Shown here: positions 1 through 64,000 of the stretch, piece after piece
How the letters are laid out: the number at the start of each line of letters is the position of its first letter
How positions within the stretch are numbered: the first letter of the stretch is position 1
Origin: a bacterium
Lineage (GTDB): Bacteria > Electryoneota > Electryoneia > Electryoneales > Electryoneaceae
Direction: 5' to 3'
NCBI GenBank assembly: GCA_963669175.1
Contig: OY769902.1
Span: forward strand, 1,856,001 to 1,920,000
DNA length: 64,000 nt
Program-made: the position numbers and the translations under genes
Notes under the pieces: generated by a model
What the model was told of the DNA's origin: nothing
What the model saw: only the letters and a program-made list of their open reading frames with translations
The model's database searches: none

Positions 1-1620
1 CTGCGTAAACAGGTAGAGCTCCAAACGCGCGAATTGTCACAGGCGAACAAGGATCTGAAAGAAGAAATCAGGGTTCGCCTGGTGCATGAAAAGGATCTGT
101 TGCGACTGGGGACTGTTGTTGAACAGATGATAGAAGGTGTTGTGATTACCGATGTTCATGGTAATGTTGAATATGTCAATCCCGGTTTTGAAGCTGTTAC
201 CGGCTTGCTTCGTGAAGATGTCATCTGCGCCAGCTATACTCATTTGCTCGCCGGTTATAACCGCGAGGATAATGAGTATTGCATTGAGGAGATGGTAAAT
301 ACAGTAGGCATCGGCAATCCCTGGCGGGGGCGGCTGACCTATACGCGGCAGGATAACAAGATCTCTGACCTCGAGGCCAGTGTCTTACCGATCCGTGATG
401 CGGAAGGCAACATCGTCAATAACCTGTGTATCCTTCGCGACCTGACCCATGAAACCCTGCTGGAGCGTCAACTCCGTCAATCCCAGAAACTGGAAGCGAT
501 CGGCACGCTTGCGGGCGGTATCGCTCATGACTTCAATAATACGTTGTTCACGATGATGGGACAGACAGACCTGGCTATGATGCTGATGCCGTCAGACAGT
601 CCGGCGAAGAAAAAACTGGAACGTGTGATCCAGGCGGGGCAGCGGGCCAAGGATCTGGTCAGGCAGATCCTCACCTTCAGTCGTCACAGCGAGAATGAAC
701 GCCGTGTCCTGGAAATTCAGAATATCATCAAAGAGACCATGCACCTGATTCGCCCGGCTTTGCCAACCAGCATCGAGATTCGTACGGATTTCAACGCTCG
801 CGGAGCGCTGGTCGAAACTGATCCGACCCAGATTCACCAGATATTGCTGAACCTGTGCAACAACGCGGCCCAGGCGCTACCGGCGCAAAAGGGCGTTCTT
901 GATGTACGCCTTTCCACGATCAACATCACCGATCATTTGAACAGCCTCCAGTTGTATCCGGACGACTATATCAAGCTGACCGTACGCGATAATGGCATGG
1001 GCATTCCCAAGCGAGTCCTGGACCGTATTTTTGAACCGTTCTTCTCCACCAAGCCCAAGGGAGAAGGCACCGGGATGGGATTGGCGGTTGTCCACGGGAT
1101 CGTGGAAAGCCACAAGGGATTGATCACGGTCGAGAGCGAGGTGGGGAAGGGGACCACTTTCGATATTTACCTGCCCACGATTCAGGGCGAGGCTTCCGTA
1201 ACCGAACTTGAACAATGTGAGGATCGCAAGGGAAACGAACGAATCCTGGTTGTTGACGATGAAGAGGCGGTCACTGAAGTATTGACCCAGATGTTGGAAC
1301 ACTTGGAATACCAGGTGGATAGTTTCACCGACAGCCGCGAAGCGTTGCGGGTGTTCCGTGAATCACCACGCAACTATGACCTTCTGATCACCGATTTCTC
1401 CATGCCCGGCCTGACCGGGGCGGAGTTGTGCGAACGTGTGCTGGCAATACGGGCGAGTATCCCGATTGTCATGATCACCGGATATGGTCAGTATATGACG
1501 ACTGAGAGCGCGCGTGAGATTGGTGTGACCGAGCTGATGATGAAGCCCATCCTGACGCATGACCTGTCAGAAGTCGTGCGCCGTGTGCTGGATGGGGAAT
1601 CTATGCCCGAGCCTGTGTAG
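1..1620 (+). CDS. PAS-domain hybrid sensor histidine kinase/response regulator (5'-partial)
   Basis: Frame is open from base 1. PAS domain, HisKA motif LAGGIAHDFNN, HATPase boxes (NLCNNA, DNGMG, FFSTK, GTGMGL), C-terminal receiver (LVVDD...TDFSMPG...KP). Confidence 0.93.
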   Translation: MRKQVELQTRELSQANKDLKEEIRVRLVHEKDLLRLGTVVEQMIEGVVITDVHGNVEYVNPGFEAVTGLLREDVICASYTHLLAGYNREDNEYCIEEMVNTVGIGNPWRGRLTYTRQDNKISDLEASVLPIRDAEGNIVNNLCILRDLTHETLLERQLRQSQKLEAIGTLAGGIAHDFNNTLFTMMGQTDLAMMLMPSDSPAKKKLERVIQAGQRAKDLVRQILTFSRHSENERRVLEIQNIIKETMHLIRPALPTSIEIRTDFNARGALVETDPTQIHQILLNLCNNAAQALPAQKGVLDVRLSTINITDHLNSLQLYPDDYIKLTVRDNGMGIPKRVLDRIFEPFFSTKPKGEGTGMGLAVVHGIVESHKGLITVESEVGKGTTFDIYLPTIQGEASVTELEQCEDRKGNERILVVDDEEAVTEVLTQMLEHLEYQVDSFTDSREALRVFRESPRNYDLLITDFSMPGLTGAELCERVLAIRASIPIVMITGYGQYMTTESAREIGVTELMMKPILTHDLSEVVRRVLDGESMPEPV

Positions 1621-1638
1621 AGCATACTGGCACGCCGG

Positions 1639-2502
1639 TTATCCCTCGTACACTTCCTGGTTCATATCCACCTTATTGACCACCCATTTGCCCTTGTCAT
1701 TCTTACGGATCTGGCCGGCTTTCAATGCTGGGCCATGTTCAAAAATCATCAGGTAGTGACCGTCAAACGCTTCCGGGAGATAGTGTTCTTTGAAATTCAT
1801 GGTATCGGCTGCGTAGAGGTCATAGCCCATGACAAAGGGAATATGAAGATGGCTGGCTGTCGGGATCAGATCTGCATTAAATACGGCCGTGTGTCCACCT
1901 GATTCCACGTAAATGATGGCGTGATGTTTCGTGTGTCCACCGGTGACACGCATGCGAATGCCCGGCAGAATCTCCTTGTCGCCATCCACCAGAACCAACT
2001 TGCCGGAATCTGCCACCGGTTGCAGGTTTTCCGGCAGGTAACTGGCACGGTCACGCATGGCGGGATCCTGAGCGACTTCCCATTCACCCTTTTGAACCAC
2101 ATACTTGGCGTTCGGGAATGTCAGTTTCAGATTGCCATCAGCGTCACGATAGGTGCCGCCGCCATTATGATCGAAATGCAGATGACTCTGGATCATGTAC
2201 GTGACATCTTCCGGTTCAACCCCGATCTTCTTCAGGTTTTCAAGCAACCACCGTGGCTGTTCAACCGCAAAGATCTTCGCCTGCTTCTCGTCCCATTTGT
2301 TGCCCAATCCGTTATCAATAAGGACAACCTCACTTCCTGTTTTCACCAGCAGGCAATTTGCATGGAGCAGGATACGATTTTTTTCGTCGGGCGGATCCAT
2401 TCTCTCCCACATGACTTTTGGGACAACGCCAAACATGGCGCCGCCATCCAGACGGAAAGGACCATCTTCAATCAGGAACAGGTCAAAATCGCCGAAACGC
2501 AT
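1639..2502 (-). CDS. MBL-fold metallo-hydrolase (YtnP/lactonase-like)
   Basis: LDGGAMFGVVPK N-terminus, SHLHFDHNGG metal motif, GHT and D/H ligands. Start placed at MRFGDF. Confidence 0.9.
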   Translation of the reverse strand: MRFGDFDLFLIEDGPFRLDGGAMFGVVPKVMWERMDPPDEKNRILLHANCLLVKTGSEVVLIDNGLGNKWDEKQAKIFAVEQPRWLLENLKKIGVEPEDVTYMIQSHLHFDHNGGGTYRDADGNLKLTFPNAKYVVQKGEWEVAQDPAMRDRASYLPENLQPVADSGKLVLVDGDKEILPGIRMRVTGGHTKHHAIIYVESGGHTAVFNADLIPTASHLHIPFVMGYDLYAADTMNFKEHYLPEAFDGHYLMIFEHGPALKAGQIRKNDKGKWVVNKVDMNQEVYEG

Positions 2503-2737
2503 GGTATATACTCTCACGTTTGTTAAAAGTTTGGTAGGCCTAAAAATAAACGAATCAGATGTGTTTTGCACCTGTTTGGGAGACGGCGAGAGTCACCAGG
2601 AGACCGATTAAACGGCGCTGGAAATTAAACGTCGTATACGTGCTCAACCAGGAGAAACCCCCATCTCCATCAAGGAACAACAAACATCCACTCCCTCTCC
2701 TGGTCGAGAGGAGTGCGTGGTACCACCCAACCACGCC

Positions 2738-2770
2738 TGGAGCCCGGTCCAATGGCCGGGTTTCTTTTTT
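2738..2770 (+). terminator. Rho-independent terminator-like hairpin
   Basis: GGAGCCCGGTCC-AAT-GGCCGGGTTTC followed by a T-run. Confidence 0.6.
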
Positions 2771-2939
2771 GGGGGTGGTATGTGATACCGTGAAAACAAT
2801 TGGACGTATGCTTTTTTTCTATACCAACTTTCCTTTCACCTTGTATCCCATTCTCGTTTCGATTGCTATCAGAAATTCTTACGTTTCCATCTGGAGAGTA
2901 TCTTGTGGCAAACTTTATCTGAAGCGCCGGGGGCGAGGA

Positions 2940-5900
2940 ATGCGTATCTGGTTCAGACGGATGTTACCAGTCATGTTGGCGTTTTTCCTGTGCAGGGGAG
3001 GGAACACGATGCCTGTCACCTTTGATACGGCCGATCCGGTCGCTTCACCGGACGCAATTGTGCAGAGTGGAACCGCTCGCTTTACTATCCTCGCACCGGA
3101 TGTGATCCGTCTGGAGTGGTCTGAGAAAAAGCGATTTGAGGACCGTGCCAGCCTGACGTTTATCAACCGCCGTATCGAAACGCTCGGATCATTTGTCACG
3201 ATGGAGGAACGTGGCTGGCTTACCATCACTACCGAAGCCCTGCAACTCCGCTACAAGATCGGAAGCGGCAAATTTACCAGTAAGAACCTGGAAATTCGGC
3301 TTTTCGGCAAGAATACTCCGGACCACTGGAAGCCGGGGATGGAAAACACGGGCAACCTGGGCGGTACGGTACGAACGCTGGATATGGTGTCGGGAGCCAC
3401 CCCTTTGGAACGGGGCGTATTGTCCCGCGAAGGCTGGACACTTCTGGATGACAGCGGCACGCCAGTATTAAGTGACGATTCCCTGCGCTGGCCCAAACAG
3501 AGACGAGATAAAAACGGGATTGACTGGTATTTCTTCACCTATGGCCATGAGTATCAGCACGCCATGCAGAACTACACCGCTTTGACCGGTGCTGTTCCGG
3601 TCCCGCCACGGTGGGCATTCGGGAGCTGGTGGAGCCGCTATTGGGCGTATTCCGCCGCTGAGCTGAAAGAACTGATCGGCGAGTTTCACAAGAATGATGT
3701 TCCCCTGGATGTGCTTGTTGTGGACATGGACTGGCATCTTGAGGGCTGGACCGGGTACACCTGGAACCGTGAACTGTTTCCAGATCCGAAAGCTTTCCTG
3801 GCTTGGGTTCATGAGCAGGGCTTGCATGTCACGTTGAACCTGCATCCACACCAGGGGGTGGGAAAGCATGAAGAATGTTTCGTGGAATTCTGCGAAGCCA
3901 TGGGAATGGATCCTGCTTCCACGGACAATATCCCCTTCGATATCGCCAATCCCGCTTATATGAAGGCTTACTTTGGTATCCTGCATCACCCGTTGGAGGA
4001 GGAAGGCGTCGATTTCTGGTGGATCGACTGGCAACAGGGGGAGGTGTCTGGATTGAAGGGGCTTGATCCCTTGTTCTGGCTGAATCATCTACACTGGCGC
4101 GATATGGAAACCAGAGCGAAAGAAACGGGGAAACGTCCGCTTCTGTTCAGTCGTTGGGGTGGGCTCGGGTCGCACCGTTACCAGACCGGATTTTCCGGGG
4201 ATACCTATTGCGACTGGGCCTCGCTTGCGTTTCAGCCGTACTTCACCACAACCGCCGCCAATGTCGCCTACCCATTCTGGAGCCATGACATCGGTGGTCA
4301 TCAACCCGGCCCGGTAGAGGGGGAGTTGTATCTTCGCTGGGTCCAATTTGCCGTATTCAACCCGATTCTCCGAACCCATGCGACCAAGAATCCAGGAGCC
4401 GAACGTCGTATCTGGTCGTTCGATGATGTGTATTTCCAGGCAATGCGTGGCGCTTTCCAGCTACGTTACCAGCTCGCACCCTATATCTACCACAATGCTC
4501 ATGAGGCGTGGGCATCTACAACGCCACTGCTGAAACCACTTTACTACAAATGGCCGGAAGAGGAAGCGGCGTATGATTTCACGGATCAGTATCTCTTCGG
4601 CGCTGACATGCTGGTTGCACCGGTTATCTCCCCGGTTCAGCAGTCTACAGGCGTAGTCGCGTCTCATGTCTGGATGCCGCCGGGCGAGTGGATTCACTGG
4701 TTTACCGGGCAGCGATTCACCGGCCCGGATACGGTGATAGTCAATACGCCATTGGACCAGACGCCAGTATTTGTTCGCAGTGGGGCGATTATTCCCATGC
4801 AGAGGAAGACTGAACGCCTCGGCGAGACGATTCCTGATACGCTGGTCTTCAGGATGTTCCCGGGTGAGGGCGGTGAGATTCACCTGTATGAGGATGACGG
4901 TGTCAGCAATGCCTACCAAGGTGGGGTTCACAGTATTACCCCGATATCCTGGAAGCATGCCGGCCGTTTGATCAGCATCAGCATCAAGCCACGAGAAGGC
5001 AGCTTCGCAGACGCTCCGGAAAACCGCGTCTATGAATTCCGTTTCCCTTTCCAGTGGTTGCCGGACAAGGTGCAAGCCAACCGTGAGGATTTACCCCAGT
5101 TCTACGAGGAACCGCCAGTGGGGGAGAGTGGCTGGTGGTATGACGCGCATGAGATGATGATTGCTGTCCGGCTCAAGGAAAGGGCGGTATCCGATTCGCA
5201 AACGGTCACCATTTTCACCAAACGTGGGCTGGAACGGACCGATTTTGATGAGGGATTACGTGGCAGGTTGTTACGTTTGGAGCGGGCTGTCGAGCTGGCC
5301 GGTGAACAAACGCCCGAGCCTGCTCTGAAACTAATGGAGAAATGGCAACGGATTACCCACCCCAAGGCGCATCTTGATCACGCCTGGAGTTATCACGGTT
5401 TGGAAGACTCCGTATGGACCGAGGTTGTCGAGTCATTTGCGAATGCACAACTACCGGCAAGTACCCGGGAACAGGCACTGATTGCTCTGCTGGATATTTC
5501 TTTTGAAGTGATCCCCTTCAGCACAGAGCAGGGAGATTTTGCCTTTCGCGCTCAGCTTCATATGCTTGATCCGCTTGAACATATGTATGTCCATTTCGAC
5601 GCAGACTTGCCATCCGGATGGAGAGATATCACTCTTCGTTCCGCAGCATTGTTGCCTGTCCGAGCGGAAAAGCCGGAAGAATTTGTTGCTGTGCTGCGCG
5701 GAGTATCCGAGGTTCAGACAACTTCTGTTCACCTGGTTGCCAGGGTAAGTGTTGGCTATAGCGATGTTGAACTTGCTCATGATGAAGTGCTGTTCCCTGC
5801 GATCAATGCCTGGCATGTGCTGGCGCCGTTTGATAACCCGGGACGGCATTCACTGGAAGAAGAATTCCCGCCGGAAAAAACCATCGCTCTGTCTGATTCT

Positions 5901-6320
5901 TACCGTGGCAAAGCGGGAAAGACGATCACGTGGAACACGGTCAGAATGGCCCCGGGATCGGCGAACCGTAATGCGGATGACTTCTTCGTTGACTTGCATG
6001 AGGCGTCCGGCTCATATACCGAGGATGCCGTGGGCTATGGGTTTGTCTATCTCGACAGCCCACGTGAGCAGGATGCGCTACTCCTGTTGGGCTCGGATGA
6101 TGGGGTGAAGGTATGGCTGAATAACAAGCTGGTGCATGAGAATGAGGTTGGACGCGCGTATCGTCCCCGCGAGGATAGTATCCCGATTCATCTGCGCAAA
6201 GGGTTGAATGCTTTGCTGGTGAAAGTCAGCCAGGGGAACGGCGGCTGGGGGTTCGGCGCGCAGCTTGTGGATATGCAAGGGAAGCCGTTGCATGATGTTC
6301 GGGTGAAATTGCAGCCGTGA
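2940..6320 (+). CDS. Secreted glycoside hydrolase family 31 (alpha-glucosidase/xylosidase-like) with C-terminal beta-sandwich domain
   Basis: PPRWAFGSWWSRYW, VVDMDWH, nucleophile motif FWWIDWQ, acid/base FSGDT, SHDIGG, YEDDG. C-terminal LGSDDGVKVWLN...LLVKV domain. Signal-like N-terminus; start uncertain. Confidence 0.9.
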   Translation: MRIWFRRMLPVMLAFFLCRGGNTMPVTFDTADPVASPDAIVQSGTARFTILAPDVIRLEWSEKKRFEDRASLTFINRRIETLGSFVTMEERGWLTITTEALQLRYKIGSGKFTSKNLEIRLFGKNTPDHWKPGMENTGNLGGTVRTLDMVSGATPLERGVLSREGWTLLDDSGTPVLSDDSLRWPKQRRDKNGIDWYFFTYGHEYQHAMQNYTALTGAVPVPPRWAFGSWWSRYWAYSAAELKELIGEFHKNDVPLDVLVVDMDWHLEGWTGYTWNRELFPDPKAFLAWVHEQGLHVTLNLHPHQGVGKHEECFVEFCEAMGMDPASTDNIPFDIANPAYMKAYFGILHHPLEEEGVDFWWIDWQQGEVSGLKGLDPLFWLNHLHWRDMETRAKETGKRPLLFSRWGGLGSHRYQTGFSGDTYCDWASLAFQPYFTTTAANVAYPFWSHDIGGHQPGPVEGELYLRWVQFAVFNPILRTHATKNPGAERRIWSFDDVYFQAMRGAFQLRYQLAPYIYHNAHEAWASTTPLLKPLYYKWPEEEAAYDFTDQYLFGADMLVAPVISPVQQSTGVVASHVWMPPGEWIHWFTGQRFTGPDTVIVNTPLDQTPVFVRSGAIIPMQRKTERLGETIPDTLVFRMFPGEGGEIHLYEDDGVSNAYQGGVHSITPISWKHAGRLISISIKPREGSFADAPENRVYEFRFPFQWLPDKVQANREDLPQFYEEPPVGESGWWYDAHEMMIAVRLKERAVSDSQTVTIFTKRGLERTDFDEGLRGRLLRLERAVELAGEQTPEPALKLMEKWQRITHPKAHLDHAWSYHGLEDSVWTEVVESFANAQLPASTREQALIALLDISFEVIPFSTEQGDFAFRAQLHMLDPLEHMYVHFDADLPSGWRDITLRSAALLPVRAEKPEEFVAVLRGVSEVQTTSVHLVARVSVGYSDVELAHDEVLFPAINAWHVLAPFDNPGRHSLEEEFPPEKTIALSDSYRGKAGKTITWNTVRMAPGSANRNADDFFVDLHEASGSYTEDAVGYGFVYLDSPREQDALLLLGSDDGVKVWLNNKLVHENEVGRAYRPREDSIPIHLRKGLNALLVKVSQGNGGWGFGAQLVDMQGKPLHDVRVKLQP

Positions 6321-6511
6321 GATTTGAAAGATATTGTTTTTCTCGAAAGTTCTTGCTGTCTCGAGTAGGCCTTATACTTTCCCTTGATCTGGTATTTGTC
6401 ATAACGAAACTCCTTGCCCATGTAGACTTTCGGTACTGATATCATTTGAAATCTGCTACCCGACAATTTTAGCAGGCTTTAGCCTGCTTTTTTTAGCACC
6501 CGGCTTCAGCC

Positions 6512-6907
6512 CTGTCTCTTACCCACATCTTCTGAAAGCTGTATCAGTAAAAGAGTTGTGGACATAGCATTTTTAGAATCCCGGCGGGATTCCCTATTTT
6601 AGCATAGTGTACAGGCCGTCTGTTTGGCCTGTACACTATGTCAGGTATTCTAACGAATAATCAACCCTGGAAGGGTTGCATAATACGCGATTCATATTAG
6701 TACGTTCAATAAATACAGGAAATAACGCATTTTATATTCTATACAAACCAATTGGGTGTAAATTATACGTTATGCAACCCTTCCAGGGTTGAGATAAGGT
6801 TTGATCTTTTTCGTAGGGTAGACGCTAAACAGACAGCGTCAACCCTACGCTAAAATATACCACCCCCTCTGGGGTGGCAGAAACACGAAGATGTGAGCAA
6901 GAGACAG
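6512..6907. mobile_element. Non-autonomous IS4-family (IS50/Tn5-like) MITE
   Basis: 21-bp terminal inverted repeats CTGTCTCTTACCCACATCTTC / GAAGATGTGAGCAAGAGACAG (19/21 identical). Flanking direct repeat GGCTTCAGCC at 6502-6511 and 6908-6917. No ORF. Confidence 0.8.
6661..6877. repeat. REP/REPIN-like hairpin cluster inside the MITE
   Basis: Inverted pair TCAACCCTGGAAGGGTTGCATAA (6661-6683) / TTATGCAACCCTTCCAGGGTTGA (6770-6792), plus hairpins at 6812-6849 and 6860-6877. Confidence 0.7.
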
Positions 6908-7109
6908 GGCTTCAGCCGGGGTGTTCGTGGTTGTAAAGAAGTGGCGAGCGCCCTTCAGGGTGCCTTCCGGAATCAGGATTTATAACAGGCAAGCACGCTA
7001 AAGCGCGCTCAGAATGGTTGTCGGCATCTTATCACCCCGGCTGAAGCCGGGTGCTAAGAAGAGCCTGCTGAAGCAGGCTGATATAGTTGTTCTGCTATGT
7101 AAACAGTCA

Positions 7110-7314
7110 AGGGTGTAAAGAGCCTTTGTATCGTCCCATGTGCCGTTCTGCTATTCGTGCTCGTGGCACAGGTTTTTTGTTCGCACGGAACAGCGGCGCC
7201 CTAAACTCGAATCGTTGTCAAGCAACAGAATAACTACCAGGGTCGCGTGTTCCCAATGGCATCGGACGATTCAATCACAATCTATGCTTTACCTACCTGC
7301 CAGCAGTGCTGGGG
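7110..7314 (-). ncRNA. Putative bridge/seek RNA of the IS110 element
   Basis: About 200-nt non-coding region downstream of the transposase, with two internal loops whose strands match the target (TAGTTGTTCT|CGATT) and donor (CT|GCTAT) junctions. Confidence 0.7.
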
Positions 7315-8376
7315 TTATACGCAGGCAGGATTGTAGTCTTGTTCTTTGACCAGCATGGCCCACAGTATCACGGCTAGTTTTCGTGCCATGGCGACGATCG
7401 CCACTTTCCGTGTTTTCCCGGCATGGATCGCATCGTATTTCTTCTTTGCATACGGATCTTTTTGCACCCAACGCCACGCAGCTTCGACCAATAGTTTTCG
7501 TAGATGGGACGGTCCCCAGTGGGTAATGTGTCCCATATGGCGTGTGTTGGCGCTTGACCATTCACACGGCGTCAAGCCAAGATGTGCGCCGACTTGCTTA
7601 CCGGATGCGAAGCGTTCGGGACGATACATCTCGGTCACGAAGGCGTTCACGGTCAACTCGCCCACTCCCTTCACCTGGCGCAGGCGCTGGGTACGGTCCC
7701 GATACGTTGCGGACGCATTCATCGCCTTGATCGCTTTGGTGATCACCTTGAGTTGCTGTTCAATGGCCTCCAGCTCATCGAGAGCAACATCAATGGCTAT
7801 CCGTGTCGCGGCCAGACAATCACACGTTCGCAACCAGCGCCGGTATTCCTTTGTCCAATAGCGTTGCGGCGGAAACGGTGACTGTAAACCGTGAAACAAT
7901 AGCAGACTCTTGATTCGGTTTTTGACCCGAACGCGATCATTCATCACCTGGTCACGGGTGCGAGACAACTGACGATCCGCCTCTTCCTGTTCTGTGGGGA
8001 CATGTACCCAGGTACGAGGTGGTGTCCAGAACATGTGGGCCAAGGTAAGGGCATCCAGATGATCGGTCTTCTGCTGCTTCGCTTGCGCCCCTTTGGGAAC
8101 TTGGCTGGGCGGCGCGATCTGGCAGTCAACACCTTGGCCGATCAGGTAACGACAGAGGCCAAAGCCGGTGAGGCCCGCTTCATAACACGCCCACATGCGG
8201 CAGTTGGGAAAACGGGCAAAGAAGCGTTCCCAGGCGGCTGAGTCATGCTTGATCCGATTCTCAAAGAGCACTTCACCAGTCTGGGTGTCGAGCACAACGG
8301 CGAAAGAAGTCTGCGAATCAACATCCAGACCTATAGACAATGAACGGTCCGCTGCAATAACTTGGTTCTTCGACAT
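7315..8376 (-). CDS. IS110-family transposase (DEDD recombinase)
   Basis: IGLDVD, CYEAG, KTDHLDA (RuvC-like DEDD), VKGVG, GLTPCEWSS (catalytic Ser loop), LVEAAW, AIVAMARKLA. Confidence 0.96.
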   Translation of the reverse strand: MSKNQVIAADRSLSIGLDVDSQTSFAVVLDTQTGEVLFENRIKHDSAAWERFFARFPNCRMWACYEAGLTGFGLCRYLIGQGVDCQIAPPSQVPKGAQAKQQKTDHLDALTLAHMFWTPPRTWVHVPTEQEEADRQLSRTRDQVMNDRVRVKNRIKSLLLFHGLQSPFPPQRYWTKEYRRWLRTCDCLAATRIAIDVALDELEAIEQQLKVITKAIKAMNASATYRDRTQRLRQVKGVGELTVNAFVTEMYRPERFASGKQVGAHLGLTPCEWSSANTRHMGHITHWGPSHLRKLLVEAAWRWVQKDPYAKKKYDAIHAGKTRKVAIVAMARKLAVILWAMLVKEQDYNPACV

Positions 8377-8463
8377 GGCGCTTCTCCTTGTGTTGGAAAA
8401 ATGGAATACTGCTAAGATAGCAGTTCCAACACGACTTGATGCGCCTGTCGTTTAACATAGGAA

Positions 8464-8792
8464 CTCGATTTTATTCCGTCATAATAGAGAATGCCGGGAA
8501 AAGAGGACGGGATCCTTTTCCTCGCGCGCATATGAAACACCAATGCGTTGGGCGTGGCCGGGCTGCTGCTTAACCCTTTTCCTCGCGCGCATATGAAACA
8601 CCAATGCGTTGGGCGTGGCCGGGCTGCTGCTTGACCCTTTTCCTCGCGCGCATATGAAACACTCTCGCCGAACTTGTGGGAAAGGAAACTTTCCCCTTTT
8701 TCCATATCCTTATCCTTTATTCCAACCATATGGTTGACCTTTCACTGATCTGGCACATGACCACATGACGGAATAATAATGGGAATCGCTAT
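8464..8792. repeat. Dispersed REP cassette family C, copy 1 (with internal 61-bp tandem duplication)
   Basis: Near-identical to 55513-55826 at both ends (CTCGATTTTATTCCG...GGAATAATAATGGGAATCGCTATA). 27-bp unit at 8514, 8575 and 8636. Confidence 0.85.
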
Positions 8793-8819
8793 ATCTCAGA
8801 AAATTACTTGAAATTTTAA

Positions 8820-9761
8820 TCATCTATTCCACAACCTCTTCATTTTGGCTTCGAAACTGTTGTATTCGGTCGCCTCTTTTTCCAGATCGCGCAGGTATTG
8901 CTCCGCTGCTTCCTCACCTTTTTTAATCAGGGACGGCAGATCATCAAAGTCGAACATGCTGATATGACGGACGTCCGGCTCGATTATATCATCCGCCCAG
9001 CGCAGGTAGGTCCGGTTGTTACGGACATCCATGATTTCGTTCGCACGTACGACCACATCCACACTACTCTTGAACGGTCCTTCACGATGGACACTGGGAA
9101 GCACATTAACCGCGATGACCCAGTGGGGCGTGTCATTGTTGCGTCGCGGCACCGGGACATTGGCCGTAATACCGCCATCGATCAGCATTCGGTCGCCGAT
9201 GGTAACCGGTTCGAAAATACCCGGAATGGCAGAGGAGGCGGCTGCAGCTATAGCGAGATCGCCGGAATCAAGCACCACGGAACGTCCGCTGTAGAGATCA
9301 GATGCGAGGCAGAGAAACGGAATCTTCAGATCAGCGAAAGTTTTACCTTCGAAAAATTCCTGCAGGAGTTTGATCAGCGTTTTTGCAGGGATCAAACCGG
9401 CAGAACGTGTGACCCAGCCAAAGGTGATCAGTCGCAGGAACACTTCGCCAAGCTCCCAGTTCAGGTTGATTCTGTGTTCAGATTCGAGCATACGCTTCAA
9501 CCCGAGTCGTTTCTGCAAGACGTCCCGAACGAACAGATCTGCAGCTTCTTCAAGTTCTTCCACAGAAGCATGTAGACCGTAAAGACCGCCGATGATTGCG
9601 CCCATGCTGACACCGGTGATCAGGTCCGGTTTCCAGCCATTACGTTCCAGCACCTTGATGACACCGATATGAGCGAGGCCACGCGCCCCGCCACCCGCCA
9701 ACGCCAGCACTTTCGCGCCGCCATCCGGCTTCACCCGGTCAACGTATTTTGAATCCAGCAT
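8820..9761 (-). CDS. Patatin-like phospholipase
   Basis: GGGARGLAHIGV, GVSMG nucleophile elbow, ASSAIPGIF, DGG. Confidence 0.93.
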   Translation of the reverse strand: MLDSKYVDRVKPDGGAKVLALAGGGARGLAHIGVIKVLERNGWKPDLITGVSMGAIIGGLYGLHASVEELEEAADLFVRDVLQKRLGLKRMLESEHRINLNWELGEVFLRLITFGWVTRSAGLIPAKTLIKLLQEFFEGKTFADLKIPFLCLASDLYSGRSVVLDSGDLAIAAAASSAIPGIFEPVTIGDRMLIDGGITANVPVPRRNNDTPHWVIAVNVLPSVHREGPFKSSVDVVVRANEIMDVRNNRTYLRWADDIIEPDVRHISMFDFDDLPSLIKKGEEAAEQYLRDLEKEATEYNSFEAKMKRLWNR

Positions 9762-9868
9762 TTTACTCTCTCATTTGTTGCCTTTCCATAATGGTACAAC
9801 CAGTATGAGAGCACGGCAAGATCTAACTCGGTTATCGCGTACCTCATCATCGGGGAGTATATTCAAGT

Positions 9869-10585
9869 ATGGCGAATACTGATGAGCATACGATTGAGCA
9901 GATCCAGACACGGTTCAGGGGAAGCAAGCTGGATTTAACGAGTCTATCCCGTTATGAACAATGGGCTTTGACCTTTTTTCCTGATTCGACGCATATCACT
10001 GATTCCTGTGTGGATATGACTGTGCAGGTGGACATCACCGATGCATTGCAACGGTACCGCACGAGCTCCCTTGCTACGGAAGGAAGCTTTACCGCACGAT
10101 TAACCTGGGCGTTGACTCTTGCTGCCTGCGATGTGGAGTGTTTCTGCTGGCGCAGGCTGGGGGATAGCTGGTACCGGTTTGAGAATCTGCCCCTGTTTTT
10201 TCCGGTCGCCACAGGACGCAAAGAACGGTTTGGCGAAGTGCTGCTTGAAAATGTGTCGGGAATGGAGTGGGCCGAATTTGCTTCAATCTATCAGAAGGCT
10301 ATTTCAAGAGTAATGGAAACGAGCGATGATACATTCAATGCGCTTCCGGAAGCTATCTGGCGGATTGCTATTTTTGTTGGTAACCTGCCCACGCTGCGGT
10401 TTACCTCGCTACGTCCGCATCAATCCGTAGCGAGAACCGGACGGCCGATCTTTTACTTCGGGCAGAGGTACAGGGAAGGCGAACGGGTTATAATACCATT
10501 GGCAGCGTATTTTGATCATGCCAATGCCGACCCGGTCATGCTGACCAAGCTGATCGACCGTTTTCACGAGTATTGCTTAATGTAA
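9869..10585 (+). CDS. CatA-like O-acetyltransferase family protein
   Basis: MTVQVDIT, GNLPTLRFTSL, PIFYFGQ and DHANAD (HxxxD) resemble the chloramphenicol acetyltransferase fold. Confidence 0.6.
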   Translation: MANTDEHTIEQIQTRFRGSKLDLTSLSRYEQWALTFFPDSTHITDSCVDMTVQVDITDALQRYRTSSLATEGSFTARLTWALTLAACDVECFCWRRLGDSWYRFENLPLFFPVATGRKERFGEVLLENVSGMEWAEFASIYQKAISRVMETSDDTFNALPEAIWRIAIFVGNLPTLRFTSLRPHQSVARTGRPIFYFGQRYREGERVIIPLAAYFDHANADPVMLTKLIDRFHEYCLM

Positions 10586-10629
10586 TAGTATTGTTGCACC
10601 AAAACAGAATTCAGCCAGGGGGAATACGG

Positions 10630-11046
10630 ATGCTGGTAGGCAAAGGAAACCGTCCCGTTTCAGAAGCTCGTTTGTGGACACAGGCAAACGGAGTTTTTAT
10701 CACGTTGAGCGGTATTGTCCGTGTTGATCTGGCCAATGACTGGCTAGACAAGGTGGTGAAAGTCGGTAAGGTTGATTGGCTGATTCTGAATATCGAGCAC
10801 ATGCGGCAGGCGCAGAATGGTGTCTGGCCTTTGGTTGAAGTTGGCGTGAAGAAGCTGCAGAAAAAGGGAGTCAAAAGGATCATTGTTGTATGGTATGACA
10901 AAAATATGTTCGAACAACTGAAAGCCTCGTTCAAGCGCACGGGATTGTTTGAATTGACCGAGTATATTGATACCAGTAAAAGGAAATACGACCAGCGTGC
11001 AGTTACAGAATGGCTGATTAAAAACTGGGATAAGCCGCGAGCGTGA
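10630..11046 (+). CDS. Hypothetical protein (possible STAS/SEC14-like alpha/beta fold)
   Basis: 138-aa ORF with GGGGGA upstream and an alternating beta/alpha pattern. No firm family. Confidence 0.55.
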   Translation: MLVGKGNRPVSEARLWTQANGVFITLSGIVRVDLANDWLDKVVKVGKVDWLILNIEHMRQAQNGVWPLVEVGVKKLQKKGVKRIIVVWYDKNMFEQLKASFKRTGLFELTEYIDTSKRKYDQRAVTEWLIKNWDKPRA

Positions 11047-11347
11047 TCCTGTAGCCGACAGTAGTAACTGTTCAGAATTCATTGCTATCTATAGCCTCAC
11101 AGTTTCAACACGATTCGTTTATTCATCTCCGCTTGTCTCTCCTCAGGCTTGAGGAGGTTTGATCATTCGTATCATTGTCATTTCTCGCACATCTAAATAG
11201 TGGACCGATTCATGTGATCCGGTCCACTGATGTATTGAGCGAACCCATGAATGGTTGTATCTTAATAATGTTGGGAATTGTTGACGAACCTATCCGGTTG
11301 AGCCTTCCAAGATTGAAGCGCCGGCACGGGAACCCGTTGGAGGATAC

Positions 11348-13897
11348 ATGCGGTCGAAGCAGTTAGTTGTAGCAGGAATATTTGTTCTGGGGCTGGTCGG
11401 TTCCATTTTCGCGCAGCCTTATTATTACGGCGCGATTCGGGAAGAACAGTTACCGGATTGGATTCTCGAATCTCCTGCCATTGAGGCGCAGGCAGGGAAT
11501 GAGCTCGATGAATCTGTGTTTAACTATGAGGGTCTTCCCCCTGTCGGTAACCAGAGCAGCCAGGGAAGTTGCACCGCATGGGCCACTGCTTATTATTACC
11601 TGACCTACCTGCAGTGGCAGGAACATGGTTTTGATACTTCTGATCCGGACAACATTTGCAGCCCGGCATTTACCTATAACCTGATCAATGGTGGTACAGA
11701 CAGCGGCAGCATGCCTTCCGACGCCTTCGAGATTTTCGAGAAAATCGGCTGCGGAACCATGTCCGATATACCCTATACCGCATCCAACTGCACCAATTTC
11801 CCCGAAGAAGAGACCTTTATCAACGGCATGGTCAACCGTATTGACCAGACCTATAGCATCAGCACACAGTCGCAGGCTGGTTTACAGACTCTGAAAAACC
11901 ACTTGCTGAACGGCAATATTGCCATGACAGCAATCACAGTCTGGAGCAATTTTAATGAAATCAGCAGCTTCAACTATACTTATTGTGTAAACGATATTTA
12001 TGGTTCCGACCCGGGCGGTCACGCAGTTACCATCGTTGGCTTCGATGACAATTTCGAGACCAGTGACGGTACTGGCGCGTTCCGCATGGTAAACTCCTGG
12101 GGGCCGAGCTGGGGTGATGATGGCTTCTGGTGGATGTCCTACGAAGCTTTCATGAACGATATCATTGGCTGGGGATACGCACTTTACGCCTCTGACCGGA
12201 TTGATTACGAACCGCAACTCTATGCGGCTGCAGAAATCCAGCATTCAGACAGATACAACCTGAGATACCGTGTCGGTGTGGGCGATGTCGATAATCCTGC
12301 TATTGAGGCACTGTATTTCGATATTGGCATGCGAGGGCGTTCCCAGATAGCCTTCCCGGAAGGAAGCCGTTTGATCCTCGATGCAACCGATTTGTATCCC
12401 TACCTGGATGCGAACTCACCGAATGAAGTGTTCCTGAGTATTCAGGATCGTGGCTACAACAATGGTCACAGCGGTAACCTGCTGAATCTGCAGGTAGAAG
12501 ATATGGCCCTGGATTTTCGCGCTATCTCCGGCTATACCCCGATGACGATCCCGGATTACAATGCCTGGGTAACCACACCATTGACCCTGTATTATCGTGT
12601 TGTTCCCCCGGAAGGTTTTGCTGCCGCTGTTGATCTCAGCAACGGTAATGTAAACCTGACCTGGGATACGGCAAACGAGCTGAATGAATTCAACGAATAC
12701 ATGGTGTATCGTGATGGTGAGGAAATCGGGCGCACGTCATCTACCCAGTATGTCGATGAATTGTCCGAGTTCGGCATCTATTCCTATGAAATCGTATCGG
12801 CCTGGGATGAAGCGGTTTCATGGCCGTCAGCAACCGTAGAGATTAACTACATTGAGCCGGTGGAACCACGCTTCACCAACATCGCTTATGTATCTGATGC
12901 GGGCGCTTTCACCCTGAATTGGGATCAACTGCGTGGTGAATCGCTACAGTATGATAACGGCGTTGCGGACGCCAGCTTCTGCCCCAGTAACGAGGCAAGT
13001 CGTGGCGCAATGGTCGCACAGCAGTTTACAGCTCCAGATAACGGCAAAGTCACCAGTGTGGGCGCCTATTTCCGTGCTGAAGAGGATATTCCCAACGGCA
13101 ATATTCGTGTGTACATGATGCGTGATGATAATGGCACACCCGGTGAGAAAATATACTGGGGTGACATTCACACGCCTTCCAGCGAAGAAGGCTGGCGCTG
13201 GTATGATGCGCAGAATGTACGTGTTGCCCTGGATGCCGGTGAACAGTTCTGGCTGGCAGTTGCCTGGTATGATCTGAACTGCACCCGGTTGGGACGTGAT
13301 ATGAGCAGCAATGCCAACGGCACCCAGAAAGTTTCGCCTGACGGTGAGCACTGGGTAACAACCAATGTCGGGCATCCCATGCTGCGTGTGGAATATGGTT
13401 CCGAAGAGCTGGTCGATGACTGGACCGGTCTGCTGGGCTACGATGTGTACATGAACGATGCGCTGGTTGCTGAAGTTGATAACGATACCAAGACTTTCCA
13501 GGGCAATTTTGAGAATGCTGGAGTATATAATTTCCGTATCGTGGCAAACTATCTGCAGGGTGACTGGCAGGGAGAAACCTGGCAGTATGAATGGAATGGC
13601 ACAGAACAGGATGTCGATGATTCCGGTCTACCGTTGGCGTGGGAATTCCAGGGCGCCTACCCGAACCCGTTCAATCCGACCACAACCATCGGATTTACGC
13701 TGAAACAGGCCACAACGGTTCAATTGCGCGTATTCAACCTGCTCGGGCAGGAAGTGGCGCAACTGGCGAACCGGACCATGCGCGCCGGTCAACACCAGGT
13801 TCTTTTCGACGGGCATGGTCTGGCCAGCGGGCTGTATGTGATCCGTTTTGATGCTGGCCCATTGCACGAAACCCGTAAGATTGTCCTGATGAAGTAA
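11348..13897 (+). CDS. Secreted C1 (papain-family) cysteine peptidase with Fn3-like modules and T9SS-type/FlgD-Ig C-terminal domain
   Basis: Signal peptide, QSSQGSCTAW (Cys), GGHAVTIVGFDD (His), NSWG (Asn), AYPNPFNPTT...ASGLYVIRF tail. GGAGG RBS. Confidence 0.92.
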   Translation: MRSKQLVVAGIFVLGLVGSIFAQPYYYGAIREEQLPDWILESPAIEAQAGNELDESVFNYEGLPPVGNQSSQGSCTAWATAYYYLTYLQWQEHGFDTSDPDNICSPAFTYNLINGGTDSGSMPSDAFEIFEKIGCGTMSDIPYTASNCTNFPEEETFINGMVNRIDQTYSISTQSQAGLQTLKNHLLNGNIAMTAITVWSNFNEISSFNYTYCVNDIYGSDPGGHAVTIVGFDDNFETSDGTGAFRMVNSWGPSWGDDGFWWMSYEAFMNDIIGWGYALYASDRIDYEPQLYAAAEIQHSDRYNLRYRVGVGDVDNPAIEALYFDIGMRGRSQIAFPEGSRLILDATDLYPYLDANSPNEVFLSIQDRGYNNGHSGNLLNLQVEDMALDFRAISGYTPMTIPDYNAWVTTPLTLYYRVVPPEGFAAAVDLSNGNVNLTWDTANELNEFNEYMVYRDGEEIGRTSSTQYVDELSEFGIYSYEIVSAWDEAVSWPSATVEINYIEPVEPRFTNIAYVSDAGAFTLNWDQLRGESLQYDNGVADASFCPSNEASRGAMVAQQFTAPDNGKVTSVGAYFRAEEDIPNGNIRVYMMRDDNGTPGEKIYWGDIHTPSSEEGWRWYDAQNVRVALDAGEQFWLAVAWYDLNCTRLGRDMSSNANGTQKVSPDGEHWVTTNVGHPMLRVEYGSEELVDDWTGLLGYDVYMNDALVAEVDNDTKTFQGNFENAGVYNFRIVANYLQGDWQGETWQYEWNGTEQDVDDSGLPLAWEFQGAYPNPFNPTTTIGFTLKQATTVQLRVFNLLGQEVAQLANRTMRAGQHQVLFDGHGLASGLYVIRFDAGPLHETRKIVLMK

Positions 13898-14008
13898 CTA
13901 GGATTTGGATTTACAGGATGAGCAGGATCGCGGAAGGATAGACAGGATAAGTATCCTGAGAGGCTGAGAAAGCACCAGTTCACCAGATACATTTGTTATA
14001 CAGATGAG

Positions 14009-14044
14009 CAGGGATTGACCTTCAGTGGTCAGTCCCTTTTTTTC
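14009..14044 (+). terminator. Rho-independent terminator
   Basis: AGGGATTGACC-TTCAGT-GGTCAGTCCCT plus T-run downstream of the C1 peptidase. Confidence 0.7.
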
Positions 14045-14094
14045 TGTTGAACACGGTATGAATCCAGCTTGACTCGACAGCGGTAGCCGGGAAT

Positions 14095-14282
14095 GATACC
14101 CGACAGTGAGCAGTCGGGCCAAACGTCCTGTATACTCTACTTGTAGCCTGGACCGTCCTCTGTCCGGGAGTAAGGATACCCGACAGCGAGCAGTCGGGCC
14201 AAACGTCCTGTATACTCTACTTGTAGCCCGGACCGTCCTCGGTCCGGGAGTAAGGATACCCAACAGTACGCTGTCGGGCCAA
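14095..14282. repeat. 80-bp tandem repeat of GTAG-type REP pairs (BIME-like)
   Basis: Units start at 14095, 14175 and 14255. Full units have hairpin CCCGACAG..CAGTCGGG and GTAG-CCCGGACC..GGTCCGGG. Confidence 0.85.
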
Positions 14283-14296
14283 TCATGAAAAATGAT

Positions 14297-16711
14297 TCAC
14301 TCATGCCTCAAATTCATTCCAGGATTTTTCAATGCCGCTCCGATCGTCTGCAATGTTACGACAGCAAGAGTCAACGCCAGCGTCAGCAGGATTGTGGCGA
14401 TATAAATCCAGGCGCCTATGGAGACATGATAGGCAAACTCGCTCAGCCAGCGTTGCATCACATACAGCGATAACGGGACGGCAATAATTCCGGCAAGAAC
14501 AACCCATAACACAAATTCACGATAGAACAGCGACAGGATGGAGTGAACACTGGCGCCCAGCACTTTACGGATGCTGATCTCACGTGAACGTGATTCGACG
14601 GTATAGGTAATCAATCCCAGCACACCTAGAATAGTCAGGAGAATGGCAATGAAACTGAAGATGGTGAAGACCACCTGCGTGTGTTGATCTCGCATGTATT
14701 GATGTGCGAACACTTCACTCATGAAGGTATAGTCGAAGGGTTTGTCCGGCGCCAGGTTGTTCCAGGCGGCTTCCATCCCTTTCAGGGTAGCATCCAGATT
14801 CTCAAGACTTACCCGCACTTTCAGGTAATTCGCAAACGATGTATACGGCAGAATTCGGATGACAACCGGCTGGATTTCATCGTACAAGGCCTGGATATGA
14901 AAATCACCAACCACACCGACCACAGTATAGGTAATAGCATTGTTGTCGGGGCGTGTTTCCAGCAATCTTTGTCCGACAGCTTGTTCCCAGCCAAGGTGTT
15001 TCGCTGCGGCTTCATTGATCAGGATAACATTGCTGTTAGTCTCTTCATCGTTACGGAAATCACGTCCGTCAACAAGTGTCAATCCCAATGTTTTGACAGC
15101 ATCTGCGTCCAGCTCATGCACCCATAACAGCGTATGCTCATCCTCATTCATTTCTTCCGTCTTGAAATTGATACCCATCATGCTCTGGCCGAAGTTGAAG
15201 CGTGACATGCTGACGCCTTCAACCCCCGGCACCTTCAGGAGTTCCTGCTTGAGAGCGTTGGCTTGTTGCTGAAGGGCGTGATCGGTCATCCAGACTGACA
15301 ATACCTGGTCCTTGTCAAATCCAAGGGACTTGTTGGAGATGAAGCGCATCTGCAATTGAACGACGACTGTGCTGGCGAGCAGGGCGATGGTGATCACAAA
15401 CTGGGCTACTACCAGCGTACGCCGCATGGCTGCCTTACGAACACCGGCCGTGGCTGCATTTCCCTTCAAGGTCTGCGTTGGCTGGAACGCACTGAAAACG
15501 ATAGCCGGATACAAACCAGCCAGCATACCCACCAGGATTGCCGCGAGAATGCCAACCATGAAATCGATGGAGCTTTCCGGTGCAGGAATGTGCAATGTGC
15601 CCGAAGTGAAACGGTTCAGCATCGACAGGACGAAATACATGACACCGATCCCTGCGCCAAGCGAGAGCAGCGATAACATCAACGATTCAGAAATGGATGT
15701 GATGAACAGGTTGAACCGTCTTGCCCCGAGTACCTTGCTGATGCCGACTTCACGAGACCGCTCTGAGATTCGTGCGGTGGTCAGGTTGATATAGTTGATT
15801 ACCGCGAGAAGCAGGATAATCGCGGCAATAGTGCTGAACAGGGCCAGGGTGGACCGATTCGCTTTTGAGCCCAGGTGATCCATTACCGGATCATCAAAAT
15901 GTATTGTCTTGACAGAGGTAAGGCTGAAGGTAAAGGAAGCGTGTGCCTGGGCCAGGAATTCACCGAACTGCTCTTCAAAATACTGGTTCATCGCAGCAGT
16001 CAGCGTATCCGGATTGGCGCCCTCGATGAGTTTGATATAGGTATAATCCTGTATCGCAAACCAGTCAGCATTGTTGGGATCAGCTACTTCCAGGCTGGAA
16101 TAGGAGGCCAGAACCGAGATGTATTGAAGATGAGAAGGTTCGGGAAAACCGGAGAAGACGCCTGTTATCTCGTATGGTTCATCCTGGATCAGGAATGTCT
16201 TGCCGATAGGATCTGCATCATGAAAATGACTGTCAACCAGTCTTTGGCTGACGATAACGGTGTTGGGACGATTCAGCGCTTTAGTTGGTGAGCCTTGCAC
16301 CATATTCACGCCGAACATGGCCAGTGCAGATGAATCGGCATAGGTGATTGAGCCATCCAGCCATTTTTCGTCATCCACACGAACCGCACGGGGAGTGCCG
16401 ACTGCTCTGAAGCGGCAGAAGTCCTGAACGACTGGGTAACTCTCCACAAGTTTTGGCCCCATTGGCGGCATAACGCGTCCAAGCAACAGCTCACGTCCGC
16501 CGGTGTTCAGGTTCACGGTTATCCGATACAACGAAGCGACATCCGGAAAGCCGGAATCATGCCGTAATTCGTTACGAACATGCAACATGATCACCCCGGC
16601 AAAGGCAAAGCCGACAGCCAAACCGAGGACGTTGATGAAGGATACCAGGCGGTTACGGAAAAAACGACGAAAGGCCAGCTTGAGACCGATGGGCAGCATC
16701 GTTTCCCTCAT
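14297..16711 (-). CDS. ABC transporter permease, duplicated MacB/FtsX type
   Basis: INVLGLAVG, NYINLTTA...REVGISKVLGA, LAGLYPA, QFVITI, REISIRKVLGAS, NPGMNLRHE. Confidence 0.93.
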   Translation of the reverse strand: MRETMLPIGLKLAFRRFFRNRLVSFINVLGLAVGFAFAGVIMLHVRNELRHDSGFPDVASLYRITVNLNTGGRELLLGRVMPPMGPKLVESYPVVQDFCRFRAVGTPRAVRVDDEKWLDGSITYADSSALAMFGVNMVQGSPTKALNRPNTVIVSQRLVDSHFHDADPIGKTFLIQDEPYEITGVFSGFPEPSHLQYISVLASYSSLEVADPNNADWFAIQDYTYIKLIEGANPDTLTAAMNQYFEEQFGEFLAQAHASFTFSLTSVKTIHFDDPVMDHLGSKANRSTLALFSTIAAIILLLAVINYINLTTARISERSREVGISKVLGARRFNLFITSISESLMLSLLSLGAGIGVMYFVLSMLNRFTSGTLHIPAPESSIDFMVGILAAILVGMLAGLYPAIVFSAFQPTQTLKGNAATAGVRKAAMRRTLVVAQFVITIALLASTVVVQLQMRFISNKSLGFDKDQVLSVWMTDHALQQQANALKQELLKVPGVEGVSMSRFNFGQSMMGINFKTEEMNEDEHTLLWVHELDADAVKTLGLTLVDGRDFRNDEETNSNVILINEAAAKHLGWEQAVGQRLLETRPDNNAITYTVVGVVGDFHIQALYDEIQPVVIRILPYTSFANYLKVRVSLENLDATLKGMEAAWNNLAPDKPFDYTFMSEVFAHQYMRDQHTQVVFTIFSFIAILLTILGVLGLITYTVESRSREISIRKVLGASVHSILSLFYREFVLWVVLAGIIAVPLSLYVMQRWLSEFAYHVSIGAWIYIATILLTLALTLAVVTLQTIGAALKNPGMNLRHE

Positions 16712-16875
16712 GTGTAGAGATGTACAGGCAAGTTGTGAAAACGCTTTACCATCCTGTTAAGCAATCCATGTGCCTGAAGGTAAATATCGCAAAGGTTATA
16801 AACTATAATGGTTTAGTTTGAGGGTGTGTAACTTTGGAGAATTGGTGGTGTAGCAAACCCCTACATTGTGCGACA

Positions 16876-16907
16876 AAACAAAACCCGGCATACCTGATGC
16901 CGGGTTG
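16876..16907 (-). terminator. Rho-independent terminator of the rubrerythrin-like gene
   Basis: AACCCGGCAT-ACCTG-ATGCCGGGTT with an A-run on the left (T-run on the minus strand). Confidence 0.7.
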
Positions 16908-16931
16908 GAAACATCTACCCGAAAGCGCGGA

Positions 16932-17456
16932 TCATCCAGCTTCCATGTCGAATTCTTCGAAGCCGAAGAAGTGTCCCAGCCCCTGGGCGGCGTCCAGTTC
17001 AGCCTGAACGATAGCGACATGGCCTTCTTCAATTTCCAGGAAATTCTGGAACATCTGCTGGTTTTCGTCGGTCATCTGTTCCACCATGCGACGGTAGAAA
17101 GCGGAGGTCTGTAATTCCGCTTCGACAGCGGCTTTCAGCATGTCCAGCTCTTTCTCGGTGACTTGGGTGTGAACGGTGCTTTTCAGTCCCTGGACCTGTT
17201 TTTCAATCGCTTCCTTCGGCGGGATCTGGGTCTCAAGAGCGACCGGGTTCACCTTACCCTGGTCTTTCAGTTCCTTCAGACGGTGCTCCAGGTAGTCCAG
17301 GTGCCCCTGTTCCTCCATGGCCAGCACACGAAACACCCGCTTACCAACTTCGTTGGTGGCTTTTTCGAGCGCTTCGGCGTACGTGTCGCGCACTTTGGTC
17401 TCAAATTCCATCGCAGTCTTGATCGCTTCTTCCGGCGTGAGCGTTTTCTCGCTCAT
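16932..17456 (-). CDS. Ferritin-like / rubrerythrin-family diiron protein
   Basis: Paired motifs AMEFE...Y...EEQGH and AVEAE...FY...EEGH. Confidence 0.85.
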   Translation of the reverse strand: MSEKTLTPEEAIKTAMEFETKVRDTYAEALEKATNEVGKRVFRVLAMEEQGHLDYLEHRLKELKDQGKVNPVALETQIPPKEAIEKQVQGLKSTVHTQVTEKELDMLKAAVEAELQTSAFYRRMVEQMTDENQQMFQNFLEIEEGHVAIVQAELDAAQGLGHFFGFEEFDMEAG

Positions 17457-17684
17457 GGCAACCCTCCCAAGTGGCATCCGTCAGATCGATAGGATCTCGT
17501 ACGGATGAATGATGTATTTTTCAACGTTTTGTTTGCGCTAAAATAGTTCCTGATAGTCTTACCGTTCTCAATTAGAGATAGAACTTCCATTCTATGAACG
17601 TCTTTATTTTGTGGCGACTTTAACAAACGCTTTCTTTGACCACCATCATTCAGAAATCATTATTCAATTATTCAGCAGGAATTC

Positions 17685-17886
17685 AGCAGGCTTTAGCCTG
17701 CTCCTCTTAGCCCCCGGCTTTAGCCGGGGGGACAGGTAAGGAGTTATATCGAGCGCCCTTCAGGGTGCTTGCCAGATACGTGTTCTTTCATCCCATGCAA
17801 GCACGCTGAAGCGCGCTCAATTTCGTGATTGTTTTGTCTCCACCCGGCTAAAGCCGGGTGCTAAGAGGAGCCTGCTGAAGCAGGCT
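17685..17886. repeat. REP-type multi-hairpin cassette (family D, copy 2, uninterrupted)
   Basis: Same ordered hairpins as 6471-7079, without the MITE. Confidence 0.8.
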
Positions 17887-17905
17887 AATGAATTCCAATC
17901 AGTGC

Positions 17906-17986
17906 ATGCTTCCGAATACGCATATGCATTTCGAATGCAAATGCTTCCGAATACGCATATGCATTTCGAATGCAAATGTTTCTGAA
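17906..17986. repeat. 35-bp tandem repeat (2.3 copies) with internal palindromes
   Basis: ATGCTTCCGAATACGCATATGCATTTCGAATGCAA at 17906 and 17941, partial at 17976. Confidence 0.85.
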
Positions 17987-18088
17987 GGCGACTCTAACAA
18001 CACCCAGTATCATCAAATAACAAAATAGTAAACCGCCCGCCGCCTTCAAACGGCAACGGGCGGAAAGATAGTGTTTCAAGTGACAGGA

Positions 18089-18583
18089 TCAGCCTTCGCG
18101 AGCGCCGAGTTCCTTGTCCATCATGTACAGGCCGCCCTTGAAATCCTTCATCAGTTCCAGCTTGTTGATGATGGCATCGACGGAGGATTCTTCCTCGACC
18201 TGCTCGTCGACAAACCAACCCAGGAAAGATTCTGTGGGGAGGTCTTTTTCTTTGCGGGCCTGGTGGACCAGGTCATGGATGTTCTTGGTGATGTACTGTT
18301 CATGCTTGAACGCATCCTGGAAGACATCCATCACGCTCTTCCACTCAGCCTGCGGCTTTTCCATGGCATCCAATTCGGCCTTGCCACGAACCTCAAAGAT
18401 GAAATCGTAGAACTTGCGGGCATGGGCCATCTCTTCACCGGCCTGCTTGGCCATCCAGTTGGCCATGCCGTCAAAATTCTTATCCTTCAGCCATGCGGAC
18501 ATGGACAGGTACAGGTACCAGGAGAAGAGTTCTCGGTTCATCTGGGCGTTAAGCGCCTTCTGCATTTTTTCGGATATCATCAT
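18089..18583 (-). CDS. ftnA: Non-heme ferritin
   Basis: LNAQMNRELFSWYLYLSMS, EEMAHA, HEQYIT, FLGWFVDEQVEEE ferroxidase motifs. Confidence 0.95.
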   Translation of the reverse strand: MMISEKMQKALNAQMNRELFSWYLYLSMSAWLKDKNFDGMANWMAKQAGEEMAHARKFYDFIFEVRGKAELDAMEKPQAEWKSVMDVFQDAFKHEQYITKNIHDLVHQARKEKDLPTESFLGWFVDEQVEEESSVDAIINKLELMKDFKGGLYMMDKELGAREG

Positions 18584-18670
18584 CGTTCTGTCCTCCAAAT
18601 CTATGTACTGCTTTGTTCAACCGAATGTATCTGAAATGTGATCTATCACAACCTGTCCGGTTTGACAGGG

Positions 18671-19111
18671 TTATGCGTAGGGGTAAATGTCCTTCTTCAC
18701 CTTCTCCAGGGCTTCGAGCATATTGTTATGCTTCTCTTCGTCCATGAGGAGGTAGTTCAACAGGTAAATCTGCGGGGTCAGGTGCTTGGCGCCCTTCAAC
18801 TGGCCCATGATTTCTTCCGCAAACTCGATGGTCTTCTTTTCAATCTCAATGTGCTCTTCAATCAGATCCCAGACCGACGCCACATCTTCCGGGGTCAGCG
18901 AGAACTGCTTGGATTCCACGCTGTCAATGATCAACTGCTGCAGGTGATAGTGCATCTGGGAATCACGCTGGATGATCTCGGCGACCATATGCAGCAACGG
19001 GTGATCGGTCTTTTCCATGATACGGCCGGTTGAGACCACGGACGCATTTTCAATTTTCTGCCAACGCTTCAAATTGGCGACTGCCTGCTCTGTCTTTTCC
19101 TTTGTAGACAT
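18671..19111 (-). CDS. Ferritin-like four-helix protein of unknown function
   Basis: QKIEN...RDSQMH and HIEIEK...DEEKH helices. GGAGG RBS before MSTKEK. Confidence 0.7.
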   Translation of the reverse strand: MSTKEKTEQAVANLKRWQKIENASVVSTGRIMEKTDHPLLHMVAEIIQRDSQMHYHLQQLIIDSVESKQFSLTPEDVASVWDLIEEHIEIEKKTIEFAEEIMGQLKGAKHLTPQIYLLNYLLMDEEKHNNMLEALEKVKKDIYPYA

Positions 19112-19268
19112 GGGTGCCTCCCTTTTTTTTACTTGTAAATGAATTCTTTGTTTCAAACTAACAAAGCGACCAAATTTCAAAACGACCCGTTTGTTGGCAA
19201 GTTTATCCAGTGGAAAACTACTACCCTGTCCGGCAGAAAATCCCTTTGGATTTCCTCCTCCAGCCGTC

Positions 19269-19664
19269 TCAGGAGCCTTGGCACTGGTCGCAAATACCCT
19301 GAATGATCACTTCCTGCCCGGTAATGGTCCAACCCGGCACCTTGATGTCATCCAACTGTGTGGGTAACTCCACTTCCATGACATCGACCAGACGGTTGCA
19401 CTTCGTACACTGTACATGAAGATGCGGTTTGACATCACCATCGTACCTGCGTGGCATGCCACCGTGATCAATCGTGCGAATCTTGCCTTCACCGGTCAAC
19501 AACTCCAGGTTTCTGTAAACTGTACCCATGCTGATCCGCGGTAAACGCTTCTTAACCAGCAAGTACAGTTCATCCGCTGTCGGATGAGTGCGCAACTTGC
19601 ACAATTCCTCCAGCAATACCTGGCGTTGCCTGGTCATCCTTCGCTGTTGACTGTTTTCAATCAT
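19269..19664 (-). CDS. Fur/PerR-family transcriptional repressor
   Basis: RMTRQR, HPTADELY, ISMGTVYRNL, HLHVQCTKC, GICDQC. Confidence 0.93.
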   Translation of the reverse strand: MIENSQQRRMTRQRQVLLEELCKLRTHPTADELYLLVKKRLPRISMGTVYRNLELLTGEGKIRTIDHGGMPRRYDGDVKPHLHVQCTKCNRLVDVMEVELPTQLDDIKVPGWTITGQEVIIQGICDQCQGS

Positions 19665-19676
19665 GGCCTTATCGCT

Positions 19677-19695
19677 ATCAGTAACTGTTCCTAAT
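19677..19695. promoter_or_regulatory. Putative Fur/PerR autoregulatory operator
   Basis: Imperfect 9-1-9 palindrome ATCAGTAAC-T-GTTCCTAAT (7/9 pairs) about 12 bp upstream of the repressor start codon. Confidence 0.55.
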
Positions 19696-19891
19696 AAGTG
19701 AAAATTTCAGTCCGATTTCAATAGCTGTTTACAATTTGTTCTCTCAAGAGAGACACTCTTGTCGGTATAAGTCCATGAGGATGCAAACTTAAAGTGATTA
19801 TTCAGAAAAAGGTAAATTTCCATTTAAGTTTTTCCGGGGAAAGCCGATAATGGAGATGAGGGCAAAGGGAATTCAAACGAGAGATCGTCCC

Positions 19892-20869
19892 ATGAACAGA
19901 ACAGCCACAAGTATACTACTGGTTATGGTGCTTGCCTGTGTGGCGGTAGCACGTGACTGGAACATCCGGTTTTCAGAGGATTATGATCCACGCCAGCAGA
20001 TTCGTCTGGTAGTGATGCCTACTCAGATATCGACCAAGTTGAAACGGGTTGAGCCGCGAACCGTATCCGCATTGCTCTCGACAGAACTTTTGCGTGAATA
20101 TGATGTTCTCGATTTAACTCGCTTCGAGAAGTACCTGGCGGATCGGAAGCTGAGTTCGCTTGAGCAGGCGTTCAGTGTCAAGGGGCAGCCTGTGGTGATT
20201 GACAGCGCTTCGCTGGACGCCATCACGAATATTGAAGTTTATCGATGGGATGAGGGTGTTGCTGGGAACATCCTGTCCGCACAGAAGGGATCGATCGGTG
20301 TCCGTGTCACGCTGACAGAACCCTATTCGGGGACAGTGTTGTGGAGTATCAACCTGCTGGACAAGGTGAAGGGCGGGTCTGATTTCCTGGTTGCCATTAC
20401 AGGAGTATTCCGTGACCTGGTGAGTGATCTTCAGAAGGAAAATGAACGTCTGGCCAAACGTCTGGACAAGCAGGACGAGCTGGCTGCCAAAGCGCTGGAT
20501 AAAGAAGCGGACCGTCTTGCACGTGAACGTGAAAAAGAAGAAGAGGAACGTGAGCGTGAACGGCTGGCTGAGGAAAAGCGCCAGAGTCAGATACTGGAGC
20601 GCGTTGCGATGGCGGAAGGCAGTATGTTCAAGGATATCAAGGAAGCCAACGAAGCTGCACCGATATTGAAGGAATTCAGCTTCATGACTGAACCGGTTGT
20701 GGTGGATACTGTCGAAGTATCGACTCCATTGCCATTCTATTACCAGAACGGTGAGGACAAAGCTGTAGACCGTGTAGAAAGGCGGAGACGCAGGCCGACG
20801 AGCATGTCTAAACCCGAAGAGGAGAACACCAAGGCGACCAGCGTAAAGAATGGCAACAGCCCGGGGTAA
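19892..20869 (+). CDS. Exported hypothetical protein (possible CsgG/LpoB-like alpha/beta domain plus coiled coil)
   Basis: Signal peptide, LVVMP...SIGVRVTLTEPYSGTVLWS pattern, E/R-rich coiled coil. Confidence 0.6.
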   Translation: MNRTATSILLVMVLACVAVARDWNIRFSEDYDPRQQIRLVVMPTQISTKLKRVEPRTVSALLSTELLREYDVLDLTRFEKYLADRKLSSLEQAFSVKGQPVVIDSASLDAITNIEVYRWDEGVAGNILSAQKGSIGVRVTLTEPYSGTVLWSINLLDKVKGGSDFLVAITGVFRDLVSDLQKENERLAKRLDKQDELAAKALDKEADRLAREREKEEEERERERLAEEKRQSQILERVAMAEGSMFKDIKEANEAAPILKEFSFMTEPVVVDTVEVSTPLPFYYQNGEDKAVDRVERRRRRPTSMSKPEEENTKATSVKNGNSPG

Positions 20870-20891
20870 AAGAAGCGAAATTATATTTCAC

Positions 20892-20923
20892 CGAAAAGAG
20901 CGGCTTGTCCGCTCTTTTCGTTT
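20892..20923 (+). terminator. Rho-independent terminator
   Basis: CGAAAAGAGCGG-CTTG-TCCGCTCTTTTCG followed by Ts. Confidence 0.7.
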
Positions 20924-20983
20924 TCAGATGTTAAAGCTGTAAAGAATGTTGTACATTGTATCAGAACAAAAAGGGACAATTTA

Positions 20984-21727
20984 ATGCAGGCGCTTTCGGT
21001 TGACGCATTTCGTTTCATGCAGGATTTGTATGACAATAACAACAAGGCCTGGTTTGATGCGAACCGCGAGCGTTATATCAGCGCCATTCGTGAGCCAATG
21101 AAATACCTGGCTCGCACACTTACCGGTCCAGTCAGTCTCGCCGTTCCCACATTCTCCGGTAAAGTAAAGATCTCAAGAATAAACAACGATATACGCTTTC
21201 ATCACGATAAACCTCCCTACAAGGAACACGTCTGGATTTCATTTGGAGATGTCACCCCGGACAGCCCGGCAGATCTATTCTGCGCTATTGGCAAAAATGG
21301 CTGGGTGTTTGGCGCCGGAATAGCTTCATCCAAACGGAAATTAATGGATCCCTGGCGTTTGAACCTGATCAGGCATGCTGATATCTGGTTAAAGTACTTC
21401 GATGTGCTGAAAATTCGTTCCGAGATGGATCTTTTCCTTGAGAACCCTTATAAAAAACAATTATATAGTGATACGCCGAAAGAGCTGTTTGAATTCGTGC
21501 AGGCTCGTAGCGCCTGGATCGTAAGCAAGCCGGTTGCCTGTTTTGAAAAGAGTCCGGAAGCGGATTTTTTCAGGGGGCTGTGTTTGATTCTGCCGGCTTT
21601 CTACTTCATGAATTGTGTTAGCGGTGATCTCATGGAAAAGCTATCAGCTATTGGTGAACTGATTGATCCGCCGTCTGAGGATGTTGAAGAGGTTTGGCAG
21701 GCTGTCCAACAGGAAACACGGAGATAA
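20984..21727 (+). CDS. DUF2461-family protein
   Basis: FMQDLYDNNNKAWFDANRERY and SRINNDIRFHHDKPPYK signature. Confidence 0.85.
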   Translation: MQALSVDAFRFMQDLYDNNNKAWFDANRERYISAIREPMKYLARTLTGPVSLAVPTFSGKVKISRINNDIRFHHDKPPYKEHVWISFGDVTPDSPADLFCAIGKNGWVFGAGIASSKRKLMDPWRLNLIRHADIWLKYFDVLKIRSEMDLFLENPYKKQLYSDTPKELFEFVQARSAWIVSKPVACFEKSPEADFFRGLCLILPAFYFMNCVSGDLMEKLSAIGELIDPPSEDVEEVWQAVQQETRR

Positions 21728-21740
21728 TCGGGACTTCACG

Positions 21741-24119
21741 ATGGATCTCAACCATAAAACCAAAGAAGAACTGATCGCCATGTTGCAGGAGATGCAGCAG
21801 GATATGGATACTCTGTCAAAAGTATCCATGGAAAAGGCGCATTTTGCCTGGGACATTCTTGATAGTATCAGTGACGGGTTTATGACACTGAATAGCAACC
21901 TGGAGATAACCTATTTCAACCATGCTGCGGAGAATAGTACCGGCGTCAAACGCGAGGATGCGATAGGAAAACATGTCAAGGAAGCGTTTTCCTTTGCGAA
22001 CATCAGCGTCGCTGAAACCAGTTTCAAAAAAGCCCTGGAAACTGGCGACCCGCAAACCTATGAGATTTTACGTGATAATGAACAATATGGTAACTGGTAT
22101 GCAGTTCGAGTGTGTCCTTATGAAAAGGGCTTATCTGTTTACTTCCAGGTAATCACAGAAAAAAAACTGGCCGAGCAGGCGTTATTAACACGTGAAGAGC
22201 AGTTTCGTGCCCTGGCGGAACTGGCGCCGATTGCTATTGTCGTTCATCGCAATAAGATGATCAAGTACATGAATGCTACCGGATTACGCTATGTCAGGGC
22301 AAGATCCCTTTCCGATGTTCTGGGTAAATCGATCCTCGATTTTATTGCACCGGAATACTTCGATGAAGTTTACGAACGGTACAGTAGATTAGAGCAGATC
22401 GGTGATTATTTCACCGGCGTCGAAGAAAAACTGGTCCGCATGGACGGGACACTTTTTGATGTTGAAGTACAGGGGAAGGTAATTCCGTTTGGCGGTGAAC
22501 CTGCTGTCCAGTTGATTATCCAGGATACTTCAGAACGGAAAGAGGCGATCAGAGCTCTCAAGGAAAGTGAAGAGCGGTTAAAACTGGTGCTAACGGCAGC
22601 AGAAGTTGGCACCTGGGACTGGGATGTTCAAGCTGGAAAAGTTAGCTACGATAAAAACTGGGCAGCCATGATCGGATATCAGGTTGAAGAACTCGCACCC
22701 AAAATTTCCACATGGTATGAATTGCTGCATCCTGATGATGCTGGTCCCGCAAATGAAATGCTGGAAGAACACCTTTCCGGGAAAACGGAACTCTATGAAA
22801 CCGAATTCAGAATGCGGCACAAGGATGGACGATGGAAATGGATTCATACCAAAGGGAAAGTGATTGAATTCTCTGATGATGGCAAGCCGTTACGTGCGAT
22901 AGGCACGCATCTCGATATTTCAGAACGCATAAAGCACGAGGATGAGCAGAAGCGTCTGGAAGAACGGATGCAGCATGCACAGAAACTGGAAAGCCTTGGT
23001 GTTCTGGCCGGTGGTATCGCGCATGATTTCAACAACCTGCTGGTAGGCATACTGGGTAACGCCGAACTGGCTTTGCCGGATATCCCGCTTTCCTCATCTG
23101 CCTACCAATGTGTTCGTGAAATTTCCCGTGCAGCGACTCGTGCCGCAGACCTCAGTCGGCAAATGCTGGCCTATTCAGGTAAAGGGAAATTTGTAATTGA
23201 GACAATTCTCCTGAAAGACATTATCGAGGAGATGTCGTCAATATTTCGAGCTTCCGTGCCAAAGAACATCTTGATCAGGTTGGATTTTGATCCTGCCACG
23301 CCACGAGTTGATGCAGACATCACTCAACTGCGACAGGTATTAATGAACCTGGTAGTGAACTCGGGGGAAGCGATTGGTGAGAAGAGTGGGATCATCAGTA
23401 TTCGCACGGGATTGCTGGAATGTGACAGTCAATACCTGGAAGGAATGTACCCGGGCACGGAACTGAAACCCGGTACCTACGCTTTCCTGGAGGTGTCTGA
23501 CAACGGGGAGGGAATGAACAATGATACTCTTTCGAAAATATTTGATCCCTTCTTCACCACAAAATTTGTCGGTAGAGGATTAGGTCTTGCTGCTGTACTG
23601 GGGATTATTCGTGGCCACGATGGAGGTATTAAAGTTTACAGTGAGCCGAAATCCGGAACATCGTTCAAAATATTGTTGCCTGCAACGAAGCACGTTGAAG
23701 AAGAATCAAGTGAAAGCTACGAGAATACAGTTCGATACCAGGGATCAGGAGCTGTACTGATTGCTGACGATGAGCAGACAGTCTTAACTGTAGCTTCCAA
23801 AATGCTGACCAAGATGGGTTTTTCCATCCTGTTGGCAGAAAATGGCAGGGAGGCGCTGGAGGTCTTCAAACAGCACAGGGATGAAATAGCTGTCGTTCTG
23901 CTTGACTTGACGATGCCGCATCTTGATGGTGAGGCTGTATTCAGCCAGATGAAAGCCCTGCGTCAAGATGTGAAGGTAATCCTGACCAGCGGCTACAATG
24001 AGCAGGATATTATGAACAGATTCTCCGGTAAGGGATTGGCCGGATTCATTCATAAGCCATTTAAATTTAAAGATCTGGAAGATGTTCTTCGTCAGGTGCA
24101 GAGTACGCCTGATCATTGA
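21741..24119 (+). CDS. Multi-PAS hybrid histidine kinase/response regulator
   Basis: Three PAS domains, LAGGIAHDFNN, FFTTKFVGRGLGL, receiver with DLTMP and KPF. Confidence 0.94.
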   Translation: MDLNHKTKEELIAMLQEMQQDMDTLSKVSMEKAHFAWDILDSISDGFMTLNSNLEITYFNHAAENSTGVKREDAIGKHVKEAFSFANISVAETSFKKALETGDPQTYEILRDNEQYGNWYAVRVCPYEKGLSVYFQVITEKKLAEQALLTREEQFRALAELAPIAIVVHRNKMIKYMNATGLRYVRARSLSDVLGKSILDFIAPEYFDEVYERYSRLEQIGDYFTGVEEKLVRMDGTLFDVEVQGKVIPFGGEPAVQLIIQDTSERKEAIRALKESEERLKLVLTAAEVGTWDWDVQAGKVSYDKNWAAMIGYQVEELAPKISTWYELLHPDDAGPANEMLEEHLSGKTELYETEFRMRHKDGRWKWIHTKGKVIEFSDDGKPLRAIGTHLDISERIKHEDEQKRLEERMQHAQKLESLGVLAGGIAHDFNNLLVGILGNAELALPDIPLSSSAYQCVREISRAATRAADLSRQMLAYSGKGKFVIETILLKDIIEEMSSIFRASVPKNILIRLDFDPATPRVDADITQLRQVLMNLVVNSGEAIGEKSGIISIRTGLLECDSQYLEGMYPGTELKPGTYAFLEVSDNGEGMNNDTLSKIFDPFFTTKFVGRGLGLAAVLGIIRGHDGGIKVYSEPKSGTSFKILLPATKHVEEESSESYENTVRYQGSGAVLIADDEQTVLTVASKMLTKMGFSILLAENGREALEVFKQHRDEIAVVLLDLTMPHLDGEAVFSQMKALRQDVKVILTSGYNEQDIMNRFSGKGLAGFIHKPFKFKDLEDVLRQVQSTPDH

Positions 24120-24283
24120 TTCTTGTTCCTCGCTATTTCTTTGGGTACACATAACAAGATACAGACACTATATGTGCCTTCATTGATGCATCTTATTGTG
24201 TGGCGACAATCCACTTCCAAGTGATGACAGACTATTTCCCTACCCCGATCCCGAAGGGATCGAAAATGCGACTAAATCTGTAA

Positions 24284-24530
24284 GAAAATCGGGACTGCTA
24301 CACTTTTCTGCAAGTGACATTATCTGATTACAAGATTAGTGTCGGGTTGTATACATAAAAACTGACCTTCATAGCGTAAACAAATAGCAGAAAAGGTAGC
24401 TGTCCCAGGATTTTCGGCTTATCTCGAACAACAAGCTGGCGAAAAATCTGGTACAGCTACCTTTTCGGTAACTCTTGCTTAATAATCAATATTTGACAAA
24501 GATGAAAAAGTAGCAGTCCCATTTTTCGCT
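24284..24530. repeat. Dispersed REP cassette family A, copy 1
   Basis: AAAATCGGGACTGCTACACTTTT...AAAAGGTAGCTGTCCC...AAAAATCTGGTACAGCTACCTTTT...AGTCCCATTTTTCGC. Homologous to the copies at 28163 and 32342. Confidence 0.85.
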
Positions 24531-24622
24531 GCCACCCCAATCGTCGTTTTCTTGCTGGCCATTGACACTTCTCCCCATACGAAACAGCAAGGCGCTATAA
24601 TTCTTCTACAATCACAGTTTTA

Positions 24623-26227
24623 TCAGTTTGAAGGCTGAAGCGGGAGCTTCACTGTGAACAGTGTACCGTCGCCCTGCTTGCTTTCTATGGACACTACGCC
24701 ACGATGTGCTTCAACGACTCGTTTTACAATCGCCAGCCCCAACCCGCTGCGGCGTGTTTTTCCATGTGTGACAAACGGATCAAAAATGAACGCCAGTTTG
24801 TCACGTGGAATACCGATTCCCGTATCACGAATACTGAACCACCATTCACGGCTGTCCGCACCGGCTTCGATACGGATATCGCCACCGTCCGGCATCGCCT
24901 CGGAAGCATTCAGGATCAGGTTCTCCAGCACTCTGCCGATACGGTCATGGTCGAACATGGCGTGAGTATCGCCAAGTTTGAGACTGGTGCGAATATGGAC
25001 CGGGTAGCGTTGGATCAGTTCACGTAGCACAACCATCCGGTTGGTAAAAAAGTCATTTAACGGGTACGATTCCAGCATAAGGCTGGCGCTGCCACGAGAA
25101 AAATCGAGCACTTCCTGTGTCATCGCCATCAGGCGATCTATCTGGCCGACAATTACCCGTGAAAATTCCTGAATCTCCCTGTCCTTATGGGTCAGCGCAA
25201 GGGCTTGAGTTTTGCCACGAATCAGGTCAATCGGGTTTTTCAGGTCATGGACCAGGGCCGCCGCGAAATTTCCCAGTGCAGCCAGTGATTGCTGACGGGT
25301 GAATTCCGCGCCTTTCTGCGCGCGTTGAATGGCGAGGGAAGCATGAACGCTGATATCACGGATAAACGCTTCATCATCACGAGTGAAACGTCCCGTATTC
25401 TTGTTCAACAACTGGATAATGCCGATGATCTTGCCCTCCGGATTGCGGAGCGGCATGGTCAGCAGGGAGCGGGTCAGAAATCCGGTCAACTTGTCAAAGC
25501 TGTAGTCGAATCGTTTGTCCGTGTAAGCATCTTCAAGGTTGACAGTCGCGCCAGTAATTGCGACATCACCAGCGATTCCCTGGCCTATCGGGATGCGTAT
25601 CTCATCAATTTGTTCATCCTGCATAACACGTGTACGCAGGTCGCCAGAGTCCTCATCCACCAGGTAAATGGTGCATTTTTCCGCGCCGGTATGTTGAATG
25701 GCCGCGGTCCAGATTTCACGCAGAATATCATCGAGGGACAGGGGGGAATTCAGCGCCTGGCTGACTTTCATTACCGCCGCATGACGATGATGATGAAAGA
25801 GCAAACGTCGTGTTACGGCATCGTAATCATGGAATGTGCGTGGCAATACAATGCTGGAGAAAGCGATGGCCGTATCCGGATTATCGTCCATCAATTGCCT
25901 GAAGGTCTGCCTGGTTAGCATCCAGCCTTTGACCGGTTCGAGGGCTACGGCTGTTGTGGGAGATCGAAGGCCCAGCAGGGTGGATTCGCCCATCCAGTCG
26001 CCCGGATGTTTGGTCAAAGGTTCCATGGGACTCAGGTCTTCGGGGGAATCAGAGAAATTCTCCCGGGCGCTTCCTTCTTCCAGGAAATAAATCCCGCCGG
26101 TAAACATGCCTTCCCGGTACAGGATTTCGTCCGCATCAAGGACAAACGGTTGAAAGTTTTGCTCAAGCAACGCTGCGTTGTTCTCACCCAACTGTGAAAA
26201 CTGAGTGCTGATGAACTGCTTCTTCAT
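24623..26227 (-). CDS. cNMP-binding + GAF sensor histidine kinase
   Basis: N-terminal cNMP-binding fold (LYREG...GDWMGE...PTTAVA), GAF (GQGIAG...DAYTDKRF...IIQLLNK), HDLKNP, DTGIG, GLGL. Confidence 0.9.
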   Translation of the reverse strand: MKKQFISTQFSQLGENNAALLEQNFQPFVLDADEILYREGMFTGGIYFLEEGSARENFSDSPEDLSPMEPLTKHPGDWMGESTLLGLRSPTTAVALEPVKGWMLTRQTFRQLMDDNPDTAIAFSSIVLPRTFHDYDAVTRRLLFHHHRHAAVMKVSQALNSPLSLDDILREIWTAAIQHTGAEKCTIYLVDEDSGDLRTRVMQDEQIDEIRIPIGQGIAGDVAITGATVNLEDAYTDKRFDYSFDKLTGFLTRSLLTMPLRNPEGKIIGIIQLLNKNTGRFTRDDEAFIRDISVHASLAIQRAQKGAEFTRQQSLAALGNFAAALVHDLKNPIDLIRGKTQALALTHKDREIQEFSRVIVGQIDRLMAMTQEVLDFSRGSASLMLESYPLNDFFTNRMVVLRELIQRYPVHIRTSLKLGDTHAMFDHDRIGRVLENLILNASEAMPDGGDIRIEAGADSREWWFSIRDTGIGIPRDKLAFIFDPFVTHGKTRRSGLGLAIVKRVVEAHRGVVSIESKQGDGTLFTVKLPLQPSN

Positions 26228-26241
26228 GAAAGGTCCTCGAG

Positions 26242-26694
26242 TTACTCTTCCAACTTTTTTCTTGCCAGCAATTTGGTCTCGATCAGCTCTTCATGGCTGA
26301 GGTTCAATAAGCGTTGAAACTTGTGAACGAGGTAATCTTCCTGTGGATCGAGCCGACCATCGGAAAGAATGACTGTCCACAGTTCCTGGAGAAGGTCGCA
26401 TTTTTCTTCGCGCTTCAGTGTTTCGTTTATACGACGGGTAAACGGGAAAAGGTCCAATTCCGCTTTTACGGCCTCTTCAGCCTCGCTAAGAACCTGATTC
26501 GCGTCGTTTTTATCCATGTTGAACCGTTGATGCAGGATGTCAAATACAAACCCACGCTCGTCTCGGGAGAAATCTCCATCACTGCGCGCTGCTTCCAGCA
26601 GAAGCGCACTGATTGCCAGGGACAGGTCTATTTTATTGGCGGCTGTAGTGGATGAACCGGCGCCGGTGAGGAAAGCCTTCAGTCTGGATAACAT
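26242..26694 (-). CDS. TerB-family (tellurite resistance-like) protein
   Basis: ALLLEAARSDGDFSRDE and SDGRLDPQE motifs. Confidence 0.88.
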   Translation of the reverse strand: MLSRLKAFLTGAGSSTTAANKIDLSLAISALLLEAARSDGDFSRDERGFVFDILHQRFNMDKNDANQVLSEAEEAVKAELDLFPFTRRINETLKREEKCDLLQELWTVILSDGRLDPQEDYLVHKFQRLLNLSHEELIETKLLARKKLEE

Positions 26695-26943
26695 GGAATT
26701 ACCTGAATCTCAGGGTTAACGGCTACTTTTACCTTGCCTTTGCAAAGTAAGCTAGTTCAATGAAATGGTCAAGCTGTCTGTATTCCTGAAAGGTGGAGCA
26801 GTAGCAGGTTCATGCAGAAATGTAAATGGACAGAGCAACACAAGCGAATGAATAATGGAGTCCCCCGGGAGAGAATGAATTACTACACAATAGTAAGAAA
26901 TGATTGTTATTTTATAGCAAGGTCAACAAAGGGGCATGAGGCG

Positions 26944-28146
26944 ATGAGGGCATATAAGCAACACGGCAAGGAACTGATTTCCATAGAAGAGTTTATGGGA
27001 ATGTCTGCGGCGATCAATTACCAGTTGTCCGCGGAACAACCGGATATGAAAGCGATCCTCGCCAAGGTTTTCAGTGGACGTCCTATTATGTATATGGACC
27101 CGTTGCTGGAAGCTGTCAAGGTGCTGTTGACCGGGTATGAAGGGAAGAGCCGTGAACTGGGTACCTTTGCTGAAATTCACCCGTTGAGGACTACGGCATT
27201 ATTGTGCCGTTGCATGGAAGAGCCGAGTGTCCTGGATCTTCTTGGAGGCCTGCTTCATGATGTGGAAGAGGATCTGAGCCCGGAGAACATGGACCCGGAT
27301 CGGTGGAAACGGTTGCAGGATACCCTCCGGACAACACGTGAAACCATTGACATTCATCACCAGTGGTTCCTCGGTGAACGAATGGCCCTGTACCGTCGCG
27401 AACCATTCCAGCCTTATTCCGTCTACCTTGGCAACCTGCTCGATGCTGCCCCGGACAATAAACCCGACCTCCTGCATGTGAAACTGGCCGACCGTCTGGA
27501 CAACACGCTGGATACCCAGCTATATCTCCCCAATATCTCCAACTACAATTTCTATCGTTTTGTCTTTGACCTGTTGTTTGTGCCTGAGTTTCCCGGTGTG
27601 AAGATTGACGAATACCATTTCATCCCCGCAGCAAAACAAGGCGTAAAGCTTCTGTCGCAGCTTTTCAAGAACACCATTTTCCTGTCCCTGATCCGGCAGG
27701 ACAACCTTGAGCACCTGACCCCGATTACCCATCGTCTGTTTAACGGGTTGGCGGTAGCCAGCATTCGTGAAGCTCAGTGGATTGCCCTCGAATTGTTCTC
27801 TTCGGATATCATTGATATCAAGCGGCAACGTGAGCTGCTGCTGGCCACGATGGAGTACACCCATAGCGGTGGCGTGTCCGCAATCCGTCCATTCACAGAT
27901 GAGAACCTGCTTGACGGCACCTATATCGAGAATTTTGCCCTGGTCAGTTCCAGGGAACGAAAGGAAAAACTCGCGGAACTGTTCCTGGCAAAGGATCAGC
28001 TAACCGAGATCATCATTGCATTCATCGCAACCTTCTCCGCATTCCTGAACGATCCGGAATTCTATATCAAGGGTATCGGACGGAAGGGGATTCAGCCCAT
28101 CAATGAACCGAAGTCCAGCCTGGATATTCCAACGGAAGATGAATAA
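26944..28146 (+). CDS. HD-domain protein, RelA/SpoT-hydrolase (Mesh1)-like core with uncharacterised C-terminal extension
   Basis: R..G....HP, LLHDVEED, VKLADRLDN. Confidence 0.7.
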   Translation: MRAYKQHGKELISIEEFMGMSAAINYQLSAEQPDMKAILAKVFSGRPIMYMDPLLEAVKVLLTGYEGKSRELGTFAEIHPLRTTALLCRCMEEPSVLDLLGGLLHDVEEDLSPENMDPDRWKRLQDTLRTTRETIDIHHQWFLGERMALYRREPFQPYSVYLGNLLDAAPDNKPDLLHVKLADRLDNTLDTQLYLPNISNYNFYRFVFDLLFVPEFPGVKIDEYHFIPAAKQGVKLLSQLFKNTIFLSLIRQDNLEHLTPITHRLFNGLAVASIREAQWIALELFSSDIIDIKRQRELLLATMEYTHSGGVSAIRPFTDENLLDGTYIENFALVSSRERKEKLAELFLAKDQLTEIIIAFIATFSAFLNDPEFYIKGIGRKGIQPINEPKSSLDIPTEDE

Positions 28147-28162
28147 ATCAATTTGGTACGGT

Positions 28163-28400
28163 AAATCGGGACTGCTACACTTTTCTGCGGAAGAGTCCCT
28201 TGAAACAAAGTAATGCATGGTTTTACAGGTGAATACTTGTTTCCATATCGAGAAAATTGCAGAAAAGGTAGCTGTCCCTGGATTTTCTGGTTGATCCAGA
28301 ACAGTAGCAGGCGAAAAATCTGGTACAGTCACCTTTTCAGAAATCCTGATTTAACTTCAAGAATTTGCGAACATGAAAAGGTGACAGTCCCATTTTTCGC
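28163..28400. repeat. Dispersed REP cassette family A, copy 2
   Basis: Same four ordered motifs as 24284-24530. Confidence 0.85.
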
Positions 28401-28578
28401 CCAATATTAACCGCACATACTATCCCGGAATAGCTCTGACTAATCAACCAAACCAACCTGCATGTCATCTTGGAATAGCTTTGACTGTCCACCGAAACCA
28501 AGCAGCGTGTCATCCCGGAAATGCTGTCGTTTAGCGTGATCCGGTCCACTAGACAGTTCACCCTCACTTCATTGTTTG

Positions 28579-30348
28579 CTATTTTAAGAGAATTATTTTC
28601 CTTACTGCCTCAAATCTCTGGTTGGCTTTTCCCGCAGTATCAACCTGTTCCATCCGAATGAAATACGTCCCGCTGGCAAGGTTTGCCCCATCAAAACCGA
28701 TTGTATGCACTCCCGCCTCGAAGGTTCTATTCGCGAGTACGGCGACTTCACGTCCAAGGATATCGTAGAGAACCAGCTTTACGGCAGCGTTGTGTGGCAG
28801 CTCAAAGTTTATACGTGTCTGCGAGTTGAATGGGTTCGGATAGGGTTCGGACAACCGCCAGGTTGTCGGTTCGGCTTGATTTTCCTCCACATGCAGAAGC
28901 AGGTGTATAATTTCAATCGTGCTAATCACTTCAAGATGCGGGCCGAAGAAGACCATTTGGCTGTAATATTCATCATCTATATCCACTTCCCATCCACTGT
29001 CCATCAAATCGCCCCACATAGAGAAAGGCATATCCTCACCGGGAGATATGATCCCATGGGGCGGATTAACAGTGTACCACGTGTTGGTCTGTGGATAGCC
29101 CTTATATAAAGTCATACTTGGGGAATTATCTCGAGTCAGTGATACCAGGCGAACCTCGCAATCCGGATCTCGATCCCATGAATGATCCAATCCTCCAGCC
29201 GATCCAAGGTTTTCGGAGAATAACTGGAAGGATTGATCCCAATTCAGAGTTGAAAGACCCATTCGACGTACAATGGCTCCACCTTCCTCTGACAAGGGGA
29301 ACATGCAAAGAATATCCGTATCGTATGATGGAGGTAAATCAAATGTGCATGCCATCCCCGTCATACCCTCAAACATGGGCGAGTAGAACAGGACGGTATC
29401 GATACCGGTGGTGATATCAACTCTACCGAAGGTGGAATCACTGTCCGTGTAATACAGGGCGTCCGTTACCGGGTCGAAGGCGATACAATGAATCGGGCTG
29501 GCCACTTGGGCGACAAGCTCGATGCTCGTCAGATTTTCATTCATACGATAAATCTGTCCATCACAATTCCCGCCATACAGGAATCCCGCAGAGTCAGAAG
29601 CCAGATCAAGGAAGGCCTTTCCATCTGAACCGAGGATTGAATCCGGGTAAGTGAAGGCGCCCATCTGTGTGCCACTATGAGTAAAACTGAATAGCTGATT
29701 GGCGCCCAGACTGTCATCGAGGGCAACCGCACTTGCGAACGCACGCCGCCTTGTCAAGGCAACAGCACAAAAACCCTGGTTGTTTGTGTACTCCCCCAAA
29801 GACCACTGCTGATCAACGTCAAAGGCATGAAACAAATCATTGCCATCCCAATTCATATATCCATCGTAAAGCCATGTATAGAATTCGAGCTGACCGCTGC
29901 CGGTATTTGACAAATGCCAATTTATTTCGGCAAGCCAGGTATTCTCAACCGGATCATAGCCATACATGATTTCCAGCACGGAATTATGGGTGTCCAATTC
30001 TGGGTAGGTAAGTGCATGATCTTGTGTAAAATCAACTGCGAACGTATCATCTTCGACAATAGCAACCGAGTCTATCTTCTCCGGCCAATGAGTCGGGTGT
30101 GAGGCTGTGACGGTAACAGAACAGGCAGGAATTGCGGCGATCAGGTAGTTCCCTGCGGCATCTGTAGTATCGCTCCAGGCTATCCCTGTTGTGGACACAA
30201 TCGTGACAACAGCATTCTGCAATCGTTCCTGGTCGGTATTCTCAACAACGCCACGTATGACTGCGGCATAAATCTGACCTACGGATAAAAACAGCACCAC
30301 CATGAACAGGAGAAAGGTGTTCCTGAGCCTGTAAGCTGAGTTCGTCAT
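28579..30348 (-). CDS. Secreted protein with carboxypeptidase-regulatory-like domain, probable beta-propeller and T9SS-type C-terminal domain
   Basis: Signal peptide, IRGVV...TTDAAGNY, PYPNPFNSQT...ASGTYFIRM. Confidence 0.82.
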   Translation of the reverse strand: MTNSAYRLRNTFLLFMVVLFLSVGQIYAAVIRGVVENTDQERLQNAVVTIVSTTGIAWSDTTDAAGNYLIAAIPACSVTVTASHPTHWPEKIDSVAIVEDDTFAVDFTQDHALTYPELDTHNSVLEIMYGYDPVENTWLAEINWHLSNTGSGQLEFYTWLYDGYMNWDGNDLFHAFDVDQQWSLGEYTNNQGFCAVALTRRRAFASAVALDDSLGANQLFSFTHSGTQMGAFTYPDSILGSDGKAFLDLASDSAGFLYGGNCDGQIYRMNENLTSIELVAQVASPIHCIAFDPVTDALYYTDSDSTFGRVDITTGIDTVLFYSPMFEGMTGMACTFDLPPSYDTDILCMFPLSEEGGAIVRRMGLSTLNWDQSFQLFSENLGSAGGLDHSWDRDPDCEVRLVSLTRDNSPSMTLYKGYPQTNTWYTVNPPHGIISPGEDMPFSMWGDLMDSGWEVDIDDEYYSQMVFFGPHLEVISTIEIIHLLLHVEENQAEPTTWRLSEPYPNPFNSQTRINFELPHNAAVKLVLYDILGREVAVLANRTFEAGVHTIGFDGANLASGTYFIRMEQVDTAGKANQRFEAVRKIILLK

Positions 30349-30557
30349 ACAATATCCCCCCGGAAAGCAATTCTGATCCAATAAACTATCAGCAGAATTC
30401 TGCTTTGTGCAACCCCAGCCCGGAGAAAGCGCCAAAAGTCACTCTGTTGAATTGGTGTGCGAAACTGCGTACGTTTCAGGCAGATAGAGCTTTTCAAGAA
30501 CAGGGCTGATCCACATCTTCCGGATTGGCCTTTTAACTGCGATAGAGTGAGTGCATC

Positions 30558-32177
30558 ATGGCGAATACATACAAGACCAACGCTGCCGGACGTGACGTTC
30601 CGGTGATTGTCAACGGCAAAGAGCAGACTCCTTACATGGGTGTCGGCAAGTTCAAACCATCCGGTTTCAAGGCCGCTCCGCCAATCCGTTCCTGTGCCGA
30701 GTTCCCGGCCGATGGCAATAAGGTCGTTGCCAGCATGCGTGATGACCTCGTGGTGGATACCGGACGGGTGAAGAAGGTGTCCAGCCGTGCCGAGGCGATG
30801 CGTGTGGCGCTGGAACATGTCGGTTTGAAGGACGGCATGACCATCTCCAACCATCACCATTTCCGTAATGGCGACCTGGTCATGGTTCCGACCTTTGACG
30901 CTGCCCATGAAATGGGTGTGAAGGACCTGCTCTGGCTGCCCTCGGCTTCGTTCCCCTGCCAGGCATCGTTGATTGATCGTCAGGAGGACGGTACCATTCA
31001 TCACATTGAAGGCTCGATGAACGGCCCCTTGGGCGCGTATTGCAGCGAAGGCAAGATGCGTGGTATGGGAGTATTGCGCAGCCATGGCGGACGTTGGCAG
31101 GCGATTCAGGACGGCGAGGTGCATGTCGATGTCGCAATCGTACCCGCGCCCACAGCGGACGCTCTTGGCAACAGTACCGGCGACCGTGGCCCCTCAGCTT
31201 GCGGCCTGCTCGGTTTCGGATTGGCCGACAGTATGTATGCCGACAAGGTGATCGTGGTGACCGACAACCTGGTGCCTTTCCCGTGTTATCCCTGGCAGAT
31301 CAACGGGCAGAATGTGGACGCTGTGGTGGTGCTGGACAAAATCGGCGAGCCGGAAAAGATCGTCAGTGGCACGACTGTCATCACCAAATCGCCTGACCGT
31401 CTCCTCATCGCCGAACTGACCGCGAAGTTTGTTGATGCGGCGGGAATTCTGCGTGACGGCTGGTCGTTCCAGGCGGGCGCTGGCGGCACGGCGCTGGCGT
31501 TTGCGATTTATGTGCGCGATATGATGCGCAAACGTGGGATCAAGGCCCGCTTCATTCGTGGCGGTTCGACCAAGTACCTGGTCGAGATGCTGGAAGAAGG
31601 ACTGACCGATTTCATCCTTGACGGCCAGACGTTTGACCTTGAGGGCGTGCGTTCCATGCGTGAAAATCCAGGCCACATCAACACCAGCCCGTTCACCAGC
31701 TATAACTACCACGGCAAGGGTAATTTTGCCAGCATGCTGGATGCGGTGGTGCTTGGCGCTACGGAAGTGGATCTTGATTTCAACGCGAACGTGGTTACGC
31801 ATTCGGACGGCCGCTTATTGCACGGTATCGGCGGCTGGCAGAACTGCCTGTTCAGCAAATGCACCATTCTTCCAATTCCCGCCGTGCGTGACCGCCTCCC
31901 GGTGATCGTGGACAAGGTAACAACACTGGTCGGACCCGGTGAACTGATCGATGTGATCGTGACCGAACGTGGTATCGCGATCAACCCGAAACGGCAGGAT
32001 CTGATCGACGCGACCCGTAATTCCGGCCTGCCCATCAAACCGTTGGCTCAGATTAAGGACGAAGTTGAGAGACTTATCGGTGGCCCGCCCGCAAAACCAG
32101 TGCTGGGCGACAAGGATGTAGCCGTGATCAAGTGGGTGGACGGTACAGTAATTGATACGGTTAAACAAGTGGTGTAA
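30558..32177 (+). CDS. citF: Citrate lyase alpha subunit / citrate CoA-transferase
   Basis: LKDGMTISNHHHFRNGD, RSHGGR, ACGLLGFG, FQAGAGG, LGATEVDLDFNANV, VTERGIAINPKR. Confidence 0.9.
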   Translation: MANTYKTNAAGRDVPVIVNGKEQTPYMGVGKFKPSGFKAAPPIRSCAEFPADGNKVVASMRDDLVVDTGRVKKVSSRAEAMRVALEHVGLKDGMTISNHHHFRNGDLVMVPTFDAAHEMGVKDLLWLPSASFPCQASLIDRQEDGTIHHIEGSMNGPLGAYCSEGKMRGMGVLRSHGGRWQAIQDGEVHVDVAIVPAPTADALGNSTGDRGPSACGLLGFGLADSMYADKVIVVTDNLVPFPCYPWQINGQNVDAVVVLDKIGEPEKIVSGTTVITKSPDRLLIAELTAKFVDAAGILRDGWSFQAGAGGTALAFAIYVRDMMRKRGIKARFIRGGSTKYLVEMLEEGLTDFILDGQTFDLEGVRSMRENPGHINTSPFTSYNYHGKGNFASMLDAVVLGATEVDLDFNANVVTHSDGRLLHGIGGWQNCLFSKCTILPIPAVRDRLPVIVDKVTTLVGPGELIDVIVTERGIAINPKRQDLIDATRNSGLPIKPLAQIKDEVERLIGGPPAKPVLGDKDVAVIKWVDGTVIDTVKQVV

Positions 32178-32341
32178 GTAATTAGGAATTAGGAATTAAG
32201 AATTGCGGACTAAAAATCGGAGAATTGGAAGACATCGCGGTGATCAACTTGGTATTCCGCCTGCTGAGGGTGCGACAATACTTTCGATACTCACTTTATT
32301 AAAGAGAATGTTATCTGACAAGCTCCGCGATCAAGGCGATG

Positions 32342-32586
32342 GAAAATCGGGACTGCTACGCTTTTCTGCAAGAGATGTTGCCTGTATATAAGGTGAAAAC
32401 CTGGTTTTGCAGATAAACACTGCTTTTCTTAGCAGAAACAGTGCAGAAAAGGTAGCTGTCCCATGATTTTCCGGCTGATCTCGAACAATAGCAGGCGAAA
32501 AATTCGGTACAGTCACCTTTTCATGAACCCTGATTTGATAGTCTTGCAGTTGCGAACATGAAAAGGTGACAGTCCCATTTTTCGCT
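32342..32586. repeat. Dispersed REP cassette family A, copy 3
   Basis: Same four ordered motifs as 24284-24530. Confidence 0.85.
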
Positions 32587-32738
32587 GTCCCCTGTCATCA
32601 CTTCCTTACAAGAATTTCGATTGATTCTCTGTACAAGGTGTTGCGGACCGGAAAAGTGTCTTTATTTTAGAATAACCGAAGGAAAAGCTGTCCTGTAACT
32701 GAGATATGATCCGGTCCACTATTCTATTGAGGACACTC

Positions 32739-35051
32739 ATGAAAAAGCGACTTTTTACCCTCATCCTTCTTGCAGGATTAATGTTCACTGCTGCCGGATT
32801 CCTTCAGACAGCACATGCTCAATCCAGATCGTTACTGGATCAGGGATTGCTCTGGCAGGATGATCTGTTTATCAGGAACCACCATTACCGTCCCATTATG
32901 GTGGATGACTATATCTACGTGGCAGGAAGGTATGGCATTTACCTGTATAAGCTGGAAGGGAATGATATTGTCCCCTGTGATACACTACCTGGAAACACCA
33001 TTACTGAAGGCAAGGATTTCTTCGTTCTAGACAGCCTGGTGATCTGGAGAAGCAGCAGGTTATATATTGCTGAACGGCGTGGTGACCGTCTTCATAGGAT
33101 CTATGAAGGGATTCCGGATTGGAATTGGGGCAACGATTGTATCTTTTCCAGCGACAGTTTACTGTTGCTAGGCGGCACGCTGATCAGTTTTCACGATCCG
33201 TATAACCCGCAAATTACCTGGCAGACTGACGAACTCCGGTTTGATAATAATACCATATTTCATGAAGGACACTTGATTTCTATCAATGAAAACTGGCATC
33301 CTGAAGTGAAAGTGTTTGATGTTTCGGACCCCTGGCAGCCAGTCCTGGTAGACAGCCTCTACATGAATAACCCGGTTCAACAGAATAACTGGCGGCCTAA
33401 AGCCATTGGAGATGTCATCGCTATTCCGGAGCGGGATCAGATCCGATTTTTCCACCTCAATGATGCTTTTGAAGTCGATAATGTGTACGCCTGGGAGAGC
33501 GATGAGTATTTCAACAACTGGGATAATATTGAAGTTCTTCGCGATTCGCTTTTTATCAGTTTTAACCGTATTCGTGCTGGGCAGTCTCCGTTGGCGGCTA
33601 TCTTTGATCCAGATGAATATCTGCAGGGTATCTGTATTGAGTTGGTGGAACTGGATGAAGACTGGACTGGATGGAGTACCGTTTCCTATGAATATCCCTA
33701 TTCGGCTTCAGGAAATAAATTCCTGATTTCTTCCACCAATACGACGGATTCCAGATTGTTTGATTTTACCTGTTTGGAAACTCCCACCATGGCGATGGCG
33801 ATTGATCGTGACGCAGTCTACACTTATGGGGGTGGCTTGTATGATTTAAATGGTGACTATCTTTTGAAAGAAGAAGGGGGTCACCTGGTATTGTATAACT
33901 TGACAGTCTCGTCCACGCCAAGGGAGATTGCACGAACCAGAAATGCGCCTGGGGCAGCTGTTGCCAGTTTTTCTGTTCTGGATTCATCGGTTATTGTGTC
34001 CGGTTCTGATCAGGATACCAATGAATACGGATTGTATTACTTCATTATTCAGGAAGATGGTGATTTGCATTGCCACCGTATCTATTCCACATCTGAGGTG
34101 CCGACCTGCGAACAGAATAACATTGACTTGTTTGAGTATGAAGATGATCTGTATGAAGTAACCTACTGGGATAATACAGTTTACGTGAACAGGTTCGCTC
34201 CGCATCGTGTCGTCGTTGTCGCTACCCTGCAAGTTGGTGGTGGTGGCGTGAACAACCTGATCGTAAATGACCTGGGGATATTTTGCACGGTAGGTAATGG
34301 GATCAGTCCCCTGGTTTGGTGCTTGTATGATCCGGAAACAGAATCTCTGAGCCATCAGACTCAATTGAACTATAGTCATCCTGTCCAGGACACGGACAAT
34401 CTATGTTCTGGTGATGAATGGATCGGGGCGGGGAGCACCCTGTTTCGTTGTATAGATGGCGAGTTGGAAATGGAGCATGTGTTTCTGAATCAGAATGGGA
34501 CACAATGTGATGGTGTCATTTGTGCTGTCGGGAATGGGCGAATCGTCATCCAGAAAACAGACACCAACTCGCCAACATTTTTCATCTTTCCATTGGATGA
34601 GGATGGAGTTGTGCTGGGAGATACGCTTGGTATCGTGCATGATGTAACCGGGAATTATAGCTTCACACGGAACAATATCTGGGCGGAAAACACCAATGCA
34701 CTGATGCGTTTTCGCTTTAACGATATGGAATGTGCCTCAGATGAACATTCATTCTTCGAGCATGAGTTGCCCTCTGAAATGAGCCTGGCCGCTCCCTGGC
34801 CGAATCCGTTCAATTCGGAAACCCGTATTCAGTACCGGCTCCCGGAAGGAGGGATGGTGCGTTTGCGAGTGTTTGATATTCTGGGCCGCGAAGTACTACG
34901 CCTGCGTGATGGGGTGCAACCTGCCGGGCAGCATGAGGCGCGGTGGGATGGGACAACAAGGGATGGAATGGCGGTGGTGTCGGGCGTTTACTTCGTGCAG
35001 CTTGAATGCGAAGGTCGTCTGGCTGTGCAGAAAGTGCTGCTGGTGAGGTGA
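32739..35051 (+). CDS. Secreted LVIVD-like beta-propeller protein with FlgD-Ig/T9SS-type C-terminal domain
   Basis: Signal peptide, YIYVAG and VFDVSDPWQPVLV repeats, PWPNPFNSET...WDG...SGVYFVQL. Confidence 0.8.
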   Translation: MKKRLFTLILLAGLMFTAAGFLQTAHAQSRSLLDQGLLWQDDLFIRNHHYRPIMVDDYIYVAGRYGIYLYKLEGNDIVPCDTLPGNTITEGKDFFVLDSLVIWRSSRLYIAERRGDRLHRIYEGIPDWNWGNDCIFSSDSLLLLGGTLISFHDPYNPQITWQTDELRFDNNTIFHEGHLISINENWHPEVKVFDVSDPWQPVLVDSLYMNNPVQQNNWRPKAIGDVIAIPERDQIRFFHLNDAFEVDNVYAWESDEYFNNWDNIEVLRDSLFISFNRIRAGQSPLAAIFDPDEYLQGICIELVELDEDWTGWSTVSYEYPYSASGNKFLISSTNTTDSRLFDFTCLETPTMAMAIDRDAVYTYGGGLYDLNGDYLLKEEGGHLVLYNLTVSSTPREIARTRNAPGAAVASFSVLDSSVIVSGSDQDTNEYGLYYFIIQEDGDLHCHRIYSTSEVPTCEQNNIDLFEYEDDLYEVTYWDNTVYVNRFAPHRVVVVATLQVGGGGVNNLIVNDLGIFCTVGNGISPLVWCLYDPETESLSHQTQLNYSHPVQDTDNLCSGDEWIGAGSTLFRCIDGELEMEHVFLNQNGTQCDGVICAVGNGRIVIQKTDTNSPTFFIFPLDEDGVVLGDTLGIVHDVTGNYSFTRNNIWAENTNALMRFRFNDMECASDEHSFFEHELPSEMSLAAPWPNPFNSETRIQYRLPEGGMVRLRVFDILGREVLRLRDGVQPAGQHEARWDGTTRDGMAVVSGVYFVQLECEGRLAVQKVLLVR

Positions 35052-35125
35052 CTTTCTTGGCCCCGCCAGCTTGCTGGCGGCGGTCTATTCTAAATAAAAC
35101 AAAGAAGATAGTCCACTGATGTGTG

Positions 35126-35166
35126 AAAAATTGGGACAGACCCGTAGTGGTCTGTCCCATTTTTCG
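35126..35166. repeat. Isolated GGGACAG/CTGTCCC REP hairpin
   Basis: AAAAATTGGGACAGACC-CGTAGT-GGTCTGTCCCATTTTT, similar to 61165-61207 upstream of the RAYT. Confidence 0.75.
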
Positions 35167-35365
35167 TTGCGGATCGGGGTACCCCTCCCTAAAAAGCGAC
35201 TACAGAAGGATTAGCTTTTTGAAATAAATTAAAATAAACCCCGCTGGGCAGCCGCTTCCACTTCGCTACAGCGTGCTTCAAGCCAGCGGGGCCAAATGCT
35301 TGTCATCCAACCCCGCAAGTAGTTTCTTTTTTACCTTTTTCACTTTCTACTTTTTTCACTTCTCC

Positions 35366-36937
35366 CTACTTCTTCCTCATCGTCACAACCGGCACGATCA
35401 TCTCTTCCAGTGATATGCCGCCGTGGAGGAAGGAATCACGGAACTTCTCCGCGTACCGATTGAACTCGTTGGGATAGACGAAGAAATGGTCCTCACGGGC
35501 CATGATCAGCTCATGGTTCATGCCTCCGCCTTCGATGCCCCAGGTTTCCGGTTCACGTACCCGTATGCCGTCCTTATCATTCACCTTCAGGTTACGGCCC
35601 TGTTTGTAGCGCAGGTTGGGTGAGGTGTCACGGTCGCCGACCACCTTTACCGGCTTACGTGCCCGGATGGAACCGTGGTCACTGGTCAGGACGATGGTCA
35701 CACCACGTTCGCCGAAGGTACGCAGCAGCTCAAACAACGGCGAATGCTGGAACCAGCTACGGACGATATCACGATAGGCCGCTTCGTCCGGGATCAGACT
35801 CTGGATGACTTCTTCCGTGCTGCGGTGATGCGCCACGATATCCACGAAGTTGAAGACCATGGAAACCAGCGGAATATCAAAGTAGTCCGATGCTTTCCGC
35901 AGGGTTCGCTGTGCTTCATCCGGGTCAAGGATCTTGGCGTACTTGGGCTCGGGCGATGGGAATGCGCCACGTGCTTTCAACTGGCGGTCCAGGAGCTGAC
36001 GTTCGAACCGGTTGAACGAGGCGATGTCTTCCTTATGCAGCCGCTTCCACAGGTCAGGATGAACCTGCGGGAATTGTACCGGCCAGAGACCGCTGAAAAT
36101 ACTGTTGCGTGAGAAAGGAGTGGCACTGGGTAGAATGGTAAAGTAGTGATCGGTTTCGATATCGAAATACGGGCGCAGCATGGGTTCTACCGCCATCCAG
36201 TGATCCAGACGCAGGCAATCCAGCACCAGGAACAGCACCGGCTCGCCTTTCTGCATCAGTGGCATCACCCATTCCGGGATAACGTCCAGGCTCAACGGGG
36301 GACGGTCTTCCCTGACCGAACGTACCCAGTAGGGATAGTTTTCTTCGACATAGCGTGCGAACAGGGCATTGGCCCCCTGCTGCTGTTCGTCCAGCAGTTC
36401 CTGCAAGCCGGGATCACGCAGGGTCTGGATGTCCAGCGCCCAGCGGGTCAAGCGTTCCTGCAAGTCGATCCATTCGTCCCATTCGAGAGGATCACGCAGC
36501 TCATCGTTGATCCTGTTCACCGCGGTGACATAATCCTGTGTGATACGGCGTGCGCTGATCTCACGTCCATCGAGCAGCTTCTTCAATGCGCTCTGGATCT
36601 GGCTGGGATTGACCGGCTTGGTCAGGTAATCGTCGATACGGCTGCCCAGGGCTTCTTCCATCAGCGATTCTTCTTCGCTTTTGGTGATCATGATGACCGG
36701 AAGGCCGGGCCGGATTTTTTTGAGACGCATGAGCGTGGCGATGCCGTCAAGTCCCGCCATCTGCTCGTCCAGCAACACCGCGTCGTAGTTCTCTCTCGCT
36801 ACCGCACGGACAGCATCTTCGCCGGAAGTGACCCCGTTGACTTCGTAGCCACGTTCACTCAGGAACATGATATGAGGTTGGAGCAGCTCGATTTCGTCGT
36901 CTGCCCAGAGGATTTTTTTCACTGCCATCGCTTGCAT
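35366..36937 (-). CDS. porX: PorX-like response regulator with PglZ/alkaline-phosphatase domain
   Basis: ILWADDEIELL, LDEQMAG, MITKSEEE, DYLTKPVNPSQI, LPSATPFSRN, TSDHG, HGGISLEEMIVP. Confidence 0.88.
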   Translation of the reverse strand: MQAMAVKKILWADDEIELLQPHIMFLSERGYEVNGVTSGEDAVRAVARENYDAVLLDEQMAGLDGIATLMRLKKIRPGLPVIMITKSEEESLMEEALGSRIDDYLTKPVNPSQIQSALKKLLDGREISARRITQDYVTAVNRINDELRDPLEWDEWIDLQERLTRWALDIQTLRDPGLQELLDEQQQGANALFARYVEENYPYWVRSVREDRPPLSLDVIPEWVMPLMQKGEPVLFLVLDCLRLDHWMAVEPMLRPYFDIETDHYFTILPSATPFSRNSIFSGLWPVQFPQVHPDLWKRLHKEDIASFNRFERQLLDRQLKARGAFPSPEPKYAKILDPDEAQRTLRKASDYFDIPLVSMVFNFVDIVAHHRSTEEVIQSLIPDEAAYRDIVRSWFQHSPLFELLRTFGERGVTIVLTSDHGSIRARKPVKVVGDRDTSPNLRYKQGRNLKVNDKDGIRVREPETWGIEGGGMNHELIMAREDHFFVYPNEFNRYAEKFRDSFLHGGISLEEMIVPVVTMRKK

Positions 36938-36988
36938 CGCGTTTCTCCCTGATCGATTCTTCCACCTGTAAACGTGTTCACACATCGA

Positions 36989-37945
36989 TCAAGAAAACAG
37001 CGCGTTCTCCCAGTTTTGTTGTTCTTCCTGAGACATGATACCGGCGCGGGATGCCAGTCTTGCCGCAGCGACAGTCAGCACCCTGTACACGTCTTTCCCT
37101 AACGGATCGTTCCATTCCTCCAGGTGCGAGAGCACCGCCTTGAGATCACCCCGTCGCACCGGGCCGCTCATGGCCTGGAAGGATTCCCAGCCCCATTCCT
37201 CAGCAGGTGGTTTTTTCCAGTCCGGTTCAAGATTACGGACCATGCCCTTCACCAAAGGTAACAGGGCTTCTATTGCTTCACGTTCATTTTCAACGATGCC
37301 CTGCAAACGTGTCGCTCCCAATTCCATCAAGATCGGAAGAAAATTGGATGCCAACACACAGGCATGGTGATAACGTATCCGGTCTTCCGCAGCGACACGT
37401 ATCGGGTGTGCCCCCAGCAAACGCGCCATCTCCACCGCAACCGGCCAGGCATCTTCATCCGCGGTGACCCCGACATGAATGCTGTTGAACTTGCCTTCCG
37501 GAACCTTGTCCGAACAGGTGAAACTCTGCATTGGGTGCCAGGCCATGCGCAGGAAACCGAGATCAGCCAGTGGAGCCAGTGGCTCCAGACCATAACGTCC
37601 GGCGAGGTGCGTTACGACCGGACGATGTTCCTGGCTTCCGAAAGATATGCCACTTCTTATCGCGTTGTCGGCAATGTTGGCGGCTACGTTTTGAATCTCA
37701 TTATCGGGAACAGCGAGAATCAAAAGGTCGACATCAACGGGGAGAGTGTCCAGCATGAAAACATCACGTCCATCGGAAGCGGCAGTTTGAGCATGGGTAT
37801 CCTGTTTCTGCAAGGCGATACCCATCGGTTTGATACCACGCCTCATCAATCCTCGTGCGAGGGGACGTCCCACCGCGCCATACCCGACCATGGAAAAAGT
37901 GCTGATCTTTTTAGAGGCAGGTTGACGCGATGCAGGATTCATCAT
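36989..37945 (-). CDS. Rossmann-like + DUF2520 oxidoreductase (PanG-like)
   Basis: VGYGAVG, LAVPD, HPMQSF, YHHACVLASNF, SGPVRRGD. Confidence 0.85.
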   Translation of the reverse strand: MMNPASRQPASKKISTFSMVGYGAVGRPLARGLMRRGIKPMGIALQKQDTHAQTAASDGRDVFMLDTLPVDVDLLILAVPDNEIQNVAANIADNAIRSGISFGSQEHRPVVTHLAGRYGLEPLAPLADLGFLRMAWHPMQSFTCSDKVPEGKFNSIHVGVTADEDAWPVAVEMARLLGAHPIRVAAEDRIRYHHACVLASNFLPILMELGATRLQGIVENEREAIEALLPLVKGMVRNLEPDWKKPPAEEWGWESFQAMSGPVRRGDLKAVLSHLEEWNDPLGKDVYRVLTVAAARLASRAGIMSQEEQQNWENALFS

Positions 37946-38400
37946 TCGACTCCTTCAACATGGATGCCGTTTCGTCTGAACAGGGCGACAGTAACACCTT
38001 CACCGTCAACACGTTTGCCGCCGACCTTGATGCCGTCACAACCGCAGGATGGGCTGTTCGTCTTCATCAGCGCCTGGGTTGCGCCGGTGATACGTGCGAT
38101 TTTGAGCGCTGCCTGGGCGCCTTTGATGAACTCATTGGATACGTCCTTGCCGGTTTCGATCTGGACTACATGGGCGGTTCCGTCAAGAACATCGTCACCA
38201 CTCCCGCCACGGATCTCTGCGGCTGGGCGTGGAGTCGGCAAACCGCCCAACTGTTCCGGACAAACCGGAATCAGTTCCAGTTCTTCGGTCTCGAAACGCT
38301 TGCTCAGCTCTTCCGACCAACTGTGGTTACCGTCATACCGGCAGTGAATGCCCATCAGGCAGGCAGACACCAGCGTTTTTGTCTTCTTTTCCGTAGCCAT
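37942..38400 (-). CDS. DUF523-family (2-thiouracil desulfurase-like) Fe-S protein
   Basis: VSACLMGIHCRYDG, PVCPEQLGGLPTPR, SPSCG. Confidence 0.92.
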   Translation of the reverse strand: MATEKKTKTLVSACLMGIHCRYDGNHSWSEELSKRFETEELELIPVCPEQLGGLPTPRPAAEIRGGSGDDVLDGTAHVVQIETGKDVSNEFIKGAQAALKIARITGATQALMKTNSPSCGCDGIKVGGKRVDGEGVTVALFRRNGIHVEGVE

Positions 38401-38585
38401 TGGTTTTCGCACCCGTTGATGAACCCTGAACCTTCTTGAAAGATACAGAGAAGCGGCATTTATTCCAATTGATGACGGTGCGGAAACAGGGGTGTATGGG
38501 GAATAAGTAGCCCGGTCATGCCTGGCCGGGTCATGCTTCAACTCAAACGAACTCTGATTGAAGAACCTCGAGATCCCCGTTCAAG

Positions 38586-38780
38586 CCGGGGATGACATAT
38601 ATACCGGGGATGACATATATACCGGGGATGACATATATACCGGGGATGACATATATACCGGGGATGACATATATACCGGGGATGACATATATACCGGGGA
38701 TGACATATATACCGGGGATGACATATATACCGGGGATGACATATATACCGAGGATGACATATATGCCGAGGATGACATAA
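38586..38780. repeat. 18-bp tandem array (11 units) attached to a REP-like hairpin
   Basis: CCGGGGATGACATATATA x9 plus 2 variants, contiguous with hairpin GATCCCCGTTCAAGCCGGGGATGAC. Confidence 0.95.
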
Positions 38781-38818
38781 AGTAGGAAAGTTGGTGATGA
38801 TACTTGATACGGATCTGT

Positions 38819-39060
38819 CAGCAAAAGGGGACTGTTTTCTTTTCGTCGCGTGGAGGTGAGATGTTTTGCGATACAGGTAATCGAAAAGGTGACTGTACCC
38901 TTTTGCCTGTGATCCAGCTTTTCGCTCTGATCGGTTTTCTGAGGTTGAGCTTCACCTCACCGAAAAGGGTACGGCTTCCTTTTCCGAACCTGCATCAAGA
39001 GAGTCTTGAATATGGCGCGGAGAAAAGGATTCCGTCCCCTTTTCGTGCCTGTCTTCGTTT
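38819..39060. repeat. Dispersed REP cassette family B, copy 1
   Basis: AAAAGGGGACTGTTTTCTTTT...AAAAGGTGACTGTACCCTTTT...AAAAGGGTACGGCTTCCTTTT...AAAAGGATTCCGTCCCCTTTT. Near-identical to 47414-47654. Confidence 0.88.
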
Positions 39061-39288
39061 TGAAAGACCACATGCGATACTACCATTCCGACGCACTCGT
39101 GGTGAAGTGATTCGAGATAACTTTTGTGTGAGTATTCCGGCAGCGTTTTGAGTTGAAGTATTCTCATGAGTACATCGGGCAACCCAACCTCTGTTTGCAG
39201 GGATGACATGTTTTTATATAAACAAGGGACCATCCCTTGGGGCAGTCCCTTGATATCATCCAACTAAACAGTTTGCAAAACAAATAAC

Positions 39289-41082
39289 CTACAAACCGAA
39301 CTTCACCTGTTCCCCGAACGAATCCGCGTATTCGAGTTCCTTCAGGTAGGTGTCGCCATCTTTTTTGAAGCGCGGGAAAATCAGGCCACGTCCCAGCGGG
39401 AAATCGGACGTCCGTTTTTCAACTTCCGGCTTCAGATCATCGGTAAAGACAATAGCCTCACGCAACGCGATGACTCCAGCTTTGTTTCCGCTGGCTTTCA
39501 GGTCGCCAACCTCTTTCAGCATAGCGGCGACAGCATCATGCGCCTTGTCGAAATCCCAGGCGAACTTCGTCTTGCCGTCCTCTTCGACCTTCATAATGAT
39601 GCCCTGATCGAGGAAGCGGTGGAACATGCCGTTACGCGCTTTGTTGTGAGCCTGTACCGGATCGAACTTCAGGCTGGTGATCATGCTGATCAGCATGTTG
39701 TCGTAGCAGGCTTTCTGTTCGTCAGCCGTTATCACGCCATCATCTACCAGTAGTTGCGAGGACCACATGCCGAACAGTTCTGCACGGCTTTCCTCCAGCC
39801 AGGAATACTCGTCTTCGAGGTAATCTCGTGCCTGCCCCTTGCTGTGTTCTGGGTCCATTTTTCCCGTTGTGTGGCCGATCTCATGCAGCGCGCTGTGGAG
39901 CTGGCCGCCGTCGAACAGGAGTTCCTTCACCGTCTCGAATTCGGCTTTGGTCAGGAATTCTTCCGACGCAAGGCTGCCGGCAACCTTGTGGACTGCACGT
40001 CCGGTGTTGACATAAACCATGTTCACTGTGCCGACATTCTGGATAACCCAGTCATCATTCGGCAGGCTCTGTGCGATGGTGGTGAAGGGGCCGGTAACAT
40101 AATCGCCAGCCCAGGTCAGGACATCAACGAATTTCAGCTTGGGTAACGTAGCCGGATCGATGGTTTCGCGACGGTGTGTCCAGGGCGCGTTGGCCTCCCA
40201 CGCCTGCACATGATCGACCAGCGCTTTAAGCAGCGCTTCCGCTTCACGATTGACGACATAGACACCACCCGATGCCGCACCACGAGCGTTCTTGAAGTTG
40301 TCGAGATAAACTTCCAATGCTGTGCTGATCACGATATCAACATCACAGGTATGCTTGATCCAGGTGTAATCCGCGAGACGACGTGCTTCTTCCAGCCCGG
40401 TCTCGAGTTCCATGATCTTGGCGTCAAGGTAAAGCTTGAAACTGGGACAGGAGGTCAGGTCACGTGCGATCTTGAGATGATCAACCGCCGGACGGATTTT
40501 GTCCTCATACCAGTCTTCATTGCGTGCTACCACAGCCAGTCCGGTTTCGTCGCGGATGACAATGCTGTTGACCATGTTCGCCGCTTCACCCAGTGAGTTG
40601 AATTCTTCTTCGCTGAAGTCGCGCGGGTAGAAATTGGCCAGGTCCGGGGTGGGCATGGGGTGCGTCAAGAGAACGCCAACATCGGACAGATCCAACATTG
40701 CAGTTCCACCGGCGTTTTCCGCCAATGTCTGCAACTCGTCCATCGGGATATCGAGCAGGCAGTTTTTCCGTGGCAGCAGGGCATAGGGGCTGTTCTGCAA
40801 GTCTATCATTGCAGCATAGTCTGCCAGTTTCTGCCTGTTATCGCCTTCGGCTACTGCGAGCAGCGCATGCACGAGGCGACGAATGGTCGATGTTTTCGGT
40901 TCATACTGTTCACGAAAGATCGGGTTCATGGCGTCAGCAGCTTCAACCAGATGTCCCAATACCTGAACGTCTTCATCGCTTAAAGCATCAACAGGAAAAT
41001 CCACCTGGACAATCGCCGCTTTGCGTTGCGGTTCACCATGTTGACGATAGGGAATAAACTGAACTTCGGATGGTTGTGACAT
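39289..41082 (-). CDS. Dipeptidyl peptidase III (peptidase M49) family
   Basis: ANFYPRD, TIAQSLPND, HEIGH zinc motif, LEESRAE. Confidence 0.82.
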   Translation of the reverse strand: MSQPSEVQFIPYRQHGEPQRKAAIVQVDFPVDALSDEDVQVLGHLVEAADAMNPIFREQYEPKTSTIRRLVHALLAVAEGDNRQKLADYAAMIDLQNSPYALLPRKNCLLDIPMDELQTLAENAGGTAMLDLSDVGVLLTHPMPTPDLANFYPRDFSEEEFNSLGEAANMVNSIVIRDETGLAVVARNEDWYEDKIRPAVDHLKIARDLTSCPSFKLYLDAKIMELETGLEEARRLADYTWIKHTCDVDIVISTALEVYLDNFKNARGAASGGVYVVNREAEALLKALVDHVQAWEANAPWTHRRETIDPATLPKLKFVDVLTWAGDYVTGPFTTIAQSLPNDDWVIQNVGTVNMVYVNTGRAVHKVAGSLASEEFLTKAEFETVKELLFDGGQLHSALHEIGHTTGKMDPEHSKGQARDYLEDEYSWLEESRAELFGMWSSQLLVDDGVITADEQKACYDNMLISMITSLKFDPVQAHNKARNGMFHRFLDQGIIMKVEEDGKTKFAWDFDKAHDAVAAMLKEVGDLKASGNKAGVIALREAIVFTDDLKPEVEKRTSDFPLGRGLIFPRFKKDGDTYLKELEYADSFGEQVKFGL

Positions 41083-41248
41083 GTGTATCTCCGGGTTAAT
41101 CATGTTGGCTTGTAAGAGGAGAAGGTAGCAGAGTCAGATAACCTTATCAACCTTGTGGCTCGGTTGATAAGTGATAGCTCGATCTGGATGTCAATGGATT
41201 GTTTTTCTTCAGTTCAAGGTTAGTGACGCGAGTTTGTCAAGTTTATTT

Positions 41249-42718
41249 TTACTTCCTGAACTTGCTGGTCACCAGCTTTTTCATATTATCCAACTGCTGT
41301 CTCTCCGTTTTAAAGGCCAGCAGAATCACCCCCAGCAGAACAGGCGCCAGCAAAGATACTCCGGTTTTAATTCCCAAGCGCAAGAAAAGCCCATCCATAG
41401 TGTAATGATTCGTGAGCCAGATGATGGCGCCGGACAGAGCTGTCATCAGAAATACGCCAAGGAGGTTATAGGGAATGAAGTAGCGTTTCTGAGAAAATAC
41501 ATACATGACAACATTCATGATCAAACGTGCGCCAATCAGACCGTAAACCACCCCTAAACCGCCAAACCTCGGCATCAGCAGAAAAACCAGTCCGACCAGG
41601 GTCACCAGGCCGATTCCGCTGACCACCGGCATCGGCCCCTGGCTTTTCCCGGACTGAACCCCGGTAACCAACAGGTTGTACATCACCAGGAGCACAGAGA
41701 TAAATGCAACCGGAGCAATGTATTTCTGGGCATCAAAATAGGCTGGTTGAGTCATGAGGTAGAGGACTTCCGGTCCCCAGATAGCGATTCCGATCCAAAG
41801 GTATAACATCAAGCCGGTGAAATAGGTAAAAGCAGCTCTGAAGAAGAGTTGCGGTGATTCGCCCTCGGACAGCATCTGGAATTTTATTGCCGCATAACCC
41901 TGTGTGAACGCCTGGTAAATGAACTTGCCCGGCATCGAAATACGTTCTGCAATTCCATACAAGCCGACTTCGGCCAGATCGATTCTGTTCTTGATAATGA
42001 ATTTGGTGAACATCTCCGAAGATTGAACCAGGATAAAGTTTGGAACCAGGGGCACTCCATATACCAGCATACGTTTCAGCAGGGTTCTGTCAAGTGAAAA
42101 GCTGATTACATCACGGCTCGATAGAACAACGATTGTCAGGTTAAACAGAATGCCGACCAACTCGCCGATGATGAAGCCGATAACACCCATCCGGAATACG
42201 ACAATGAGAAGAATAGCCGTGATTATCGAAACGAGCACGTTGGTTATATTTGCCCCAACGACAGTTTTTACTCTTCGCTTGGCACGCAACGAATTGACCA
42301 GGATCATTTTTACTGAAATGATCGATGCTGAGAGTAATTTTATCCTGACAATCAGGTTAATGTTCGGGATTGTTGTTTCGAGCAGGGTCGCCGAAATGAG
42401 GGGCGTCAGCAATTGCAGTATAATGAAGAGAATGATTGTCGTAAATGACACGAACAGAAATGCCGTACTGGTAACAAGCGAAGGACTGTATTCTTTCTCG
42501 AAGTAATACCGGAATACAGTATGGGCCAAACCCAGCTGAGCGATAGTGATATAGAAGGGGATGAATACGGTAAGCATAGCAATGATACCGTAATCTTCCG
42601 GGGTTAGGTATGCCGTATACAGAGGTAATAAAAGAAAGCCTGCGACCTGTCCAATGATACCGGACATCCCGTAGGTCATGGAGTCTTTTATGACCATCCA
42701 AAGGCGTTTACGAAGCAT
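41249..42718 (-). CDS. Wzx-type oligosaccharide flippase
   Basis: FLLLPLYTAYLTPEDYG, YGVPLVP, VGLYGIA, many predicted TM helices. Confidence 0.9.
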   Translation of the reverse strand: MLRKRLWMVIKDSMTYGMSGIIGQVAGFLLLPLYTAYLTPEDYGIIAMLTVFIPFYITIAQLGLAHTVFRYYFEKEYSPSLVTSTAFLFVSFTTIILFIILQLLTPLISATLLETTIPNINLIVRIKLLSASIISVKMILVNSLRAKRRVKTVVGANITNVLVSIITAILLIVVFRMGVIGFIIGELVGILFNLTIVVLSSRDVISFSLDRTLLKRMLVYGVPLVPNFILVQSSEMFTKFIIKNRIDLAEVGLYGIAERISMPGKFIYQAFTQGYAAIKFQMLSEGESPQLFFRAAFTYFTGLMLYLWIGIAIWGPEVLYLMTQPAYFDAQKYIAPVAFISVLLVMYNLLVTGVQSGKSQGPMPVVSGIGLVTLVGLVFLLMPRFGGLGVVYGLIGARLIMNVVMYVFSQKRYFIPYNLLGVFLMTALSGAIIWLTNHYTMDGLFLRLGIKTGVSLLAPVLLGVILLAFKTERQQLDNMKKLVTSKFRK

Positions 42719-42808
42719 TGTATCGACCAATACATGTACTACAGACTTGCCCTTGAAGGCGTGTATGACCACCTGGGAGTTTCAGTCTGAGTGTACCTGA
42801 AAAGTGCC

Positions 42809-43342
42809 TCAATTTCTACAAAAGGATTCGATGGCAAGTTCCAGCTCGTTTCTGTTCGCGAGCAGGAAGTGGGCCGCCTCACGTAATGCGCCGGACCCGC
42901 CAGCCACGGCTAATACCATGTCAGCACGATCCTTGATAAAGGGGTTGGCATCCTCAACGGTAAAGAACAAGCCAACTTTGCCGAGAAGAGAGGCATCGTT
43001 GATCTCATCACCGATATAGGCGATCTCCTCCTTCTGCAAACCATGGTCAGCCAGGATTTTCTCCAGGATGGCAGCTTTGTCGTGAATGCCGGTGAAACAG
43101 AGTGTAATGCCAAGTTTCTTTGCGCGACGAACCACAAGCTCGGTTTTCTCGCCGGTAATGATCGCGACATCAATCCCAACCTGCCTGAACAAGGCTACAC
43201 CGACTCCATCACGAACATTGAATTTCTTCAGTTCGTCGCCCTGTTCACCGTAGTACATACCACCGTCGGTGAGAACGCCATCCACATCCGTGATGAACAG
43301 TTTGATCGCTTTGCATTTCTGTTTCATCTGGTCAGGCGACAT
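42809..43342 (-). CDS. KdsC/YrbI-family HAD phosphatase (KDO-8-P / KDN-9-P / Neu5Ac-9-P phosphatase-like)
   Basis: DVDGVLTDG, FNVRDG, IITG, YIGDEIND, GGSGALRE. Confidence 0.92.
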   Translation of the reverse strand: MSPDQMKQKCKAIKLFITDVDGVLTDGGMYYGEQGDELKKFNVRDGVGVALFRQVGIDVAIITGEKTELVVRRAKKLGITLCFTGIHDKAAILEKILADHGLQKEEIAYIGDEINDASLLGKVGLFFTVEDANPFIKDRADMVLAVAGGSGALREAAHFLLANRNELELAIESFCRN

Positions 43343-44375
43343 CGAAATCCTCCAGCTTCAACAGGTTGCTGGCTTCGATATCTCTGAGCGCACGTTTGCC
43401 GACGATCTTCTTCCGGTCTTCCCATTTCAGGCCATCACCAGGACTCAACATCACCAGGTTTTCTTCTGTCAGGATGTCGCCTGCCTTTATAGTGTCACGT
43501 GCTGCCAGTGATCGCTCCAGTTTGACTTTCGCGCTCTGTGCGGCTGGATGAACGTCCTTTTTCTCCTCACCCATGGCCATTTCTGTATTACGGATATCGC
43601 GTGTCATACGATACAAGCCATCCGGCGCAAGTGAACCGGCATGATCCGTGCCTTTCATGGCACGGTCCAGGGTGAAATGTTTCTCGATCACGGTTGCACC
43701 CATACCAACCGCGACAATCGGCATGGCGATTCCGATGGAGTGGTCGGAAAAACCGATCTCCAGCCTGGGAAACTCTTTTTGCAGGTAATGAATAGAACGC
43801 AGATTGATGTTCTCGTAACGAGAAGGGTACTCGGAAAGACAATGCAGCACACTGATTTTCTTCGGGGTGCTGGAAAGAATATCCAGGGACTGACGTAATT
43901 CATCCATGGAACAAATCCCGGTGGACACGATGATATGATGGGATAATTTTCCCAGCGCCTCGATCAGCGGAATATTGGTTACGTCCCTGGAGGCGATCTT
44001 GATGGCATCGATCTTAGCCATGTCGAGCAGCTTCAATGTTGCAGGCGAGCAAAGGGTTTCGATAAAATCAAGCCCTTTGCTATGGGCATAGCGTTCCAAT
44101 TCAGCGTGTTGCTCATAAGACAATTCCAGCGCCTGCCTGTGTTCCAGGTATGTAGGGCCAAACGAATTTGCATTGACATAAGGTTTGGCTGCGGCTTCGG
44201 CACTCAGCTCTTCCGCGAGGTCACGCTTGGTAAACTTGACCGCGTCAACACGTGGAAGCTCACGTTCGAAGTAACGGTCTTCTATAGGTGCTGCGGCAGC
44301 ATCAATCAATTGCCGGGCGATATCCATGTCGCCATTATGATTCTGGCCGATTTCAGCAATGATGTATGTGTGCAT
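43332..44375 (-). CDS. N-acetylneuraminate(-9-P)/KDN-9-P synthase family (NeuB-like) with SAF domain
   Basis: IIAEIGQNHNGD, KIASRD, HCLSEYP, GFSDHS, IEKHFTLDR, SPGDG. Confidence 0.93.
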   Translation of the reverse strand: MHTYIIAEIGQNHNGDMDIARQLIDAAAAPIEDRYFERELPRVDAVKFTKRDLAEELSAEAAAKPYVNANSFGPTYLEHRQALELSYEQHAELERYAHSKGLDFIETLCSPATLKLLDMAKIDAIKIASRDVTNIPLIEALGKLSHHIIVSTGICSMDELRQSLDILSSTPKKISVLHCLSEYPSRYENINLRSIHYLQKEFPRLEIGFSDHSIGIAMPIVAVGMGATVIEKHFTLDRAMKGTDHAGSLAPDGLYRMTRDIRNTEMAMGEEKKDVHPAAQSAKVKLERSLAARDTIKAGDILTEENLVMLSPGDGLKWEDRKKIVGKRALRDIEASNLLKLEDFDVA

Positions 44376-44480
44376 GACAACTCCTCTTTCGGATCATGAT
44401 ACTAACCAGGGTACAAATGAACAATAAGGTGCTTCATCTAAACAAGATCAGTTCTAATGATAACACTCGATTATGAGTGT

Positions 44481-45329
44481 TTAATAGTCAAACTTCAGTA
44501 GTTTTTCCAACCCTTCGATCGGTAATTGCTCCCGTGCTTTCAGCGCACGTTCATGGTTGCGTTTCTGAAAATTCCCGAAACTGATGGAATTTCCATCCGG
44601 GAGTTTTACAGGCGTATCATCCGGCGGTTGCTCCAGTTTATCCATGTGATCTAATGCGTGAAGCGTGTCGCGCAGGGTTGGAGAGTATTCACCGGCATAC
44701 AACTTGTCATAAAGTTTCCGGAATAATGCCAGATCTTCCGGGGTGTCAAGGGTGATCCAGTATTTCGGGCGATTGACATCTTCCGGAGCTTCAAGAACCA
44801 GGCACCTGAAATGTTCAGGATCAAAGGCCCACAAGGTCATATACTCCGACTTGTCCGGATCGGGCATCACTTCATCGTGCAGGGGATTCAGCATTCTGCG
44901 ACTCATCACCTCGGGGCAGAATCCATGCGGCATGCCACTGACACGGGTATAGTCCGCGTCAGACTCGATATGAGCACGTACTTCCCAGTCGAGGATTTCG
45001 ATCGGAGTAAGAATGTTGTCGCCGGTGACACGGATTACCGCGTCCGCGTTTTCTGTATCTGCCACATGGATCATACGTGACAACACATCCAGCTCGTCCC
45101 CTTGAAATCCCTTGATCCCATTTTTTTCTGCGATATCGATAAGAATCGCGTCGTTAGGGTTCGTGGAGGTGCAAAGCACAATTTCATCAACAGTCTTGGA
45201 AAATTTCAGCCGATCAATCAACCATTCAATAGCCGGTCTGCCGTGAATATCAGCGATAGCCTTTTTGGGAAGCCGTGATGATTTCATCCGGACGATCAGG
45301 CAAACCGCAATTCTTTTCCCGTTATACAT
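44481..45329 (-). CDS. SpsF-like cytidylyltransferase
   Basis: RMKSSRLPKKA, GDELDVLSR, IRVTGDN, ITLDTPEDL. Confidence 0.9.
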   Translation of the reverse strand: MYNGKRIAVCLIVRMKSSRLPKKAIADIHGRPAIEWLIDRLKFSKTVDEIVLCTSTNPNDAILIDIAEKNGIKGFQGDELDVLSRMIHVADTENADAVIRVTGDNILTPIEILDWEVRAHIESDADYTRVSGMPHGFCPEVMSRRMLNPLHDEVMPDPDKSEYMTLWAFDPEHFRCLVLEAPEDVNRPKYWITLDTPEDLALFRKLYDKLYAGEYSPTLRDTLHALDHMDKLEQPPDDTPVKLPDGNSISFGNFQKRNHERALKAREQLPIEGLEKLLKFDY

Positions 45330-45345
45330 GAATATCTCTCTTTGT

Positions 45346-46359
45346 TTACTGTAGCTGGTTCAAGTAAATGTTCCGGTACCTGGCCAGCGGCTCTTTGGCC
45401 TGTTTTCCGATGACCAGATTGGCTTCCGCAGGGGACAGGCCGGTTCCTTCGCCACGCATGAACGCGATATCATCTCCGGAAATGACTTCCCCCGGCTGAA
45501 TGTCCCTGGCTGCGACAACCACTTTCTTCATGTTGGTGCGATATCGCTTTTCTCCTTCGGACATCTCGACAAAGCTTCCATTGCCAAGAGCTTTGTCTGC
45601 TGTACGAATCAGATTAACCAGCTTCTTCAGATCAGCAGGATCGACGGACGATTCATAGTCGATGCCTTTCAGAGAACGATCATCGGTGTAATGCTTCTCG
45701 ATGTAATCTACACCGGCCCCGACAGCGATCAACGGTAAGATCATAGCTAATTCTTCACCACCATCGGTGTGATCCATGTAACCGATCTCGCAGGCGAACA
45801 TGCGTTTGAGAGTCTGCATGTAACGCAGGCGGGATTCCAGCGGATCTGTTGGGTAATCCTGATAACCGTGCATCAGGATAAGCCGTTCACAACCTGCGTT
45901 TCGGACACACTGAACGGCGTTTGAGATCTCATTCAGCGTCGAACCGCCTGCGCTCAAGCTGACGGGTAATCCTGTCTTACCGACTTTTTCCAGCAAGGCC
46001 ATGTTGCTGATGTCGGTTGAGTGCAGCTTGATGACGTTTGCCCCGGATTCCAGCGACAGCTCGAGGCTACCCTCGTCAAAGATGGTGGACCAGATTTCCA
46101 TGTCATACTGCTGTGCATGCTTGAAAGCCAGGCGCCATTCTTCCGGCTTGATCTCAAGTTTCTGCATCAGTTCGAAATTGAAGTAATAGGGGCTGAAGAC
46201 CTTGTTGGTGTCGAAAACCTGGAATTGCACAATATCAGCGCCCGATTCAGCAGCGATGTCGATCAGTTTGCGTACCTGGTCAATATTCCCTTCATGGGCA
46301 CAAGCCATCTCTGCAATGATGCGAGTTCGTGAAGGTGGAAGAAGAACCGATCCCTGCAT
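45346..46359 (-). CDS. Second NeuB/SpsE-family nonulosonate synthase
   Basis: IIAEMACAHEG, KLHSTD, GYQDYPT, GYMDHT, IEKHYT, SAF tail. Confidence 0.9.
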   Translation of the reverse strand: MQGSVLLPPSRTRIIAEMACAHEGNIDQVRKLIDIAAESGADIVQFQVFDTNKVFSPYYFNFELMQKLEIKPEEWRLAFKHAQQYDMEIWSTIFDEGSLELSLESGANVIKLHSTDISNMALLEKVGKTGLPVSLSAGGSTLNEISNAVQCVRNAGCERLILMHGYQDYPTDPLESRLRYMQTLKRMFACEIGYMDHTDGGEELAMILPLIAVGAGVDYIEKHYTDDRSLKGIDYESSVDPADLKKLVNLIRTADKALGNGSFVEMSEGEKRYRTNMKKVVVAARDIQPGEVISGDDIAFMRGEGTGLSPAEANLVIGKQAKEPLARYRNIYLNQLQ

Positions 46360-46564
46360 GGCTGATCCTTGTTTCGGGTTGATGAATCGTGTTTGCCGTC
46401 TACATCTGAACTACGCAACTTACCACGCACTATGGATAGTGTCAAGCAGCAATGGTGGACAAGGTGAGTATAACGGATATGCAAAGACATATTTATGTAA
46501 AATGTGAGCATTTGAAAAGTATTTCATTGGATAAAATGTTTTGGGTGGAACAGAGAATTTCCGC

Positions 46565-47383
46565 TTATTCCAGGAATAGCGCCAGCTCATCGTTTTCAGC
46601 GGGGGCGATGGAAGGAGGTACAGGGGGCTGGTATGCAGGTCCACGTAATATCCGGATACTTCCGAACAATGCGCTCTGCTTGACCATGATTTTTCTGCTG
46701 CGGATCAGTTCCAGAATCGCCAGGAATGTTACCACCGCTTCAATCCGTTCGGTGAAACCGGCGACGAGGTCTTCGAACTTCAACGATTCCTGGTCTTTGA
46801 GAACGGTCAGGATCAGCAGGGTTTGCTCTTCGACTGTGACCTTGAACATGGCTAGCTGACGTGGAGTGCTCTTCGCCAGCCGACGTGTAACTTCACGGAA
46901 TGCTTCGGCCAGGTGTACCAGTGACACATCTTTGAGCATGGCCTCGGTTTCGTCCGGCTGAGCAATTTCCGCCGCCTCGCCGCGTGGGAAGTATTCCCGT
47001 TGTGTCGCTTCGCCTTCCGCCAGCTTGCGTGCGGCGGCGACAATCGCACGGTATACTTCTTCCAGGTCTTCGTCACGATCCAGGATCAGGTCACGTTCGA
47101 ACAGCTCTTCCTGTTCATCACCGGGCAGCAGCGCCTTGATTTTCATACGGATCAGCACTGCCGCGATGTAGAGCACTTCGCCCGCATCATCGAGATCCAG
47201 GTTCTCCATGGACCGGGCAAAGTTGAGAAAGTCTTTGGCAATTGTCGCGAGATGGAGTTCAGCGAAATCGATCTGTCGCTGCCGTACCACGTGCAGCAGC
47301 AGGTCCATCGGTCCCTCATAAACAGGGATCTCAATCTTGAATCCGGAATCGGACAGGATATCCTCACGCTTGTTGATAATCAA
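46565..47383 (-). CDS. scpA: Segregation and condensation protein A
   Basis: YEGPMDLLLHVV, AAVLIRMKIKALLP, VVTFLAILEL...Q..LFGSI. Start uncertain. Confidence 0.92.
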   Translation of the reverse strand: MIINKREDILSDSGFKIEIPVYEGPMDLLLHVVRQRQIDFAELHLATIAKDFLNFARSMENLDLDDAGEVLYIAAVLIRMKIKALLPGDEQEELFERDLILDRDEDLEEVYRAIVAAARKLAEGEATQREYFPRGEAAEIAQPDETEAMLKDVSLVHLAEAFREVTRRLAKSTPRQLAMFKVTVEEQTLLILTVLKDQESLKFEDLVAGFTERIEAVVTFLAILELIRSRKIMVKQSALFGSIRILRGPAYQPPVPPSIAPAENDELALFLE

Positions 47384-47413
47384 TGATACGGCACGGACCT
47401 GCGATTTTCAATG

Positions 47414-47654
47414 CAGCAAAAGGGGACTGTTTCCTTTTCGTAGCGTGGAAGTGAGATGTTTTGTGATACAGGTAATCGAAAAGGTGACTGTACCCTATTG
47501 CTTGTGATCCAGCTTTTAGCTCTGATCGGTTTTCTGAGGTTGAGCTTCAGCTCACCGAAAAGGGTACAGCTTCCTTTTCCTCAAAATTATCGAGATTGTC
47601 TTGATTATGGCGAGGGAAAAGGATTCCGTCCCCTTTTCGTGCCTGTCTTCGTTT
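47414..47654. repeat. Dispersed REP cassette family B, copy 2
   Basis: Near-identical to 38819-39060. Confidence 0.88.
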
Positions 47655-47793
47655 CGCAAGATCGTGAATTCATCACTTGTGTATTGGATCACCAAGATCC
47701 TCACCAACCTCGACTTGCTCTTCTGTTCATCCAGTAGATCATTTAATGTTGGAGTGGTGAATAGAGTAGTGAAGGGAAATTTTTAAGTATTTG

Positions 47794-48810
47794 TCAGGGC
47801 AATACAGCTTTGAGGATGGTTTCCGCTTTCAAGGTGGCGAGGCAGCCGTCACGCCCGCATTTACCCTTACAACCAGAGGGGCAATGTTCTGTATCCGGGT
47901 TGACCAGGCGGATCTGTTCTTTGGGCACCCATGGCCGCCAGCGCTCGGCGGAGATTGGCCTGTAATGCCCGTAAAACGACACGACCTTTGTTCCCACTGC
48001 CGCAGCCAGGTGAAGTGGTCCGGTGGAGGAGGCGACGACACGTTCTGCACCTGCCAGCAAACCAATCAACGCCCGCAGAGTTGTCTTTCCGGCAAGGTTG
48101 AACACACCCAACCCGCCATCCTCGGACAAACCGAGCCGTCGCAAGAGGGGCATGGTCTCTTCTTCGCTACCGGTTAACACGACCGGCACATGTTTCGTCA
48201 ACCGGCTGACCAGGCTGGCATAGGTGTCATACGGAAGGTTGGGCGCGGACCCACGTGACCCCGGATGCACAACCACATAGGGGTGCTTGGGATCGAGACC
48301 CTCGACAACAAGCAACTCCGCAGCCAGCTCACGATCTTCTTCGGACACATACACTTTCGCCCAGGGAGCGGTATCGTTCCAGCCAAACGGGGTTAACAGC
48401 TCAAGATTGTATTCGGATTCGTGTTTGCCGCCCTGCTTGCGACTTATGGAAACCGGTGCGTTAAAGAAAACCGAGTAGGCGCGACGCGAAGTGCCGATAC
48501 GCAGCGGAACTCCAGCGCGCCAGAGCGTCCAGGCCAGGCGTAGTTCCGGGCGCACCACAATCGCCGAATCGAATTTTTGTTCGTGCAGCAACGTACGCAG
48601 GGCACGGTTGTCATTCGAATCTGTGTGAATGGTGTGTATACAGGGATTGTTTCGCAGGATCGGTTTGGTTTGCGCCGATACCAGGGCGTGAATTTTTGTA
48701 TCCGGCCAGGCATCATGAAGCGCTTGGAAAAGCGGCGTTGTCAGCACCAGGTCACCGATAGCGTCTGTGCGACAGACAAGAACTTTCCCTCCGGGTGATG
48801 CTGCGGTCAT
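47794..48810 (-). CDS. Glycosyltransferase family 9 (ADP-heptose:LPS heptosyltransferase)
   Basis: RTDAIGDLVLTTP, VHPGS, NLAGKTTL, STGPLHLAAAVG. Confidence 0.93.
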   Translation of the reverse strand: MTAASPGGKVLVCRTDAIGDLVLTTPLFQALHDAWPDTKIHALVSAQTKPILRNNPCIHTIHTDSNDNRALRTLLHEQKFDSAIVVRPELRLAWTLWRAGVPLRIGTSRRAYSVFFNAPVSISRKQGGKHESEYNLELLTPFGWNDTAPWAKVYVSEEDRELAAELLVVEGLDPKHPYVVVHPGSRGSAPNLPYDTYASLVSRLTKHVPVVLTGSEEETMPLLRRLGLSEDGGLGVFNLAGKTTLRALIGLLAGAERVVASSTGPLHLAAAVGTKVVSFYGHYRPISAERWRPWVPKEQIRLVNPDTEHCPSGCKGKCGRDGCLATLKAETILKAVLP

Positions 48811-49670
48811 GATACGTTGTCTTTCCCGGAATCAGCTTCTTCCGGATAGGTTTCAGCCAGTTTGGATGCCGTCAGCACAGCTCCCTCTCCACGAGCGATA
48901 AGCGCGGCCTTGATATACCTGAGGAAGGTGGAATAAGCGCTACTTCCCGCCAGCAGGGCGCCACGCAAACCATCACGCCAGCCTTGTTTCAGGCAATACA
49001 TCTTGATAAAGGTCGCCAGCGCATGTGAGAATGCCGTAAAGACTCCCGATGATTTCCCGGCATTAACCGTGTCCTGGGCGGTAAGCGTAGTGTAACGGTC
49101 CAGTTTCAGCAGGTAATGAGCAAACGTAGCATCTGTATGATGCTGCAGCACTCCGTGCAAAGTCCCGACCGTTCCGTCAACGATCAGTTTCTCGTGGATA
49201 TCGCTGTCATCAAAGCGCGCTTTCCCGGAACGAATCAGGCGGACAAGCTTCTCCTGTCCCCAGCCGCCATGGCGTACCGGTTTTCCGAGGAACCAGGCAC
49301 GGCGTGTCAGGATGAAGCCATCAGCCTCTCCGGGAGTCTGCACTGCCTGAAGAATTGATTCTGCGAGTTTGCGTGAGACGATTTCATCCGCGTCAAGAGA
49401 AAGAATCCACTCGCCGGAAGTCTGTTCGAGCGAAACCTGTTTCGCCTTACCGAATCCCTCGAAAGGAATCTGTACGACTTTCGCTCCCAGTTTTTTAGCC
49501 AGCCCCACAGTGTTATCGGTAGACCCGGTATCGCAGACGACGATCTCATCCGCGAAGCCCACGGATTTGAGGCAGGCTTCCAGACGTCGCTCCTCGTTGA
49601 GTGTGATCAAGGCGACACTCAAACACGGACGAGAAAGTGACACATGCTGGTGTGAGGAATTCAAGACCAT
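48807..49670 (-). CDS. Glycosyltransferase family 2 (LPS core beta-glucosyltransferase, WaaE/KdtX-like)
   Basis: LSVALITLNEE, DTGSTD, WILSLDADE, IHE, GWRDG. True start may be a few codons downstream. Confidence 0.92.
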   Translation of the reverse strand: MVLNSSHQHVSLSRPCLSVALITLNEERRLEACLKSVGFADEIVVCDTGSTDNTVGLAKKLGAKVVQIPFEGFGKAKQVSLEQTSGEWILSLDADEIVSRKLAESILQAVQTPGEADGFILTRRAWFLGKPVRHGGWGQEKLVRLIRSGKARFDDSDIHEKLIVDGTVGTLHGVLQHHTDATFAHYLLKLDRYTTLTAQDTVNAGKSSGVFTAFSHALATFIKMYCLKQGWRDGLRGALLAGSSAYSTFLRYIKAALIARGEGAVLTASKLAETYPEEADSGKDNVS

Positions 49671-49937
49671 CCCGCAATATACAACCAGAGAGGTAGCACA
49701 ACCATAAAAGCAGGTATTACATTATTGTTTTAGTAAAACCTAATTCAATAAGGAGAGTTTTACTTAACTTGAGGTCATTGCAGGGGTTAAGCTGCTGTAC
49801 CTGTTGTCCGGCAATGCTTTATTAGTAAAGAGAGAAGTATTTGGGTAATATGGGGCGAATGATTAGCATCATGGGAAATTGCCTCCTAAATTAAAGTTTG
49901 GGTTGTTTGACAGGGACAGTTTACTGATGAGGGAACA

Positions 49938-52900
49938 ATGCGACGGAAACTGATCGGGCTGCTTGTTCTATTGGCAGCGACAGACACTTTTGCACGGGCC
50001 GCATTTGACGAACTCACACCACTAACCGTTCAGGAAGTTTTCAGTTACCAGAGATTACCTGCCGGTGTCCAGCTTCAATACGAAGCTCCTGAATTGAGCT
50101 GGACGACAGAAGCCGAAGGCGATGTGCCGATCCTCCAGGGCGCTGGAGAAGAGTACATCCCGGGCGCGCCAAGATTACCCCTTTATTCACGTTTGATTGC
50201 AGTGCCGGCCGGTATGGATCTCAGGGTGCGAGACATTCAGATTGGTTGGGCGGCCACACAACAAAGGAAGATTGCCTGGAACAATGGCGCCAAGGAGGAT
50301 GCGGAGTACGATGAATCTGCGTATTTTTCCGTCGCAGAGCAATCGCAGCAGACTGTTACGGTGGGAAGAACAGGACGCTGGCGGGATCTTCGCATGGCAC
50401 AGGTTATCGTACGTCCCATGATGTATGATGCAGTGACCAACGAAGTCCGCATGGCAGAAACCATAGACATCCAGTTTGATTTTGTGCCATCCGAAGAACT
50501 TGACACATACAACCCGCCAGGTGTCAGCGAAGCTTTGCTGCCACTCTATCGTTCTTATGTGATGGGCGCAGAGGATGAGCTGGATGAATTGGAACCGGAA
50601 CGTGGGACCTACCTGATTATTGTTCCGGATGCCTACGAAGAACTGACAGAAGACTTTGTCGAGTGGAAAAGTCGTTTGGGATATCATGTGATCGTAGCGC
50701 CCACGAGTCAAACGGGCACGGACTACGATGATATTCATGACTATCTGGATGATCTGTATGAATCAGCCAGCATTCCCCTGGATTACGTGCTGATTCTTGG
50801 TGATGAAGATACGCCTGCGAACATCGAAGCGCCGACGATTCCGGGAAGTCCTGGCCATAATCCCACAATCGCCGCTGACTACAAGTACTGTTTCGAACGG
50901 AACCAGACCAACATCGCGGATGTATTGCCACGTTATTTTGTTGGGCGTCTTTCCGTTGATAATGTCACGCAGTTGAACACAGTCCTGGCAAAAACAATGT
51001 TCTATGAGATGACACCCGGTGGGGAAGGTGTCGGACTGGACCGTTTTGAAGAGGCCATGTTCATTGCCTGCCTGAATCCTGGTGTATCAACCGGGATGAC
51101 CAAGCGTTGGGTTGCTGCGAAAATGCTTGCCGATGGCGGCATTACGAATGTAGAAGATCTGTACGATTCATATTCTAACGGTTTATCCCTGACTACGGTC
51201 ACCAACACCATCAATGCTGGTGTGTCCTGGATTAACTACCGTGGTTACGGAGCCTATGACAGTTGGGCCGGCCCGTACTGGGGTAACGCCCAGATGGATG
51301 CTCTGGACAATGAATTCTTGAATCCGATCGTGACCAGCATGGTATGTGGCGGGGCTGCATTTGACCGTCCCCAGGCAGACCCATGTTTCGGTGAAAAATT
51401 CATCCGCCAGGGTACTGCCCAAGCGCCAACCGGCGCCGTTGCCTTCATGGGACCGTCCGAATTGGATACGCATACCAAGTGGAACAATGCCATGGACGGT
51501 GGATTTTACCAGTCCATGTATGATAACGATTTAACCACACTGTACCAGTGTTTGATGGGGGCAAAGCTTGAGCTTTTGCGCTGTTATCCAAACAGTTGGA
51601 ATGCCAACGGCAACTCCACTAACAGCGTATGGTTCTACTGGCATACCTACAACCTGTTGGGCGATCCCGCACTTCAGGTCCGCAGGGAAGTGCCGTTTTC
51701 TTTCAATGTTGATCATGCCAGTACGATCAATGACAACGACACCTACTTCCCGGTGCATGTGACCAATACCTTAAATCAACCTATAGAAAATGCACGTGTT
51801 GTGCTGGTTGAGAACGGTGCGGACATCATCGCTTCTGTATTGACGGACGAATCCGGGAATGCCTCTTTGATGCTGCCGGGCGGTCCATACAACGAAGATT
51901 TGAACTTGACCGTGTCACGCCGTGATGCGATTCCATACCTCGATAATCTGGATGGTCTCGGCGCGCCCGGTATTTCTCTTGTGTCGGTAGATGTGGAGGA
52001 GACTGAGGGGAACCAGAACAACAACCTTGATGGGTATGTGAATCCCGGTGAAGTAGCTGATATCGTGGGTGAATTCCACGTGGAAGATCCTGATGGGATT
52101 GACAATCTTTCCGTAACAGTGTCCCTTCCACAGGGTGGCGGTGAGGTCACGGTCAATACGGAAGATTTCGGAGATGTCGGCTATAACGCCACGATTGATC
52201 TGACAGAAATCATGATCGCTTTCGATCCTGAAGTCCAATACGGACAGCTTATCCCGATCAGGTTTACCTTTGAAGGTGATGATTTCGAACAGTCCCATCT
52301 TATCCAGTATGACGGCATCGAAGCGCCGGCTTTGACCATCAGCGAAATGGCGTTTGATGATGAATGGGGGCCGGGAGATGTGGGGGACCTGAACATCGAG
52401 TTGTTGAACTCACACCCCGCATTGTCCAGCGGTGAGATAACAGGCACCCTGATCTCGCTCAGTTCCTACGCCATTATCGTGCAACCGGTTCGCACCTGGA
52501 ATTCGATAACACCGGGCGGCAGTTCACTTCCGGTCGCGGCTTTCCAGGTTATGGCCACGGAGAGCGCTTATCCGGGGCGTGAGTTGCCGATGACGCTGCA
52601 ACTCGAAACAGACGATGGCTACCAGACCTACATCGATGTCGTATTGACAGTAGACGGCGGCGACGAGCCCACTTCGCCCACTGGTCCTGCCGGACCTGGG
52701 TACTACATGTTTGAGTGGTTCTCTGCTGATGAGTTCGATTCCGGGATGCCATTCCTGCTGGAAATGGAATATCAGTCACTGACGATAAACGGTTCCCAGG
52801 TCAATGGGCTTGTTGATACAGGTAACAACCAGGATCAGGTCGTTGATATTAACCTTCCCTTTGAGTTTTCCTACTGGGGCGAAACCTACGACAGGGTTAC

Positions 52901-55232
52901 GCTCTGCTCAAACGGTTGGATGAGTTTCGAAGATGAACCCAACCCGTATTTCCGTAACCGTCCGATTCCAGGACCGTTAACCCCTTACGCCGCGATTATG
53001 CCGTTCTGGGATGACCTGAAGAACGGTACAGTCTACACCTACCACAACGAAGATGAAGCCTGGTTCGGCATCGAGTGGTACAACTGGGTTCCCTACAATG
53101 GTGGATCGACCATGCGGTTCCAGGTCCGTCTGCTTGACCCGGTAGAATGGGGCGAGATCGGTGGACAGGGCGTTATCATCATGATGTATGATGCCGTCTA
53201 CAACAATGACGGGTCTGAGAACTACGCCACAGTGGGTATGACCAGCCCGGACGGAAACGATGGTATTCAGTTTACCTTTGCCAATGAACATGATCCGACA
53301 GCGCATGATATCGAAGATGTGGCTGCTATTGTGATTGCGATTGGCGAGGGCGGTGGTCTGGATGATCCCTGGTTGCTGGTCCAGCCGCCGATTATTCAAA
53401 CCGCATTGCAACAGGACCATACCGGCGCCATCGACATTGCCCTGCAAAACAGCGGTGATATGGGGCTGGAGTATAACATCCTTGTCGAGGGCATCTGGCC
53501 GGAATGGAGCCTGGAGAATCCCGGTACGCTTGGTGAAGAAAAGGATTCTGAAGGCGGTTCAGACGAACTCGATGAACAGGGTGGCCCAGACGGGTTCGGC
53601 TACCGTTTCATTGATAGTAACAACCGGTACGGTCCCTTCCCGGGATGGTTGGATATTGCTTCGGAAGAAAACGAAGTCGAGATGTTCGGCGAAGATAACG
53701 ATCCGAAGCTTTCCAATGAGCTGGAACTCCCGTTTGATTTCCCCTTCTATGGCATGAACTATTCCACGTTCTGGATCTGCGATGCCGGGTACATGGTCTT
53801 TGTTGACCCGGAAGGAAACGGCGAGGTCATTAACACGGATCTGCCGCGCGACTATTCACCGTTGGCAGGTATTTTCCCGTTCTGGGATAACATCGGCATT
53901 AACAGCGATGATGCGAAGATTTATACCCAGGCTTACACGGATTCATTTGTTGTAACCTGGGCAAACATCACGCATAACCTGTGGGAAACCAATGGAGGTC
54001 CTTACACATTCCAGGTATTGCTGACTACAGATGGTGCGATTCATGTACGTTATGATGAATCCATGCACCCGAGTTATCGCAGCTCTACACTGGGTATCCA
54101 GGACCACACTGGCGAATACGGCATTACCGTAGCGTACGGGCAGCCGGCGGAAAGCTATATTGAAGCCGGTCTTTCGGTACGCTTTACCCCGCCGGCATTC
54201 TTCCATCTTGCGACAACGAGTGGTCACCTGGATGGCGAAGAAATCCTGCCGCTGACCATGGACGTGTCGGCTGAGAATTTACCGGTTGGTGTGTACGTCG
54301 GTCGTATGCTGATCTGGTGTGACGATACAGAGCAGGAAATGATGATTCCGGGCACGATGATCGTGACCGAAGGGCCGCCTTCCGCCGCGCCACGGATCAG
54401 CCATCTTGTCGGTGAAACGGCGATGATTGGTGATCAGTTCCACCCGTTCGCGCTTGATCCCTGCGTGTTCGATACCGCGTTTGCTGATGACGAGATTATC
54501 TGGGCAGCTTATGGTGATCCCGCCATTGAAGTGACCATTGATGAGGACCGTATCGCGCATCCGGAGAAAGTGGATACGTTGTGGGTTGGCACAGCGACAA
54601 TCACCTATCGTGCGACCAATCCTGCATTGGCGTATACCGAACACCAGGTGACCTATTCAACCGGCGGTGGGAACAATGCGCCACGGTTCGATACGGTCAG
54701 CCCAACGGATTTCAAAGAACCGGTGAACCTGGACAGTCAATACGATTTCAGTGTTGAAGTGTCCGACCCGGATGAGGATGAGGTGACTGTCAACTGGTTC
54801 CACGGGGACGAGGATCTTGGCGAAGGTTTATCTACGAACGTCACCTTCGATGCGATCCAGTTCGATTCCGTGCGTGCAGTAGCGTCCGATGGCACCACCC
54901 AACAGACTCATACCTGGTGGATTGATGTCCAGGACCTGGCCGCCCCGGAAGAATTCACCGGGCTGCCGTCGTCGTTTACGGTCGAATCGCTCTACCCGAA
55001 CCCGTTCAACGCGTCCATGGTGGTTGCGTACGCACTGCCACGCACGGCGGATGTGGAACTGCGCGTGTTCAACCTGCTGGGCCAGGAAGTCGCACGTCGG
55101 AATCTGATCCAGATGCCTGCCGGGCACCACCGAATCGCGTTCAACGGCGAAGATTGGGCGAGCGGTGTCTACTTCCTGTCATGGAAGGCTGGCGGCGTGT
55201 ACCAGGTCCATAAGGCGATCCTGCTGAAGTAA
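49938..55232 (+). CDS. C25 (gingipain-family) peptidase-like multidomain secreted protein with T9SS-type C-terminal domain
   Basis: C25 propeptide (PGAPRLP), YLIIVPD...WKSRLG, YVLILGD, VGRLS, NYRGYG, SMVCGG, YNLLGDP, GGPDGFGY module, YPNPFN tail. Confidence 0.9.
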   Translation: MRRKLIGLLVLLAATDTFARAAFDELTPLTVQEVFSYQRLPAGVQLQYEAPELSWTTEAEGDVPILQGAGEEYIPGAPRLPLYSRLIAVPAGMDLRVRDIQIGWAATQQRKIAWNNGAKEDAEYDESAYFSVAEQSQQTVTVGRTGRWRDLRMAQVIVRPMMYDAVTNEVRMAETIDIQFDFVPSEELDTYNPPGVSEALLPLYRSYVMGAEDELDELEPERGTYLIIVPDAYEELTEDFVEWKSRLGYHVIVAPTSQTGTDYDDIHDYLDDLYESASIPLDYVLILGDEDTPANIEAPTIPGSPGHNPTIAADYKYCFERNQTNIADVLPRYFVGRLSVDNVTQLNTVLAKTMFYEMTPGGEGVGLDRFEEAMFIACLNPGVSTGMTKRWVAAKMLADGGITNVEDLYDSYSNGLSLTTVTNTINAGVSWINYRGYGAYDSWAGPYWGNAQMDALDNEFLNPIVTSMVCGGAAFDRPQADPCFGEKFIRQGTAQAPTGAVAFMGPSELDTHTKWNNAMDGGFYQSMYDNDLTTLYQCLMGAKLELLRCYPNSWNANGNSTNSVWFYWHTYNLLGDPALQVRREVPFSFNVDHASTINDNDTYFPVHVTNTLNQPIENARVVLVENGADIIASVLTDESGNASLMLPGGPYNEDLNLTVSRRDAIPYLDNLDGLGAPGISLVSVDVEETEGNQNNNLDGYVNPGEVADIVGEFHVEDPDGIDNLSVTVSLPQGGGEVTVNTEDFGDVGYNATIDLTEIMIAFDPEVQYGQLIPIRFTFEGDDFEQSHLIQYDGIEAPALTISEMAFDDEWGPGDVGDLNIELLNSHPALSSGEITGTLISLSSYAIIVQPVRTWNSITPGGSSLPVAAFQVMATESAYPGRELPMTLQLETDDGYQTYIDVVLTVDGGDEPTSPTGPAGPGYYMFEWFSADEFDSGMPFLLEMEYQSLTINGSQVNGLVDTGNNQDQVVDINLPFEFSYWGETYDRVTLCSNGWMSFEDEPNPYFRNRPIPGPLTPYAAIMPFWDDLKNGTVYTYHNEDEAWFGIEWYNWVPYNGGSTMRFQVRLLDPVEWGEIGGQGVIIMMYDAVYNNDGSENYATVGMTSPDGNDGIQFTFANEHDPTAHDIEDVAAIVIAIGEGGGLDDPWLLVQPPIIQTALQQDHTGAIDIALQNSGDMGLEYNILVEGIWPEWSLENPGTLGEEKDSEGGSDELDEQGGPDGFGYRFIDSNNRYGPFPGWLDIASEENEVEMFGEDNDPKLSNELELPFDFPFYGMNYSTFWICDAGYMVFVDPEGNGEVINTDLPRDYSPLAGIFPFWDNIGINSDDAKIYTQAYTDSFVVTWANITHNLWETNGGPYTFQVLLTTDGAIHVRYDESMHPSYRSSTLGIQDHTGEYGITVAYGQPAESYIEAGLSVRFTPPAFFHLATTSGHLDGEEILPLTMDVSAENLPVGVYVGRMLIWCDDTEQEMMIPGTMIVTEGPPSAAPRISHLVGETAMIGDQFHPFALDPCVFDTAFADDEIIWAAYGDPAIEVTIDEDRIAHPEKVDTLWVGTATITYRATNPALAYTEHQVTYSTGGGNNAPRFDTVSPTDFKEPVNLDSQYDFSVEVSDPDEDEVTVNWFHGDEDLGEGLSTNVTFDAIQFDSVRAVASDGTTQQTHTWWIDVQDLAAPEEFTGLPSSFTVESLYPNPFNASMVVAYALPRTADVELRVFNLLGQEVARRNLIQMPAGHHRIAFNGEDWASGVYFLSWKAGGVYQVHKAILLK

Positions 55233-55256
55233 CGATTTGCTTTAACATGATTTTTC

Positions 55257-55290
55257 AACGGGTGACCGCGAAAGCGGTCACCCGTTTTTC
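55257..55290 (+). terminator. Rho-independent terminator
   Basis: AACGGGTGACCGC-GAAA-GCGGTCACCCGTT followed by Ts. Confidence 0.85.
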
Positions 55291-55504
55291 AATTGATTCA
55301 CAAGATGTACAGGATGATGAAGGATGAACAGGATAGAAAACAATTGATGTGACAACTATCAACCTTTTAACTTTCGAACCTACTCTGGGTGGACCGATAC
55401 ACAAGTGATGAATCTTCGCATCAGATGCAGTAGGAATACTCTCATGATTGTTGAAATTATTGCTTCTCTTGGAGTGCGTCGGGATTGATCACAAGCTGGA
55501 TATA

Positions 55505-55826
55505 TTACTGTTCTCGATTTTATTCCGACATAATAAAGATTGCCGGGAAAAGGGGACGGGATCCTTTTCCTCGCGCGCATATGAAACACTCTCGCCGAAC
55601 TTGTGGAAAAGGAAACTGTACCCTTTTCCGTGTACGTCCTGCCTGCTCTCAAGAAAAAGGGTACAGCCACCTTTCCCGGTCCTTGCTCACAGCGGGAAGG
55701 CTTTGCCCCAGGGAAAGGAAACTGTCCCCTTTTTCCATATCCTTATCCTTTATTCCAACCATATGGTTGACCTTTCACTGATCTGGCACATGACCACGTG
55801 ACGGAATAATAATGGGAATCGCTATA
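55505..55826. repeat. Dispersed REP cassette family C, copy 2 (four motifs, no IS110)
   Basis: Matches 8464-8792 and carries two extra internal motifs (AAAAGGAAACTGTACCCTTTT, AAAAGGGTACAGCCACCTTT). Confidence 0.85.
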
Positions 55827-56682
55827 GCAACCAGGGACTGCCCCGGTTTTCATACTGATTCACAAGATTACAGGATGATGAAGGATGAACAGGATAAAAT
55901 GATATTTATAGTAGAAACTATTGTACTGTATGACTTGTTGTTTCTTTTTTCACTTTTCTTGTCCGCCGAGGCGGATTCACTGACTACTTTTTTCACTTCT
56001 TCATATCATTCCCGGCCAAGTATGGCCGGACTGCCTTTCTTTACCTTTTTTACTTTTTCTACCTTCTTTACTTCTTCCTTCTAAATCTTTTTTTTTCGAA
56101 GGATACGGTCGATTTGCTTTTTGCTTAATGAATAACTAAGTTTTATATCCAGTGCATGGAGAGACTATGAAACAAATGAACCGCAGGTATTTTTGTAAGC
56201 AGTATGTCGTTCAAGCGCTTAGGAACACCCACACACAGTTCAGATGGCATTGCTTTCCCCGCCTTTTCTATCTGATGCCAGCCCTCGTGTTGTCAGTTTG
56301 TACCCAACTCCGGGAGGCTCTCGTGAGTATGCTGGATAGTTCAGGATTCCCGACTTGCTCATCAAATGCGGTGCAGAGGAAAGAACAGGGAACATCGCTG
56401 CTATCTCGTGAGCGTCCACTTTCGAAACCGGCAAATCGGGCCATGCGAAATTGGCACGTACGCAAGCATCCCCGGCTACCTTTTTCACCTTTTTCACTGA
56501 CTACTTTTTTCACTTCATTATGTCATCCTCGGCTTGAACGGGGATCTCGAGGTTCAACGCATCAATCATCCCCGCTTCGCCATCCGCTCCCGACTTGCTC
56601 ATCAAATGCAGCGCAGAGGGAAGAACAGGGAACATCGCTGCCACCTCGAGAGCGTCCACCTTCACAACCAGCAAATCTGGCC

Positions 56683-59600
56683 ATGCGTTTCTCTGTTTCT
56701 TTTTTCACTTCGTTATGTCATCTCCGGCCAACATGTCATCCCCGGCCTGAACGGGGATCTCGCAGTATTACCAGTCGATCAGCCCAGTTTTCTGTTTCTT
56801 TTTTCACCTTTTTCACTTTCTTTACTTTTTTCACTTCGGCTCAAGCCGAGACCTTTGTCTCCGGCGAAGTTTCCGGCGTGTGGGATGTGGACGGCTCCCC
56901 CTATCTCGTTACCGACACCCTGATCGTCCCCGGAGGCGACACGCTCCTGATTGAGCCGGGAGTGATAGTCGAATTTCAGGATCAGACCGATTCGCTCAAG
57001 TATCCCGTCATTGTCCTTGGAGCGTTGTTGGCGAATGGTGCGCTTGGTGATTCGATTCTGTTTGTATCAGAGGACTTCGCTTTCGGGGGATTCAGGGCGC
57101 CAATGGATTCCGAAGGCTCACGTATCGAGATGGCCTATTGCGTGGTAGATTCTGTTCAATGGGGATTTGATCTTTATCATGGCTCAACTCATCTCCAACA
57201 CTGTCGAGTTGTCGCTTCCTATCGCTTTTTCAAAAGTGAATTCAACACAGATACTATCGAATATTGCATTTTCCACGCTATTGTCCCGGATAGCGGCTAT
57301 CCTCTGTTGAATATCTCCCTCCTCTACGGTGAGGACTATACATTCATTCATAACACCGCGCCCTATGGGAATGTTGCGCTGAACGGGAACTCAAATCCAG
57401 TTTATCAAAATTTTTTAGGCCAGCTAAGCGTTCGGTCAGATACAACAATCATTCATGATAACCAGTTCTATAATTGCAGCACGATTCCCCCCCTGGCTCA
57501 GACCAGTCATGTTGACTTCTATAATAACCAGGTGCGGCTTGAGGATTCAGTCAACATTGCACGTTGTGTTACATTTAGAGAATCCGAAGCAATGGTCCAC
57601 AATAACACATTTCCAAACCTGCTTGCTCACGATTCTTCTGTTGATATCTTTGATAACATCATCATTTCAGACCGAACTCCCCATCACGCAACGATTGTAT
57701 TGAATACATGCACCGGAACGGTACACCGCAATGTGATTTCTGGTGATGCTTATGCAGATAACTTTCGTCTTGATCTGGGTGGGAATATTACTGTCAGCAA
57801 CAACACAATTAAAGTGAATGGGGACCGAGGTATCTGGCTTCGAACGGATGTAGAAACCACCATCGAGAACAATATCTTTCTTGGAGATGGGGGATCTTGT
57901 ACAGCGATTGAACGATCAGTGAATGGACTTCAGCCAGCCAGTATCAGTTACAACAGTTTCTATGAGTTTGAAGAAATCACGGGCGATGTGGAGCTGGACG
58001 AGGGTAACCTTTTTGAGAATCCCTTCCTGGCGGGCGGTGATCCCTGCGACTACCACCTCCAGGCGAACAGTCCCTGTATTGATGCCGGTGATCCGGATAG
58101 TGTGGACGATCCGGACGGCACACGAGCCGATATCGGGTGTTATTACTACGATCAATCCATTGATAACCCACCGGTTCAGACCATCCCTGAAGAAATCTTC
58201 GCGCAGACAGGACAACAGCTCTGTATCCAGATCACCACCACTGATGACAACGGCCCGTTTGACTTCACCTTCCCGGATCTACCCGAGTGGTTGAGCGAAG
58301 AGGATGAGCTGGACTGGGTAAGCGACACCACAGCCGTATCGGGAACCGTACCCGAAGAAACGGAAGATTTCAGTTTCACGGTGATCGTGGAGGATGGCGA
58401 AGGACAGACCGATTCGTCGATTGTCACGGTGGATGTTGACCAACGTAACCTGTTATATGGTGAGATCAGCGGTGTATTGCATGTTGAAGACAGCCCGTTT
58501 TACGTGGTGCAGGATATTATCGTCCCTGAAGGCGACAGCCTGGTTATCGAACCGGGATGTGAGTTGCAGTTCAGGTACGTGGAGGATGAGGAGCAGAGGA
58601 TCGGTTTGGATGTATATGGAAAACTTATCGCTGAGGGGACGGTTGTTGACTCGATTCAGTTCAAGCTTGATCAGAACAATCAAACTGAACAGATTTGGCA
58701 AGGTGTCCGCCTAACTGAAAATCAATCAGATACAAGTATTATCTCATATTCAGTTTTTCAGAATGCTTATTGTGCAATCGAGCTTTCAGACACATCAAGA
58801 GCGATTGTGTCTCATCTTTTTATTCATGACTGCCCCACCGGTATGTTTATCAGGGATAGCTCATGGGTGCAAATTGACTCATGTAGCTATTTTGCCACCC
58901 TTGATAACAATACCTTTATTGCTGGTCTAAATTCTCATATTTATGTTACAAACTCTCATTCAGTTGATATTAGTGAAACTCAGGATAATACGCATATATC
59001 AACATTTACATGCTACAATTATATACGAGAATGTGTGTTTTATGGTGGGTTTTCTAATATGATAAATATGCAAGGGGTTGTTGAGTTTATTAACAATCGG
59101 GTCACTAATGTACAAATTGGGATGTACTTCGGCAATTGGTCATCAGGATATATATATAACAATAATTTTAAAAATGATTTGGATAGTTTATCAACGGGAC
59201 TTCTACTTCAGGATGGAGATTTCGTTGTGAAAAATAATATATTCTCTAATAATTATTACGGGATAAAATTATACCCTTATGCCAGTATGGAAGAGTATCC
59301 AGAAATAGAAAACAACATATTTGTTAATAACAACTATGGACTATATCATTATTATGGATTTGATGCATGTATGACGGCAAGATATAATTGCTTTTTTCAA
59401 AATGATACTTCTGCAACCAACTGCATATTGGATCAAACAAACATTTTCGCTGATCCACAATTTGCAGACACACTTTTTCATTTCTATGAGACATCACCAC
59501 TTATTGATGCAGGGAATCCAATCGACAACTGGAACGATATAGACAGCTCAATATGCGACATAGGCTTGTGGGGAGGTCCTTATGGGGATAGTTATGAGTA

Positions 59601-59901
59601 TTTTGTTGGGATCGAGGAATCTCTAATAAAACCTCCTTCATCCTTCAGATTGTTACCGCCATACCCGAATCCTTTCAACGCATCCTTGAACATCATGTTA
59701 GAACTTCCTGTTTCTGCCGAAGTAAGCATTACTCTTTATAACATACTTGGTCAAAAGGTACGAGGAATACAAACAAGCAAACTCACTGCGGGACTGCAGA
59801 CCATATCTATAAATGCGGCGGACCTTGCTTCAGGGATTTACTTCATCGAGACAAAAACACTTGGTTATATAAAACGATCACGTGCCGTATTGTTGCGATA
59901 A
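56683..59901 (+). CDS. Secreted protein with two parallel beta-helix modules and T9SS-type C-terminal domain
   Basis: Two SPY/SPF...IVP.GD.L.IEPG module starts, SPCIDAGDP/SPLIDAGNP, PYPNPFN tail. The ORF is open from 56152 but that stretch is repeat-derived, so the start is uncertain. Confidence 0.82.
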   Translation: MRFSVSFFTSLCHLRPTCHPRPERGSRSITSRSAQFSVSFFTFFTFFTFFTSAQAETFVSGEVSGVWDVDGSPYLVTDTLIVPGGDTLLIEPGVIVEFQDQTDSLKYPVIVLGALLANGALGDSILFVSEDFAFGGFRAPMDSEGSRIEMAYCVVDSVQWGFDLYHGSTHLQHCRVVASYRFFKSEFNTDTIEYCIFHAIVPDSGYPLLNISLLYGEDYTFIHNTAPYGNVALNGNSNPVYQNFLGQLSVRSDTTIIHDNQFYNCSTIPPLAQTSHVDFYNNQVRLEDSVNIARCVTFRESEAMVHNNTFPNLLAHDSSVDIFDNIIISDRTPHHATIVLNTCTGTVHRNVISGDAYADNFRLDLGGNITVSNNTIKVNGDRGIWLRTDVETTIENNIFLGDGGSCTAIERSVNGLQPASISYNSFYEFEEITGDVELDEGNLFENPFLAGGDPCDYHLQANSPCIDAGDPDSVDDPDGTRADIGCYYYDQSIDNPPVQTIPEEIFAQTGQQLCIQITTTDDNGPFDFTFPDLPEWLSEEDELDWVSDTTAVSGTVPEETEDFSFTVIVEDGEGQTDSSIVTVDVDQRNLLYGEISGVLHVEDSPFYVVQDIIVPEGDSLVIEPGCELQFRYVEDEEQRIGLDVYGKLIAEGTVVDSIQFKLDQNNQTEQIWQGVRLTENQSDTSIISYSVFQNAYCAIELSDTSRAIVSHLFIHDCPTGMFIRDSSWVQIDSCSYFATLDNNTFIAGLNSHIYVTNSHSVDISETQDNTHISTFTCYNYIRECVFYGGFSNMINMQGVVEFINNRVTNVQIGMYFGNWSSGYIYNNNFKNDLDSLSTGLLLQDGDFVVKNNIFSNNYYGIKLYPYASMEEYPEIENNIFVNNNYGLYHYYGFDACMTARYNCFFQNDTSATNCILDQTNIFADPQFADTLFHFYETSPLIDAGNPIDNWNDIDSSICDIGLWGGPYGDSYEYFVGIEESLIKPPSSFRLLPPYPNPFNASLNIMLELPVSAEVSITLYNILGQKVRGIQTSKLTAGLQTISINAADLASGIYFIETKTLGYIKRSRAVLLR

Positions 59902-59996
59902 AAAAAAAGCCGTGCAGGTATGTGCTTGGAGGCTTAACCTGCACGACTTCAACAAAAGATCTGTCAAAAGTGACAGACGAACATCAAGGTAAGGAG

Positions 59997-60092
59997 ATGA
60001 AAATGCAGAAGAAAACCCTTTACACGCTGACCATGCTCCTGATTCTAAGCAGTGTGTGTCTCAGTCAGACTGTTATCATTGATAAAAACTAG
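59997..60092 (+). pseudogene. 5' stub of a secreted-protein gene truncated at the REP array
   Basis: AAGGAG RBS, MKMQKKTLYTLTMLLILSSVCLSQTVIID (signal peptide), then the first AAAAACTAG unit supplies the stop. Confidence 0.55.
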
Positions 60093-60594
60093 GGACTAAA
60101 AACTAGGGACAGACGGTTAAAAAACTAGCAAAAAACTAGAAAACTAGGGACGAAAACTAGAAAACTAGGGACAGACGGTAGAAAACTAGGGACAGACGGT
60201 AGTTTTTATTTCTTTCGGGGCCTTCCTTCAGGTAAGGGATGGAGCCTTCGTCCAGTTCTATGTTCCAGATCAGATACCCACTCTTTGCTTCCCAAGGGAC
60301 GTCCGGTTCAAAAAAACTAGGGACAGACGGTAGTTTTTATTTCTTTCGGGGCCTTCCTTCAGGCAAGGGATGGAGCCTTCGTCCAGTTCTATGTTCCAGA
60401 TCAGATACCCACTCTTTGCTTCCCAAGGGACGTCCGGTTCTGGTATTGCGATTAAAAACTAGGGACAGACGGTAGTTTTTATTTCTTTCGGGGCCTTCCT
60501 TCAGGCAAGGGATGGAGCCTTCGTCCAGTTCTATGTTCCAGATCAGATACCCACTCTTTGCTTCCCAAGGGACGTCCGGTTCTGGTATTGCGAT
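60084..60594. repeat. Fixed-end, variable-length tandem array of the RAYT-flanking REP and RAYT 3' end
   Basis: Ten units starting (A)AAAACTAG at 60084, 60098, 60119, 60130, 60140, 60153, 60161, 60182, 60310 and 60454. Confidence 0.92.
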
Positions 60595-61144
60595 GTAATA
60601 GCTCCCAGAATTCAGGATCATGCGGTTGATCCAGGATTGCTTTCCAGTCGTCGAGGTCTGTCTTTTCCGGCCAACGTGAGTTGACAAGTAGCGGATCGCT
60701 TGCGTGGCCAAGATGATGGTGCACACTTGACCAGGGCCAATCTGTAGCATCTTTGATCAGCCCGGCTCGTACCGGATTAAGTTCAACATATTGCGCGGCA
60801 CGATACAGATGTTGATCATCCAGGGCACAGGAGTAAAAACGTCCCTGCCAGAGGTGGCCGACCAATCCAGTCCTTCGGTGCATGTGCTGAGCATACACCA
60901 TGTGAGTAGTGGCCAGGGTACGTGCCATAGACGTTGTTGTCAGAGGATATACGATCAGGTTAACATGATTGTTCATCAGGCAGTATGCCCACACTTCCAG
61001 TTTATACTTCCTGCCATACTTTTCCAGCAATTCCAGATACTTCTGAAAGTCCTCCTCATCAGCGAAAACATCTTGACGGTAGTTGCCACGTTGTGTCACA
61101 TGATAAGGCAATTCCGGCTCCTGGAAACGCGCTTCTCGGGGCAT
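60479..61144 (-). CDS. REP-associated tyrosine transposase (RAYT, Y1/HUH family)
   Basis: MPREAR...YHVTQRGN, AYCLMNNHVNL, GHLWQGRFYS, YVELNPVRAGL, WPWSS, GRPLGS, GRPRKK. Flanked by inverted REPs at 60454-60480 and 61343-61368. Confidence 0.92.
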   Translation of the reverse strand: MPREARFQEPELPYHVTQRGNYRQDVFADEEDFQKYLELLEKYGRKYKLEVWAYCLMNNHVNLIVYPLTTTSMARTLATTHMVYAQHMHRRTGLVGHLWQGRFYSCALDDQHLYRAAQYVELNPVRAGLIKDATDWPWSSVHHHLGHASDPLLVNSRWPEKTDLDDWKAILDQPHDPEFWELLHRNTRTGRPLGSKEWVSDLEHRTGRRLHPLPEGRPRKK

Positions 61145-61342
61145 GATTTCTCCTGTAAATATGCGAAAACAGGGACACTGACCCTTCGTGGTCTGTCCCA
61201 TTTTCGCGGTTAGATGATGCCAATGATACCGATCTAGACAGTCTCTTTGACAACCACACAATAGTACAATTCTACACGAGACACCTGTAATAAGCCATAC
61301 TGAAGATAACTTAACTCAAGAAATATTTCAACAAATATTCTC

Positions 61343-61368
61343 AAAAACTACCGTCTGTCCCTAGTTAA
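61343..61368. repeat. REP upstream of the RAYT, inverted relative to the downstream copy
   Basis: AAAAACTACCGTCTGTCCCTAGTT is the reverse complement of AACTAGGGACAGACGGTAGTTTTT. Confidence 0.85.
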
Positions 61369-61459
61369 AAAGAGTTGCATTAAGAAGCGGTTTACGTTTG
61401 CATGACGTAAGCCGCTTTTGTTTCTCTACGAAAAATGTAAAACTGATCGGGTGATCAGG

Positions 61460-62563
61460 CTATTTCTTTTCTCCTTCGAAGATATCGCGCAGCACATGTA
61501 GCAGGAAGGTGGTTTCTTCACGGCTGCCGATGGTGATACGGACACAGTCCGGGAGACGGAAGGCGGTCATCGGGCGTGCGATGACCCCACGCTTCAGCAT
61601 TTCATCACTGAACCAGGTCGCTTTCTTTGCGCTGCCCATCGGGATCAGGACGAAGTTGGCCACACTGACCGGGATCTCAAACCCAAGGCGGCGCAGTTCT
61701 CCGACGAGGCGACGGTGATTGTCCCGCCAGCACTTGATCGTCTCGGTCAGGAAGTCACGATCCTCAAGAGCGCCCAGCCCGGCCGCCTGGGCCAGGGAAG
61801 TCGGTTCGAAGGGCAGCTTAACTTTCAGGATGTTCGAAATGATGCTGTCATGCGCGACACCGTAACCGATACGCACCCCGGCGAGGCCGTACGCCTTGGA
61901 GAAAGTACGCAGGGTGATAACCTGATCATGACGATAGTCCAGGCTGTCCGGGTACTCGATCCAGTCACGAGCGTACTCGAAATACGCTTCATCCATGACC
62001 ACCAGCGGTCCCTCAGGCAGCTTGTTCAGGAATTGTTCGAACTGAAGGATATTGAATGCCGTCCCGGTCGGATTGTTGGGGTTGGCAATGTAGATCATCT
62101 TCGTTTTCGGGGTGACAGCCTTCAGGATAGCGTCCAGGTCGAAGGTGTAGTTTTTCAAAGGAACCGTTACCGTCTTCAGGTTCTGCGCATTGCAGAGGAC
62201 ATAGAACCCGATGAAAGTACCTTCAGCGGTCACGATTTCATCATTGGGGCGTAAATAAGCCCGCATGACTGCGGATAAAATGGATTCACTGCCTGAGCCG
62301 ACGGCCACGTGATTAACACTGATTCCGTGTGTTTTCGCCAAAGCGTTACGAAGGTCTATTCCTGAGTTGGGATAAATATGCAGGGTGCTGATGGCTTCTT
62401 TGATGCGCTGCATGGCACGTGGTGACGGGCCACGTGGATTTTCATTGCTGGCCAGTTTAATGATTTTTTCAAGGCCTAGTTGACGACGGATCTCTTCAAT
62501 GGATCTTCCCGGCTGGTAAGGCACCAGCTTCTGAATATGTTTCGGTGCAATTGGCACGTTCAT
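61460..62563 (-). CDS. hisC: Histidinol-phosphate aminotransferase
   Basis: KLASNENP, ANPNNPTG, DEAY, RTFSKAYGLAGVRIGY, RITIG. Confidence 0.95.
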   Translation of the reverse strand: MNVPIAPKHIQKLVPYQPGRSIEEIRRQLGLEKIIKLASNENPRGPSPRAMQRIKEAISTLHIYPNSGIDLRNALAKTHGISVNHVAVGSGSESILSAVMRAYLRPNDEIVTAEGTFIGFYVLCNAQNLKTVTVPLKNYTFDLDAILKAVTPKTKMIYIANPNNPTGTAFNILQFEQFLNKLPEGPLVVMDEAYFEYARDWIEYPDSLDYRHDQVITLRTFSKAYGLAGVRIGYGVAHDSIISNILKVKLPFEPTSLAQAAGLGALEDRDFLTETIKCWRDNHRRLVGELRRLGFEIPVSVANFVLIPMGSAKKATWFSDEMLKRGVIARPMTAFRLPDCVRITIGSREETTFLLHVLRDIFEGEKK

Positions 62564-62637
62564 CGTCTACCGTCCTGTCTCTCGCCCCCGGCGAGGTTTA
62601 CCTGCTGCCAGTCTATGGTTACGATCGCGCAACAGAG

Positions 62638-63757
62638 CTACGCTTTATCCGGATGTTTCTCCCGTTTCTTGCCGATCAGAAGTGCGGTGATGAAGGAGTG
62701 AATATCACCGTCCATCACCTGGTCAATGTTTGATGTTTCCACGCCGGTCCGCAGATCCTTCACCATGCGATAAGGATGGAACACATAGCTGCGGATCTGG
62801 TTTCCCCAACCGATCTCGGTCTTGGTGTCCTCGAGCGCCGCTTTCTTCTTTTCTTCCTCTTCCAACTGTTTCTGGTACAGTTTGGATTTTAGGAAGCTCA
62901 TCGCCTTGTCCTTGTTGCGGTGCTGGCTGCGCTCCGCCTGGCAGGTGGCGACGGTATTGGTTGGGATATGAGTGATACGTACCGCGCTGCTGGTCTTGTT
63001 CACATGCTGACCACCGGCGCCGGAGGCGCGGAACGTGTCAATCCGCAGGTCGGCAGGATTGATTTCGATTTCTACGTTGTCGTCCGCACGTGGATAGACA
63101 AAGACACTTGCGAAAGAGGTGTGACGGCGTGAATTGGCGTCGAAGGGGCTGATTCTTACCAGTCGATGAACTCCTGCTTCGGCACGCAGATAACCGAAGG
63201 GATGGTCGCCTTCCACTTCAATGGCGGCATGCTTGATGCCCGCTTCTTCACCGGGTTGAAGGTCGATCACATCAAAATCATAATTCTGCCGTTCCAGATA
63301 ACGGACGTACATACGCATGAGCATTTGCGCCCAGTCCTGGGATTCAGTGCCGCCGGCGCCTGGATTTATGGTAAGGATACAAGCTTTGGAGTCGTTGGGA
63401 CCGGAAAGCATGGTCTGCAGCTCCATCTCTTCCATGCGTTCCTGCAGGTCTGCCAGCGCTTTTTCGACATCACTGGCGGAGCCAGGGTCTTCCTGCATCA
63501 GTTCGAGGTAGACTTCAAATTCGGTGATATCCGTATTCAGCTCATCAAATTTCTCGACAACTTCACGGTGGCGGCTGGCCTGTTTCAACACTTTTTGAGC
63601 GTTTTCCTGGTCATCCCAGAAGTTTTCTGCGGTTGACTGTTGCTCAAGCTCTTCCGCCTTGACTCTGTGAGAGTCAAGGTCAAAGATACCCCCGAAGATT
63701 CGAGATCTTTGTAACCAGGGGTTCCCATTGTTCACGTGCTTCGTTTTCGGTGATCAT
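62638..63757 (-). CDS. prfB: Peptide chain release factor 2 with programmed +1 frameshift
   Basis: GAGGTESQDW, SPF, GGQ. Upstream frame MITENEAREQWEPLVTKISNLRGYL ends in CTT TGA C (63685-63679) with GGGGG 3 nt upstream. Confidence 0.96.
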
Positions 63758-64000
63758 GCCACTTCCTTCAAAAAAATATCCTTTTCCCCGGATATATTCG
63801 GGTATTCATTGGCCAGAGATTGAAGCATCCGGGTAGAGGAGGATCGTCTTTTCTCTTCCTGAATCCAAACATGGAAGATAACTTATCTTTATGGCTCTCT
63901 CAACAGGAGTATGGCGAGTGAGAAGTGTTTGTATACCATAGGGTATGGAAGTAGGAAGTGGATACTGAGTATTGTATTTTTAACGAAAAAACCTGTGACA

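Follow-up and report, generated by a model that had tools for sequence, protein, structure and literature searches.

The insertion sequence and its target site

The locus lies within a window of 64,000 nucleotides, i.e. the whole stretch of DNA that was analysed, and comprises an insertion sequence with a transposase gene and a downstream region in which a guide RNA is predicted. The plus strand of the window was read as the chemical 'top' strand. The element and its surroundings show the following features:

7094..8463, minus strand: insertion sequence, 1370 bp (span shared by 12 genomic copies)
7315..8376, minus strand: transposase/recombinase gene, 353 aa, DEDD RuvC-like domain and C-terminal Tnp domain (Pfam, NCBIfam)
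7126..7272, minus strand: predicted bridge/seek RNA, about 147 nt (limits set by a covariance model)
7084..7093, plus strand: left target half TAGTTGTTCT, core CT included (flanks of the 12 copies)
8464..8470, plus strand: core CT and right target half, CTCGATT (flanks of the copies)
7095..7104, plus strand: subterminal inverted repeat arm CTATGTAAAC, partner of 8450-8460
8450..8460, plus strand: subterminal inverted repeat arm GTTTAACATAG, one extra base compared to the arm at 7095-7104
7105..7110, minus strand: -35 element TTGACT of a predicted junction promoter, formed only on joining of the ends
8454..8459, minus strand: -10 element TATGTT of the same predicted promoter, formed only on joining of the ends

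The genome contains 12 copies of the element, which are 99-100% identical over exactly 7094-8463 (0-10 differences), and the boundaries at 7094 and 8463 are the points where the flanks of these copies diverge. In the public contigs, the element appears as a separate unitig of 1373 nt covering 7094-8466. At each junction there is a single core dinucleotide, which reads CT (AG on the strand of the transposase), at 7092-7093 and 8464-8465. The target common to all 12 copies reads ATAG[T/C]T[G/A]TTC[T/C] to the left and CGA to the right of the insertion point, with TT preceding the core in every copy, which corresponds to TAGTT(A/G)TT-CT-CGA(A/T)T on the plus strand. The left junction is CC rather than CT in 4 of the 12 copies, the right junction is CT. 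As can be seen from the 12 copies and from unoccupied genomic sites, which read ...GTTCT-CGATTTT... with a single CT each, insertion is site-specific and involves no duplication past the shared core dinucleotide. Positions 8464-8470 form the start of an intergenic repeat of about 200 nt, and the repeat motif matches 69 places in the genome. A preliminary description of this locus had expected other copies in TTCT-CGA sites as opposed to unrelated ones; since all 12 copies sit in the one site specified by the target loop of the RNA (loop 1, see below), the objection of scattered insertion falls away. The contigs of four public runs contained neither a joint between the element ends, which has no bearing on a circle or on the habitat, nor the empty form of this particular site.

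The noncoding stretch downstream of the transposase gene (221 nt, 7094-7314) is longer than the upstream one (87 nt, 8377-8463). The transposase matches the Pfam domains PF01548 (E 5.3e-18) and PF02371 (E 8e-20) and reaches 247.8 bits with the NCBIfam model NF033542 ('IS110 family RNA-guided transposase'), for which the cut-off is 140. The intactness claimed for the recombinase is borne out by frames that are open in 12/12 copies. The residues D18, E66, D105, D108 and S275 are invariant among 4 homologues, and S275 falls on the Ser of the ESG motif of the IS621 chain 8wt6; the roles of the catalytic residues are taken as given for IS621 (PMC11208158). Similarity to the IS621 protein is detectable in the C-terminal domain only, which aligns with the IS621 and ISCro4 chains with E of about 3e-9, while the N-terminal alignment to IS621 was not significant. 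The motif at the catalytic Ser reads GLTPCEWSSA, so that the Ser is followed by A (SA) compared to SG or TG in the IS1111 group (motif GL-P----S(T)G). The nearest named relatives found, ISEc45 (31%), IS5708 (29%) and IS4321/IS5075 (25-26%), share only 25-31% identity with this transposase. A protein search of genome contigs gave 3 loci only.

In the linear element, a promoter scan found 0 sigma-70-like sites, and two terminator-like sites were found, which corresponds to the chance level. If the ends were joined through one core, the circular donor junction would read ...CATAGGAA-CT-GCTATG... on the plus strand, and TTGACT and TATGTT would be spaced by 17 nt. Of the 33 distinct end pairs from relatives, 25 show the same promoter arrangement. 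In a public RNA run, two contigs of 151 nt (95-99% alike) lie inside the transposase gene only and have no bearing on expression.

Anatomy of the predicted downstream RNA

The strands assigned to the RNA, in its 5' to 3' order on the minus strand, are as follows:

7258..7270, minus strand: closing helices, 5' strands AUCGUCC (7270-7264) and UGCC (7261-7258) (minimum-energy fold and family)
7237..7242, minus strand: outer strand CCCUGG of loop 1 (7242-7237; read from the letters)
7227..7236, minus strand: left target guide UAGUUAUUCU, core CU included, same sense as the plus-strand left flank
7214..7226, minus strand: inner hairpin of the target loop, GUUG-cuuga-CAAC (family helix 6)
7206..7212, minus strand: right target guide AUUCGAG, preceded by G at 7213, complementary to plus-strand CT-CGA(A/T)T
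7204..7205, minus strand: putative target-loop handshake guide UU, which would pair with donor AA (8462-8463) and not with target TT
7199..7205, minus strand: end of loop 1, UUU (7205-7203) and AGGG (7202-7199) (read from the letters)
7183..7186, minus strand: strand GUGC of loop 2 (7186-7183; read from the letters)
7170..7182, minus strand: stretch GAACAAAAAACCU of loop 2 (7182-7170; read from the letters)
7171..7180, minus strand: left donor strand ACAAAAAACC, A-rich, core at 7172-7171 (family column scan)
7157..7169, minus strand: hairpin between the donor guides, GUGC-cacga-GCAC (family helix 7)
7148..7154, minus strand: right donor guide AUAGCAG, after GA, equal to element end plus core (7098-7092 on the minus strand)
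7146..7147, minus strand: putative donor-junction handshake guide AA, which would pair with target TT (7090-7091) and not with donor AA
7140..7143, minus strand: GCAC (7143-7140) at the end of loop 2, following AACG (read from the letters)
7130..7144, minus strand: closing helices, 3' strands GGCA (7144-7141) and GGACGAU (7136-7130) (minimum-energy fold)

The layout of loop 1 given in the preliminary description (CCCUGG, guide, GUUG-cuuga-CAAC, AUUCGAG, AGGG) is present as drawn on the minus strand at 7242-7199. Its left target guide matches the left flank TAGTTGTTCT (7084-7093) at 9/10 in this copy, as had been stated before, and the 12 left flanks at 7-10/10, with an exact match in 2. The right target guide is complementary to CTCGATT (8464-8470) at 6/7 in this copy, and a 6/7 match is found in 10/12 copies compared to 5/7 in the remaining 2/12.

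The weight of these matches was assessed with 20000 dinucleotide-preserving shuffles of the noncoding region. A left-flank match of at least 9/10 was reached by 56/20000 shuffles and a 7/7 match to the end heptamer by 176/20000. A right-flank match of at least 6/7 occurred in 3967/20000, and the right match, reproduced as such, is therefore not significant alone. Both matches jointly, in the observed order and spacing, were found in 2/20000 shuffles.

For loop 2, the letters GUGC...GUGC-cacga-GCAC-ga-AUAGCAG..GCAC are likewise present as drawn at 7186-7140. The right donor guide is perfectly complementary to CTGCTAT (7092-7098; 7/7), and the left donor strand matches the donor half CATAGGAA-CT only in part, both as previously noted. 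The longest exact match of the left donor guide in this element amounts to 3 nt, and at two positions an A of the guide faces a donor G. Short and degenerate, this guide comprises the core at 7172-7171 plus a few A residues. According to the register of the relatives, 7170 is a spacer between this core and the hairpin. The earlier observation that CU abuts the inner stem in both loops therefore stands for loop 1, but in loop 2 the CU beside the stem is distinct from the core pair.

Across the 12 copies the RNA varies at base 7171 alone, with C in 3 of them including this copy and U in 9. The left donor core thus reads CC in this copy and CU in 9/12 copies. The three copies with C do not differ from one another anywhere in the element. 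The A-rich left donor strand was also considered as a plus-strand terminator (hairpin 7157-7169 followed by a T run), which was not above chance.

Covariation among the relatives

About 50 relatives, the transposases of which are 29-55% identical, share the fold of the RNA. A structure was first written by hand with one family member as the template, and a covariance model (R1) was then built; the counts come from an alignment fitted to this hand-drawn structure, with identical rows or guide strings collapsed beforehand. R1 finds the RNA in 51/57 sources. Its only match in the window is 7126-7272 with 79.8 bits, the window being one of the seed sequences, and all 12 genomic matches lie inside the 12 elements, i.e. 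there are no solo copies of the RNA. Compensatory changes were found in 26/31 pairs of the family fold, and 78.6% of the cells were paired compared to 67.8% in shuffled alignments and 33-43% in slid controls; the observed values were reached by 0/500 shuffles. The hairpins between the guides contribute to this result with compensatory changes in 5/5 pairs and 86.6% of cells paired for helix 6, and in 4/5 pairs and 84% of cells for helix 7. RNAalifold on a plain MAFFT alignment predicted 0 pairs, and the single-sequence minimum-energy fold of 7094-7314 was no stabler than shuffles (z = -0.04). In Rfam 15, no bridge-RNA family was among the hits on 6500-9000, the sole hit, to uxuA, being weak (E 0.08) and located beyond the element boundaries. 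R1 gave no match at the loci with ISEc45, IS5708 and IS5075 (best 6.9 bits, E 0.24), and homology to the experimentally studied seekRNAs thus rests on architecture.

For the tests on flanks and ends, the left ends of most loci were placed by a gapped match of the inverted repeat. Left ends were moved by eye in L067 (by 7 bases) and in L062 and L065 (by 1 base). The 15 loci with unplaced left ends (L023, L044, L045, L046, L047, L050, L053, L054, L059, L061, L066, L077, L079, L082 and L087) were excluded from the left-end and upstream-flank tests. Since the downstream flank of L053 is another copy of the element, this locus was also excluded from the column scan and the handshake counts.

The preliminary description had suggested guide/target covariation across homologues as a check, and all four guides indeed covary with their own flanks or ends. 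The mean longest exact match was 6.47 to the cognate versus 3.13 to the non-cognate sequence for the left target guide (n=36), 4.89 versus 3.08 for the right target guide (n=28), 3.95 versus 3.10 for the left donor guide (n=21) and 6.74 versus 5.03 for the right donor guide (n=27). In each of the four tests the observed cognate mean was reached by 0/5000 permutations, counts which overstate the significance as the relatives are not independent.

An unbiased column-by-position scan recovered the expected diagonals with the expected strand sense. The family columns 55-60 (left target guide) are complementary to positions +6 to +1 of the downstream flank, and columns 120-123 (right target guide) show the same sense as positions -3 to -1 of the upstream flank. 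On the donor side, column 175 complements the core (observed 1.0), and column 171 complements the element base +3 (0.86 observed versus 0.46 expected).

The end heptamer is present twice downstream of the gene in 45/67 loci. Variants of the right donor guide and the element end change together (ATAGG+AA, ATAGG+AG and ATAGT+AG), as observed in L057, L077, L087 and L088/91/92/93. Furthermore, the two handshake positions follow the non-cognate DNA. The target-loop handshake agrees with the first two bases of the element left end in 24/31 and 26/31 rows, compared to 8/45 and 10/45 for the cognate target. Position 1 of the donor-junction handshake equals the first flank base in 37/45 rows, compared to 4/31 for the cognate donor.

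Interpretation and comparison with known elements

Altogether, the element is very probably an active or recently active insertion sequence of the IS110 family with an IS1111-like organisation, the downstream region of which would encode a bridge RNA. The Pfam and NCBIfam matches, the 12 copies and the covariation agree with the earlier assignment to the bridge recombinases of the IS110 family with the RNA downstream of the transposase. The counterpart of this bridge RNA in the other nomenclature is the 'long seekRNA'.

On the model of IS621 and ISEc11, the element would be excised as a circle, and joining of the ends would create the TTGACT-17-TATGTT promoter, from which the transposase gene and then the RNA may be transcribed. 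The recombinase tetramer, loaded with the RNA, would synapse the circle junction with the target, the strands would be exchanged at the CT core, and once the first exchange has taken place, the handshake bases would pair with non-cognate DNA. The guides of such a system may be programmable.

Compared by description to the IS1111 group (ISEc11, ISPa11, ISKpn4, ISPst6; PMC11187229), the element likewise has its long noncoding region behind the transposase gene, carries subterminal inverted repeats and inserts site-specifically without a longer duplication. Subterminal inverted repeats of 7-17 bp belong to the definition of the group (PMC11208160). The sizes are also alike, with about 340-350 aa for the IS1111 transposases compared to 353 aa here, and about 150-170 nt for the long seekRNA form compared to about 147 nt modelled here (PMC11187229). 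A circle-junction promoter is described for the group (PMC11187229) and predicted in this element. By the IS1111 seekRNA rule (PMC11187229), in the orientation of the transposase the segment that pairs with the top strand comes first (5') and the one that pairs with the bottom strand second; the same is found here, and the strand order of the guides is the IS1111 order. In contrast to the IS1111-group elements, the present one inserts into another kind of host intergenic repeat.

With IS621 (PMC11208160, PMC11208158) the element shares a longer 5' guide of top-strand sense and a shorter complementary 3' guide, both with the CT core, and a hairpin between the two guides of each binding region. 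Also shared are the two-base handshake guides 3' of the right guides, which match non-cognate DNA only (PMC11208158), the conserved DEDD residues and Ser, and a target in a repeated extragenic element. The background given in the preliminary description, i.e. the two-loop CT-core layout of IS621 and the downstream RNA of IS1111, agrees with PMC11208160 and PMC11187229. Unlike in IS621, the gene precedes the RNA, the cassette formed by the two is inverted with respect to the core polarity, and the left donor guide is short and degenerate. The donor guides here are probably located in a three-way junction, compared to an internal loop in IS621.

The last point depends on how the donor region is closed. 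The preliminary description had paired GUGC (7186-7183) with GCAC (7143-7140), which would give two simple internal loops in series as in IS621 (PMC11208160). This 4-bp helix can form in the present copy, and an equivalent pairing slid by one column is possible in 72.4% of the family cells. In the drawn register, however, 31.1% of the family cells pair compared to 96.7% for the long-range closing helix (family helix 1, 18 compensatory cells), the alignment for this comparison having been fitted to the long-range structure. The long-range option offers 11 bp (4+7; GGCA with UGCC and GGACGAU with AUCGUCC) instead of 4 bp and is the one taken by the minimum-energy fold. Moreover, many IS1111 orthologues have their donor-binding bases in a multi-loop (Durrant et al., PMC11208160). 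We therefore regard loops in series as unlikely and have given up the closure drawn before; judged from the letters and the family, a three-way junction with the long-range helix as its closure is a more likely place for the donor guides than a simple loop.

Whether the donor strands act as guides at all also has to be considered, since short seekRNAs of 82-96 nt are predominant on IS1111-type transposases (PMC11187229; PMC13604230). If only the target stem-loop were functional, the protein would recognise the ends via the subterminal repeats and the flanking target halves, and AUAGCAG and the A-rich strand would be no donor guides. The weak left donor match and the clear subterminal inverted repeats of this element are in line with such a mode. 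It becomes distinctly improbable in view of the right donor heptamer changing together with the element end (ATAGG+AA, ATAGG+AG, ATAGT+AG), of column 171 and the core columns covarying with the left end, and of the compensatory changes in the helices around the donor strands. In addition, the base following the right donor guide varies with the target (37/45 rows), which would make no sense unless this RNA segment came into contact with DNA. The remaining explanation, a hitch-hiking small-RNA module that is dispensable for transposition, would have its model in Ssr9 of ISPpu9 (Pares-Guillen et al. 2025, PMC12288879). ISPpu9 is likewise an IS110-family element that resides in extragenic repeats and has a small RNA gene downstream, and its Ssr9 is a dispensable, separately mobile module that also occurs solo in the genome. 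Here the RNA carries guides, all 12 R1 matches lie within elements and inside the boundaries common to all copies, and the RNA loops both match and covary with the target as well as the element ends, which leaves this explanation scarcely any probability. A further difference is that ISPpu9 forms circles without a junction promoter (PMC12288879), whereas a junction promoter is predicted here. The reading as a bridge RNA with target and donor guides is thus retained.

The description of RNA-guided recombination by IS110/IS1111 elements dates from 2024 (PMC11187229, PMC11208160), and a bridge RNA was predicted in the right end of 93% of the catalogued IS1111 elements (PMC11208160), so the kind of system is not new. 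Among the matches listed in a general rather than element-specific literature search, no paper joined Calditrich* with 'bridge RNA', and one general survey of insertion sequences contained a Calditrich* term. The locus represents a clean natural example from a little-studied bacterial lineage, with 12 intact copies, visible empty sites and no named relative above 31% identity. In about 50 relatives, sequence alone shows covariation for the two target and the two donor guides as well as the two handshake signals. The handshake signal has been described for IS110-group orthologues and thus appears to carry over to an IS1111-like element, the donor guides of which appear to be located within a multi-branch junction. 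The natural guide/target pairs could be of use to those who look for compact recombinases for genome engineering. With respect to host biology, this is an ordinary insertion sequence.

A wider reading, put forward tentatively and as the less probable case, is that the clade (Calditrichota-type genomes and many metagenome contigs) represents a distinct IS1111-type bridge system. It would combine the six guide elements of IS621 with a three-way donor junction, a short mismatch-tolerant left donor guide and tolerance of core mismatches, the latter based on the CC junctions in 4/12 copies and the C/U polymorphism at the left donor core base. If true, recognition of the left donor half and the core would be relaxed by nature, and about 35 natural guide/target pairs would be available from the clade for deriving engineering rules for the IS1111 branch.

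Copies, boundaries and transposase of the element

The 1370 bases of the element (7094-8463) are present twelve times in the 5.45-Mb genome with 99-100% identity, and in the public contigs the element forms a separate unitig of 1373 nt (7094-8466), with whose extent these boundaries agree. With all twelve copies oriented as the plus strand of the window, the left flank of every copy reads ATAG[T/C/A][T/A][G/A]TTC[T/C], and the right flank is CTCGA in ten copies, CTCGG in one and CTCTG in one. The preliminary description had proposed to check whether other copies sit in sites of the TTCT/CGA type, and one type of site accounts for all twelve. The right junction comprises CT in all copies. For the left, RNA-proximal junction (7092-7093 and equivalents), CT was found in eight copies and CC in four, which suggests an insertion where the second core base of the target mismatches the donor, the target base being retained at this end.

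The gene of the element is located as follows:

7315-8376, minus strand: transposase, ATG start, 353 aa, with both Pfam domains of IS110-family transposases

Its frame is open in all twelve copies, and the protein scores 247.8 bits against the NCBIfam equivalog 'IS110 family RNA-guided transposase', above the cut-off of 140. The nearest named plasmid transposases show identities of 31% (ISEc45), 29% (IS5708) and 25-26% (IS4321/IS5075), while the likeness to IS621 and ISCro4 is detectable in the C-terminal domain only (E about 3e-9). By its organisation the element resembles the IS1111 group in the three features compared, namely a non-coding region downstream of the gene, subterminal inverted repeats and the order of the guides. 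In contrast to the SG or TG usual in the group after the catalytic serine, this transposase has SA.

Fold of the downstream RNA

The RNA encoded downstream of the transposase in this IS1111-type element is, judged by its sequence, a genuine bridge/seek RNA in a good state of preservation. The preliminary interpretation is supported overall, while the architecture and the register of the donor region had to be corrected.

RNAalifold gave no structure on the plain alignment. Five helices drawn by hand on one member led to the covariance model R1 (152 positions, 31 pairs), which yielded 51 hits from 57 sources, aligned to the model. In this alignment 78.6% of the cells are paired compared to 67.8% after shuffling, changes on both sides occur in 26 of the 31 pairs and none of 500 shuffles reached any of the five fold measures, although these figures are biased in favour of a structure by the relatedness of the sequences and by an alignment that followed the model. 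As a control, sliding the partners by 1-3 columns left 33-43% of the cells paired. The RNA of the window forms 24 of the 31 pairs (T counted as U). Genome-wide, R1 matches precisely the twelve element copies, with no solo RNA outside the elements among the matches. Beside ISEc45, IS5708 and IS4321/IS5075 no RNA was detected by R1, and an Rfam 15 scan of the region gave no matching family.

The donor strands of this copy had previously been drawn in a simple loop 2 closed by GUGC/GCAC. This helix is paired in 31.1% of the family cells (72.4% if slid by one column), compared to 96.7%, with 18 compensatory cells, for a long-range closing helix:

7261-7258 with 7144-7141, minus strand: long-range helix, UGCC with GGCA
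7270-7264 with 7136-7130, minus strand: its extension, AUCGUCC with GGACGAU

Based on this pairing, the donor strands are more likely to lie in a three-way junction, and the simple loop is the less likely arrangement. A remark by Durrant et al. (PMC11208160) describes the same arrangement as the three-way junction for many IS1111 orthologues.

Target, donor and handshake guides

All strings quoted in the preliminary description were recovered in place. The 10-nt string UAGUUAUUCU of the target-binding loop 1 matches the left flank at 10/10 in two copies, 9/10 in three, 8/10 in six and 7/10 in one, and AUUCGAG can pair with the right junction at 6/7 positions in ten copies and at 5/7 in two. 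Chance was assessed by shuffling the non-coding region 20000 times with its dinucleotides preserved: 56 shuffles contained a left-flank match of at least 9/10, 176 matched the end heptamer at 7/7, and 2 had both target matches ordered and spaced as observed. On its own the right target match is not significant, being reached in 3967 of the 20000 shuffles.

According to Siddiquee et al. (PMC11187229), IS1111-type seekRNAs carry the guide for the top strand 5' of the guide for the bottom strand, and the order is reversed in the IS110 type. The target guides of the element, read in transposase orientation, follow the IS1111-type order. On the plus strand of the window this is the layout described for IS621, with a longer 5' guide in top-strand sense, a shorter complementary 3' guide and a CT core in both (PMC11208160).

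Homologues at E <= 1e-30 occur in 6 of 79 genomes of the phylum (this one included), and a metagenome scan with a four-protein alignment as query gave 57 loci with 29-55% identity. In 45 of 67 oriented loci, the 420 nt downstream of the gene contain two occurrences of one heptamer, mostly ATAGCAG: one is in the RNA, and the other consists of the final five element bases and the core. Deviating heptamers change at both places together (metagenome loci L057, ATAGG+AA; L077, ATAGG+AG; L088/91/92/93, ATAGT+AG; L087, CATAAGG). L057 exemplifies natural reprogramming of a core: AA replaces AG, and the right donor guide, the right target guide, the left donor strand and both junctions are changed to match.

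The covariation of guides and targets in homologues, proposed earlier as a check, was determined with the four single-stranded guide strands taken from the model alignment and compared with the flanks and ends of each locus. All four guides match their cognate DNA better than non-cognate DNA, and in each test the observed cognate mean was reached by none of 5000 permutations.

Mean longest exact match of guides to cognate and non-cognate DNA
Guide; cognate; non-cognate; unique guides
Left target; 6.47; 3.13; 36
Right target; 4.89; 3.08; 28
Left donor; 3.95; 3.10; 21
Right donor; 6.74; 5.03; 27

An unbiased scan of each RNA column (position in the family alignment) against each DNA position in both senses showed many clade-level correlations, the expected diagonals among them: complementarity links columns 55-60 with downstream-flank +6 to +1, column 171 with element base +3 and column 175 with the core, while columns 120-123 agree in sense with upstream-flank -3 to -1 and columns 210-214 with element end plus core.

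For the left donor guide, the partial match to the donor half noted before stands, while the CU abutting the stem is not the core: in the family register the core lies at 7172-7171, with 7170 as spacer. Outside the core, the donor is matched by two adjacent A and one further A only. Position 7171, the second core base, is the sole variable RNA position in the twelve copies, with C in three (the window copy included) and U in nine; U suits the donor core and R1 better (82.0 vs 79.8 bits). The three copies with C are identical across the whole element, and the C variant either still moves or borrows the RNA of other copies.

In IS621, each right guide is followed on its 3' side by a handshake guide; once the top strands have been exchanged, this guide pairs with the non-cognate DNA, and cognate pairing blocks recombination (Hiraizumi et al., PMC11208158). 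The same pattern of non-cognate, not cognate, matches was observed in this family. Column 215, following the right donor guide, corresponds to the first target-flank base (0.84 observed, 0.39 expected), and columns 126-127, following the right target guide, to the first two bases of the other element end.

Handshake matches by base
Position; non-cognate; cognate
Donor, first base; 37/45; 4/31
Donor, second base; 9/45; 5/31
Target loop, first base; 24/31; 8/45
Target loop, second base; 26/31; 10/45

In this copy the handshake bases are:

7205-7204, minus strand: target-loop handshake UU, fits donor AA 8462-8463, not cognate DNA
7147-7146, minus strand: donor handshake AA, fits target TT 7090-7091 (TT in 12/12 copies), not cognate DNA

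Junction promoter, target repeat and neighbourhood

No sigma-70-like promoter was found in the linear element. Joining the ends via one core places TTGACT (7110-7105) 17 nt from TATGTT (8459-8454), and of 33 distinct end pairs from relatives, 25 could likewise form TTGAC(N)-17/18-TAnnnT. Promoters of this kind are known from ISEc11 and ISEc21 (PMC11187229), and the one predicted here may be active as well. The assembled contigs of four public runs contained neither a circle joint nor a sign of transcription. Between the predicted promoter and the start codon, the leader contains a hairpin with a T run (8408-8424, minus strand), which could attenuate expression, although such sites are no commoner than chance.

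IS110-family elements, IS621 among them, usually target repeated extragenic sequences. The same is described for ISPpu9 (PMC12288879). Eight of the twelve copies are inserted within the opening bases of an intergenic repeat some 200 nt long, and three adjoin a different repeat. A degenerate motif derived from the 200-nt repeat matches at 69 places of the genome, and many units are empty, with ...TAGCTGTTCT directly followed by CGATTTTATTCCG... and one CT. The repeat, which may be a MITE, a small-RNA gene or a REP-like element, gave no Rfam match at 8464-8800. It contains abundant GGAAAAGG/CCTTTTCC inverted motifs there, and its start is promoter-like (TTGCTG, a gap of 17-18 nt, CATAAT). Within this repeat copy (8517-8690), a 59-nt unit (TTTTCCTCGCGCGCATATGAAACAC...) occurs about three times in tandem and is single in the other copies displayed.

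Neither neighbouring ORF is interrupted by the element:

2559-6320, plus strand: ORF of 1253 aa
8820-9761, minus strand: ORF of 313 aa, taken by eye to be patatin-like

A two-hairpin element (AGCCTGCTTCAGCAGGCT ... CACCCGGCTTnAGCCGGGTG) at 7009-7080 (minus strand) is also located to the right of three other copies and shows a weak, sub-threshold match to Rfam uxuA (24.9 bits, E 0.08). An 18-nt unit repeated nine times adjoins the two-hairpin element at genome position 4232940.

Follow-up and report, generated by a model that had tools for sequence, protein, structure and literature searches.

Nested outer-edge duplications at the terminal repeats of TIRYT-type elements in a bacterial genome and its relatives

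The window analysed here is a stretch of 64,000 nucleotides from one bacterial genome (G000), and near one end of it lies a TIRtron: a TIRYT-type transposase gene together with its 24-bp inverted repeats. The downstream end of this element carries an array of ten repeat heads. This array and others like it are stacks of local tandem duplications with a confined outer start and a variable inner end, and such outer-edge ladders are a trait of the TIRYT repeat family. We think it likely that nicking, extension and rejoining by the TIRYT explain the arrays; the nick, the role of the enzyme and the stall of the polymerase are deduced from the sequences that were left behind.

The element and its array

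The transposase of the window (Table 1) has an intact YxxxNP motif (Y119-VELNP) and its best NCBIfam match is NF047646 (REP_Tyr_transpos), at 69 bits, which is under the cut-off of 80. Its structure model has a mean pLDDT of 91 and shows a conserved helical C-terminal extension (helices 161-206). None of the 48 aligned members matches Pfam HTH or DnaA_C. His62, the second histidine of the HUH motif, is present in at least 90% of the 48 aligned relatives; the window copy reads H-V-N, and a related strain and a congener read H-V-H. The window transposase is a damaged member of the TIRYTs, not a different family, and because the second histidine is lost, this copy is unlikely to be active and is probably dead now.

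TIRYTs and TIRtrons were described as RAYT-like genes between inverted repeats with a GGGGWSAS-like motif, which is present in most, not all, of the examples (Di Nocera, De Gregorio & Rocco 2013, PMC3733652). The window repeat, AGGGACAG, agrees with this motif at 7 of 8 positions, and the exact GGGGACAG is found in repeat copies at 2745174, 2745198 and 4907523 of G000. The class is probably the same as TnpA-Y1 subclass 2.1, with which Quentin et al. 2018 tentatively equate it (PMC6006769). In that study the subclass has no REPs nearby and occurs in 14.9% of the strains surveyed, and its group 2.1.2 has an HTH-like additional conserved C-terminal domain. The element resembles published TIRtrons in its RAYT-like Y1/HUH gene, in the terminal inverted repeats on either side with their GGG(G)ACAG motif (PMC3733652) and in the dispersal of the repeats as singles, dimers and clusters (PMC3733652, PMC6006769). 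The element differs from them in a core with three G, in the lack of a Pfam HTH in the 48 proteins and in the lost second histidine.

Table 1. Features of the element and its array in the window
Feature	Position	Strand	Remarks
31-codon ORF	59997..60092	+	Ribosome-binding-like site; signal-peptide-like start MKMQKKTLYTLTMLLILSSVCLSQTVIIDKN; stop is the TAG of unit 1
Units 1-7	60084..60181	+	Incomplete copies, limited to the outer portion of the inverted repeat; 14, 21, 11, 10, 13, 8 and 21 bp
Unit 8	60182..60309	+	128 bp; entire repeat and gene 3' end
Unit 9	60310..60453	+	144 bp, counting its 7-A head and the T before unit 10; entire repeat and gene 3' end; identical to unit 10
Innermost intact downstream terminal inverted repeat	60454..60480	+	Core GGGACAGACGGTAG at 60462-60475; overlaps stop codon
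TIRYT-type Y1/HUH tyrosine transposase gene	60479..61144	-	221 aa; Pfam Y1_Tnp, E 6e-13
HUH codons	60959..60967	-	His-Val-Asn (H60-V-N62); His-Val-His in the X3 strain
Upstream terminal inverted repeat	61343..61366	-	Single copy, without stutter

An earlier note on this DNA took the repeat for a REP beside a RAYT. The stretch 60457-60480 is the perfect inverse of 61343-61366 across the gene (24 bp, 100% complementary), and the supposed REP is therefore a terminal inverted repeat of the TIRYT type. Folded as single-stranded DNA, the downstream copy forms a weak stem of A/T pairs only (-4.2 kcal/mol, z -1.6/-2.3) and the upstream copy forms almost no hairpin (z about 0), so the repeat is not a typical REP.

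The array consists of ten A(4-7)CTAG heads, at 60084, 60098, 60119, 60130, 60140, 60153, 60161, 60182, 60310 and 60454. Their number and the unit lengths are as the earlier note had given them, with seven units of 8-21 bp, two of 128 and 144 bp and a tenth which continues into the minus-strand gene. Its claim that every unit begins at an identical edge does not hold: the heads are ragged, with A-runs of 4 to 7 and with 0-6 flank letters before the units. Unit 8 differs from unit 10 at one position, 60233. When 2 mismatches are allowed, the 13-mer AAACTAGGGACAG occurs 10 times in the window, where 0.77 occurrences are expected, and 8 of the 10 belong to this element. The window array does not unwind fully into successive duplications, because the C at 60129 has no match in any outer context; the search halted at 3 heads.

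The array is real. It was checked in Logan contigs of sequencing runs, not raw reads; the stretch or part of it is present in four runs, none recorded as RNA. Two of these, X1 and X2, each have one contig over 59300-60211 with 0 differences, which takes in units 1-7 and the first part of unit 8. The junction of units 9 and 10 is bridged by a 62-nt contig (60423-60484) at single-copy depth (48 in X1, 32 in X2). The shared 140-nt body has depths of 117 and 80, about 2.5 times those of the gene (46 and 33). At the level of contigs the array is borne out for units 1-7, the first part of unit 8 and the 9/10 junction; a contig for the 8/9 junction is not among the matches listed for X1 and X2. Run X3 comes from another study and contains a strain about 94-97% alike to the window. 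There a contig over 60457-60717 has a depth of 22 against 9, and a 61-nt contig links 60717, through five other letters, back to the repeat head. The X3 strain has a different, longer duplication, reaching 60717, at the same element end, and has a G at 60961, so that it encodes His-Val-His in place of the His-Val-Asn of the window.

That the array is a sequencing or assembly artefact at a palindrome is extremely improbable. The genome is a one-contig assembly, and X1 and X2, available as contigs rather than raw reads, come from a single sample from which that assembly may have been made. Against an artefact stand the exact contigs and the 2.5-fold depth, the differing duplication in the strain from another study, a substitution private to unit 8, and like scars in a congener assembled in 390 contigs and in many metagenomic records.

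Ladders across the repeat family and what their junctions record

The core GGGACAGACGGTAG has 48 sites in G000 at no more than one mismatch (41 exact), which fall into 24 clusters, a few of them probably due to chance: solo ends, four short gene-less doublets and the window cassette. Each end was scored from its innermost intact repeat copy for a perfect tandem duplication of at least 6 nt starting just outside. Such a duplication is present on the outer edge at 10 of 30 ends in G000 and on the inner side at 0 of 30, by two controls. At several further ends the ladders are imperfect or compound; they reach eight heads, and their units can be as long as 393 bp.

The same genome holds other repeats which serve as a comparison. 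Scars are found at 18 of 46 GGGACAGACGG sites, against 0/48, 0/35, 1/56, 0/37 and 0/32 in five other GGGAC families and 32 of 3000 at random anchors. One further GGGAC family scores 14/91, all of them a single inherited 6-mer lying further out. Two of the negative families flank the second TIRYT of G000 (3618164-3618820, intact HIH), whose own repeats are without stutter. This second TIRYT was considered as the writer of the ladders in trans and is disfavoured, since its own repeats carry no scars. As a side observation, the Y1_Tnp genes of G000 number ten; they are of several types, and most of them have a repeat family of their own.

The exact 19-nt repeat pattern is found in 4 of 61 related genomes, and 20 times in the congener G001, whose TIRYT is 72% identical to that of the window and has an intact HVH. 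The congener set has an outer-edge duplication at 9 of 23 ends and none in the inner or mirror controls (0/23), a count which excludes loci L053, L060 and L063 from other genomes. For distant relatives, the best 80 of 134 metagenomic matches were scanned and gave 56 non-redundant TIRYT loci with 90 usable ends, of which 22 have an outer-edge duplication (9 upstream and 13 downstream of the gene) and 68 do not; the denominator keeps three anchors that were not a true repeat. In the controls, ten anchors shifted inward or mirrored scored 0-1 of 90 each, anchors shifted outward 0-4 of 78-86, and random anchors matched for AT content 22 of 1295. The survey of homologues proposed in the earlier note finds outer-edge tandem duplications in the congener set and the metagenomes, with a start that is not fixed.

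The junctions of the duplications were read in positions counted from the first G of GGGAC. The left-most duplication starts lie at -5 to -14 in the metagenomes, -8 to -11 in G000 and -8 to -12 in the congener set. The conserved repeat begins at about -6 and most starts lie further out, so that the units include flank letters specific to the locus. Most starts are 8-12 nt outside the GGGAC core, and they do not share one fixed base. Nor is there a dinucleotide rule among the 19 unambiguous starts: none falls between C and T, and 2 fall between C and A.

Letters at the junctions show where the copied DNA came from. Among 68 units from hand-picked arrays, 17 with only A as junction letters and 3 long ones were set aside, leaving 48 informative units. 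In 39 of these 48, the junction letters equal the context of a more outer head in the same array; with junctions swapped between loci the mean was 12.2 and the maximum 20 in 5000 draws. The other 9 have no direct match, and most can be read as added micro-duplications of 1-4 nt, which are easily posited. Two G000 arrays with 8 heads each (1142502 and 2591642) unwind to one end through nine perfect duplications each, starting at -6 to -12, with 0/20 in randomised controls for each; this control is faulty for arrays of 2-3 heads and valid only for large ones. The inner ends vary more. Unit ends fall on core G0 or G+1 in 28 of the 68, and some units run 128-393 nt inward. Microhomology is at or below simulation in three sets (0.86 vs 1.14, 0.30 vs 0.74 and 0.78 vs 0.69), and the lack of an excess agrees with the view in the earlier note that simple slippage is unlikely.

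A probable nick-and-rejoin mechanism and its rivals

In the favoured mechanism, the cognate TIRYT would bind the GGGACAG core and nick the strand that runs from outside to inside about one helical turn outside the core, at a place set by distance, not by a fixed dinucleotide. The enzyme would remain joined through its tyrosine to the 5' end of the element, leaving a 3'-OH on the flank. Host polymerase would then elongate this 3'-OH by strand displacement, usually stalling at the bound core and sometimes running far beyond it. The new 3'-OH, or one from a second cut in the new strand, would attack the phosphotyrosine and seal the duplication. The intact repeat would outlive each round, and the recurring cycle would build a ladder. 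Joining of the protein-linked 5' end to a 3'-OH elsewhere could give solo ends, copies in trans, target deletions and target duplications.

A cut by an HUH enzyme leaves a 5'-phosphotyrosine and a free 3'-OH, and the latter can either serve as a primer for synthesis or undo the phosphotyrosine bond (Corneloup et al. 2021, PMC8266576). The polarity of the duplications is as expected from a nick with the 3'-OH on the flank and the 5'-phosphotyrosine on the element. The repeated nick-primed copying suggested in the earlier note is supported insofar as outer-edge duplications were made in place with this polarity; its single defined site is not, with starts spread over about -5 to -14 and no shared dinucleotide. 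To call the array a direct footprint was too strong for a process deduced from sequence, in a strain whose enzyme copy has no second HUH histidine. As the window enzyme is probably dead, the simplest reading of its ladders is that they are fossils, probably written before the loss of His62. The X3 strain and the congener have the same scars next to an intact HVH. Besides the lost histidine, several observations count against the mechanism: the window array unwinds only in part, 9 of the 48 informative junctions lack a direct match, the second TIRYT of G000 has an intact HIH and yet repeats free of stutter, 68 of 90 metagenomic ends carry no duplication, and the starts do not follow the C/T or C/A sites at which characterised TnpA-REP enzymes cut ssDNA.

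The roles of the enzyme and the polymerase could be arranged otherwise. A TIRYT, perhaps as a dimer, might cut the outer strand near -9 and the other strand variably further inward, and fill-in and rejoining would produce a duplication that resembles a target-site duplication with nothing inserted. The commonest unit, from about -9 to G0 or G+1, fits this with its near-constant 9-12 nt, as does one doublet which lies between copies of a 14-bp direct repeat. The staggered cut is nevertheless unlikely, as units of 19-41, 128, 142 and 393 nt require the second cut at an arbitrary distance, and direct repeats longer than 6 nt surround 0 of 36 metagenomic cassettes, like the control. Slippage at a roadblock would need no nick: the replicative polymerase would stall at a protein held tightly on the core, or at the weak hairpin, slip back and copy the stretch again. 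The preferred unit end at the start of the core (28/68) and the easy melting of the A/T-rich heads suit this reading, and the arms around the 11-nt loop pair at 0.61 against 0.52 when permuted (maximum 0.57 in 500 permutations, 83 ends), a value inflated by related ends. However, a stall predicts a fixed end and a free start, and the observed start is confined while the end reaches as far as 393 nt. With microhomology excess absent, scars absent from other GGGAC families of the same genome, and stuttered ends on both replication strands without bias (9 leading and 8 lagging of 17, by G000 skew and hand count), we regard roadblock slippage as quite improbable.

A polymerase might also jump between templates, with a reverse transcriptase or a repair polymerase at a break restarting repeatedly at the A-run, on the end of either an RNA or a DNA. 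The array resembles the products of template jumping in two respects, the variable length of its A-runs (4-7) and an apparently untemplated C at 60129. Most junction letters are instead locally templated, often from G/C-rich flank (CACCT, AGCGG, CGCCG), the scars are specific to TIRYT repeats, and they occur at both gene ends (9 upstream, 13 downstream) and so do not follow the 3' end of an mRNA. Template jumping is very unlikely on these grounds.

Nicking, extension and rejoining by a TIRYT would be close to what has been proposed for the E. coli REPtron (TnpA-REP with REP/BIME). The proteins are related (PDB 4er8, E. coli TnpA-REP, E 4e-7), and the chemistry favoured here for the arrays has already been put forward for E. 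coli BIMEs as a nick-prime-rejoin scheme (Ton-Hoang et al., PMC3333891, Fig. 7B). In that model a nick, extension by host polymerase and attack on the Tyr-5'P bond add one unit, which equals the mechanism inferred here, and capture of flanking DNA is permitted as well (PMC3333891). The exact mechanism of REP/BIME multiplication is not known according to the same authors (PMC3333891). E. coli BIMEs have regular copies, a GTAG guide beside a stable hairpin, and cuts between C and T or C and A (PMC3333891, PMC8266576), whereas the window family has nested partial units, a weak hairpin and starts apparently set by distance without a dinucleotide rule. The element does not belong to the classical REPtrons (groups 2/3, subclasses 2.2/2.5): the A/T-only stem reaches -4.2 kcal/mol or weaker, GTAG lies at the inner end of the loop and not 5' of a stem, and the starts, as inferred from genomic junctions, lack the C/T and C/A cleavage preference.

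The IS91 family (PMC13181058) shares HUH chemistry, a defined start, read-through into adjacent DNA and the lack of a regular target-site duplication. In IS91 the ori and ter ends are unlike each other, terminal inverted repeats are absent and the target is always one tetranucleotide (PMC13181058), in contrast to the two like inverted ends, the small IS200-like protein and the short copies written in place of the window element. The element has terminal inverted repeats and neither an ori/ter pair nor a fixed target, and is not an IS91 family member. The analogy in the earlier note to a fixed ori and a variable ter is a loose one.

A literature search found no TIRYT biochemistry and no description of nested outer-end duplications at TIRYT repeats; the term TIRYT itself appeared in only two relevant papers. 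The passages covered of the TIRYT/TIRtron papers give neither such duplications nor a mechanism or biochemistry, and their figures or supplements may show such flanks (PMC3733652, PMC6006769); the parts covered of Bertels et al. 2017 (PMC5581495) do not describe them. This genome contributes long ladders which keep the order of events, a negative control within the genome, filled sites that can be compared with empty ones, and a sister strain in which the enzyme is intact and the duplication is a separate one.

The arrays bear on how RAYT-type enzymes multiply repeats in living cells, as they preserve the sequence of events. They also yield predictions that can be tested (which strand is nicked, a nick position 8-12 nt outside GGGAC, independence of any dinucleotide and a tendency to stop at the core), and the congener offers an intact enzyme with matching substrates. 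A broader reading is put forward tentatively, as a possibility toward which we do not lean: TIRYTs may be a distinct and widespread class of HUH mobilisers, in which core recognition, a nick at a distance and resolution of the 5' end on any near 3'-OH would give, by one reaction, ladders, one-ended copies which take 100-400 bp of adjacent DNA to other sites (here with the coding piece for a C-terminal domain described below), and insertions that delete or duplicate their target. Should TIRYTs have made the one-ended copies, they would also transport fragments of genes and remodel gene ends. If the broader reading is true, TIRYTs are bacterial shufflers of gene ends, and the arrays record in vivo the rolling-circle-like amplification that has long been suggested for REP/BIME arrays.

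Dispersed copies and neighbouring loci

The repeat of the window element is dispersed over G000 as solo ends and short gene-less doublets, and the congener set has near-identical 65-bp repeat doublets at six loci (L049, L050, L052, L054, L055 and L059). Several of these six lie between convergent genes, and a relative of their spacer is found at G000 4907523. Some G000 loci can be compared with a filled or an empty counterpart. At 1142410-1142615 a doublet stands in place of about 60 bp of a repeat that has empty paralogues, and at 4907470-4907600 a doublet lies inside a 14-bp direct repeat of a different GGGACAG repeat. At 1929775 (-) an insertion-sequence ORF, which we take to be IS3-like, is cut off by the repeat, and its 99%-identical paralogues continue.

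Two sets of longer copies were found. A unit of the repeat and about 96 bp at G000 2134428 (2134421-2134560) is 100% identical to the element start at 4741684 (4741575-4741690), and directly after it comes a second repeat whose inner sequence is unrelated; the unit looks like a one-ended copy that may have been made in trans. The repeat with about 350 bp is present in five diverged copies (88-96%) at 167213, 491662, 1367625, 1368010 and 4741684, all on the minus strand and two of them in tandem. These copies include a piece coding for a C-terminal domain (PNPFNP...) which is common to many secreted proteins of G000.

Neither target-site duplication nor adjacent deletion is a general feature of these insertions. 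Target-site duplications longer than 6 nt are absent from the 36 metagenomic cassettes, with a control of up to 8, and the 14-bp direct repeat is found at 1 of 12 hand-picked doublets or cassettes. Adjacent deletion was rejected as a rule, since the congener genes that abut elements differ by no more than a few codons in their end point from the closest homologues in G000; such deletion is confined to single loci of G000. The site beside hisC is occupied by another gene in the congener. Separate joining of each 5' end to a near 3'-OH would explain such mixed outcomes. The ORF that ends in unit 1 of the window array looks like the start of a gene which may have been cut off by the element end, and may be one such truncation; a blastn search of the genome for a DNA paralogue found none.

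Several other repeats lie nearby. Directly outside a large G000 array, at 2590795 and 2591460-2591520, there are chimeric heads in which AAAACTG(G) stutters are joined to GGGCCACCCG, the end of the REP of another RAYT. In the window, a short inverted GGGAC doublet of another family, with about 20 genome copies and no stutter, lies at 61166-61205, between the upstream repeat and the start codon. A further cluster of GGGACAG-type repeats is found at 55380-55800, with the core GGGACAGTTTC and 91 genome sites, and at 38586-38779 there is an 18-bp tandem repeat, CCGGGGATGACATATATA, with 10.8 copies and 98% matches.
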